The position numbers and the translations under genes were made by a program. Positions 1-32,284 of a stretch of 32,284 bases of DNA are shown here, piece after piece. Origin of the DNA: a virus (Duplodnaviria; Caudoviricetes); IMG/VR virus record IMGVR_UViG_3300031820_000012, positions 1 through 32,284 of that record; one strand, given 5' to 3'. The stretch's first letter is position 1; every line of letters starts with the position of its first letter. The notes below the pieces were generated by a model. The model saw only the letters and a program-made list of their open reading frames with translations. It made no database searches and was not told the DNA's origin.

Positions 1-166
1 CGATGACGGTCTGAAACGTGCCGCCTTTGTCAATGACCTTGGAAAAATTGTGCGTGAAGGGTTGTGCCGTCTGCGGTAATGCAGGATCAGCAAGCCACGT
101 GACGAAAATGATCGCAGCGATGATAAGAAGTCCGAGACCCCAAACACGCATCATGTCAAGCACCAT
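1..166 (-). CDS. Hypothetical protein with N-terminal signal peptide/TM helix (partial, runs off left edge)
   Basis: Not in the ORF track. ATG at 166 overlaps the upstream stop (TGATG) and reads MVLDMMRVWGLGLLIIAAIIFVTWLADPALPQTAQPFTHNFSKVIDKGGTFQTVI, open to the edge. Confidence 0.7.
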   Translation of the reverse strand, partial: MVLDMMRVWGLGLLIIAAIIFVTWLADPALPQTAQPFTHNFSKVIDKGGTFQTVI

Positions 167-699
167 CAGCCGTTCGATCCCGCGAAGCAAAAATAGTTGA
201 CCTTGTTCGATGAGGTCGCCGTCTGCACCAGCGTAAGCGCCGATGCCGTGACGGTGTACTGCATCGATGCGATGTTCGTCTGCCACGTCACGACGCAATT
301 GGGTGCGTTGAGATAGGCTTGCGCGAACGTCGCTGTGCACCCCGTCGGAGAGCCCGTGCCCATCGTGATAGTCCCGGAGACATCGCTGCCGGAAACGGAA
401 GGCGACGTTCCGCAACTCGTCAACGTCGGCGCCGCTCCAAGCGAGCGAATGTGCACGAGGTTGTCGAAGTAAAGATTGGGGATGCCGAGAACGGAGATTT
501 GCGCGAACTGACTGGCGTTCGCACCTTGCGTCTGTGCGGAGAATGATGTGCCGGCATCGCCGAGAATGCCGGTGCCGAGCCAATTCGCAAGATGGGTCGG
601 CGTACACGGGTTGCAATTGTACTGGGCCGATTGCGCCTTGGCATCGACGGGCAGCCACAGCGCGAGGCAACACGCGAGAACGACAAGAAACTTTTTCAT
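166..699 (-). CDS. Signal-peptide-bearing Ser/Thr/Gly-rich protein with tail-fibre-like C-terminal beta domain
   Basis: MKKFLVVLACCLALWLPVDAKA-Q resembles a Sec signal with AxA site. RBS GAGG, ATGA coupling. C-terminus GTITMGTG..CTATFAQAY..APNCVVT resembles small beta-sandwich domains of phage fibres. Confidence 0.75.
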   Translation of the reverse strand: MKKFLVVLACCLALWLPVDAKAQSAQYNCNPCTPTHLANWLGTGILGDAGTSFSAQTQGANASQFAQISVLGIPNLYFDNLVHIRSLGAAPTLTSCGTSPSVSGSDVSGTITMGTGSPTGCTATFAQAYLNAPNCVVTWQTNIASMQYTVTASALTLVQTATSSNKVNYFCFAGSNG

Positions 700-986
700 A
701 GCTTCCTCACAATAGTGTTCACGGCAAGAACGAAGAGCGCGTAGACCGTGAGCGAAACAATTTGGTGCACATTAGGATCGGGGGTCGATGCCCACAACCA
801 CCATGCAGACGAGACGGTGACGATCGTAAAGAGATCGGCGATGGCAGCGATGGCGCGCTGACTGAGGGCGCGTAGCGCCAACATCAGCATGTTCTCGGCG
901 ACGACGTCCTGCTTTTCCGGCGGCGCTTTCAGCGCGAAAGGACCGGCATCATCATCCTCGACGACTTTGAACTCCGTTTTGGCCAT
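696..986 (-). CDS. Small two-TM membrane protein, possible holin
   Basis: Two hydrophobic helices (AIAAIADLFTIVTVSSAWWLW; IVSLTVYALFVLAVNTIV), basic C-terminus, located after virion genes. The holin role is an inference. Confidence 0.55.
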   Translation of the reverse strand: MAKTEFKVVEDDDAGPFALKAPPEKQDVVAENMLMLALRALSQRAIAAIADLFTIVTVSSAWWLWASTPDPNVHQIVSLTVYALFVLAVNTIVRKL

Positions 987-1203
987 GTAAGCTACCCGCT
1001 AATTCGTGGATGGTGGGTTCCCGGTCTTCGTCATCCTCATCGGAGACGAGCGGTTCCTTGCGCAGCAGCGCATAGTACGCGGTTACCACCTTAAAGGCTG
1101 AGGCCTTCTCTTGCAAGGTCATGTCACCCTTGCCAGTGGTGATCTCTTTGAGCAGCGCTTTGGCTGCTTCCTCCATTTGAACGTCGAGATTTTTTTCGAT
1201 CAT
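952..1203 (-). CDS. Hypothetical small helical protein with acidic patch
   Basis: Start reassigned to ATG at 1203 (ATGA overlap with upstream stop): MIEKNLDVQMEEAAKALLKE..., 83 aa. Confidence 0.65.
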   Translation of the reverse strand: MIEKNLDVQMEEAAKALLKEITTGKGDMTLQEKASAFKVVTAYYALLRKEPLVSDEDDEDREPTIHELAGSLHGQNGVQSRRG

Positions 1204-4200
1204 TGTGCTACAGCCTGTGGCATATCCAATTGTCCTTGGCGCGAACGCTCTTGCATCATCTGCCCGGCAGTCCCGCCAAACCAACCGCCCATACGCATGC
1301 GCTCTTTAAGGACGCGCTTGGCAACCTCGCGCTCGATCGGCTCGCCCTTGAGATTACCGGCAAGCCAGTTGAGAAAATTGGGGTGAGACACGCCGTCCAT
1401 GATCGTCGCGAAGACCTTGCCGAGCAGAAAGCGACCGGCAAAAGAGATACCGGGCACGTGCAAAATCATCGACACGCCGGTCAGTTTCGGCAACGGGATA
1501 TGCTGCCAGGGATTAAGGACGCGCGACGCCGCAGCGAGCGAACCACCAACGTCGGGACCGCCCGCAGAAAACAGGAAGTCCATATCTTTCGCCAGCTGCA
1601 CCATCTGCCCGCGCGTCACGCCGGGGAACATCAATGCTTGCACTTCGTCAGTGATACCCTTTTTGGGATCGCCGATCTGTTCGAGCATCTTGCCGGTCTC
1701 GCCAAGCGGACGCTGGAAAAAGCGATAGGCATAGACTTGCTGCAACGCTTTGAACTCGGGCGACTCCCGTCCAAACATCTGCGCAGCAGCGCGGATCGTA
1801 TCTTCCTTTGCCAGGATCTTGTCGGCGGCGGCAGTGGCAAGCCCGCTCATCTTCTCTTCGTAGAGAAATCCAAGCGGTTCGGCGCGACGCTCCCCTTGCG
1901 CTTTGCGAACCTTGACATTGTAGTCCTTGTCAAGCCGCTGCATTTCCTGCGACAACATCTTGAGCGGATCAATGTCCGCCATCTTCTTGGCAGATTGCGC
2001 GGCGACCTGTGCCGTCTTCATCAACTCTTGGATGGTGCTGCCCTCGCGAGCAGCAAGCGGCACCGTACCATTGACGGATTGAATGTCCTCCGCCATCGCT
2101 GCCAATCGACGCGCAGTCACTTCGTCATAAGCGTTTTTCAACAGCCCGTTGCGCACGAGTTCCTGAACCTGCGACGCAAACTTTTGGCCATCATACACGC
2201 CGGGCGTCAATGTGCGGCTCTGATCCAACAGGTATTTGGTGTGTGCGTTCTGCACTTGCGCCCAATAATTATCGCCGACCATTTCGCGGATCTTAAACAT
2301 GGCTTCCGTGTGATCAGGCGCGAACAATGTGCGCGCCAATGACTCAGGGTTGCCACCGGACCCCGCCCGTAATGCTCGCCGCACTGTCTTGATCCGCTCG
2401 TCGTCGAGCATCGGTACGAACTGCCGATAAAAATTGTCGGCTCGATCGAGCATCTTCGCTGCTTCTTTCAACTGCTCGGGAGCTTTCTTATCGTGCAAAA
2501 CCGCGTTGATTTTCTTTTCCAAGAATATCAGCGACCCCTGTCGAATGTCAGGGGTCAAATCGTTGTAGTCGATGCCATAGCGAACCCACGAACGCAGCTG
2601 CCGCAGCTGCGGCCATGTGATTTGCTCGAAATCCTTTTCCGTTCCAGCAAACGTTTGTGCGCCAGCGCCGGTTTCCGTCTCGGTCATTTTTGCGAGTGTA
2701 CGAATCTCATTCGGGTACTTGTCACGAAATGCTTGTGGCAAGCCATGCAAAAATGCCGTCGCATCATCCATCAATGACGAAGTATCGGGAAGCACATTGC
2801 CGGCTGTCGCATCAACTGCGTTATACATACGCCGCGCCCGTATCTTCACGGCATAAGCGAACTCTTCAAACTTGGTACCAACCATTTTCCACAACGCGCC
2901 GGGATTTTCACCGGCATCGTGCATCTTAATCGCGCTGTCGACATCCTTGCGAAGATGATCGAGGCTTTCCTTGATCAAAATCTCCGCTTGTTCCGTCATC
3001 TGCTTGTGCGTGGAGTCCAAATTCTCCAGCAATGCAGCGTGAAGCGCCTGTGCTTTCTCAGGTCCGAGCCCGTGCGTGGTGCGCAATGTTGCTTCCTCGC
3101 GGGCTCCACGGATTGCGTTCTCAAGTTGTGCATCGGCGTGCGCCATATCCTTGCGCGCGGCTGCCAACACGGCTTCACCGGCTTTTTCAGAAGGCACTTT
3201 TTCGGTAGCTCGGGTCAACGGCGATGCGATACTGACATCGAGCATCTCGTTTTCGAGGATCTTCGTCGCTTCTTTTTCGTAAAACTCTTGCGCTGCTTGA
3301 CCAAACACATTCTGCGCGCGGAAAACAGCGTCGAATTCCTCGATCTTTTTCAGTCCCGGTGCTTCCGGCGCGAACACGGAAGGCGGGACTTTGCCCCCAC
3401 GCTCCGCAATGCTCGCCGCTTGCTTCGCGACCTCGGGAGTTGTGCCCAAAAAGTAACGTGCCCGATCAGGCGAGATGCCAAAACTCTCAAGCACCTTCGG
3501 CAAATTCTCTTTGACGCCCTCAATGACGCCGGTCGCCTTGTCTTTCGCAGCACCAATGGCATCCGAGGCGCTTTTGACGACACCGGGCACCTTGGAAAGC
3601 AGATGCCCACCCGCTTGGCCGACAGCGGAAGCAGCTGCTTCCTCGCTCATCGACTCCACTTGCGTGCTCATGTCTTCGTGGATGCCGGCAAGACTGAGAA
3701 CAACGTTGTTGAACTGCCGCCCCGCCGCAGCACCAAGCGTCATGCCGCCGAAAGCGCCGGCTGCCGTTCCAGCGCCGGGCTCTACCGATCCACCGACACC
3801 ACCGAGAACACCGCCGCCTATGCCACCCGCGAGCGGTGCTGCATCGGACAGCACGTGTCCAATGGCGCTTGTAACACCGCGACCCGGCTTGCGTGCCACG
3901 CCGTCATCGTCGACCCACAAACCATACTCGTCTTCTTTGACTTTATCTTCGCCATAAGTGCGAGCAAGCGCCTGTTTTCGGCCTTTGTCAGTCAGCGCCA
4001 TCTTGTAAAGCGTATCAGCCGTGGTGCTGACACCTTGGAACTGCTTTTTCTTACGGACCTCGCCCTCGGGATCGACGTACGAAGCGCCATCAGGCACTTT
4101 GTCCCACGATGCTTTGTCAGTTACGGCCCACGGCTTCGTGCGCGTCTGCCCGGTGGGATCGATATAGCGATGCCCCGAGCCGATTTGCTCGTAGTCTTCC

Positions 4201-4286
4201 GTGCTCGCGACCTTCTTGGGAAAAAGTCCGATCGTATCGTACGGTGCGTCGTGAGGGACGGCTTGCGGGTTGGCTTCGTCGGCCAT
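1200..4286 (-). CDS. Large internal virion / DNA ejection protein (positional analogue of P22/T7 ejection proteins)
   Basis: 1028 aa from MADEANPQ (ATG 4286 overlaps upstream stop). Helical, with a Gly/Ala-rich hydrophobic segment (PLAGGIGGGVLGGVGG...AGAFGG). Last and largest of three consecutive such genes. Confidence 0.7.
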   Translation of the reverse strand: MADEANPQAVPHDAPYDTIGLFPKKVASTEDYEQIGSGHRYIDPTGQTRTKPWAVTDKASWDKVPDGASYVDPEGEVRKKKQFQGVSTTADTLYKMALTDKGRKQALARTYGEDKVKEDEYGLWVDDDGVARKPGRGVTSAIGHVLSDAAPLAGGIGGGVLGGVGGSVEPGAGTAAGAFGGMTLGAAAGRQFNNVVLSLAGIHEDMSTQVESMSEEAAASAVGQAGGHLLSKVPGVVKSASDAIGAAKDKATGVIEGVKENLPKVLESFGISPDRARYFLGTTPEVAKQAASIAERGGKVPPSVFAPEAPGLKKIEEFDAVFRAQNVFGQAAQEFYEKEATKILENEMLDVSIASPLTRATEKVPSEKAGEAVLAAARKDMAHADAQLENAIRGAREEATLRTTHGLGPEKAQALHAALLENLDSTHKQMTEQAEILIKESLDHLRKDVDSAIKMHDAGENPGALWKMVGTKFEEFAYAVKIRARRMYNAVDATAGNVLPDTSSLMDDATAFLHGLPQAFRDKYPNEIRTLAKMTETETGAGAQTFAGTEKDFEQITWPQLRQLRSWVRYGIDYNDLTPDIRQGSLIFLEKKINAVLHDKKAPEQLKEAAKMLDRADNFYRQFVPMLDDERIKTVRRALRAGSGGNPESLARTLFAPDHTEAMFKIREMVGDNYWAQVQNAHTKYLLDQSRTLTPGVYDGQKFASQVQELVRNGLLKNAYDEVTARRLAAMAEDIQSVNGTVPLAAREGSTIQELMKTAQVAAQSAKKMADIDPLKMLSQEMQRLDKDYNVKVRKAQGERRAEPLGFLYEEKMSGLATAAADKILAKEDTIRAAAQMFGRESPEFKALQQVYAYRFFQRPLGETGKMLEQIGDPKKGITDEVQALMFPGVTRGQMVQLAKDMDFLFSAGGPDVGGSLAAASRVLNPWQHIPLPKLTGVSMILHVPGISFAGRFLLGKVFATIMDGVSHPNFLNWLAGNLKGEPIEREVAKRVLKERMRMGGWFGGTAGQMMQERSRQGQLDMPQAVAQ

Positions 4287-5860
4287 CAGGGCGACCCCAC
4301 AACAGGGTCGCGCAGCCATGGCGCGTCGTTTTTCTTCGGCTTCGCCTTATCGCCGCCCGCGCCTTCGATTTCACCTTCCCTGCGATAACGAGCGGCGAGA
4401 GCTTCGCGTAGCCGGCCGAACTCGGCCTTGAGTTCCTGCATGCGGCGGATAGTGTTCGCAGTGGTGTCGCCGAAATTCAAGCCGCGGATGATCTTATCGA
4501 CCTCCGCATGCTCTGCAGAGAGTGGGCGACCGTTCGCGTCGAGCAAGAGCCGCGGCGCAATCAACTTCAATTCGCTGATTGCACTCTCCAACTCTGCGCG
4601 ATCCGTCGCATTTGAACCCAAAATGTTTGAAAGCTTTTCACCCAAGCGCGCAGCGGCACCCGGCGCACCAACCGGCAACGTGTGCTTGTTGATCAGCGAC
4701 AAGATCTTATCGACTTTCCCCGACGCTTCATCAAAATGACCGATCTGCGTCTCGCCCTTGACCATCTGATTGCCAGTAATACCCGCTGCGCCCGCTTGTT
4801 TGGCAAAGCGTAGTCCTTCAGCCAAGGCGTTTTCTTCATCTTTAGTCGTCCATTCCTTGCCGGCGCTCGCGGCTTCTTGCTGTTTTTGCGCGACATGATC
4901 GAGAACAATCTTGCGCTCGATCCCTGCCAAGCCTTTGCCGCCGGATTCGCCAGTCAAGTAAGCCGGCAAGAACGACCGATGGATCTCCGCCCACCGTTCC
5001 GGGGGCGCCGTCGGGTTCTTGGCAAGCTCCGCTTGGATCGCAAGCTCTTCTGCTGTCTCTTTCGGCTGAAAAATCTGTTTGTACAACTGGAATTTCTCTT
5101 GCGGAGTGCCATAAAAACGCTTGTCGGACTTGAGCACGGATTGAATCATGCTCGTGCCTTCATTTTGAAGGTCGGCGTCCAGCGCTTTTTGCATCCCAAC
5201 GACAGACTTGTTGCGTGCGTCGATCGTCTCGAACCATTTCATGTCGTAGCCGTGTTCGAGCAGCGTCAACGCCTGGATATCCCCATAGCGCGTCGCAGAT
5301 TCCTTCATCATTTGCGTGCCGCGCTCGTAATCGGTTTTCATCATCTCAAGCGCTTCTTGGTACTGCTCGTGCATCATCTTCCCGCGCTCGATCGCGAGCT
5401 TCGTGTTCTCCTGCCACGCCTGATGTGCCAGATTGTACTCGTGCTCTTTACCGTCGCGCACCGCATTCATCGCAGCAGCAGCACCGTTCAAGGCATTTTC
5501 CATTGGCGTTTTCGTAAACGCGCTCGCGGCAATAGCGAACACAGACGCAAACGATCCAAAAGCTTCAATTGGGTCGTACGCGTACTTTTGTCGCTCGGTT
5601 CGGATGTCCCAAGGCTTGAGGTCGTTGAGTTGAGCGCCTTCGGCCTTGTGCCAGTGCTGCATTTCTGCAGAATGCTCTGAGGCAGCCCGTTTGGTAGCTG
5701 CGGAAATTGCTTCGTCACGGTTGATTTTCTCACCGAGATTGGACACGCCAAGCCGCTGCAAATCGTTCGGCATCGCGACGAGTTCGTCGAGCGACTTGCC
5801 GGCATAAGGATTCGCGGAAGGCGTCGCGTCGCTGACAACTTGTGCGGCGGGTTCAGCCAT
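4286..5860 (-). CDS. Putative internal virion / ejection protein
   Basis: 524 aa, helical, coiled-coil-like, one hydrophobic segment (FGSFASVFAIAASAF), located between the other two ejection-like genes. Confidence 0.65.
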   Translation of the reverse strand: MAEPAAQVVSDATPSANPYAGKSLDELVAMPNDLQRLGVSNLGEKINRDEAISAATKRAASEHSAEMQHWHKAEGAQLNDLKPWDIRTERQKYAYDPIEAFGSFASVFAIAASAFTKTPMENALNGAAAAMNAVRDGKEHEYNLAHQAWQENTKLAIERGKMMHEQYQEALEMMKTDYERGTQMMKESATRYGDIQALTLLEHGYDMKWFETIDARNKSVVGMQKALDADLQNEGTSMIQSVLKSDKRFYGTPQEKFQLYKQIFQPKETAEELAIQAELAKNPTAPPERWAEIHRSFLPAYLTGESGGKGLAGIERKIVLDHVAQKQQEAASAGKEWTTKDEENALAEGLRFAKQAGAAGITGNQMVKGETQIGHFDEASGKVDKILSLINKHTLPVGAPGAAARLGEKLSNILGSNATDRAELESAISELKLIAPRLLLDANGRPLSAEHAEVDKIIRGLNFGDTTANTIRRMQELKAEFGRLREALAARYRREGEIEGAGGDKAKPKKNDAPWLRDPVVGSP

Positions 5861-5863
5861 CGA

Positions 5864-7132
5864 TTATGTCGTCCCTCCCGCACCAATCGTGATCGAGGTG
5901 CCGGGAATTGCCGTACGACCGGCAAGGCTGCCCGCGAAGTTCGCAATCGCCTTGCCCATGTTCGTTGCTTGCGTCTGATCGATGCCGACAAGCGTCGTAT
6001 ACAACTGATCGCTCATGCCCGCCGCTGTTTGTCCCGACGACAACAACTGCGTCGCGAGTTGACCTTGCGTCGCCGCTGCGCGCTCGTCGACGGCCGCGAG
6101 ATCTTGCGCGAGCGCAGAGTTTTGCGAGGGGTCGGTCGACTCGCCTTTCGACGCGTAATTGGAAAGGATCGACGCTTTCGCAGAGGCGCTCGCTTGCGCG
6201 ACCTCCGCGGCGAGACCGGGAGGAAGACCGCCGCTTGTGATATAAGATGACAACGTATTCGCTTGAGCCGCTTCCTTTGATGCGGCATCCTGCAACGCTT
6301 TCTGGTTTGCCGTCGCTTTCTGCCCTTGCAAAATGCTGTAACCCAAGCCGGTGGCACCCGCGAGGACGCCAAGTGGGTTGGACGTGAGAGACTTCGCAGC
6401 GCCCGATCCGAGCGTCCCCAAGGGATCGTGCATCAACGACTCTAACGGATTTGGAGTCGCGGCAGCAGGCGTCACTGCGGGGGCTGCGCCAGCGGCAGGA
6501 GCGGCGACCGGCGTGAACGATGTTCCTGAACCCGCGGCCGTGGGAAAGCCGGGAGCGCCTGCCGCTTGCACACCTTGTCCAGCACCAGCTGTTGCAGTCG
6601 ACGACAAATCAACAGGACTGGCACCGACCGGCGCGAGCGGAGCGGCAGCCGCATTGGCAACAGGCGCCGCACCCGACGCGGCATCGGGGAACGTGCCAGA
6701 ACCAGCAGGAGCGCCTGTCGCCGCATCAGTTGCACTCCATCCTGTCCAATTCATGGGATTAAGAGAGCCGTCACCGGCAGAGGCAATAGGCATGCCGCCG
6801 ATCGTGCCGGGAACATCGGCAGCCCCCGTCGTCAACCCTTGAGCGAAGCCGGCAGTAGGGTTGGCACCCAGCGCGAAATTGCCACCTGTGGCGCTGCCGA
6901 TATCAGCGAACGGCGTACTGGCAGCGGCAGCATCAGGAGTGAGCGCAGAAAGCCCTTCAGCGGCCCCAAAACCGGCCGCAGCGCCGCCCAATGCAGGCGC
7001 GAGACCCAAACCTGCCGCCGCTGGAGCGGCAGCAGCGGCGCCTCCTAGAGCAGTGGCCCCAGTAGCCGCACCGCCTCCTGCGAGCAAGCTTCCCAAACCT
7101 GCAATGGCTTCGCCAATACCGAGGTCGGGCAT
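5864..7132 (-). CDS. Ala/Gly/Pro/Thr-rich putative ejection (pilot) protein
   Basis: Start reassigned to ATG 7132 (GGAG RBS): MPDLGIGEAIAGLGSLLAGG. Low-complexity N-half and Gln/Ala helical C-half typical of podovirus ejection proteins. Confidence 0.65.
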   Translation of the reverse strand: MPDLGIGEAIAGLGSLLAGGGAATGATALGGAAAAAPAAAGLGLAPALGGAAAGFGAAEGLSALTPDAAAASTPFADIGSATGGNFALGANPTAGFAQGLTTGAADVPGTIGGMPIASAGDGSLNPMNWTGWSATDAATGAPAGSGTFPDAASGAAPVANAAAAPLAPVGASPVDLSSTATAGAGQGVQAAGAPGFPTAAGSGTSFTPVAAPAAGAAPAVTPAAATPNPLESLMHDPLGTLGSGAAKSLTSNPLGVLAGATGLGYSILQGQKATANQKALQDAASKEAAQANTLSSYITSGGLPPGLAAEVAQASASAKASILSNYASKGESTDPSQNSALAQDLAAVDERAAATQGQLATQLLSSGQTAAGMSDQLYTTLVGIDQTQATNMGKAIANFAGSLAGRTAIPGTSITIGAGGTT

Positions 7133-7161
7133 GTCTAACACTCCATTAAACAAAAATTTAC

Positions 7162-7683
7162 TTAAGCACTCAACTTTTCCTGTTGGATCTCTGACGGATC
7201 AATTTCGTACGTCATGGCAATGGGCCGGTAGCCCATCTTCTCCAGCATGCGCCCATTGGACGCCTTTGGGTTCGTCTCGATCCTAACACGTTTTGCGCCG
7301 GCCGCACAGAGCCTTAGCGCCGCTTGTTCGAGCATCGCTTTCTGTATGAACACTCGGCCCGCCCCATCCTCGACGTAATAGGTCGGGATGGTGCCGATCA
7401 TCATGCCGACCGAGTTGGGGTGCTGGTGATACACACCGACGGCATAGCCGATCGGCCGGCCGGGCGACTGATCGTCTCTCGGCGATGGCTCATCGTCCGA
7501 CTCCCGCTCGTAAACAATCAGGACGAACAAGCTACCGCGTTCCTCCATTGCCCGATACAAATTGAAATCGGGCGCGAGCGGCACACTGTTATCGCCGGTC
7601 TCCGCATATTGGCGCGCAAGCATCTGCTCGATGCATTTGCGCGCTACGTCATGCGGTTCTTTCTTGCACGTTCGCTTGCTCAC
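7162..7683 (-). CDS. GNAT-fold acetyltransferase-like protein
   Basis: GTG start at 7683 with GAGG RBS. Motifs PLAPDFNLYRAMEERGSL, PIGY, AGAKRVRIET, RMLEKMGYRP resemble GNAT-like genes found before podovirus ejection genes. Confidence 0.7.
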   Translation of the reverse strand: MSKRTCKKEPHDVARKCIEQMLARQYAETGDNSVPLAPDFNLYRAMEERGSLFVLIVYERESDDEPSPRDDQSPGRPIGYAVGVYHQHPNSVGMMIGTIPTYYVEDGAGRVFIQKAMLEQAALRLCAAGAKRVRIETNPKASNGRMLEKMGYRPIAMTYEIDPSEIQQEKLSA

Positions 7684-8206
7684 TCGGGTCCTCTTTCGAC
7701 AAACCGGGACGGCGCTTGGGGTTGATGTCGGCAACGAGTTGGCGAACTTCCATCACGCGTTTGCCGAAAATCTTGTCGACTGTCTCCATCGGTACGTCGC
7801 TATGCTGCAAGACGATGATCTTGGTCGCGCCTTGATTGCCGGCCCAACGCACCATCTCGCCGTAGAAGTCCGCGGCCTCCGCGATGTGCTCTTCGTTGTT
7901 CGGATTTTCCGCGAAGACGAAGCGCTCCATGATGACCGGAGTCGGCTCGAACATGGTCGTACGAATGACTTGCGCCAAACCGACGGCATGCGGCATGAAC
8001 AGAAACAGGAACTCGGGGCTGTACAGCTGGTTGCGAAGAAAACTGTCGACGGCGTAAGCCGTCATGTGCGGGCAAATTTTCACGATCCGATCGCGCAGCC
8101 ACAGATGCCGATTGAAATCGGCAAGCTCGAACCGCCGCACAAGCGGACGCTCGACCTTCGGCGCTGCGTTGAACCCCTCAGAGGGGGCAAGTTTCGTTTG
8201 TGCCAC
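7649..8206 (-). CDS. Hypothetical protein, probable degenerate GNAT fold
   Basis: AGGAG RBS plus GTG. VRRFELADF at the N-terminus and FYGEMVRWAGNQGATKIIV near the C-terminus resemble GNAT elements. Confidence 0.55.
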   Translation of the reverse strand: MAQTKLAPSEGFNAAPKVERPLVRRFELADFNRHLWLRDRIVKICPHMTAYAVDSFLRNQLYSPEFLFLFMPHAVGLAQVIRTTMFEPTPVIMERFVFAENPNNEEHIAEAADFYGEMVRWAGNQGATKIIVLQHSDVPMETVDKIFGKRVMEVRQLVADINPKRRPGLSKEDPSEQANVQERTA

Positions 8207-8215
8207 GGCGTTCTC

Positions 8216-8554
8216 CTAGGCTATAAGCAGTTGATTAGCCCACTGGAAATGCTCGTTTGCGTGCATCTGTATCCAGCCGGCTAATTGACCTTTATCTCTA
8301 AAGTCGACGTCGGTCAAATCAAAGCCCGACACACTCAAGATCCCGTTCGTCGTCGTATGCATCTGCTGATGCTGATATAACCACGCACCTATGTCGTTCA
8401 GAGGCATCGGATCGAGCACGAATGACGCGATATTGATGCCCGAGATCTGAAAGATCACGCGATTGATATCGACGTGATGCGCAGCATTGTCGAAGCTCCA
8501 CTGCGAGAACTCTTCGGGAGTGCCGGGGACGTTGAAGATGCCGGCAATAGCCAT
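8216..8554 (-). CDS. Small protein with three W-x3-(H/N)-x3-H helical repeats
   Basis: ATG 8554 (MAIAGIFNVP); WSFDNAAHH, WLYQHQQMH, WIQMHANEH. Confidence 0.7.
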   Translation of the reverse strand: MAIAGIFNVPGTPEEFSQWSFDNAAHHVDINRVIFQISGINIASFVLDPMPLNDIGAWLYQHQQMHTTTNGILSVSGFDLTDVDFRDKGQLAGWIQMHANEHFQWANQLLIA

Positions 8555-8555
8555 G

Positions 8556-8981
8556 TCACGCCTTTGCCAAAACGGCGGCAACCGCCGCTTGATGCGCTTC
8601 GAATGCTTTCATCTCGGCAGCACGTGCGTCGCTGGCTGCTTTGTCGGCAGCATCCCGTTCGGCCTTCCTCCGATTTTCCAACCAAGCTTTGAACATCTTG
8701 TACTTCTGGAAATTCGGAAACGCCGCGCTCAACTCCTCATCAGTCGGCTTGTGATCAAAATCGATCTCATCAGCCGCTTTTTCGATCGTCGGCTGTAGCA
8801 AAAAATGACCCGGCGCAACCCACGGCGGTTCCTCACCGACGAATTGCGGATGCTCGTCGATGTAAAGCCGGCGTCCGTCAAGCCCGCGCTTGTCGCGATT
8901 GTCGATCACATAAATAGACGCATCACGAAACGCAATGTGATCGCCGGCATCTCGATAGAGATAACGTTGCTTAATTGTCAT
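8556..8981 (-). CDS. Hypothetical protein, possible tail-fibre assembly factor
   Basis: 141 aa, coupled to the tail fibre stop. The function is a positional inference only. Confidence 0.6.
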   Translation of the reverse strand: MTIKQRYLYRDAGDHIAFRDASIYVIDNRDKRGLDGRRLYIDEHPQFVGEEPPWVAPGHFLLQPTIEKAADEIDFDHKPTDEELSAAFPNFQKYKMFKAWLENRRKAERDAADKAASDARAAEMKAFEAHQAAVAAVLAKA

Positions 8982-10117
8982 ATATTATCTTCCCAGCCTT
9001 GGATGAAAACTACACCGCCTGTACTCGCCCACTGGATTGAAGCCGCTTCTAACACCACTGAAGAAGGAACAGTCATATCTGCGTTGGCAGCAGCAGCTTG
9101 CAAATTGAAATTCGGCGCGTTTGTTGTAGAGCCTGAACCTCCATAATTGGCGTTGGCTGCTACTATAATCGAAGCTGCGCTTGCAACTTGCACGTTTAAG
9201 AAAAGACAGCTAGCGGTCGTAGGTGCAAAATTCGTAGTTGCCAATGAAACAAAAGTTGGTGTCGCAGGAGTACCAGCCGTGCCGGTCGCAATAATCGGCA
9301 ATGCAGCCGTGTTTGTCGCCGTCGTGACCACGTATTGGGCGCGCCGACCTTTTTGCAAAATGCGCAAAAAATTATGCGAGCCATCCGTGCGGAATGCACC
9401 CAGTCGCGAAAATTGCGTGAACCCGCTCGGCAGCGTTGGTGACGTAAAACTAAGTGAAATCAATCCAGCGGTCGTCAGCGTCGTCGGATTGTAAATGACA
9501 TAAACAGCATACCATGACGAATTCGCAATCGACCCGGTATCGAGACCATTCGCACCAGATGTAGCGGAACTGATCGTGACGTTGACTGTCAATAACGTCG
9601 TAAAATTCGCCGACCCATCAGAAACAGCAACAGAATCGGCAGTCAACGTGATTTGTGTATTCGGCGTGCCACCATTCTGAATAACGAGATTTTTAAAAGC
9701 GGATTGAACAGCGCCAGCCGTTGCAGCGGATGAACCGGGGTTGAGAACGACCCACCCGCCGGCACTGGAATTCAAAGCTTGATTGAAAACGACGTAATAA
9801 GTATTGCCGATCAGAAAATCATTTGCACCAATGAGCGCCGCACCATTCGCCTTGTAGACGTTCAATGCCGCGAGACCGCCGACCTGCAACGTAACCGGGC
9901 TCGTCGTCGTGTTGGCAACAGCTTGAAAACCAAAAACAGGGGCGTTGTTCGTATACGCCGAGATCGTGGGAAAATTGGCAAGCGGCGTTAATGTAACCGC
10001 GTTAGTGCCAGTAGCAGTGCAAGGAATCGTCAAACCTGCGCCGACCGCAGCGAAATTGGAATCCAGATTTGGCGTATCCAATTCCGTGGCGTTGGCAAAA
10101 ATAAAGGGAAGGCTCAT
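8978..10117 (-). CDS. Tail fibre / receptor-binding protein
   Basis: N-terminal anchor-like LDSNFAAV; Thr/Ser/Gly-rich; GANGLDTGSIANSSWYAVYVI...PTLPSGFTQFSRLGAFRTD motif common in phage fibres; follows the nozzle gene. Confidence 0.75.
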   Translation of the reverse strand: MSLPFIFANATELDTPNLDSNFAAVGAGLTIPCTATGTNAVTLTPLANFPTISAYTNNAPVFGFQAVANTTTSPVTLQVGGLAALNVYKANGAALIGANDFLIGNTYYVVFNQALNSSAGGWVVLNPGSSAATAGAVQSAFKNLVIQNGGTPNTQITLTADSVAVSDGSANFTTLLTVNVTISSATSGANGLDTGSIANSSWYAVYVIYNPTTLTTAGLISLSFTSPTLPSGFTQFSRLGAFRTDGSHNFLRILQKGRRAQYVVTTATNTAALPIIATGTAGTPATPTFVSLATTNFAPTTASCLFLNVQVASAASIIVAANANYGGSGSTTNAPNFNLQAAAANADMTVPSSVVLEAASIQWASTGGVVFIQGWEDNI

Positions 10118-10118
10118 G

Positions 10119-11930
10119 CTAACCCCTGTATTGCACGATTTCTTCTTGCATCATCAGAGACCAGAGATCGAGACTGGGTTCTGTCGTCTGCAAAGTGATG
10201 CCGGTAACCGCGCCGACCTCCGCCACTTCCTGTCCGCCGAACGCGTAGACACCGCCAAGAACAGATTTCGTCAAAATCGTCGTGCCAGAAGCGTTCTTGA
10301 CCGGGATGATTTTCTTCGATGCGTTCTTGACAACAATCGTATTCAGCGGCGATGTATACGAGATAAAATTCGACGTCTGATCGGTATCGATGCTGACCTG
10401 AAACGTGATCGGCGACGTCTTTTGAAAATTGAGCAAGGCCCAGAGGCGCGAAGGCGCTTTCTCGAACTGATAGCCGCCGGGCTCCGCCCAAAATTTCGTC
10501 TGAACAGCCTTCATAAAACTCGCAGACGGCGTCTGAAACAAGGGATAGACGTTCAATCCGTCTGTTCCATAAGCAGTCAACACCGAGTTGATTTCTTGGT
10601 GCTGGATATAAAGCAGGCTGATGCTTTGCGGAGACGACCACCAAATCTTGCCGTTCCAAATCAGCAATTTGTTGCCGGTCGCATTGGTTACGGGATCGAC
10701 GATCGGCAGCAAGAGCATCCAAATCTTCTTGCCGAAAAGAATATGCTTGGCCGAACTCGGGAGAAACCCGGCAAAACCGGGCACGGTCTGATAAACGCCA
10801 TCAAGCGGCTCGCTAATTTTGGTAACAGCAGCACCATAGCTCACATGCGCGCCGAACGGGTTGGCGAACACGATGTTGCGCGACCACGTGTCGATCGCAA
10901 GCGGCCAATTCGTGCCGACCTCGGGATCGGCGTTCTGATTTGTAAACGTTGTGCTCGGCGGCGAGCCCGCCGTCTGCACACCACTGATATAATTGATCGA
11001 GGAATCGCCAATGAGATACAGAAACCCGTTCGTCTGCAACAATTTGGTGTAGCCTACACGTAAGAAGCTGTCGACGGACACCGTTTGACCGCCACCTGAT
11101 GACGTCGAGAAATTCGTGATCGATCCCGGCGCAGAAAATGTCAACAACGCGCCATTAATGATCCACACACGACCCGCGAACGTCTCGACATCGGTGCCAT
11201 TGATGCCGAACGGCATCAATGTGACGGTTGCTGCAGCACCAGACCCTGTCGAGTCCGAGAAATTGACGGTCAACGTGTCCGTCGCGAGATAGCCCGAGCC
11301 GGGATTGACGACTGTGATTTTCGTGATCAAACCGCCGGAAACCGTCGCCGCCAGCGAAATGCCGCTACCGGAACCGCCGGACACGGTGACGATCGGATTA
11401 CTATAGTTGCTGCCGGGATTCGTGATGACGACTTGCGGCGAGATCCCGCCCGCGGTGTAGATGTTCGTACCATCCCAGAGCCAATAGCCGTTGGTCTGGT
11501 TAGCGACGATGATCACATATTGAGAGCCCCACTGCGACATACCCACATTGGTCTGCGCCGGGTTTTTGATCGTCGTGATCGGCAGCATTTGAGTTTGAAC
11601 TTTAGTAGTCGTATTGACTTGCCAAACGCTGCCATCATTGAGGAACGACACCATGATCGGCGCCGCACCAATGTTAGCAAAATCAAAAAACGAAATTTGC
11701 GCGCCGGTAGGCGACGTCCACAATTTCGTTCCGATGTCTGGCATCACCCGCAAAAGCTTGGGTCCGAGCGGCATCCAACCGTCGCACCAGAAGAGTTGCT
11801 TGGGATCGACACCGTAGCGCGACGTCGATGTATTGATGCCCATGAACTCTTCGCAAATGATCGGCGGAGGACCCGGCGGGAGATATGTATTTCCCTGCTC
11901 TTCCGTTGCGGGCTTCGGTTTGATCGTCAT
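10119..11930 (-). CDS. Tail nozzle / tail tubular protein B-like (P22 gp10-type position)
   Basis: 603 aa, beta-rich; FMGINT N-terminal motif, ETFAGRVWI..LLTFSAPG propeller-like motif; follows the adaptor genes. Confidence 0.7.
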   Translation of the reverse strand: MTIKPKPATEEQGNTYLPPGPPPIICEEFMGINTSTSRYGVDPKQLFWCDGWMPLGPKLLRVMPDIGTKLWTSPTGAQISFFDFANIGAAPIMVSFLNDGSVWQVNTTTKVQTQMLPITTIKNPAQTNVGMSQWGSQYVIIVANQTNGYWLWDGTNIYTAGGISPQVVITNPGSNYSNPIVTVSGGSGSGISLAATVSGGLITKITVVNPGSGYLATDTLTVNFSDSTGSGAAATVTLMPFGINGTDVETFAGRVWIINGALLTFSAPGSITNFSTSSGGGQTVSVDSFLRVGYTKLLQTNGFLYLIGDSSINYISGVQTAGSPPSTTFTNQNADPEVGTNWPLAIDTWSRNIVFANPFGAHVSYGAAVTKISEPLDGVYQTVPGFAGFLPSSAKHILFGKKIWMLLLPIVDPVTNATGNKLLIWNGKIWWSSPQSISLLYIQHQEINSVLTAYGTDGLNVYPLFQTPSASFMKAVQTKFWAEPGGYQFEKAPSRLWALLNFQKTSPITFQVSIDTDQTSNFISYTSPLNTIVVKNASKKIIPVKNASGTTILTKSVLGGVYAFGGQEVAEVGAVTGITLQTTEPSLDLWSLMMQEEIVQYRG

Positions 11931-12856
11931 CAGAATCTCCCGTAGGGATTCACGACGCGACCGCGACGCGCAGCAACGGAATAAGTCAACGTCTGCTCTT
12001 TGAACAACTCAAGATACATCTTCGCAATATTGAAATTCTGAATTTCGAGATACGCGAGATGCGCGGCGAAGTATGGAACCGCATCGGTCCATGGTCCCGG
12101 CAACGCTTCGACATCTTGATCAGTCGTAAGATCAGCGGGCGTGCACAGACAATCAAGCTCGTACTGATAGGTTTGCGACGGCAATGGATAGACGTAGAAC
12201 GATCCCGCCGTGCCCTGTCCGAACTGCGACGCGAATGTCGGGACATATTGATACTGAAATGGATATTGCCGGATGTACGCCTGATAGATCGAGAACGCGT
12301 AGACCGGCAGCGAGTAGCGATAGTTCGAGTAGATGATGCTGATCGACTGAACGCGATAAACTTGCCCTGCGCCGGGCAGCGTCGACAGGTTAATACCCGA
12401 GAACGGATACACTTCCTGCCCTTGATTGAGCACGTTGATCGCTTGCGTCTGCGGTGTTGCAATCGCGCCCGTGCCAGTAGGATCAGTGATGATCAACTGA
12501 GGCTGGAAATAACCAAAACCGCCGTTCTGATTGGCAACATTCGTCAAGACGCCGCCTTGAAACGTCGCTTGCACCGTCGCTTGAAGTCCATTAGGAAACG
12601 GCAACGCACCGGGCGGAAAATCAGGACCGGAAACGGCGACAACGGGTGCATTGGAATAGCCGTGCCCGCCGTTCGTCACCGTCCAATTCGTGATCGCGCC
12701 GGCAATCGGCGTCAAAAAACGAATACAATCAGTCTTCAGCGCGATCTCGCGCCGCGCCCGATTGATGTACGAGTTGATATCTTCCTCTGCCAAATCCTGA
12801 AAGCGCTTGTCACTGAGAAAGCGCCGGACTTGACGAGAATATTCGAAGAGAGCCAT
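11930..12856 (-). CDS. Head-tail adaptor / tail tubular protein A-like, paralog 2 (with inserted beta domain)
   Basis: Start reassigned to ATG 12856 (MALFEYSRQVRRFL). YINRARREIA helix, YPLPSQTYQYELD, LPGPWTDAVPYFAAHLAYL are typical adaptor motifs. Confidence 0.7.
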   Translation of the reverse strand: MALFEYSRQVRRFLSDKRFQDLAEEDINSYINRARREIALKTDCIRFLTPIAGAITNWTVTNGGHGYSNAPVVAVSGPDFPPGALPFPNGLQATVQATFQGGVLTNVANQNGGFGYFQPQLIITDPTGTGAIATPQTQAINVLNQGQEVYPFSGINLSTLPGAGQVYRVQSISIIYSNYRYSLPVYAFSIYQAYIRQYPFQYQYVPTFASQFGQGTAGSFYVYPLPSQTYQYELDCLCTPADLTTDQDVEALPGPWTDAVPYFAAHLAYLEIQNFNIAKMYLELFKEQTLTYSVAARRGRVVNPYGRF

Positions 12857-12858
12857 CG

Positions 12859-13644
12859 CTATGCTCCCGCCGCTTTGGCTTGCGCGCCGAATTTCGCGGC
12901 TTGCGACATGTCGCTGGCCTGCTCGAACAACGTGCGCGCCACAGATGAATTCGTCGCTTTGCGAGCCCGCTCCACGAACGTCTCGTAATGTCCAAAATAG
13001 CGTTCGGCATCGGCCAAGCGCGCGTTGGTTTGCGCTGATAACAACGCGTAGTAAGCGGCGAAGAACGGCACGGCGTCCGTGAACAGATATGGGATTGCTT
13101 CGATGTCGGTATCCACCGCGAGCGCTTGCGGATAGCAAACGCAATCCACGCTCAACGTGTATTGGATGTCGGGAATAGGATCGATAAGCAGGCTGCCGGA
13201 CAAAACCGCAGTGCCCGCACCAATGCCGGTAATCGAGCCCGTGCCGGACCCACCTTGTCCGAACTGAGCCCAGCGAACGGGAGGACCCACTTGCGGATTA
13301 GGGCTGTTCAGGTGGTAATGATCGAACCATTCCCATGATCGTACGAACAAGAACTTGAGGCCGGGACCGACGCCGATCTGCTGCCCAACACGCCGCACAT
13401 TCAACGTGCCCTGAATGCCGGTTTGGGCAGGACTGCCGCCGAATTGAATAGCGGAAAAAGGATAGGAGCGCGTGCCGGGCACCGTCAAAAGCGTGCCGAT
13501 TGCGCGGATCGTCTCGGTCTCGCCGGCAAGCTGTCCGCGAGCGGTGTTGATCCACGAGTCGAGATCAGACGTCGCGTAAAGCGCTTTCGTAGCCGCCGGA
13601 TTTTGCAGGAGGCGCTGAGTTTGAGTTTCGTAGTACGTCAGCAC
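12859..13644 (-). CDS. Head-tail adaptor / tail tubular protein A-like, paralog 1
   Basis: AGGAGG RBS plus GTG. WINTARGQLA, DPIPDIQYTLSVD, IPYLFTDAVPFFAAYYALL; clearly homologous to 11930..12856. Confidence 0.7.
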   Translation of the reverse strand: MLTYYETQTQRLLQNPAATKALYATSDLDSWINTARGQLAGETETIRAIGTLLTVPGTRSYPFSAIQFGGSPAQTGIQGTLNVRRVGQQIGVGPGLKFLFVRSWEWFDHYHLNSPNPQVGPPVRWAQFGQGGSGTGSITGIGAGTAVLSGSLLIDPIPDIQYTLSVDCVCYPQALAVDTDIEAIPYLFTDAVPFFAAYYALLSAQTNARLADAERYFGHYETFVERARKATNSSVARTLFEQASDMSQAAKFGAQAKAAGA

Positions 13645-13662
13645 GGCAGGTACCTCCTGCCG

Positions 13663-13905
13663 TTAAACCCGCCGCAGCACAGGGTTGTTCGGCGTGGACA
13701 ACTCAGCATCGAACACGTGCAAGGTCAGCGTCCCATCCAAGCCTTTCGTAAGAAAAGACGTGCCAGAACGCATGGCCTGAACCCGAGACCCTTGCTCGAT
13801 CTTCGAATCCGGTATCGAGATCGTCTTCGTCGATCCCGCCGCCGAATTCGCATTGTGAGTGGCCGTAACCACTTGCGAACTGCTGCGTGTGTAGGTTTCG
13901 GGCAT
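13663..13905 (-). CDS. Hypothetical small virion-operon protein
   Basis: ATG 13905 with GAGAG RBS, 80 aa, fills the gap between structural genes. Confidence 0.65.
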   Translation of the reverse strand: MPETYTRSSSQVVTATHNANSAAGSTKTISIPDSKIEQGSRVQAMRSGTSFLTKGLDGTLTLHVFDAELSTPNNPVLRRV

Positions 13906-13917
13906 CAACTACTCTCG

Positions 13918-15105
13918 TTACGGCGCCGGCTGGAACAACGCGATGTCGTTCGTGCCACCCATCATCAAGCCAACGGTGGCGAGAGTGAACGTCGAGCCCG
14001 TACCACCAGCGCCCGAGATCGGGAATGCCGCAGTCGGGGCCGACAAAAACAACCCACCGTCATAGATCGTACCGACAGTCGCCGCCGACACCGACGTGTT
14101 CCCCGGCGTGATCGCAATCTGCGCTTGGCGCGGACGGAACGCGAGACCAAGGAACTCGGGCGAGTTCGTGATCGTGCCGGCAGATGCGCCGCCACCTGTC
14201 GTCATGACAGGAGAAAGCGCCGTGCCATAACCCGTGCCAGGGCCGGTAACAGTAGCCGTCAAAACGGTCTGCATGATGAGTGCAGCAACCGATGCGGTCG
14301 CACCAGCACCCGTCACCGAGAGCGTAATCGATGACAACGAACCATTGACCAGCGGAGCACCCGAGTTGGTGCAGAGAACGCCGGTCAACGAGCCCGCTCC
14401 GGTCAGCGAGAACGCCACAGACGCTTGGGTGATGCCCGTTGCAATGTTCGGGTCGGTCGGATTCGGCAGAACAACCGGGGTCGGCGCAGAGGGATAACCA
14501 GCGCCGGGGTTGTTGAAAGTCACGCCGGACACGGTGCCCGTTCGCATGCCGAGCCACGCGGTCGCCGGGATGCCGCCAACGCCGTTTGCGTTGTTGGCTG
14601 CGGGCGGAGGCGACGGGATGAACAGCATCGGAGGCACACCGTAGCCGGCGCCCTGAGTAGGAACCGCCACAGTGAACGTGCCGGACACCGACAGCTGCCC
14701 ACCGATGATCGGCAAGAACGTAGCAGTCGAGCCCGTGACAGCGATGGCAGTCGACGCCTGAACGTACGATCCGTTGCCGTACGACGTGACGACAGCGCCG
14801 ACGAGGCAACCCGTGCGGTTGGCGATGCGAACGTTGAAGCCGTCAGACTTGACGTATTGAACGGCACCGTTCCAAGCAGTAGCCGGTGCAAACTGCCAAA
14901 CCCCGGTGATAGGATCGAGAAATTCGAGGACCAAATACGATCCGAGGTTCACGTACCAATTGCCGGCCGGGATCGGCAACTCTTGGCCGGGCGCGAGCGC
15001 CTGCTTGTTGCTCGAAAAATCGTACGGCGAGTTTCCCAGTTCGCTGGGATAAAGGTTCTGCGGCAACGGCAAACCAACGCCGGGACCTGAAAGCGGAGTG
15101 GGCAT
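13918..15105 (-). CDS. Gly/Thr/Ser/Pro-rich structural protein (capsid decoration / head-fibre-like)
   Basis: Directly after the capsid gene, AGGAG RBS, repeated GxGY beta motifs (GAGYGVPP, NPGAGYPSAP, GPGTGYGT). Confidence 0.6.
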   Translation of the reverse strand: MPTPLSGPGVGLPLPQNLYPSELGNSPYDFSSNKQALAPGQELPIPAGNWYVNLGSYLVLEFLDPITGVWQFAPATAWNGAVQYVKSDGFNVRIANRTGCLVGAVVTSYGNGSYVQASTAIAVTGSTATFLPIIGGQLSVSGTFTVAVPTQGAGYGVPPMLFIPSPPPAANNANGVGGIPATAWLGMRTGTVSGVTFNNPGAGYPSAPTPVVLPNPTDPNIATGITQASVAFSLTGAGSLTGVLCTNSGAPLVNGSLSSITLSVTGAGATASVAALIMQTVLTATVTGPGTGYGTALSPVMTTGGGASAGTITNSPEFLGLAFRPRQAQIAITPGNTSVSAATVGTIYDGGLFLSAPTAAFPISGAGGTGSTFTLATVGLMMGGTNDIALFQPAP

Positions 15106-15137
15106 ACTACGTGCTCCTGATTAAAATGCCGCGCCGA

Positions 15138-16184
15138 TTAGAATGAAGCTCCAAGCAGGTTGTAACCCCAGAAGCCGGACGACGACTTAGCGCTGATGAG
15201 GTCGTAACCGACCACGACAACACCCTGTTGTCCGATCTGCCCGAGGGGCACGAGCGAATAGAAGCCGCTGAAATCGAATGCAGCGTCTTCACTGAGGTAC
15301 ATCGACGTGTACTTGACGTTGACGCCGAACACGTTGCCCTTCGGACAGAAATGATCGGCGAAAATCGGAACGCCTGAAATCACCATGTTCGGGAAGCTCG
15401 ACCGAACCTGGGTGTTCATGTTGTCGACGTAGGACGCGCCGGGATTGACGAACTGCGTTTCAATCGCCTGGAACGTGTTGTTGAGGGTCGCGTAATCGCC
15501 CGGCGCCATGACAACGAACGTCGGCGCTTCGCCACCGGCCTGATCGGTGACGAACGCGAGCAAATTCGCCATCGACTGCCGGGTAAAGCCGGCGGTGCCG
15601 AGTGAGAACGTGCCCGAGTTCAGGTTGATGTACTGACCCTGGAACGCAGAGTTGCCCGGCGCAAGGCGATTGATGCCGCCATAGGTCGGGAAATTCGTTC
15701 CGTTGTCGAAAGCGGACTGGAACGAATCCGGCAGCACCGGATTTGACGAGTTGTTGGTGAACAACAGCCGCGCCATATTCTGGCGAGTAACGGCGTACAC
15801 GTCGTTCATGCGCGCTTTGAGCAGCGAGATCTCGCGATCGGTCGCTTGAATAACGGTTTCGCCGAAAGGCAATGGAACCGGCACAACCCAATAGGCAAGG
15901 TTGAATTGGCCGTTTTGAATCCCCGGCGTAATAACGGGGGAATTGAAGCCGCCACCATAATTGGTGAACTGCCCTTGAACCATCGACTGTCCCTGCATCG
16001 GGATCGTCACTTGGTTCAGACCGCCAGCGGCACGCTGCGCGTTGCCGGTCATGTAGAACAGCGTGGGCGAGCCGAAATAAATTTGCACGAACAGGCGCGG
16101 GACGAAAGCGCGGCGAGTGACTGACGACAACTCCGTATAAAGAGCGCCAGCGGCGGGGGCAACGCCAATACCGGGAAGCGGCAA
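15138..16184 (-). CDS. Major capsid protein
   Basis: 348 aa after a scaffold-like gene; AGGAGG RBS plus TTG start; TYGGINR motif, PTFVVM..DY..L, ISGVPIFADHFCP..NVFGVN are HK97-fold capsid patterns. Confidence 0.85.
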   Translation of the reverse strand: MPLPGIGVAPAAGALYTELSSVTRRAFVPRLFVQIYFGSPTLFYMTGNAQRAAGGLNQVTIPMQGQSMVQGQFTNYGGGFNSPVITPGIQNGQFNLAYWVVPVPLPFGETVIQATDREISLLKARMNDVYAVTRQNMARLLFTNNSSNPVLPDSFQSAFDNGTNFPTYGGINRLAPGNSAFQGQYINLNSGTFSLGTAGFTRQSMANLLAFVTDQAGGEAPTFVVMAPGDYATLNNTFQAIETQFVNPGASYVDNMNTQVRSSFPNMVISGVPIFADHFCPKGNVFGVNVKYTSMYLSEDAAFDFSGFYSLVPLGQIGQQGVVVVGYDLISAKSSSGFWGYNLLGASF

Positions 16185-16196
16185 TGTAACCTCCTA

Positions 16197-16227
16197 CTAT
16201 TGTGCGACCACTTTGGTCGTCACATAG
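16197..16227 (-). promoter_or_regulatory. Stem-loop immediately 5' of the capsid RBS
   Basis: Minus strand CTATGTGACGACCA-AAG-TGGTCGCACAATAG: 13 bp with two single bulges, ending 1 nt before AGGAGG. Confidence 0.6.
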
Positions 16228-16246
16228 CGCGACTGGCGCGCGTTAA

Positions 16247-16843
16247 TTACGCAGCGCGTTGGCCGCGCACGTCCATCAATGCATCCCGCACCATCTTGTC
16301 GACGAGCGGCATGTTTTCGCCTTTGGAATCGATGAGTTTCTTGAGATCCTCTTCGTTTCCTTCGGCCGGCAAATCCATGAAATTCCAGGCGCCCGAGCCC
16401 GAGTTGTTGAGCGGCACAGCAGGCGGGTTGTCGCGAAGCCAAACAGCCGCGGCATCACGGGGATCGAGGATGCCTTTTTCCTCCATCACCTTCTTGATGC
16501 CGTCGATGCCGGCTTGCGTCCACTTTTCCTTCTTGAGCGCGGCCCACGCGGCATCCTGCATCGCCTGAACAGAAGCAAGCTTCGCGTTGTTCGCGCGATC
16601 CTCGCGCTCTTTCTCGACGTCGGTCTTCAACGCGGCGATTTGATCGTGCAGCGGCTTCAACAGCTGCTCGCGAGCGGTCTCGGCGTCGAGTTCAGGAGTA
16701 GCGACGTTGGGATCGATCACCTTCTGGGCCTTTTGGACCAGAAGCTTTGCTTGCGGGTTGCTCAAGAGCTTTGCAACGGTCGTCCGCAACTGTTGATTCT
16801 GAAGAAATTCGTGTTCAGAAATCTCGACCTTTTTATCGACCAC
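16247..16843 (-). CDS. Capsid scaffolding protein (putative)
   Basis: 198 aa, charged coiled-coil, directly upstream of the capsid gene. Confidence 0.65.
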   Translation of the reverse strand: MVDKKVEISEHEFLQNQQLRTTVAKLLSNPQAKLLVQKAQKVIDPNVATPELDAETAREQLLKPLHDQIAALKTDVEKEREDRANNAKLASVQAMQDAAWAALKKEKWTQAGIDGIKKVMEEKGILDPRDAAAVWLRDNPPAVPLNNSGSGAWNFMDLPAEGNEEDLKKLIDSKGENMPLVDKMVRDALMDVRGQRAA

Positions 16844-16854
16844 GACAAAAATCC

Positions 16855-17040
16855 TTATTTACCCGGCGTGCTGCCGGCGTTACCGACGTGCGACAAAGTC
16901 ATCGCACCCGACTTTTCCTGCTTCGGCAGATGTGACTTGCGTCCGCCGATGTCGATCTGCTCCATACCAACGCGAACGATCTGCTCGTCGCTGGTGGGAA
17001 CGGACTTCGTCGAGTTCTGAAAAATGTTGAGATTGGACAT
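16855..17040 (-). CDS. Small hypothetical protein
   Basis: GGAGG RBS plus ATG, 61 aa; apparent paralog of 17050..17247. Confidence 0.7.
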   Translation of the reverse strand: MSNLNIFQNSTKSVPTSDEQIVRVGMEQIDIGGRKSHLPKQEKSGAMTLSHVGNAGSTPGK

Positions 17041-17049
17041 TGCGTCCTC

Positions 17050-17247
17050 CTAGTAATGTTTGCCGCGGTTGACGGGGGTCAAGTTCTGAACACCCATCGA
17101 CGGATTGGAGCGCAGACCGGGAAGACGCGCGTCGCGACTTTCAAGCTGTGTGAAAGGAGGGCGCGTCTGATCGAACATAAGCTGGTGCTCAAGTTCGTTC
17201 GTCGGGAGATTCCCGGTGTTGCACTTGAAAAGAGTGTCGCGAGTCAT
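17050..17247 (-). CDS. Small hypothetical protein
   Basis: ATGA coupling to the upstream gene, 65 aa. Confidence 0.65.
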   Translation of the reverse strand: MTRDTLFKCNTGNLPTNELEHQLMFDQTRPPFTQLESRDARLPGLRSNPSMGVQNLTPVNRGKHY

Positions 17248-17639
17248 GCTGCTCTCGCGGGCGGTTGACCAGCGCCGGGTTGCTGCTGTTGCGACTGGCG
17301 CAACGCTTGCATTTGCTGGTTGTTCTGTGCGTTCTTCTCCATCTGACTCTGCAGCTGGTTTCTCTCGCCAGCCGGCGTAACAGAGCCCGACGGGACGAAC
17401 TTCGTCAGCTTGCGCAACGCATCGATAACGGCGACGCCAGCATCAGAAGTGGGGCCAAGCAGTGGGACGAGTTCGCCCAGCTGCTTGACGACCAACCCCA
17501 AACGTTGAAGGCCCGCCGCTTCGTAGCCTCTGTTGGGAGTCCCCTGCGTGACAGGAGACGAGCCCATGGGAGGCTGCTGTCCGGGGACGCCGGACGGCGG
17601 TTGGCCAGGAGAAACGCCGGATGGGGTCATTTCAGGCAC
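17244..17639 (-). CDS. Pro/Gln-rich hypothetical head-region protein
   Basis: Start reassigned to GTG 17639 (AGAGG RBS), 131 aa, disordered termini and a central helical hairpin. Confidence 0.7.
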   Translation of the reverse strand: MPEMTPSGVSPGQPPSGVPGQQPPMGSSPVTQGTPNRGYEAAGLQRLGLVVKQLGELVPLLGPTSDAGVAVIDALRKLTKFVPSGSVTPAGERNQLQSQMEKNAQNNQQMQALRQSQQQQPGAGQPPARAA

Positions 17640-17656
17640 GGAGTTGCCTCTATGCC

Positions 17657-17698
17657 TTACTTGCGCCGGCTGCGCCGGCCGCGACGATATCGCACCAT
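17657..17698 (-). CDS. Arg-rich micropeptide MVRYRRGRRSRRK
   Basis: GAGGTG RBS 5 nt before ATG; 13 codons plus TAA; first ORF after the predicted promoter and followed by the RBS of the next gene. Confidence 0.6.
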   Translation of the reverse strand: MVRYRRGRRSRRK

Positions 17699-17756
17699 GG
17701 TTGCACCTCTCGGTTAGAGAACGAGGGAGAAGGTACTGACGACCTCTACCTCTCCA

Positions 17757-17806
17757 ATAGTACATAAAAATCAAAGGCTTGCAATAAGGGCATAACGTTG
17801 TATATT
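17757..17806. promoter_or_regulatory. Divergent sigma70-type promoters sharing a palindromic -35, with overlapping IHF-consensus site
   Basis: TTGCAA at 17779-17784. Plus strand: N16 then TATATT (17801-17806). Minus strand: N16 then TACTAT (17762-17757). AATCAA-AGGC-TTG (17769-17781) matches WATCAANNNNTTR. Confidence 0.55.
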
Positions 17807-17845
17807 AGCTTGTATCAGCATGTGCTTCTTGCTAAAGTGATTTTC

Positions 17846-18091
17846 ATGGCTCTAACAAGCGAACTCGCGGCAGAAGATCGTTTTCTCACCATCGCCGAAG
17901 CAGCCGAAGTTTTTCGCGTCACACCAGACACGATCTACCGAGCGTGCAAGCAAGCACGTGATAAAAAGTCCGGCTTGCGTCACTATCGAATAGGTCGCCG
18001 CGCCATCCGAATTCGCTACGGCGACTTGCTCGCGTTCACTCAGAACAACGCGAGCGCGTTCCGAAACAAAGTCAAAAAAATCGCACCCTAG
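17846..18091 (+). CDS. Excisionase-like / HTH_17 DNA-binding protein
   Basis: FLTIAEAAEVFRVTPDTIYR...LRHYRIGRRAIRIRYGDL is the Xis/MerR-type winged HTH pattern; ATG at 17846. Confidence 0.8.
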   Translation: MALTSELAAEDRFLTIAEAAEVFRVTPDTIYRACKQARDKKSGLRHYRIGRRAIRIRYGDLLAFTQNNASAFRNKVKKIAP

Positions 18092-18099
18092 GAGAACCT

Positions 18100-18447
18100 A
18101 TGTTCCAGCTGACAATCGTGATGCCGCAATCTCAAATCACTTGGGCGCTCACCTTCAAGGAAGAACAGACCGCCGTCGCAGCCTTCGCAAAATTCAAGGA
18201 CGAGCAGAGCAACCAAGTCGAGATCATCGACGACTTCGGCCAACGCTTTTACGGCGGACGATTCAAAGACGTGATGATGGAGGATCTCGAACAAACCAAA
18301 ACGCTATTCATCGATCGTCAGCTTCGCCAATGGCACACGCAAATCGATGCACAACGCGCTGCCGCAGCCGATCCCAAACTCAAGACAGAGATGATGCGGC
18401 GAGGGAACGGCGGACAACCAATGTTGACACCGCAATTCAACAGCTAG
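18100..18447 (+). CDS. Hypothetical protein
   Basis: AGGAG RBS plus ATG, 115 aa; stop overlaps the convergent portal stop. Confidence 0.75.
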   Translation: MFQLTIVMPQSQITWALTFKEEQTAVAAFAKFKDEQSNQVEIIDDFGQRFYGGRFKDVMMEDLEQTKTLFIDRQLRQWHTQIDAQRAAAADPKLKTEMMRRGNGGQPMLTPQFNS

Positions 18448-20195
18448 CGACGCCCGCCACCCGCAAGCAACTTGCGTTCCATGACGCGCTGAACGCCCTC
18501 GGGATCGCTCTTCAAGAGCATCTCGATCTGCTTCTGCTGCGCTTGCTGCATCTCTTTTTTCTCTGCTCGCGCGGCTTCTCGGTTCGGGAACGGCAGGTTG
18601 TCCAAGACGTAGTTCGGACCAACCACGCTGCCCTTCAATCCCGCCATAATCAGTTGCGCGTTGTCGTCATTGAAAATCGGCGATGACGAGTGGCTGTCAA
18701 CAGTCACGCGCCAATCTTGCGGCAAGTCGGTCAGCATGAACGCAGTGCCTTCCATATCTTCCGCGCTGACCCAATATCGCCGCTCTTCCTTTGCTTCCTT
18801 AATTTGAAGATGAAGGTCGGCTGCGTTGGCGCACTGACGTTCCACCAGTAACGCACGATCGCGCAGCGTTGGTGATGCCGTTTTCAGCAGCGTCGAAGCG
18901 TGAGAACCGGCACGCACGCCGGGCTCGCCCATGCCTTGCATGATGTTGGGAAAGCCGCCAAGCCAATTAATGGTTTCGATGAGCCACTTGATCAGAGGCA
19001 GCATCTCGGGCGGGAATTTCGGCGTGAGGTCGTTGACTTGACCGCCTTGCCCAACGTTCATATAACCGGTCGCGCGGAACCGCGCGAACAACTCGTCGGT
19101 CATCCCGTTTTCGCTGGCGAACGCGAGGATCTTATCGACTTGCAAACCGAACAAACGTTTGAGATCGTCGAGCCACGTACCCAACAGCCCTTGCGGCTCT
19201 ACGAGATCAACGAGTTCGCTGCGCCCCCAGAACCAATTCGTGACGACGTTTGCTTGGATCAGACGATACGGCTGAACCATGCTGCCTTCAACTTCTCCAT
19301 GTTCATCCTTGCTGCCAGGAATCAACAAATTCTCATGTTTATACAGCGGAGCAATGATGATATCAGGTTCAATCATAATGACCGTGACGTAATCGGTTTT
19401 CCCCTGTACCCACAACTCGTGAGCTTTGACCGTGGGCGCCATCACCGACGGTCCCATCACGGCATAATTGGGATCGTTGTTGAGTTGCACGATGCCGCCG
19501 GGCAACGGTCGCGTGCTCTGCTGCACGCCGGTCTGCAACTGCGATGACGACAACACCTGATGGAAAAAACTCTGCGGGTCGGCATTGCTGTTGCCGGTCA
19601 TCGCGTGCGCCGCAATGCGCTTGTACATCTCTTTGGCATTTGGCAAATGATAGATACGACGCCACACTTCCGGCATCGTCATTGTCGTCGTTTCGCACAC
19701 CGCCGGTTGCTTGTTGATGTCGTTTTCAGACTCGTTGTAGACGCCGAATTGCCAGGGCATGATCAACTTGGCGTAGTACGAAGGATGCAAATCCTTGCCT
19801 TCGGCCTGCACCCACTGCTTGAGCAAGGCAGAGCCATACTTCAATGACTCGAACACGCCTTGCCCAAACAGCAAATCCGTGTTGTTGCGCTCCCACGAAC
19901 GCGTCAACGCCGCACCAACGACCTTGGCTTGCTCCAATCGCGATTTTGGATACGCCAATTCGTAGTCGATCGTGAATTTCAATTCGACCGGACTAAACAA
20001 ATGCGCGGCTGTGCGCTCAAGCTGAAGATGCAGAAGGTTCAGCAGCGATTTCGTGCCGTCCGAGCGACCTGTCTCGGCAATCGCGTTCATCAGCTTGCAA
20101 TAGCTCGCACGAAGATCAACGCTCACGCGGCACTGTTGAATGAGTTCGTTGACTTCCGGCAATAATTTCTTTGGGTCGGTTGAAAGTTCAATCAT
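18444..20195 (-). CDS. Portal protein
   Basis: 583 aa downstream of TerL; NWFWGRSELVDLVEPQ and LGGFPNIMQG...VRAGSHA motifs typical of podovirus portals. Confidence 0.8.
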   Translation of the reverse strand: MIELSTDPKKLLPEVNELIQQCRVSVDLRASYCKLMNAIAETGRSDGTKSLLNLLHLQLERTAAHLFSPVELKFTIDYELAYPKSRLEQAKVVGAALTRSWERNNTDLLFGQGVFESLKYGSALLKQWVQAEGKDLHPSYYAKLIMPWQFGVYNESENDINKQPAVCETTTMTMPEVWRRIYHLPNAKEMYKRIAAHAMTGNSNADPQSFFHQVLSSSQLQTGVQQSTRPLPGGIVQLNNDPNYAVMGPSVMAPTVKAHELWVQGKTDYVTVIMIEPDIIIAPLYKHENLLIPGSKDEHGEVEGSMVQPYRLIQANVVTNWFWGRSELVDLVEPQGLLGTWLDDLKRLFGLQVDKILAFASENGMTDELFARFRATGYMNVGQGGQVNDLTPKFPPEMLPLIKWLIETINWLGGFPNIMQGMGEPGVRAGSHASTLLKTASPTLRDRALLVERQCANAADLHLQIKEAKEERRYWVSAEDMEGTAFMLTDLPQDWRVTVDSHSSSPIFNDDNAQLIMAGLKGSVVGPNYVLDNLPFPNREAARAEKKEMQQAQQKQIEMLLKSDPEGVQRVMERKLLAGGGRR

Positions 20196-20764
20196 CCTCG
20201 CCGCCTATAACCGGGTTGAGTTGTTTCGTTTCCGGGACGCTCAGACACAACGTCCGTCGGCAACCCCGGCAAATGCTTTGCCACCTGATGCTGGTGATAA
20301 TTATGTAATACGGTCCTCATTCTAGCACCGGCATTCGGTGCCGGCCCCGACATGACATCGGGCGACAGCATTGCGCCGTTCGCCTGAAAACCCATCGCGC
20401 GATCGGCGTTCGGCGCCGCCATAGCTCGCGTCACCTCATTGTTGATCGGCATGGCCGCAATCTCGGCATCCCGCCGATCATTCAGATTCGTGATCTTGAG
20501 GCCGCTCATATCCGATGCATCGCAGCCCGCCATCTCGGCTGCCGCATGCACGCGCTGCTCCGAAGCCGTCTCCATATCGCGATAAAGCCGATCATTGCTC
20601 TTTGTCGACGGCGACAAGATATTCGGCATGACGATATCGTCGTCGGCGCGATCGTTACCCACATACTCCCCGCACTCAGGACAATGCTTCGGCCATTGAT
20701 TTTTGTCCGAAAACTGCCACAAGAATTTCTCTTCGCAATGCGGGCACTTCAAACGAACGGCCAT
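20192..20764 (-). CDS. Zn-ribbon protein
   Basis: ATG 20764 overlaps the TerL stop (TAATG); CPHC...CPECG; 190 aa. Confidence 0.75.
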   Translation of the reverse strand: MAVRLKCPHCEEKFLWQFSDKNQWPKHCPECGEYVGNDRADDDIVMPNILSPSTKSNDRLYRDMETASEQRVHAAAEMAGCDASDMSGLKITNLNDRRDAEIAAMPINNEVTRAMAAPNADRAMGFQANGAMLSPDVMSGPAPNAGARMRTVLHNYHQHQVAKHLPGLPTDVVSERPGNETTQPGYRRRG

Positions 20765-22707
20765 TAGCGCCGACCTCCGAAACGTTGTTGCGGTTGAACC
20801 GTGAGACCCCCGCCGCGCCAGCTTTGATACGTCGCCTGCCGTTGCGCTATCATGCGGGCTTGCTGCTGCCGATTGAAAAACATGGTCAGTTGGTTTTGCT
20901 GGAACAAAGCAACTTGATCGGCAATCGCCATGTTCTGCCGGCGACGCTCGCCCAAACGCGTACGAGCTTGAGTAATAAGGTTGCGCCGCTCTTTCTCGTC
21001 CCAGCAATGCACGGCAAAAGCCATCGCCATTGCCCGGTCATCTTTCATCCCATCAGGCGCTTCGATCTTATCGCCTTGGCGAGCGATGGAATTGAACTCT
21101 GCAATCAAATCGAGAGAACGAATATGCAGCATGCCGTTCTGCACGTAGTTGCGCAGCGTCTCCATGAACGACACTTTGTTGGCGACCGTCGTCTTCAAAT
21201 GATAGTTGTGTCCCGGCGCCATCGAGTCGGCACGCGTCCAAATGAACGTGCGAACGTTGCGAAAAATATCATACATCCCGTCCTTGTACTCGCGCGGCTG
21301 CCGGCCATTCTCCAGCTGGTACCGCAGCGTCTTCAATGTGCGAAAAACGGAATCGCCGCCACCTTGGAGTTCAAGGACATAGCGAACCTGATTGGTGCCT
21401 TGCCCGTACCAGCCCAGGAGAGATGCCAAGACGTAAGCAAGATGCTGCGTCGTCACCAGCGTTGACGCATACTCCGCGACCTGATCCAAACCGTCGGCAT
21501 AGCAGCGACACACTTGAATTGATGCGCGGTCGTTGTCTTCGTTCTCGCCGTGTGCGGGATCGCAGGAAATGACATAGATGCCGCCGGTCGTAACCGGAGG
21601 CTCCCACACCTTCAACTGCACCATCTTGGAATTGGGAGCGCGCAAAATCTCGGTGTCGACGAACTCGTCACCCGTGAGATACATGTACGACTGATACTTA
21701 GTCGAAACATGCATGTTCGTCTGCTGCGTGAGCTTCTCGGGAGCGAAAAACGCAGCGCCGGTTTGCTGAAAAGCCTCTTCCTCGGTCCACGGCTGCTCTT
21801 GCACACGCAACGTAGATCCCGTGAACTCGGGCTCAGCGTCGCCTTCCTTCTCCGCTGTGGGGTCCATCTTGCGACGAACCCAGGCGAGTTGCTCGATCGT
21901 AACGTCGTGGCCGTACTGCCGCTTGACGGTCGCAATCTGATCCGCTTCCTTTTCGGATACGGGCGGCACGCCGTAACGCAGGAAGTCGGCATCGTCACGC
22001 ATAATGACTTGAGACGGCTTGGACCACCAACCCAAGAACAGACAGCCGCAATGCGGATCTTTCTTGGCGTCGAGCCACATGTGATACCAGCGATTAAAGC
22101 CACGAGCCGTCGACTCATAGATGTACAAACGATCAGGATTGGTGTCGGACAATGAGTTGTCGAATGCCTCAAGCCCTTCCTCATTATCGTACGAACAAAG
22201 CTCGGACAGATGAGCAAAGGCGAGACCCACGGATCGGCCGAGAACACCGGACCCTTTGGTCTTCTTGGTGCCGGCGCTCATGAACAAAACCTTGGAGTCG
22301 TTCTTGAGCGTAAGGCCGGATCGGTTGTTCCCCTTGATCCCCGGAAACTTGAGCGTCTTCGGAAGCGCCTTGATCATCACTTCCAACTCGGCGCGCGTCT
22401 CCACCTTGTTTTGATCGGTGTCGAAGACGACGGCGCCCTTCAATCCATCGAAGATCCCAAGCAGGAAGATCGTCATCGCGCGAGCGATCGTCGACAGCCC
22501 CAGCTGTCGGCTCTTGAGCACAAAGATTTTGTGGATGTCGCGTTCTAGGCAGTCGAAAACGAGCGTGATGAAACGCCGCTGCCCGTCATACAGGCGCTCG
22601 CCCAGGCAAGTGTATCCCGTGTCCTTGCTATAGATATAGCAACGGTTGAGAAACACATAAAACGCCTGCTCGACGCGCAAGCGTTTATCCCTGGACCATC
22701 CTGCCAT
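20764..22707 (-). CDS. terL: Terminase large subunit
   Basis: Walker A-like VLKSRQLGLST, Walker B AHLSE, coupling motif YESTARG, nuclease ISCDPA, LE and DDRAMA acidic residues. Confidence 0.93.
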   Translation of the reverse strand: MAGWSRDKRLRVEQAFYVFLNRCYIYSKDTGYTCLGERLYDGQRRFITLVFDCLERDIHKIFVLKSRQLGLSTIARAMTIFLLGIFDGLKGAVVFDTDQNKVETRAELEVMIKALPKTLKFPGIKGNNRSGLTLKNDSKVLFMSAGTKKTKGSGVLGRSVGLAFAHLSELCSYDNEEGLEAFDNSLSDTNPDRLYIYESTARGFNRWYHMWLDAKKDPHCGCLFLGWWSKPSQVIMRDDADFLRYGVPPVSEKEADQIATVKRQYGHDVTIEQLAWVRRKMDPTAEKEGDAEPEFTGSTLRVQEQPWTEEEAFQQTGAAFFAPEKLTQQTNMHVSTKYQSYMYLTGDEFVDTEILRAPNSKMVQLKVWEPPVTTGGIYVISCDPAHGENEDNDRASIQVCRCYADGLDQVAEYASTLVTTQHLAYVLASLLGWYGQGTNQVRYVLELQGGGDSVFRTLKTLRYQLENGRQPREYKDGMYDIFRNVRTFIWTRADSMAPGHNYHLKTTVANKVSFMETLRNYVQNGMLHIRSLDLIAEFNSIARQGDKIEAPDGMKDDRAMAMAFAVHCWDEKERRNLITQARTRLGERRRQNMAIADQVALFQQNQLTMFFNRQQQARMIAQRQATYQSWRGGGLTVQPQQRFGGRR

Positions 22708-22715
22708 GGTCCAGC

Positions 22716-22767
22716 AGCATAGAGGTAAGCCCCCACCGTGGCAAGGGCCTTTGAAATCAACGCCTTA
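22716..22767 (-). promoter_or_regulatory. Putative leaderless terL promoter with upstream IHF-consensus site
   Basis: TTGCCA (22744-22739), N17, TATGCT (22721-22716), 8 nt, ATG, with no Shine-Dalgarno. AATCAA-CGCC-TTA at 22755-22767 matches the IHF consensus. Confidence 0.5.
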
Positions 22768-22782
22768 GAGAGACGACTTGAA

Positions 22783-22980
22783 CTAGTTTGGGAGGGGAAC
22801 GACAGTCAGATACGAGAACAGGAAGTGAGTACCGCTTTCCTCCCACTGCTCGTCGGTGTACTCCAGGCGCTTGCGCCGCGCAAGGCATAGCGCTTCCTGT
22901 CGTTCGAGCGGAGCCATGCCGTTACGACGCCGCTCGGCATTGATGCGCTCGAAAACGTCTTGGGTCAGTTCTGCGACCAT
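22783..22980 (-). CDS. Small hypothetical protein
   Basis: GGAG RBS plus ATG 22980 (MVAELTQDVFERINAERRRNG), 65 aa. Confidence 0.6.
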   Translation of the reverse strand: MVAELTQDVFERINAERRRNGMAPLERQEALCLARRKRLEYTDEQWEESGTHFLFSYLTVVPLPN

Positions 22981-23034
22981 TACCGAATCTCCGGGTTTGA
23001 AGGGGAGATCCCGTAACACTAATTATTATAAAAA

Positions 23035-23316
23035 TCAACGCCAATGTGGGTTTTGTTGTCGCGCTTTCGCGTCAAGCTCGGAAACGACGCCCTGGATACG
23101 CGACGTCAACATCGCATAAAAATCACCCGGCGTGATCGTGGAATCAAGAACGAGAATCTCGATAGGATGACCGGCACCATCAGGTGGCACAATGACGATC
23201 GCACCACCGAACGAAGCGCCTTCGTTATGGCGAATAGTCAGCGCCATCGTCTCGAACGGAATAGCAGGATTCTGTTTCTCGGCGCGTTCAACGCTATCCA
23301 ATGTATCGATGGTCAT
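23035..23316 (-). CDS. Hypothetical protein
   Basis: Globular-looking, about 93 aa (FGGAIVIVPPDG). Start is uncertain (23316, 23334 or 23337). Confidence 0.65.
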   Translation of the reverse strand: MTIDTLDSVERAEKQNPAIPFETMALTIRHNEGASFGGAIVIVPPDGAGHPIEILVLDSTITPGDFYAMLTSRIQGVVSELDAKARQQNPHWR

Positions 23317-23518
23317 AATTGGGTTTGATCTCATCATTGACGTATGAAGTCACCGACGGAGCATTAGCGCAACGTCGCGCTATTTCTTCAGAAACGCCTG
23401 CGTAGAATGATGTGCGACCGCTCTTGGTCCATGTCACAGTCATGCCGCCAAGCGAATCGTCATACCCAACTTTACTAACGTTTCCACTCGAACTAAAAAC
23501 TTCCTGCTCCCAACTCAT
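23294..23518 (-). CDS. KTSC domain protein
   Basis: SSGNVSKVGYD...MTVTW.KSG..FYAGV......ANAPSVTSYVN.EIK matches the KTSC pattern. Confidence 0.8.
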   Translation of the reverse strand: MSWEQEVFSSSGNVSKVGYDDSLGGMTVTWTKSGRTSFYAGVSEEIARRCANAPSVTSYVNDEIKPNYDHRYIG

Positions 23519-23862
23519 TCGTTGTACTCCCGCGCCTTGCCCATCATCAAATCGAAGCAGATAGGCAGCAACACTTCGTCGGTATCCTCCACCGTCTCAT
23601 CCGCAAACAACAAAAACGGAATTTTCAGAATGCGGTTGCCGGGAAACAGGTTACCTCGATGGTCCGACCTGAGCAGGATAATGCGCCGTCGAGCTTTATC
23701 ATGAGAACCGACCGATTGAAACTCGGCTTCACACTCGTCCCCGAAATGGACGGCACGTTGCTTGTCAACGTAACGCTGCTTAGCAGGCACACGGATATGT
23801 GCCTTGCGATCGGGATGATCCTTGAAAAAATGGATATCGTCGACATCGGGATTGTCAGCCAT
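23515..23862 (-). CDS. Hypothetical protein
   Basis: 115 aa, overlapping both neighbours. Confidence 0.7.
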   Translation of the reverse strand: MADNPDVDDIHFFKDHPDRKAHIRVPAKQRYVDKQRAVHFGDECEAEFQSVGSHDKARRRIILLRSDHRGNLFPGNRILKIPFLLFADETVEDTDEVLLPICFDLMMGKAREYNE

Positions 23863-24337
23863 ACCCCATCTCGTTCAGTTTTTGCTTGAGAAGATTCAGG
23901 CAATTTTTCATCGCCTGATTCAAAGAATCGTCGGTCGCTGCCTTGGCGATGACCGCCGCACGTGCAAGCGACTCCGCTGCTTTCGTGACCTCATCGATCA
24001 TCTGTTTTTGAGCGGTAGCACGCGCGCCAAACTTATTGAGCGTTGCTGCGAGCGCTTTGTCGGTCTCCGCTTCCTCGCTTTGAAGCGCTTGCCGGCCGGC
24101 ATCAGTAATGTAGCAATTATGACGTCCGGTTGGGTCTTGTGCAGACGGATGCCCTTTGAGAAAACCCTTGGAAACGAGCGCCTCCACCGGCTTCTCCCAC
24201 CGGCCAATCGGCATCATAGGCTCGCCTTCGGCAGCAATCATGAGAACGGCGATTTCATCTTGCGTCAATGCCGGCATGACGACCCCATCAGCTTCAAACG
24301 CGTTAAGCAGCGCTTGGTCTTCCCTGCTCAGAGACAC
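23855..24337 (-). CDS. Hypothetical protein with possible winged-helix domain
   Basis: LTQDEIAVLM...VEALVSKGFL...YITDAGRQAL wHTH-like pattern followed by a helical tail. Confidence 0.6.
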   Translation of the reverse strand: MSLSREDQALLNAFEADGVVMPALTQDEIAVLMIAAEGEPMMPIGRWEKPVEALVSKGFLKGHPSAQDPTGRHNCYITDAGRQALQSEEAETDKALAATLNKFGARATAQKQMIDEVTKAAESLARAAVIAKAATDDSLNQAMKNCLNLLKQKLNEMGYG

Positions 24338-25715
24338 GTTCTTTCAATGCCTCCACGATACGGTCAAACACCTGCAACCACCCCTCATTCTCCAACTGAT
24401 TGAATGTACGGTGTTTGGATGACCAGATGATATCACTGCCGTTCCATCCGATACGATAATCACGACCGCACCAAGAATACGGTATCCAGCACTCCATGTC
24501 CATAGTCGAAGCCATGTGCGCCAGCGAACTCTCGATCGCGATAACCATATCAAGATTGTGCAGAACACCGAACGTGTCGGTGACGTCGCGGATGTACGGC
24601 GACATATCCTTGATCAACATGCCGGCGCCGACGTTGTGCACATCCTGTGCATCCGGCCCTACCTGAAGAGAATATAGCTGAATGCCAGGAACGCGGTACA
24701 ACTCAAGAAACCAGCGCACGTCAAGTGAACGATGCTTATCGATCTCATTCTTCGCCGATCCTTTCCATTGAATGCCGATGTGCAACTTACGATCCGGCAC
24801 TTTCCACGACTTGTCAGCAAGCGGCGCGTAGATGGGCGTGATGTGCTTGGTCTTCCTGATCTTGTAATCGTTGAGCCCGAGCGCGTAGGGCAAGCTGACG
24901 AACGTCGTCCAGTAGTCCGCCTCGGGAAACGTGAACGGCGTCGGCATGATATTGATGTTGGGAAGATGCGCAAAGGCGTTCATGAACGTACGAACCAACT
25001 CGGACTGCACGCCGAGATGAACGTACGAACAACGTTTCACCGTCTCTTCGACGAAACGCGCGAACGTCAAGGTGTCGCCTAGCCCCTGGTCGGCAACGAG
25101 CAGCAATTGCTTGCCTTCCTCGCCGCGCCACTTGGGATAGGGATAACCCATGAACTGCTGCAGCTGATAACGGAAACGCACCTCGAACGCGTCGAGGCCG
25201 GCGGCAAGCTGGCGATCGAACAGCAGCGCGAACGCGTAGGCCATGCCATACGTCGTATTCGCCGGCTCGAAATCGAGCGCCTTTTTCGCGTACTCCACGC
25301 CCTTCTTAGTGTCGCCAAGCGTACCGATGATCTGCGAATAATTGAGCCACGCGCCGGCCAGCGTGGGATCGTAGTCGAGCGCCTGCTTGACATACTCAAG
25401 CGCTTCCGTATCCTTGCCGATCCCATGCAATTTCCAGGCAAGGTTCGTCAGCGCGCGACCGCGCTTATCACCGAGATCGCTGCACTCAAGCGCGCGGCGG
25501 AAGCAAGCGACACTGGCATGACTGAGATCGTTGGGAGACGGGTTGTCGTTGGCGTTGCACCCGCACTGATAGAACGCCTCGCCGAACGTGGGATCGACGA
25601 AGCAAGCGGAGTTGAACAACTGCCACGCTTGCGACAGGTTGGTGGAAAATGTCTTGTCCAGGGCAACCGAAACGCCCTGATTGAACAGCTTAAGTGCAGT
25701 CTGCCGGTCGCCCAT
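24303..25715 (-). CDS. TPR-containing GT-B glycosyltransferase (GT9-like / FlmG-FlbA type)
   Basis: ATG 25715. Several TPRs, then PKWRGE..KQLLLVADQGLGDTLTFARF, IGIQWKGS, HRS, YSLQ, LDMVIAIESSLAHMA. Confidence 0.85.
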   Translation of the reverse strand: MGDRQTALKLFNQGVSVALDKTFSTNLSQAWQLFNSACFVDPTFGEAFYQCGCNANDNPSPNDLSHASVACFRRALECSDLGDKRGRALTNLAWKLHGIGKDTEALEYVKQALDYDPTLAGAWLNYSQIIGTLGDTKKGVEYAKKALDFEPANTTYGMAYAFALLFDRQLAAGLDAFEVRFRYQLQQFMGYPYPKWRGEEGKQLLLVADQGLGDTLTFARFVEETVKRCSYVHLGVQSELVRTFMNAFAHLPNINIMPTPFTFPEADYWTTFVSLPYALGLNDYKIRKTKHITPIYAPLADKSWKVPDRKLHIGIQWKGSAKNEIDKHRSLDVRWFLELYRVPGIQLYSLQVGPDAQDVHNVGAGMLIKDMSPYIRDVTDTFGVLHNLDMVIAIESSLAHMASTMDMECWIPYSWCGRDYRIGWNGSDIIWSSKHRTFNQLENEGWLQVFDRIVEALKERVSEQGRPSAA

Positions 25716-25914
25716 CTTCGAGGATACTCCGATACTTCTTACGCAACTCGTCGGCGTCACACATGCGGTGATTGACAATCACCGAATCGATGGCACTTTT
25801 TTCATTCCACTGGTGGGTGTACTCGTTGGTATCGACGCGATAATGCAAAGGCTTTTCTTGCCTACACCACATGCAGACGGCTTTGATTTTTTCAAGCAAC
25901 TCGGATTTCGTCAC
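25690..25914 (-). CDS. Small Cys/His-containing hypothetical protein
   Basis: GGAG RBS plus GTG; CMWC...H...H...HRMC; 74 aa. Confidence 0.6.
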   Translation of the reverse strand: MTKSELLEKIKAVCMWCRQEKPLHYRVDTNEYTHQWNEKSAIDSVIVNHRMCDADELRKKYRSILEDGRPADCT

Positions 25915-26611
25915 CTGTAAACTCCTGCAAGTTCCGCTTGATCAACCGTCTCACTTGTGTGTTGCGAAAAAGATTGCCGCTCCGATCTCGATAGCCACGA
26001 GCATTGAGTTCACGACGAATAAAGTCAACAGCCATTTGCGATTGGAGGGATTGCACGCAATCCAATATCTCACGCTCTCGCGGATTTGCAACCAAGCGCG
26101 CGGCACGCCCCACGCCGTCAATTTGAAATCCGTACGGAGCTTCGCCGCCGACATGTCCACCGTTTGCTTTCTTTGCACGCTTCCCCCCGCTCACTCTCTC
26201 GATGATGCGACTGCGCTCCATCTGGGCAAAAACCGCACCGATCTGGAAAAAAGCCGTAGACATGGTTCCGTGAAGGACTGATTCAGGACCCATGTCGTAA
26301 AGAATGAGATCGACCTTGCGTCGCTTGAATTCTTCGGCCATCTGCAGAGCGTCGAGCGCAGTGCGAAACATGCGATCAAGCTTCGATGCAACGATGACAT
26401 CCCCCGCCGCCAAGCATTCGAGCATGCGCCCGCCGTTCGGGCGCTCGCCAAGAGGAATAGACCCGGAAACGTCAAGATCATACCATGTGACCACGTCCAT
26501 CGATCCAATGCCTTTGGCCATGGCAACAGAACGACAAATGCGTTCTTGGTCTTCAGGAGACGTATTCGTCTTTTGTTCATGCGTCGATACACGTACATAA
26601 CAATGCATCAT
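25892..26611 (-). CDS. Serine recombinase (resolvase domain plus short recombinase-type C-terminal domain)
   Basis: YVRVST.EQ catalytic motif, D.DVSG, RP, KLDRMFR, FAQMER..I.ER..G, then GG.APYGF and ELNARGY. ATG 26611 is coupled to the HNH stop. Confidence 0.9.
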   Translation of the reverse strand: MMHCYVRVSTHEQKTNTSPEDQERICRSVAMAKGIGSMDVVTWYDLDVSGSIPLGERPNGGRMLECLAAGDVIVASKLDRMFRTALDALQMAEEFKRRKVDLILYDMGPESVLHGTMSTAFFQIGAVFAQMERSRIIERVSGGKRAKKANGGHVGGEAPYGFQIDGVGRAARLVANPREREILDCVQSLQSQMAVDFIRRELNARGYRDRSGNLFRNTQVRRLIKRNLQEFTGDEIRVA

Positions 26612-27144
26612 GATACGTGCCCCCACGTCTTACGATCTCGAATATCGGCGATCGTTTTCAAAGTGACATTGAACCGTCGCGCAAGATTCGTCAAGCTAGG
26701 ATTTCGTAAAAGTGCTGTTCTGATTTGTCGTATTTGCCGTTCAGTAAACTTCGCATTTGGATGACTAGTCCCACGCATTTTCGGTGTTACGTCACAATGA
26801 CAGCGCGTACACAACCATTCGACTTTCAAAGCTTTCGAATGATCAGGATGATGCGCGTGTATCTTTACGCGCCCGAGTTTATCCAATCCTGGCTGTCTTC
26901 CACAACGTTGGCAATTTTTAGGACGAATCAACTTGCCGTTCGCTACAGCATTATTCGCGCGCGATCTAGCAAGTTCGGTAACAGGTAAACGTTTCAACGG
27001 CTTTTTTAAAACTACGCCCAAAGCAGATGCGCACTCGCGAGAACACACAAAACCAAATTTAGGTCGCGACGCCCATTGACTGCGTCTTGCTTGGCCTGCA
27101 GTCATTTTAAAACGTCGCTTACAATTTCCACAAACACCAAACAT
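26608..27144 (-). CDS. HNH-type endonuclease with N-terminal Zn motif and C-terminal HTH
   Basis: Start reassigned to ATG 27144. CGNC...CSREC; CQRCG...IHAHHPDHSKALKVEWLCTRCH; RGTSHPNAKFTE.QIRQIR...LARRFNV...I.DRKTWGHV as in phage homing endonucleases. Confidence 0.75.
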   Translation of the reverse strand: MFGVCGNCKRRFKMTAGQARRSQWASRPKFGFVCSRECASALGVVLKKPLKRLPVTELARSRANNAVANGKLIRPKNCQRCGRQPGLDKLGRVKIHAHHPDHSKALKVEWLCTRCHCDVTPKMRGTSHPNAKFTERQIRQIRTALLRNPSLTNLARRFNVTLKTIADIRDRKTWGHVS

Positions 27145-27154
27145 TGTATTGAGG

Positions 27155-27267
27155 CTCTCCCGGATGGATTTGAACCACCACGTCACACCGGATGTTCCGT
27201 TGGACAACAGGCGATAGCGAGTGGAGATCTCCATAACCTGTCGCGTCTACCATTCCGCCACGGGAGA
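27155..27267 (-). tRNA. Atypical type II (Leu-like body) tRNA or tRNA-like RNA with 25-nt anticodon region; anticodon unassignable
   Basis: Acceptor TCTCCCG/CGGGAGA, T8, D-arm GCG-GAATGGTAGA-CGC, anticodon stem ACAGG/CCTGT, long variable arm, T-arm GGTGG-TTCAAAT-CCATC, discriminator G followed by CCT. Confidence 0.8.
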
Positions 27268-27282
27268 AAATACATGCGACTT

Positions 27283-27310
27283 GCATTGCCGGTTCTCGGA
27301 CCGGCGCTGC
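27283..27310 (-). other. GC-rich hairpin in the leader of the tRNA-like gene
   Basis: GCA-GC-GCCGGT-CCGAGA-ACCGGC-AA-TGC between the epimerase stop and the tRNA 5' end. Confidence 0.4.
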
Positions 27311-27318
27311 GAACCCTC

Positions 27319-28329
27319 CTACACCATCCCTTTCTCAATCGGAGAATCTGTAGTCGTTCGCACTACAGTATCCGACTTTTTCTCATTTTGCAACTGCCGA
27401 AGTAGCCAATGATATGTCGGCTTCAAGCCGACATGCAAAACGGTACGCGGTGCCCACCCCAGTTCCTTAAGAATAAGTGTGTTGTCGGAATTGCGGCCGA
27501 AAACGCCGACATTGCCGGCAACGTACTTCTTGCCCACTTGCTTGTCCGCGACATAGCAAATGGTCTCGATGAGTTGATTGATCGTCACGAGTTGCGCCGA
27601 TCCAATATTGAGGATCTCACGGCAGTCGCTGCGCATCAGTCGTACGATCCCTTCGATCGCATCGTCGACATAAGTGAACGAGCGGCGCTGATGCCCATCA
27701 CCCCACACCTCGATCTCGCCCCACGCAGGAGCTTCGGCAACCTTGCAGCACAGCGCCATGACGGACTTGGCGCGGTCGCCGCGATAAGGCGCACAGGGAC
27801 CGTAAGTGTTGTGAAGCCGGCCGATGCGGATCGTCATTCCGTAATTGCGAGCGTGTGCGAGATACAGCGCCTCCGCAAAGAGTTTCTCGCGAGCAAATGC
27901 GTTGCTCGGGAAATAGCCTTCCGTCAAACTTTCCCTCGCTCCATCGCCCTGCGTATCGGGATAGACGCAAGCGGACGACGCGAAGAAAATGCGCTTCGCT
28001 CCAAATTGCTTGCACCAATCCAACACGTTGGCGTTGATGCGCGAAGAGTTCGCGAGGATGTGTGCATCGTTGTCGGAATTGCCGATATACCCCATGCCCC
28101 CGACCTCGCCGGCAAGCTGGTAGACCTCGTCAGCATCGGCAAAAATGAATCGTGCTTCGCTGGCGAGCAATGAACGCGTCAAATCGTGACAAAGAAAACT
28201 ATCACAACTGACGGGACCGTAATCCTGTTGCCTGCGACTGACACCAATGACTTGATGCCCCTCGCGCTTGAGACGATTGCAGAGGTGGAAGCCGAGGAAG
28301 CCCCCGGCTCCAAGAACGACGCACTTCAT
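27319..28329 (-). CDS. NAD-dependent epimerase/dehydratase, GDP-mannose 3,5-epimerase-like (atypical active site)
   Basis: GAGGFLG, YQLAGEVGGMGYI, FASSACVYP, RLHNTYGP, VWGDGHQRRSFTYVDD, GVFGRNSDNTLI...LGWAP; YxxxK position reads FAREK. Confidence 0.88.
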   Translation of the reverse strand: MKCVVLGAGGFLGFHLCNRLKREGHQVIGVSRRQQDYGPVSCDSFLCHDLTRSLLASEARFIFADADEVYQLAGEVGGMGYIGNSDNDAHILANSSRINANVLDWCKQFGAKRIFFASSACVYPDTQGDGARESLTEGYFPSNAFAREKLFAEALYLAHARNYGMTIRIGRLHNTYGPCAPYRGDRAKSVMALCCKVAEAPAWGEIEVWGDGHQRRSFTYVDDAIEGIVRLMRSDCREILNIGSAQLVTINQLIETICYVADKQVGKKYVAGNVGVFGRNSDNTLILKELGWAPRTVLHVGLKPTYHWLLRQLQNEKKSDTVVRTTTDSPIEKGMV

Positions 28330-28338
28330 TGCGACCTC

Positions 28339-28587
28339 TTAGGACGTGAGTTCTTTGACGATCCACATCACGGACTGCTCAAGCGCCGTGATGGCGAGAG
28401 CGTTGTAGCGTCCGGCCTTGACCTTCGCATACAACGCTTCCATCGTTTCGGCGTGAGACTTGATCTCGTCGTGAAGCGCCTTTTCCTCGGTCGTCAACGC
28501 GCGATAGCGCGGACGAAAGCGGCTCGTCGGCATCTTGGTATCGTCGCTTTGACGGGCATCCGGCTTGCCTTCAAACAGGTTTGTCAT
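28339..28587 (-). CDS. Acb2/Tad1-like cyclic-nucleotide sponge (anti-defence) protein
   Basis: YRALTTEEKALHDEIK resembles the Acb2 N-terminal YRxLSxEE helix; RYNALAITALEQSVMW resembles the Acb2/Tad1 second helix; 82 aa. Confidence 0.7.
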   Translation of the reverse strand: MTNLFEGKPDARQSDDTKMPTSRFRPRYRALTTEEKALHDEIKSHAETMEALYAKVKAGRYNALAITALEQSVMWIVKELTS

Positions 28588-29116
28588 CTGTCATTTCCTT
28601 CTTGCGTTTGTACCAAGGTTGAAACTGCAACAAGAGTTGTGGATCGAAGCGATCCCACGTGCCCTCGAACGTGAGAGCGCGATCGTCGATCGTGAGGAAT
28701 GCGGGCGGTTTCGTCGTAGGGAATTTGAGCTTGTTGATGAGATCAATAGCTTTCGCCGAACTTCCAAAAACGTGCACGGCATATGCCACGATCCAAGAAC
28801 ACATCGCTTGCACACCGGCAGGATCGTGCGACCTCGACGAGTAGATCTGCACGTCGAAATAATTGGTGGCGTTATCGAGCCATTCAAGCGCGCCGGGGAC
28901 GGGAGGATCGGGGATAACTCTGGCGCCCAGCCACCGCGTCTTGTAGCTGTGAATGACGCCGTCAAAATCAACGAGTAAGATCGGCTTCGTGGCGACGCTG
29001 GTGGCGGGCGCGGTAGAAATCGGCGGTACGTGTCCTCTCCGTGTCGGATCGGTCAGGTTGTCCGCCATCTTTCTGGTGACGTCGTCGTGTGTCACGATTG
29101 CCTGTTCGGTCGTCAT
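28571..29116 (-). CDS. HAD-superfamily phosphatase/nucleotidase
   Basis: ILLVDFDGVIHSY (motif I), IYSSR (II), KP (III), IDDRA (IV). Confidence 0.85.
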   Translation of the reverse strand: MTTEQAIVTHDDVTRKMADNLTDPTRRGHVPPISTAPATSVATKPILLVDFDGVIHSYKTRWLGARVIPDPPVPGALEWLDNATNYFDVQIYSSRSHDPAGVQAMCSWIVAYAVHVFGSSAKAIDLINKLKFPTTKPPAFLTIDDRALTFEGTWDRFDPQLLLQFQPWYKRKKEMTDDKPV

Positions 29117-29199
29117 GCAACGCTTCCTTTACTCGTTCTCTCGCCGCCAATCTACGCAGTTGGATCTCGCGCTCGGTTTGCCGCGTAGACAACCAGCAC

Positions 29200-29553
29200 T
29201 TATGATTTTGCGTGCAGTAGTTCAGCGGCATCCGGTCGGTTTTTCCGCAGTTCTGCCAACAATTCCTCATAGTGCATTTGACTGGTTGTCTCTTCTCCTG
29301 GTGGGATTTCTTTTGCGTCTTCGTCTGCGGAGTCGATGACTTTCGCCAAATCGGAGAAAGACACCAAGTCAAAAAACGTTTCGTTGTCGACGTGAGCCGT
29401 TTGAACGTTCGCATAACAGTGCTCGATATGCTCATCGATGAACGACGCGAGAGTGCGAGCATTGGTGTAACGCCGCCACATGTCAATATACGCGAGCAGC
29501 CGCGTGACAGCCATACATTTCTTGCAACGAAACCAAACTATTTCGTCGGCCAT
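29200..29553 (-). CDS. Hypothetical protein with CxxC...HxxHC
   Basis: ATG 29553 with AAGGA RBS (MADEIVWFRCKKC), 117 aa. Confidence 0.6.
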   Translation of the reverse strand: MADEIVWFRCKKCMAVTRLLAYIDMWRRYTNARTLASFIDEHIEHCYANVQTAHVDNETFFDLVSFSDLAKVIDSADEDAKEIPPGEETTSQMHYEELLAELRKNRPDAAELLHAKS

Positions 29554-29555
29554 AA

Positions 29556-30866
29556 TTATTCCTTCAACGGCTCCACGGCAGGCAACTTGTCCCAATCGAA
29601 CGAGGATGACTTGTCCCAGTTCTGCTCGTCCTTGACACAAACGGCATAGAACGTCACGCCGGGATCGTGCGCAACGAGCTTGAGCGTGCGATAGGCAACC
29701 TGTGCGGGGACGGGGATCGTGATAAAGGGTTGATGGGGTTGCTCGGGCGGGAGATCGGGAAACGCCCGATATTTTGTGTAGGGGTCGGTGACCTCGATCC
29801 GCCCACCTTTCTTCCCGCCGCTGACGACGAGATCGCAGGGGCCGTTGATCGGCAACTCGATCGTCGCCCCTTTCTGCTTTGCTTCGTAGGCGAACGGACC
29901 ATAGCCTTGCGACCACTTGAGTTGCCAATTGTCAGCGACATCGCCAATGCCGTGGTTGCTACTGACGTAACGCCCACCGAGAGCACCGACGTGATGCGCG
30001 AAGATCGTCGAGAACATGCCGTCGTGATTGAGCAGGGGGATGCGCGGCGCGGTGTCTATCACGTACTCGCCGTTATAGATGGCGTTCAAGCGCGCAATGT
30101 AATTCTCGAACTTGACGTCGTCGCGAAGGACATTGACGGGCTCTTTGACAATGGTCAAGCCCTGCTCTTTGAGCGGAGGAACCTGCCCGATCATCTCCAC
30201 ATCGGAAGGCGTGAGCGCGAGCGACGCGTAACCCTCGGACGCGAGCACGAGATCCTGATGCCAATCGGAGACGATGGCCTGATCGAGATTGCGCCACGGA
30301 AACCAACGGCCGACATCGACCTCCGCCAGTTGCATGAACACCTTGCGGTTCTCGCGCGTGTTGCCTGTGCGGAAATATTTCAAGTGAAGCTCGGCAGCGG
30401 GACGAGAGAGGATCTGCATGCCATAGCCGAGATTGTGCATCGCGGCATAGCCGCTATCGCGCTGAAAAAGAATGCGATCCTCGTAGGCTCTCGCGCTGAC
30501 GGCACCCACTTGGAATCCATTGACGTCGCCCATACGAAACAAAGCCATCGTACGATCAAACCAATCGCCGGGAAGCAACACGTCGTTCTCGACGATGCCC
30601 ATGTAGTCGTAGTATTTGTGATGGTTGAGCATCTTCGTGTAAGCATACGCAACGGCCGCGTCGGCGCCACCGCGGATGTTCTGATGCAGTTCGAACACGG
30701 CGCCGCGATCGATCTTTTCCAGCAAAGGCGCGTTGCGTCCGTTGGGCGTGACGGAACCGTCGATCCAGAATAGATCGAATCTGTCGGGTTGGAACAGCGG
30801 GACGATGGTCTGCTGCGTCAACTCGGGGCGATCTTTTGTGAGGAAAGCAATCGCGACCTTATTCAC
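29556..30866 (-). CDS. GT-A (family 2-like) glycosyltransferase with C-terminal beta-sandwich domain
   Basis: VAIAFLTKDRPEL, FWIDGS, YMGIVENDVLLPGDW (DxD-like), GAVSA; GGAG RBS plus GTG. Confidence 0.75.
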   Translation of the reverse strand: MNKVAIAFLTKDRPELTQQTIVPLFQPDRFDLFWIDGSVTPNGRNAPLLEKIDRGAVFELHQNIRGGADAAVAYAYTKMLNHHKYYDYMGIVENDVLLPGDWFDRTMALFRMGDVNGFQVGAVSARAYEDRILFQRDSGYAAMHNLGYGMQILSRPAAELHLKYFRTGNTRENRKVFMQLAEVDVGRWFPWRNLDQAIVSDWHQDLVLASEGYASLALTPSDVEMIGQVPPLKEQGLTIVKEPVNVLRDDVKFENYIARLNAIYNGEYVIDTAPRIPLLNHDGMFSTIFAHHVGALGGRYVSSNHGIGDVADNWQLKWSQGYGPFAYEAKQKGATIELPINGPCDLVVSGGKKGGRIEVTDPYTKYRAFPDLPPEQPHQPFITIPVPAQVAYRTLKLVAHDPGVTFYAVCVKDEQNWDKSSSFDWDKLPAVEPLKE

Positions 30867-30965
30867 TCGGGAATCTCCAATTCCGGTTGATCAAGCTTGT
30901 ACTTTTTGCGCAATGCCGGCGCGTCGTACCAGGGACGCCCTGTTTTCTCTGATGCCTGAAAACCA

Positions 30966-31817
30966 TCAGCCGCTCCCGTAGATCTTGCGCAACTTATTGA
31001 GATCATCAGGCGCGAGATCAGCCGACCCTATCAAATCGCCGACTGCAGCATATGAAGCGCGATAACCTTTCTCGTGCTCGATCACGACGCCCCACAACGA
31101 GACCGTGCCGAAAACGATAGGCCAGTTGTTATCATCGCCGTTCAAATCGGTTGCAAACAAGCTTGAGCCGCGCCAGCAGCGAAACATCGCGCAATAAAAG
31201 ACGACTTCCTCCGACTCCTTGAACGCGTAGACACCCTCGCGCTCCTCGTTGACATCGCCGGTCACGACGCCGCTGGGCTCCCATATCGTCTTGGAACGAA
31301 ACGTGCTGTGAAGCCGCCACTGCGGATCGACCTGCCACGCGCGATAGCCGATTATCTCGCCGGCTCTAATTCCGGCGTCTTCAACGGCTCGCTTGGGCTT
31401 GTCGGGATAGAGGGCTCCGAGGGAGACGAAGGATGAGGTGTGGACGGTGGCGGGCTGGGCGAAAAGTGAGGCGAGTCCGCCGGGATTGGATGCACGAGCG
31501 GGATTACGGTATGGCGTCTGACGGGTTCTCCAATGTTTGCCATCGAGGTCTCTCCTGAATTGCTCACTGAGCTTGTTGAAGTGCTGCAACTTGAAACCGC
31601 CGGAATCGAAGAGCATGATGCACTCGTGCTCTTCGTCGCACCATTTCCAATACGCCGGAATATCAGTGCGTGCTCTACACTTGATCTCTTCGCTGCTTAG
31701 CACTTGCTGCAAATGCACCGTCGCTTTCGACAACCCCGGCTGCACGCCACGTGGACCCGGTTTCGCGAGCGCGCCGAGTCGGCCGGGAGCAACGATGACG
31801 AGATCCCACTGCATCAT
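30966..31817 (-). CDS. Hypothetical protein with conserved-looking C-terminal domain (GYRAW...GVYAFK...VSLWGVVIEHEKGYRA)
   Basis: ATG 31817 coupled (ATGA) to the upstream stop; frame open for 283 aa. The true start is uncertain. Confidence 0.6.
   Translation of the reverse strand: MMQWDLVIVAPGRLGALAKPGPRGVQPGLSKATVHLQQVLSSEEIKCRARTDIPAYWKWCDEEHECIMLFDSGGFKLQHFNKLSEQFRRDLDGKHWRTRQTPYRNPARASNPGGLASLFAQPATVHTSSFVSLGALYPDKPKRAVEDAGIRAGEIIGYRAWQVDPQWRLHSTFRSKTIWEPSGVVTGDVNEEREGVYAFKESEEVVFYCAMFRCWRGSSLFATDLNGDDNNWPIVFGTVSLWGVVIEHEKGYRASYAAVGDLIGSADLAPDDLNKLRKIYGSG
31352..31543 (-). CDS. Pro/Ser-rich small protein nested in an alternative frame
   Basis: AGGAGA RBS 7 nt before ATG; MANIGEPVRRHTVIPLVHPIP...SPSEP repeats; 63 aa. 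Confidence 0.55.
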   Translation of the reverse strand: MANIGEPVRRHTVIPLVHPIPADSPHFSPSPPPSTPHPSSPSEPSIPTSPSEPLKTPELEPAR

Positions 31818-32284
31818 CCCGCCATCGCCTTTTCGCAATCTGCGATCCACGCTGCCGTCAAGTCAGGAGAGAAGCAGCTGAACTCGTCATAGATTTTCTT
31901 GACGTTGGCGAGCACCGAGTTTTCGCGAGGGCACGTCGTTTGCCACAAGCAAGTGTTGAAATCCTCAATGCCGCGCATACCGTCCATCTCAAGCGCGAGG
32001 TCGTCGAGCAAGTAATGCTGGTTGCGCTCCTGATAGACGAACGGGCGCCCGAGATGCACATAGAGGTCAAGCGTCTCCATGATGCGCTGGCAGATGAGCG
32101 ACGCGAAGATGTCGTGATAGCGAGTATCCTCACCGTCAATGAGCGGCATGAACATCGCGGGTGCCAATTCACGAACGAAAGCGGTGTTCTGCGAATTGAA
32201 GATCGTCATGCAACGATGCGGGTTGACCACGACGCCGGCACGTGCCAACTCCGATACGTTGAGACGCGTAGGGTTGGTGACGAT
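31814..32284 (-). CDS. RGP / UDP-arabinopyranose mutase (GT75)- or STELLO-like protein (partial, N-terminus beyond window)
   Basis: Frame is open to the window edge. FNSQNTAFVRELAPAMF...RYHDIFASL.CQRI...L.VHLGRPFVYQERN.H....DL..E..G aligns by eye with the RGP C-terminal half and the STELLO FNSQNT motif. Confidence 0.65.
   Translation of the reverse strand: MVTNPTRLNVSELARAGVVVNPHRCMTIFNSQNTAFVRELAPAMFMPLIDGEDTRYHDIFASLICQRIMETLDLYVHLGRPFVYQERNQHYLLDDLALEMDGMRGIEDFNTCLWQTTCPRENSVLANVKKIYDEFSCFSPDLTAAWIADCEKAMAG

What the first reader, a model, noticed from the sequence alone, without database searches (positions are those of the whole stretch)
27155..27267. tRNA-like RNA with intact elbow but an anticodon arm extended by 18 nt
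Seen: all four stems pair and the D-loop GG and T-loop TTCAAAT are intact, yet 25 nt (TTATGGAGATCTCCACTCGCTATCG, 27236-27212) replace the 7-nt loop. They can fold as 9 further stacked positions (7 paired, including G-U) capped by a 7-nt loop TCTCCAC. The variable arm is also long with its own hairpin, and the encoded end is G-CCT. Intact stems argue for selection rather than decay. Inference: a non-decoding tRNA mimic (decoy for anticodon nucleases, synthetase or T-box ligand, or an RNase P/Z processing signal), or a tRNA with a mini-intron that bacteria are not known to splice.
Basis: partly seen in the sequence, partly recalled or inferred. Interest (0 to 1): 0.8.

Follow-up and report, generated by a model that had tools for sequence, protein, structure and literature searches.

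The report
Non-decoding tRNA-shaped phage RNA gene
A soil phage carries a 116-base gene with the intact outer body of a leucine transfer RNA but an over-long arm where the codon reader should be; it is built like phage T5's long-unexplained RNA1, belongs to a large family of such phage genes, and likely yields a stable RNA that carries no amino acid and cannot read codons.

Summary
On the minus strand, 27267-27152 is a complete tRNA-Leu-type shell (acceptor, D and T arms, A15:U48) with 25 nt where the 7-nt anticodon loop belongs. The extension's own fold is plausible but not beyond chance (p 0.14-0.18).

It is neither a spliced mini-intron nor, as far as one run shows, an assembly error. It belongs to a large family without its own Rfam entry (about 890 IMG/VR stretches estimated) whose shells covary while the middles are mostly unrelated. 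A model built without it scores it 55 bits. That model's best hit in T5's tRNA region is RNA1, annotated 'tRNA-like stable RNA with unknown functions', with the same layout.

This copy is a singleton, absent from 10 of 10 near-complete related phages, so selection on it is not shown, and no RNA data exist. G73 and C2-G71 predict no charging.

Most likely it is cut out by host tRNA-processing nucleases as a stable, uncharged carrier of its insert; a decoy role in phage-host conflict is my best guess and untested. This scan reported the family before on other DNA.

The parts
27152..27267 (-). tRNA-Leu-shaped RNA gene, 116 nt including G73-CCT
   Evidence: Sequence and fold; family model built without it scores 55.1 bits, E 1e-13, next hit in the window 9.1 bits
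27261..27267 (-). Acceptor stem 5' strand (U1, C2, U3)
   Evidence: 7 of 7 pairs, pair probabilities 0.87-1.0
27243..27258 (-). Leu-type D arm: 3-bp stem, A14, A15 (27253), G18G19 (27251-27250)
   Evidence: Sequence; matches the family's invariant columns
27207..27241 (-). Extended anticodon arm: 5-bp stem plus 25-nt insert (27236-27212) with 7-nt tip loop (27227-27221) lacking U33
   Evidence: Predicted fold, pair probabilities 0.79-0.96; not better than shuffled inserts, p 0.14-0.18; no bulge-helix-bulge
27180..27206 (-). Long variable region (27 nt) with predicted hairpin, ending in U48 (27180), the partner of A15
   Evidence: Pair probabilities about 0.4-0.55; U48 in 86 of 86 family members where it was not forced
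27163..27179 (-). T arm, 5-bp stem with one G-U pair and canonical loop
   Evidence: Sequence, fold
27152..27162 (-). Acceptor 3' strand, G73 and CCT; also the only Shine-Dalgarno-like stretch before the ATG at 27144
   Evidence: predicted unpaired probability 0.01-0.07 over 27163-27156
27348..27393 (-). Promoter-like site (-35 at 27393-27388, 17-nt spacer, -10 at 27370-27365) overlapping a 7+7+7 dyad (27368-27348); inferred
   Evidence: Read by eye from the alignment with 5 related junctions; the consensus scan found 0 promoter sites here
26608..27144 (-). HNH-like endonuclease gene directly downstream; likely start at 27144, not at the in-frame ATG inside the insert
   Evidence: PHROG 2340 E 1e-12 and PHROG 20467; 2 of 2 homologues begin at about this Met
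27319..28329 (-). NAD-dependent sugar epimerase gene, upstream neighbour
   Evidence: PF01370 E 2e-44
25892..26626 (-). Serine recombinase (resolvase family) gene
   Evidence: PF00239 E 6e-27

Best explanation
This is a phage gene with a complete tRNA-Leu-type shell and no usable anticodon, a member of a large family laid out like phage T5 RNA1, and it is likely cut out of its transcript by the host's tRNA-processing nucleases as a stable, uncharged RNA whose job would lie in the insert it carries. Shown: the shell; the missing anticodon loop; family membership; absence from related phages, so it is a separate insertion at the epimerase-HNH junction. Inferred, with my odds: it cannot decode (0.95); it is transcribed from the promoter-like site about 90 nt upstream and processed by RNase P and a 3' nuclease (0.7); it is not aminoacylated (0.7); in the family the shell is a stabilising carrier for an exchangeable insert (0.6); that insert acts in trans as a decoy or ligand in phage-host conflict (0.3, the single most likely job). 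[quoted passage not shown]
For: Family: 119 loci from 9 of 64 parts of IMG/VR, about 890 estimated. In the 86 distinct ones with an intact D strand, acceptor positions that the pattern did not fix pair at 95% against 65% with shuffled partners (maximum 71% in 2000), and U48 is kept in 86 of 86. Middles of the 40 members with the commonest acceptor are no more alike than shuffled ones (48.6% against 48.5%). Membership: 55.1 bits with a model built without it. T5 RNA1, annotated as a tRNA-like stable RNA, is that model's best of 21 hits in the T5 region, 45.0 bits against 38.5 for T5's tRNA-Leu, and has the same order of parts. In T5 and 9 relatives the extended arm shows two-sided pair changes at 6 positions and a nearly invariant tip, so such an insert can be under selection. 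Four gut-phage loci with the same flanking genes and shell carry three unrelated middles. G73 and C2-G71 are listed as antideterminants for E. coli LeuRS and SerRS (PMC9976931). RNase P binds the T-loop elbow (PMC11143913 passage).
Against: No orthologue of this copy was found, so nothing shows selection on it or covariation in its extension. The extension folds no better than 14-18% of shuffles, and family middles are only weakly structured on average (median z -0.5). The promoter is below the scan's threshold. The 3' end is CCT, and CCA favours RNase P cleavage in a T4 example, though only 8 of 86 members encode C75. The model also scores a canonical tRNA-Leu well (T4, 46.6 bits), so membership rests on shell plus missing loop. 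Charging rules come from E. coli and the host is unknown. The decoy role has no direct evidence.
Confidence: 0.55

Rival explanations
1. The shell works in cis as a cut-here and translation-control signal (like organellar t-elements or the hairpins that hide T4 homing-endonuclease ribosome-binding sites). The insert is mostly filler, and here the shell damps the HNH gene.
For: The acceptor 3' strand is the only Shine-Dalgarno-like stretch before ATG 27144, is predicted paired, resembles the site that relatives use at this junction and ranks first of 153 family acceptor strands in pairing to the 16S tail. Such hairpins are known for I-TevI and mobE and implicated for segB (PMC3014915 passages). 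Members often sit between small genes.
Against: Only 3 of 153 members have such a motif in the acceptor, so it is not the family's job, and 4 of 7 related junctions without the element also have a predicted paired site. Three related phages keep the HNH gene without the element. The conserved, covarying insert of T5-like RNA1 is not explained.
Confidence: 0.2
2. It is a recently arrived passenger, a small mobile or hitch-hiking element that exploits host tRNA processing to be harmless, with no benefit to this phage.
For: Absent from 10 of 10 near-complete relatives and 4 of 4 partial ones; the epimerase-to-HNH gap is 174 nt here against 29 and 37 nt in two relatives; the same shell and middle turn up in different flanks in gut phages; 112 of 128 middle clusters are singletons.
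Against: No target duplication or mobilising gene was identified, and it does not travel with the HNH gene. T5-like phages keep RNA1 in 487 records with covariation.
Confidence: 0.15
3. It is a decayed tRNA-Leu pseudogene with a chance insertion in the anticodon loop.
For: Singleton; G73 and CCT instead of A73 and CCA; extension fold not significant.
Against: All 15 shell pairs and the tertiary bases are intact; no recognisable Leu anticodon can be restored; the relatives examined carry almost no tRNA genes to decay from (1 tRNA-Gln in 31 loci; 0 of 5 genomes); the family's shell covaries.
Confidence: 0.07
4. It is a pre-tRNA with an 18-nt intron that is spliced to give a working tRNA.
For: The first 7 nt of the insert look like a loop (U33, purine 37), and a cut after position 37 would be the canonical archaeal and eukaryotic site (site from the PMC4090602 abstract). 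A few family look-alikes have a hairpin inside a recognisable Leu anticodon loop (L292, L180).
Against: No bulge-helix-bulge; the product would have anticodon AUG on a Leu-type body without His identity elements; 18 nt is far too short for a self-splicing intron (established knowledge); no splicing endonuclease or RNA ligase among the 38 ORFs scanned, though the contig is only about half the genome.
Confidence: 0.03

Closest known systems
Phage T5 RNA1 (NC_005859 30501-30644, annotated 'tRNA-like stable RNA with unknown functions')
   Same: Leu-type D arm, 5-bp anticodon stem closing a long insert, variable hairpin, two unpaired bases ending in U48, T arm; best hit of the family model in the T5 region; similar bases around the tip loop.
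   Different: No overall sequence homology found (one search did not list it); T5's insert is longer and has internal loops; RNA1 sits in a tRNA cluster and is kept in 487 phage records, while this copy stands alone and is unique.
Phage T4 species 1 RNA (rnaC, NC_000866 70908-71046)
   Same: Stable phage RNA of unknown role (PMC3014915, PMC9697503 passages) with a T arm and acceptor-like end.
   Different: No Leu-type D arm; scores only 24.5 bits with several broken pairs.
Bacterial type II tRNA-Leu
   Same: D-arm sequence, A15:U48, 7/5 acceptor branch, long variable arm.
   Different: No 7-nt anticodon loop, G73 instead of A73, no encoded CCA; not called by ARAGORN or Rfam.
Allo-tRNAs and selC* tRNAs (Mukai et al., PMC5389517)
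   Same: Odd cloverleaves with long variable arms, some in phages.
   Different: Those have 8/4 or 9/3 acceptor branches, tRNA-Sec-like D arms and real anticodons (passages); this one is 7/5 with no anticodon loop.
Hairpins hiding ribosome-binding sites of phage homing endonucleases (I-TevI, mobE, segB) and organellar t-elements
   Same: A structure covers the predicted ribosome-binding site of an HNH gene, and a tRNA-like fold could mark a cut site.
   Different: Here the cover is a whole tRNA shell, and relatives keep the HNH gene without it.

Membership tests
Phage tRNA-Leu-shaped non-decoding RNAs (T5 RNA1 type; no Rfam family) | Paired 7-bp acceptor, Leu-type D arm and T arm | tested here: met
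   (55.1 bits, model built without it)
Phage tRNA-Leu-shaped non-decoding RNAs (T5 RNA1 type; no Rfam family) | A15:U48 and G18G19 with T-loop elbow bases kept | tested here: met
   A at 27253, U at 27180; U48 in 86 of 86 members
Phage tRNA-Leu-shaped non-decoding RNAs (T5 RNA1 type; no Rfam family) | Anticodon loop replaced by a long insert unrelated to other members | tested here: met
   63-nt middle; best identity to any of 150 other middles 57%, no cluster
Phage tRNA-Leu-shaped non-decoding RNAs (T5 RNA1 type; no Rfam family) | A73, the usual discriminator in the family (75 of 86) | tested here: not met
   G73 here; a minority state, 3 of 86 and 15 of 155
Phage tRNA-Leu-shaped non-decoding RNAs (T5 RNA1 type; no Rfam family) | Accumulates as a discrete stable RNA | not testable with these tools
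   Only a DNA run was available
Canonical type II tRNA-Leu | 7-nt anticodon loop with U33 on a 5-bp stem | tested here: not met
   25 nt; tip loop has C at the U33 place
Canonical type II tRNA-Leu | A73 identity element for LeuRS | tested here: not met
   G73, listed as an antideterminant
tRNA-Ser (SerRS substrate) | Long variable arm and G73, with G2-C71 and without C2-G71 | tested here: not met
   Long arm and G73 present, but C2-G71 is the listed antideterminant
Archaeal or eukaryotic intron-containing tRNA | Bulge-helix-bulge at the splice sites | tested here: not met
   0 full motifs; 2 weak half motifs
Group I or II intron-containing bacterial tRNA | Ribozyme core of some hundreds of bases | tested here: not met
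   Insert is 18 nt over the norm; no Rfam hit
Allo-tRNA | 8/4 or 9/3 acceptor branch and tRNA-Sec-like D arm | tested here: not met
   7/5 branch, 3-bp D stem
RNase P/Z processing signal (t-element) | Cleavage at the shell's ends in a longer transcript | not testable with these tools
   Elbow and acceptor present; no RNA ends available

The most novel reading that the evidence does not exclude
Phages use a leucine-tRNA shell as a natural, swappable display scaffold: host enzymes cut it out and stabilise it, and the exchangeable insert is the weapon. This copy would be kept uncharged by two antideterminants and would show a tip loop of the same kind as T5 RNA1 (shared closing pairs and loop bases), blocking a host factor that senses or cuts tRNA. 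That would give a function to the long-unexplained tRNA-like RNAs of T5 and to hundreds of unannotated phage genes.
Probability: 0.2. Interest if true: 0.8.

Novelty: new member of a known kind. Interest (0 to 1): 0.42.

Why it matters
Standard tRNA finders miss these genes (ARAGORN called 0 of the 60 matches tested), yet one exact pattern finds hundreds in viral contigs, and a cultured Bacteroides phage carries one unannotated. Linking them to T5 RNA1 makes an old unexplained RNA testable in a laboratory phage. This copy adds a likely uncharged variant in a phage group that otherwise lacks the element. On its own it is a singleton without expression data, so it is a weaker test object than T5 or BS-TP2.

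Tried and rejected
Orthologue hunt: BLASTN against 50,697 phage records gave only short D-arm or chance matches. An exact pattern for this arm found 0 in IMG/VR. 31 terminase-linked loci, 14 related records (own contig as positive control) and 45 HNH-linked loci other than the window's own (best 21 bits) hold no Leu-type shell.

Travelling with the HNH gene: rejected, because 3 distinct relatives have the HNH gene at the same place without the shell, and 0 of 35 downstream ORFs of other members matched an HNH family.

Fusion ORF from the ATG inside the insert (27234): rejected, because homologues start near 27144.

Antisense target in the window: longest match 10 nt, reached by 274 of 300 shuffles; only half the genome is held.

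Attachment site for the neighbouring recombinase: unlikely, because relatives have the recombinase without the shell.

A known Rfam family: 20 member loci hit the generic tRNA model, with no other family at its cut-off.

Expression: no RNA holder listed, which is no evidence either way.

ARAGORN with introns at a lowered threshold gave 81 noise calls and was not used. The pair counts are partly circular (rows were picked for pairing), so one search is used instead.

Literature: 10 searches listed no paper describing this family or the function of T5 RNA1; older T5 and T4 papers are mostly outside the library, and no supplements were read.

Full report
Observation. The feature is on the minus strand at 27267-27152 and is as described: a 7-bp acceptor, a 3-bp D stem with G18G19, a 5-bp stem closing 25 nt, a 27-nt variable region, a T arm, and G73-CCT. 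The predicted fold stacks 9 more positions (7 paired) under a 7-nt tip loop. The shell is beyond chance: 2 of 300 shuffled windows give a loose shell and 0 of 300 the strict D arm. The extension's fold is not: 14-18% of 2000 shuffled inserts do as well, although both arms together reach z -2.1. ARAGORN and Rfam do not call it. A second assembly of run X1, possibly the same source data, spans the region without indel or joint.

Setting. The window is about half of a phage genome (completeness 50%), with a major head protein match, an Acb2/Tad1-family gene, an epimerase, an HNH-like gene and a serine recombinase nearby. The host is unknown. The element lies between the epimerase and the HNH-like gene, whose likely start is 27144, since 2 of 2 homologues begin about there. 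Thirty-one related loci were fetched through the predicted terminase, at 41-63% identity. In four of them the epimerase leads straight into the recombinase. Three distinct relatives have the HNH gene at this junction without any shell; the gap is 29 and 37 nt in two of them against 174 nt here. The family model finds nothing in 10 of 10 near-complete and 4 of 4 partial relatives, while it rings on the window's own contig. The element is therefore a separate insertion. It sits behind a promoter-like site and dyad that align with the relatives' junctions; that site is my reading, and the consensus scan found none.

The family. A pattern made of the D-arm end, 52-80 free bases and the T loop gave 119 loci in 9 of 64 parts of IMG/VR, about 890 estimated. 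It also gave 112 loci in bacterial and archaeal genomes, many of them chance joins or likely archaeal intron tRNAs. Of the 120 viral matches I dropped 18 lacking an intact 5' D strand and collapsed duplicates to 86. In these the acceptor, which the pattern did not constrain, pairs at 95% against 65% with shuffled partners; U48 is present in 86 of 86, A73 in 75, G73 in 3 and C75 in 8. The middles of the 40 members with the commonest acceptor are as unlike as shuffled ones. ARAGORN called none of the 60 matches tested, and Rfam offers only the generic tRNA model for 20 loci tested. A covariance model from 48 members, without the window's copy, scores it 55.1 bits against 9.1 for the next site. 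The model also scores T4's real tRNA-Leu at 46.6 bits, so membership means shell plus missing loop. Its middle matches no other member (best 57% among 151 elements).

What varies and what is kept. Four gut-phage loci with the same flanking genes and nearly the same shell carry three unrelated middles, and two of those middles recur in other flanks. One such member is unannotated in the cultured phage BS-TP2. The model's best of 21 hits in T5's tRNA region is RNA1, at 45.0 bits, above T5's tRNA-Leu. The record calls it a tRNA-like stable RNA with unknown functions, and it has the same order of parts as this element. RNA1 has matches in 487 phage records. In T5 and 9 relatives picked from the 25 listed, the extended arm shows two-sided changes at 6 pairs and a nearly invariant tip. 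An insert of this kind can therefore be under selection, but that is shown for T5's family, not for this copy.

Mechanism. It cannot decode: the arm is 9 positions too long and the tip lacks U33 (sequence; ribosome geometry is established knowledge). Splicing is unlikely: there is no bulge-helix-bulge, and only 2 of 8 excisions give a proper loop, both with anticodon AUG on a Leu-type body. What the family keeps (acceptor, elbow, A15:U48) is what tRNA-processing enzymes read; RNase P stacks on the elbow (PMC11143913 passages). I infer excision as a stable RNA. Leucine and serine synthetases do not need the anticodon, but this copy has G73 and C2-G71, listed as E. coli antideterminants against them (PMC9976931 passages and Table 3), so it is predicted uncharged. 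Wholesale exchange of inserts together with their conservation within a lineage fits a carrier of a functional cargo better than a bare cut signal. A decoy role in phage-host conflict is my best single guess (0.3), with no direct evidence. Locally, the acceptor's 3' strand is the only ribosome-binding-like site of the HNH gene and is predicted paired, as known for some T4-type homing endonucleases (PMC3014915 passages). The control is weak: 4 of 7 junctions without the element are predicted paired too, and only 3 of 153 members have such a motif.

Against my reading. There is no orthologue, no covariation for this insert and no RNA data. The copy is unique among the relatives examined, which also fits a recent passenger. 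The family's middles are only weakly structured on average (median z -0.5). The likeness of the tip to T5-like RNA1 (64 of 20000 shuffles; 0 of 141 other members) was noticed after the fact, and a search for it gave 25 records that by size and match length look T5-like, which I did not verify.

Papers. I saw search listings for ten searches and passages only of PMC5389517, PMC9697503, PMC3014915, PMC9976931, PMC7824862 (nothing on point) and PMC11143913. None of what I saw describes this family or a function for T5 RNA1. tRNA position numbering, the size of self-splicing introns and the 16S tail motif are from my own knowledge.

Verdict. Real, non-decoding, and a new member of a known but unexplained kind, which this scan has reported several times on other DNA. 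The family deserves attention; this singleton is a modest addition. Interest 0.42.

Noticed in passing
window 28339-28587 (-): Acb2/Tad1 hairpin-domain gene (PF24729, 47 bits, cut-off 27), a likely anti-defence nucleotide sponge about 1 kb upstream of the RNA gene.
   Followed up: no
window 27348-27368 (-); L144 and L155 at the epimerase-recombinase junction: A 7+7+7 dyad overlapping the promoter-like site is shared with relatives and may be the recombinase's own binding site.
   Followed up: partly
window 27222-27233: Perfect 12-bp palindrome inside the insert, one of 11 in the window; could allow dimer pairing, may be chance.
   Followed up: partly
window 27189-27198 and 27219-27229 (-); L390 3502-3645: A 10-nt stretch of the variable arm is identical to T5 RNA1's tip (14 of 5000 shuffles), and the tip loop resembles that of T5-like RNA1; both noticed after the fact.
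   Followed up: partly
window 27270-27345 (-): The leader between the dyad and the shell is predicted to hold small hairpins, one with 6 perfect pairs; it is absent from relatives and has no Rfam match.
   Followed up: no
L008, L014, L190 (middles); L177, L193 (middles): Two small subfamilies share a middle across different shells, with what look by eye like compensatory changes and crossing pairings (possible pseudoknots).
   Followed up: no
family middles, 141 elements: The motif TGGT is enriched (50 against 33 expected, 1 of 200 shuffles). It is complementary to a tRNA's ACCA end, but may come from duplicated D-loop pieces; it is absent from the window's middle.
   Followed up: partly
L292 1001-1121 (-), L180 1485-1601 (+), L275 286-402 (+), L191 1487-1600 (-): Leu-type shells with a long, near-perfect hairpin inserted in the anticodon loop; in L292 it splits a recognisable UAA anticodon, and L275 has a 5-bp direct repeat at the ends.
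   Followed up: no
L036, L068, L106, L109, L114, L119: Matches whose 5' side lacks the usual D strand and shares another G-rich motif; possibly members with an insert in the D loop.
   Followed up: no
L372 1187-1287 (+): A 101-nt tRNA-shaped element with a different D arm and long middle, about 210 nt upstream of a distant HNH match.
   Followed up: no
L389 3001-3121 (Bacteroides phage BS-TP2): Unannotated family member in a cultured phage, directly before a NinG/Rap nuclease gene and an HNH gene.
   Followed up: partly
window 20764-22707 and 18444-20195 (-): Conserved packaging-region genes, probably large terminase and portal by position and look, with no Pfam, PHROG or NCBIfam match but 31 relatives in IMG/VR for the first.
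   Followed up: partly
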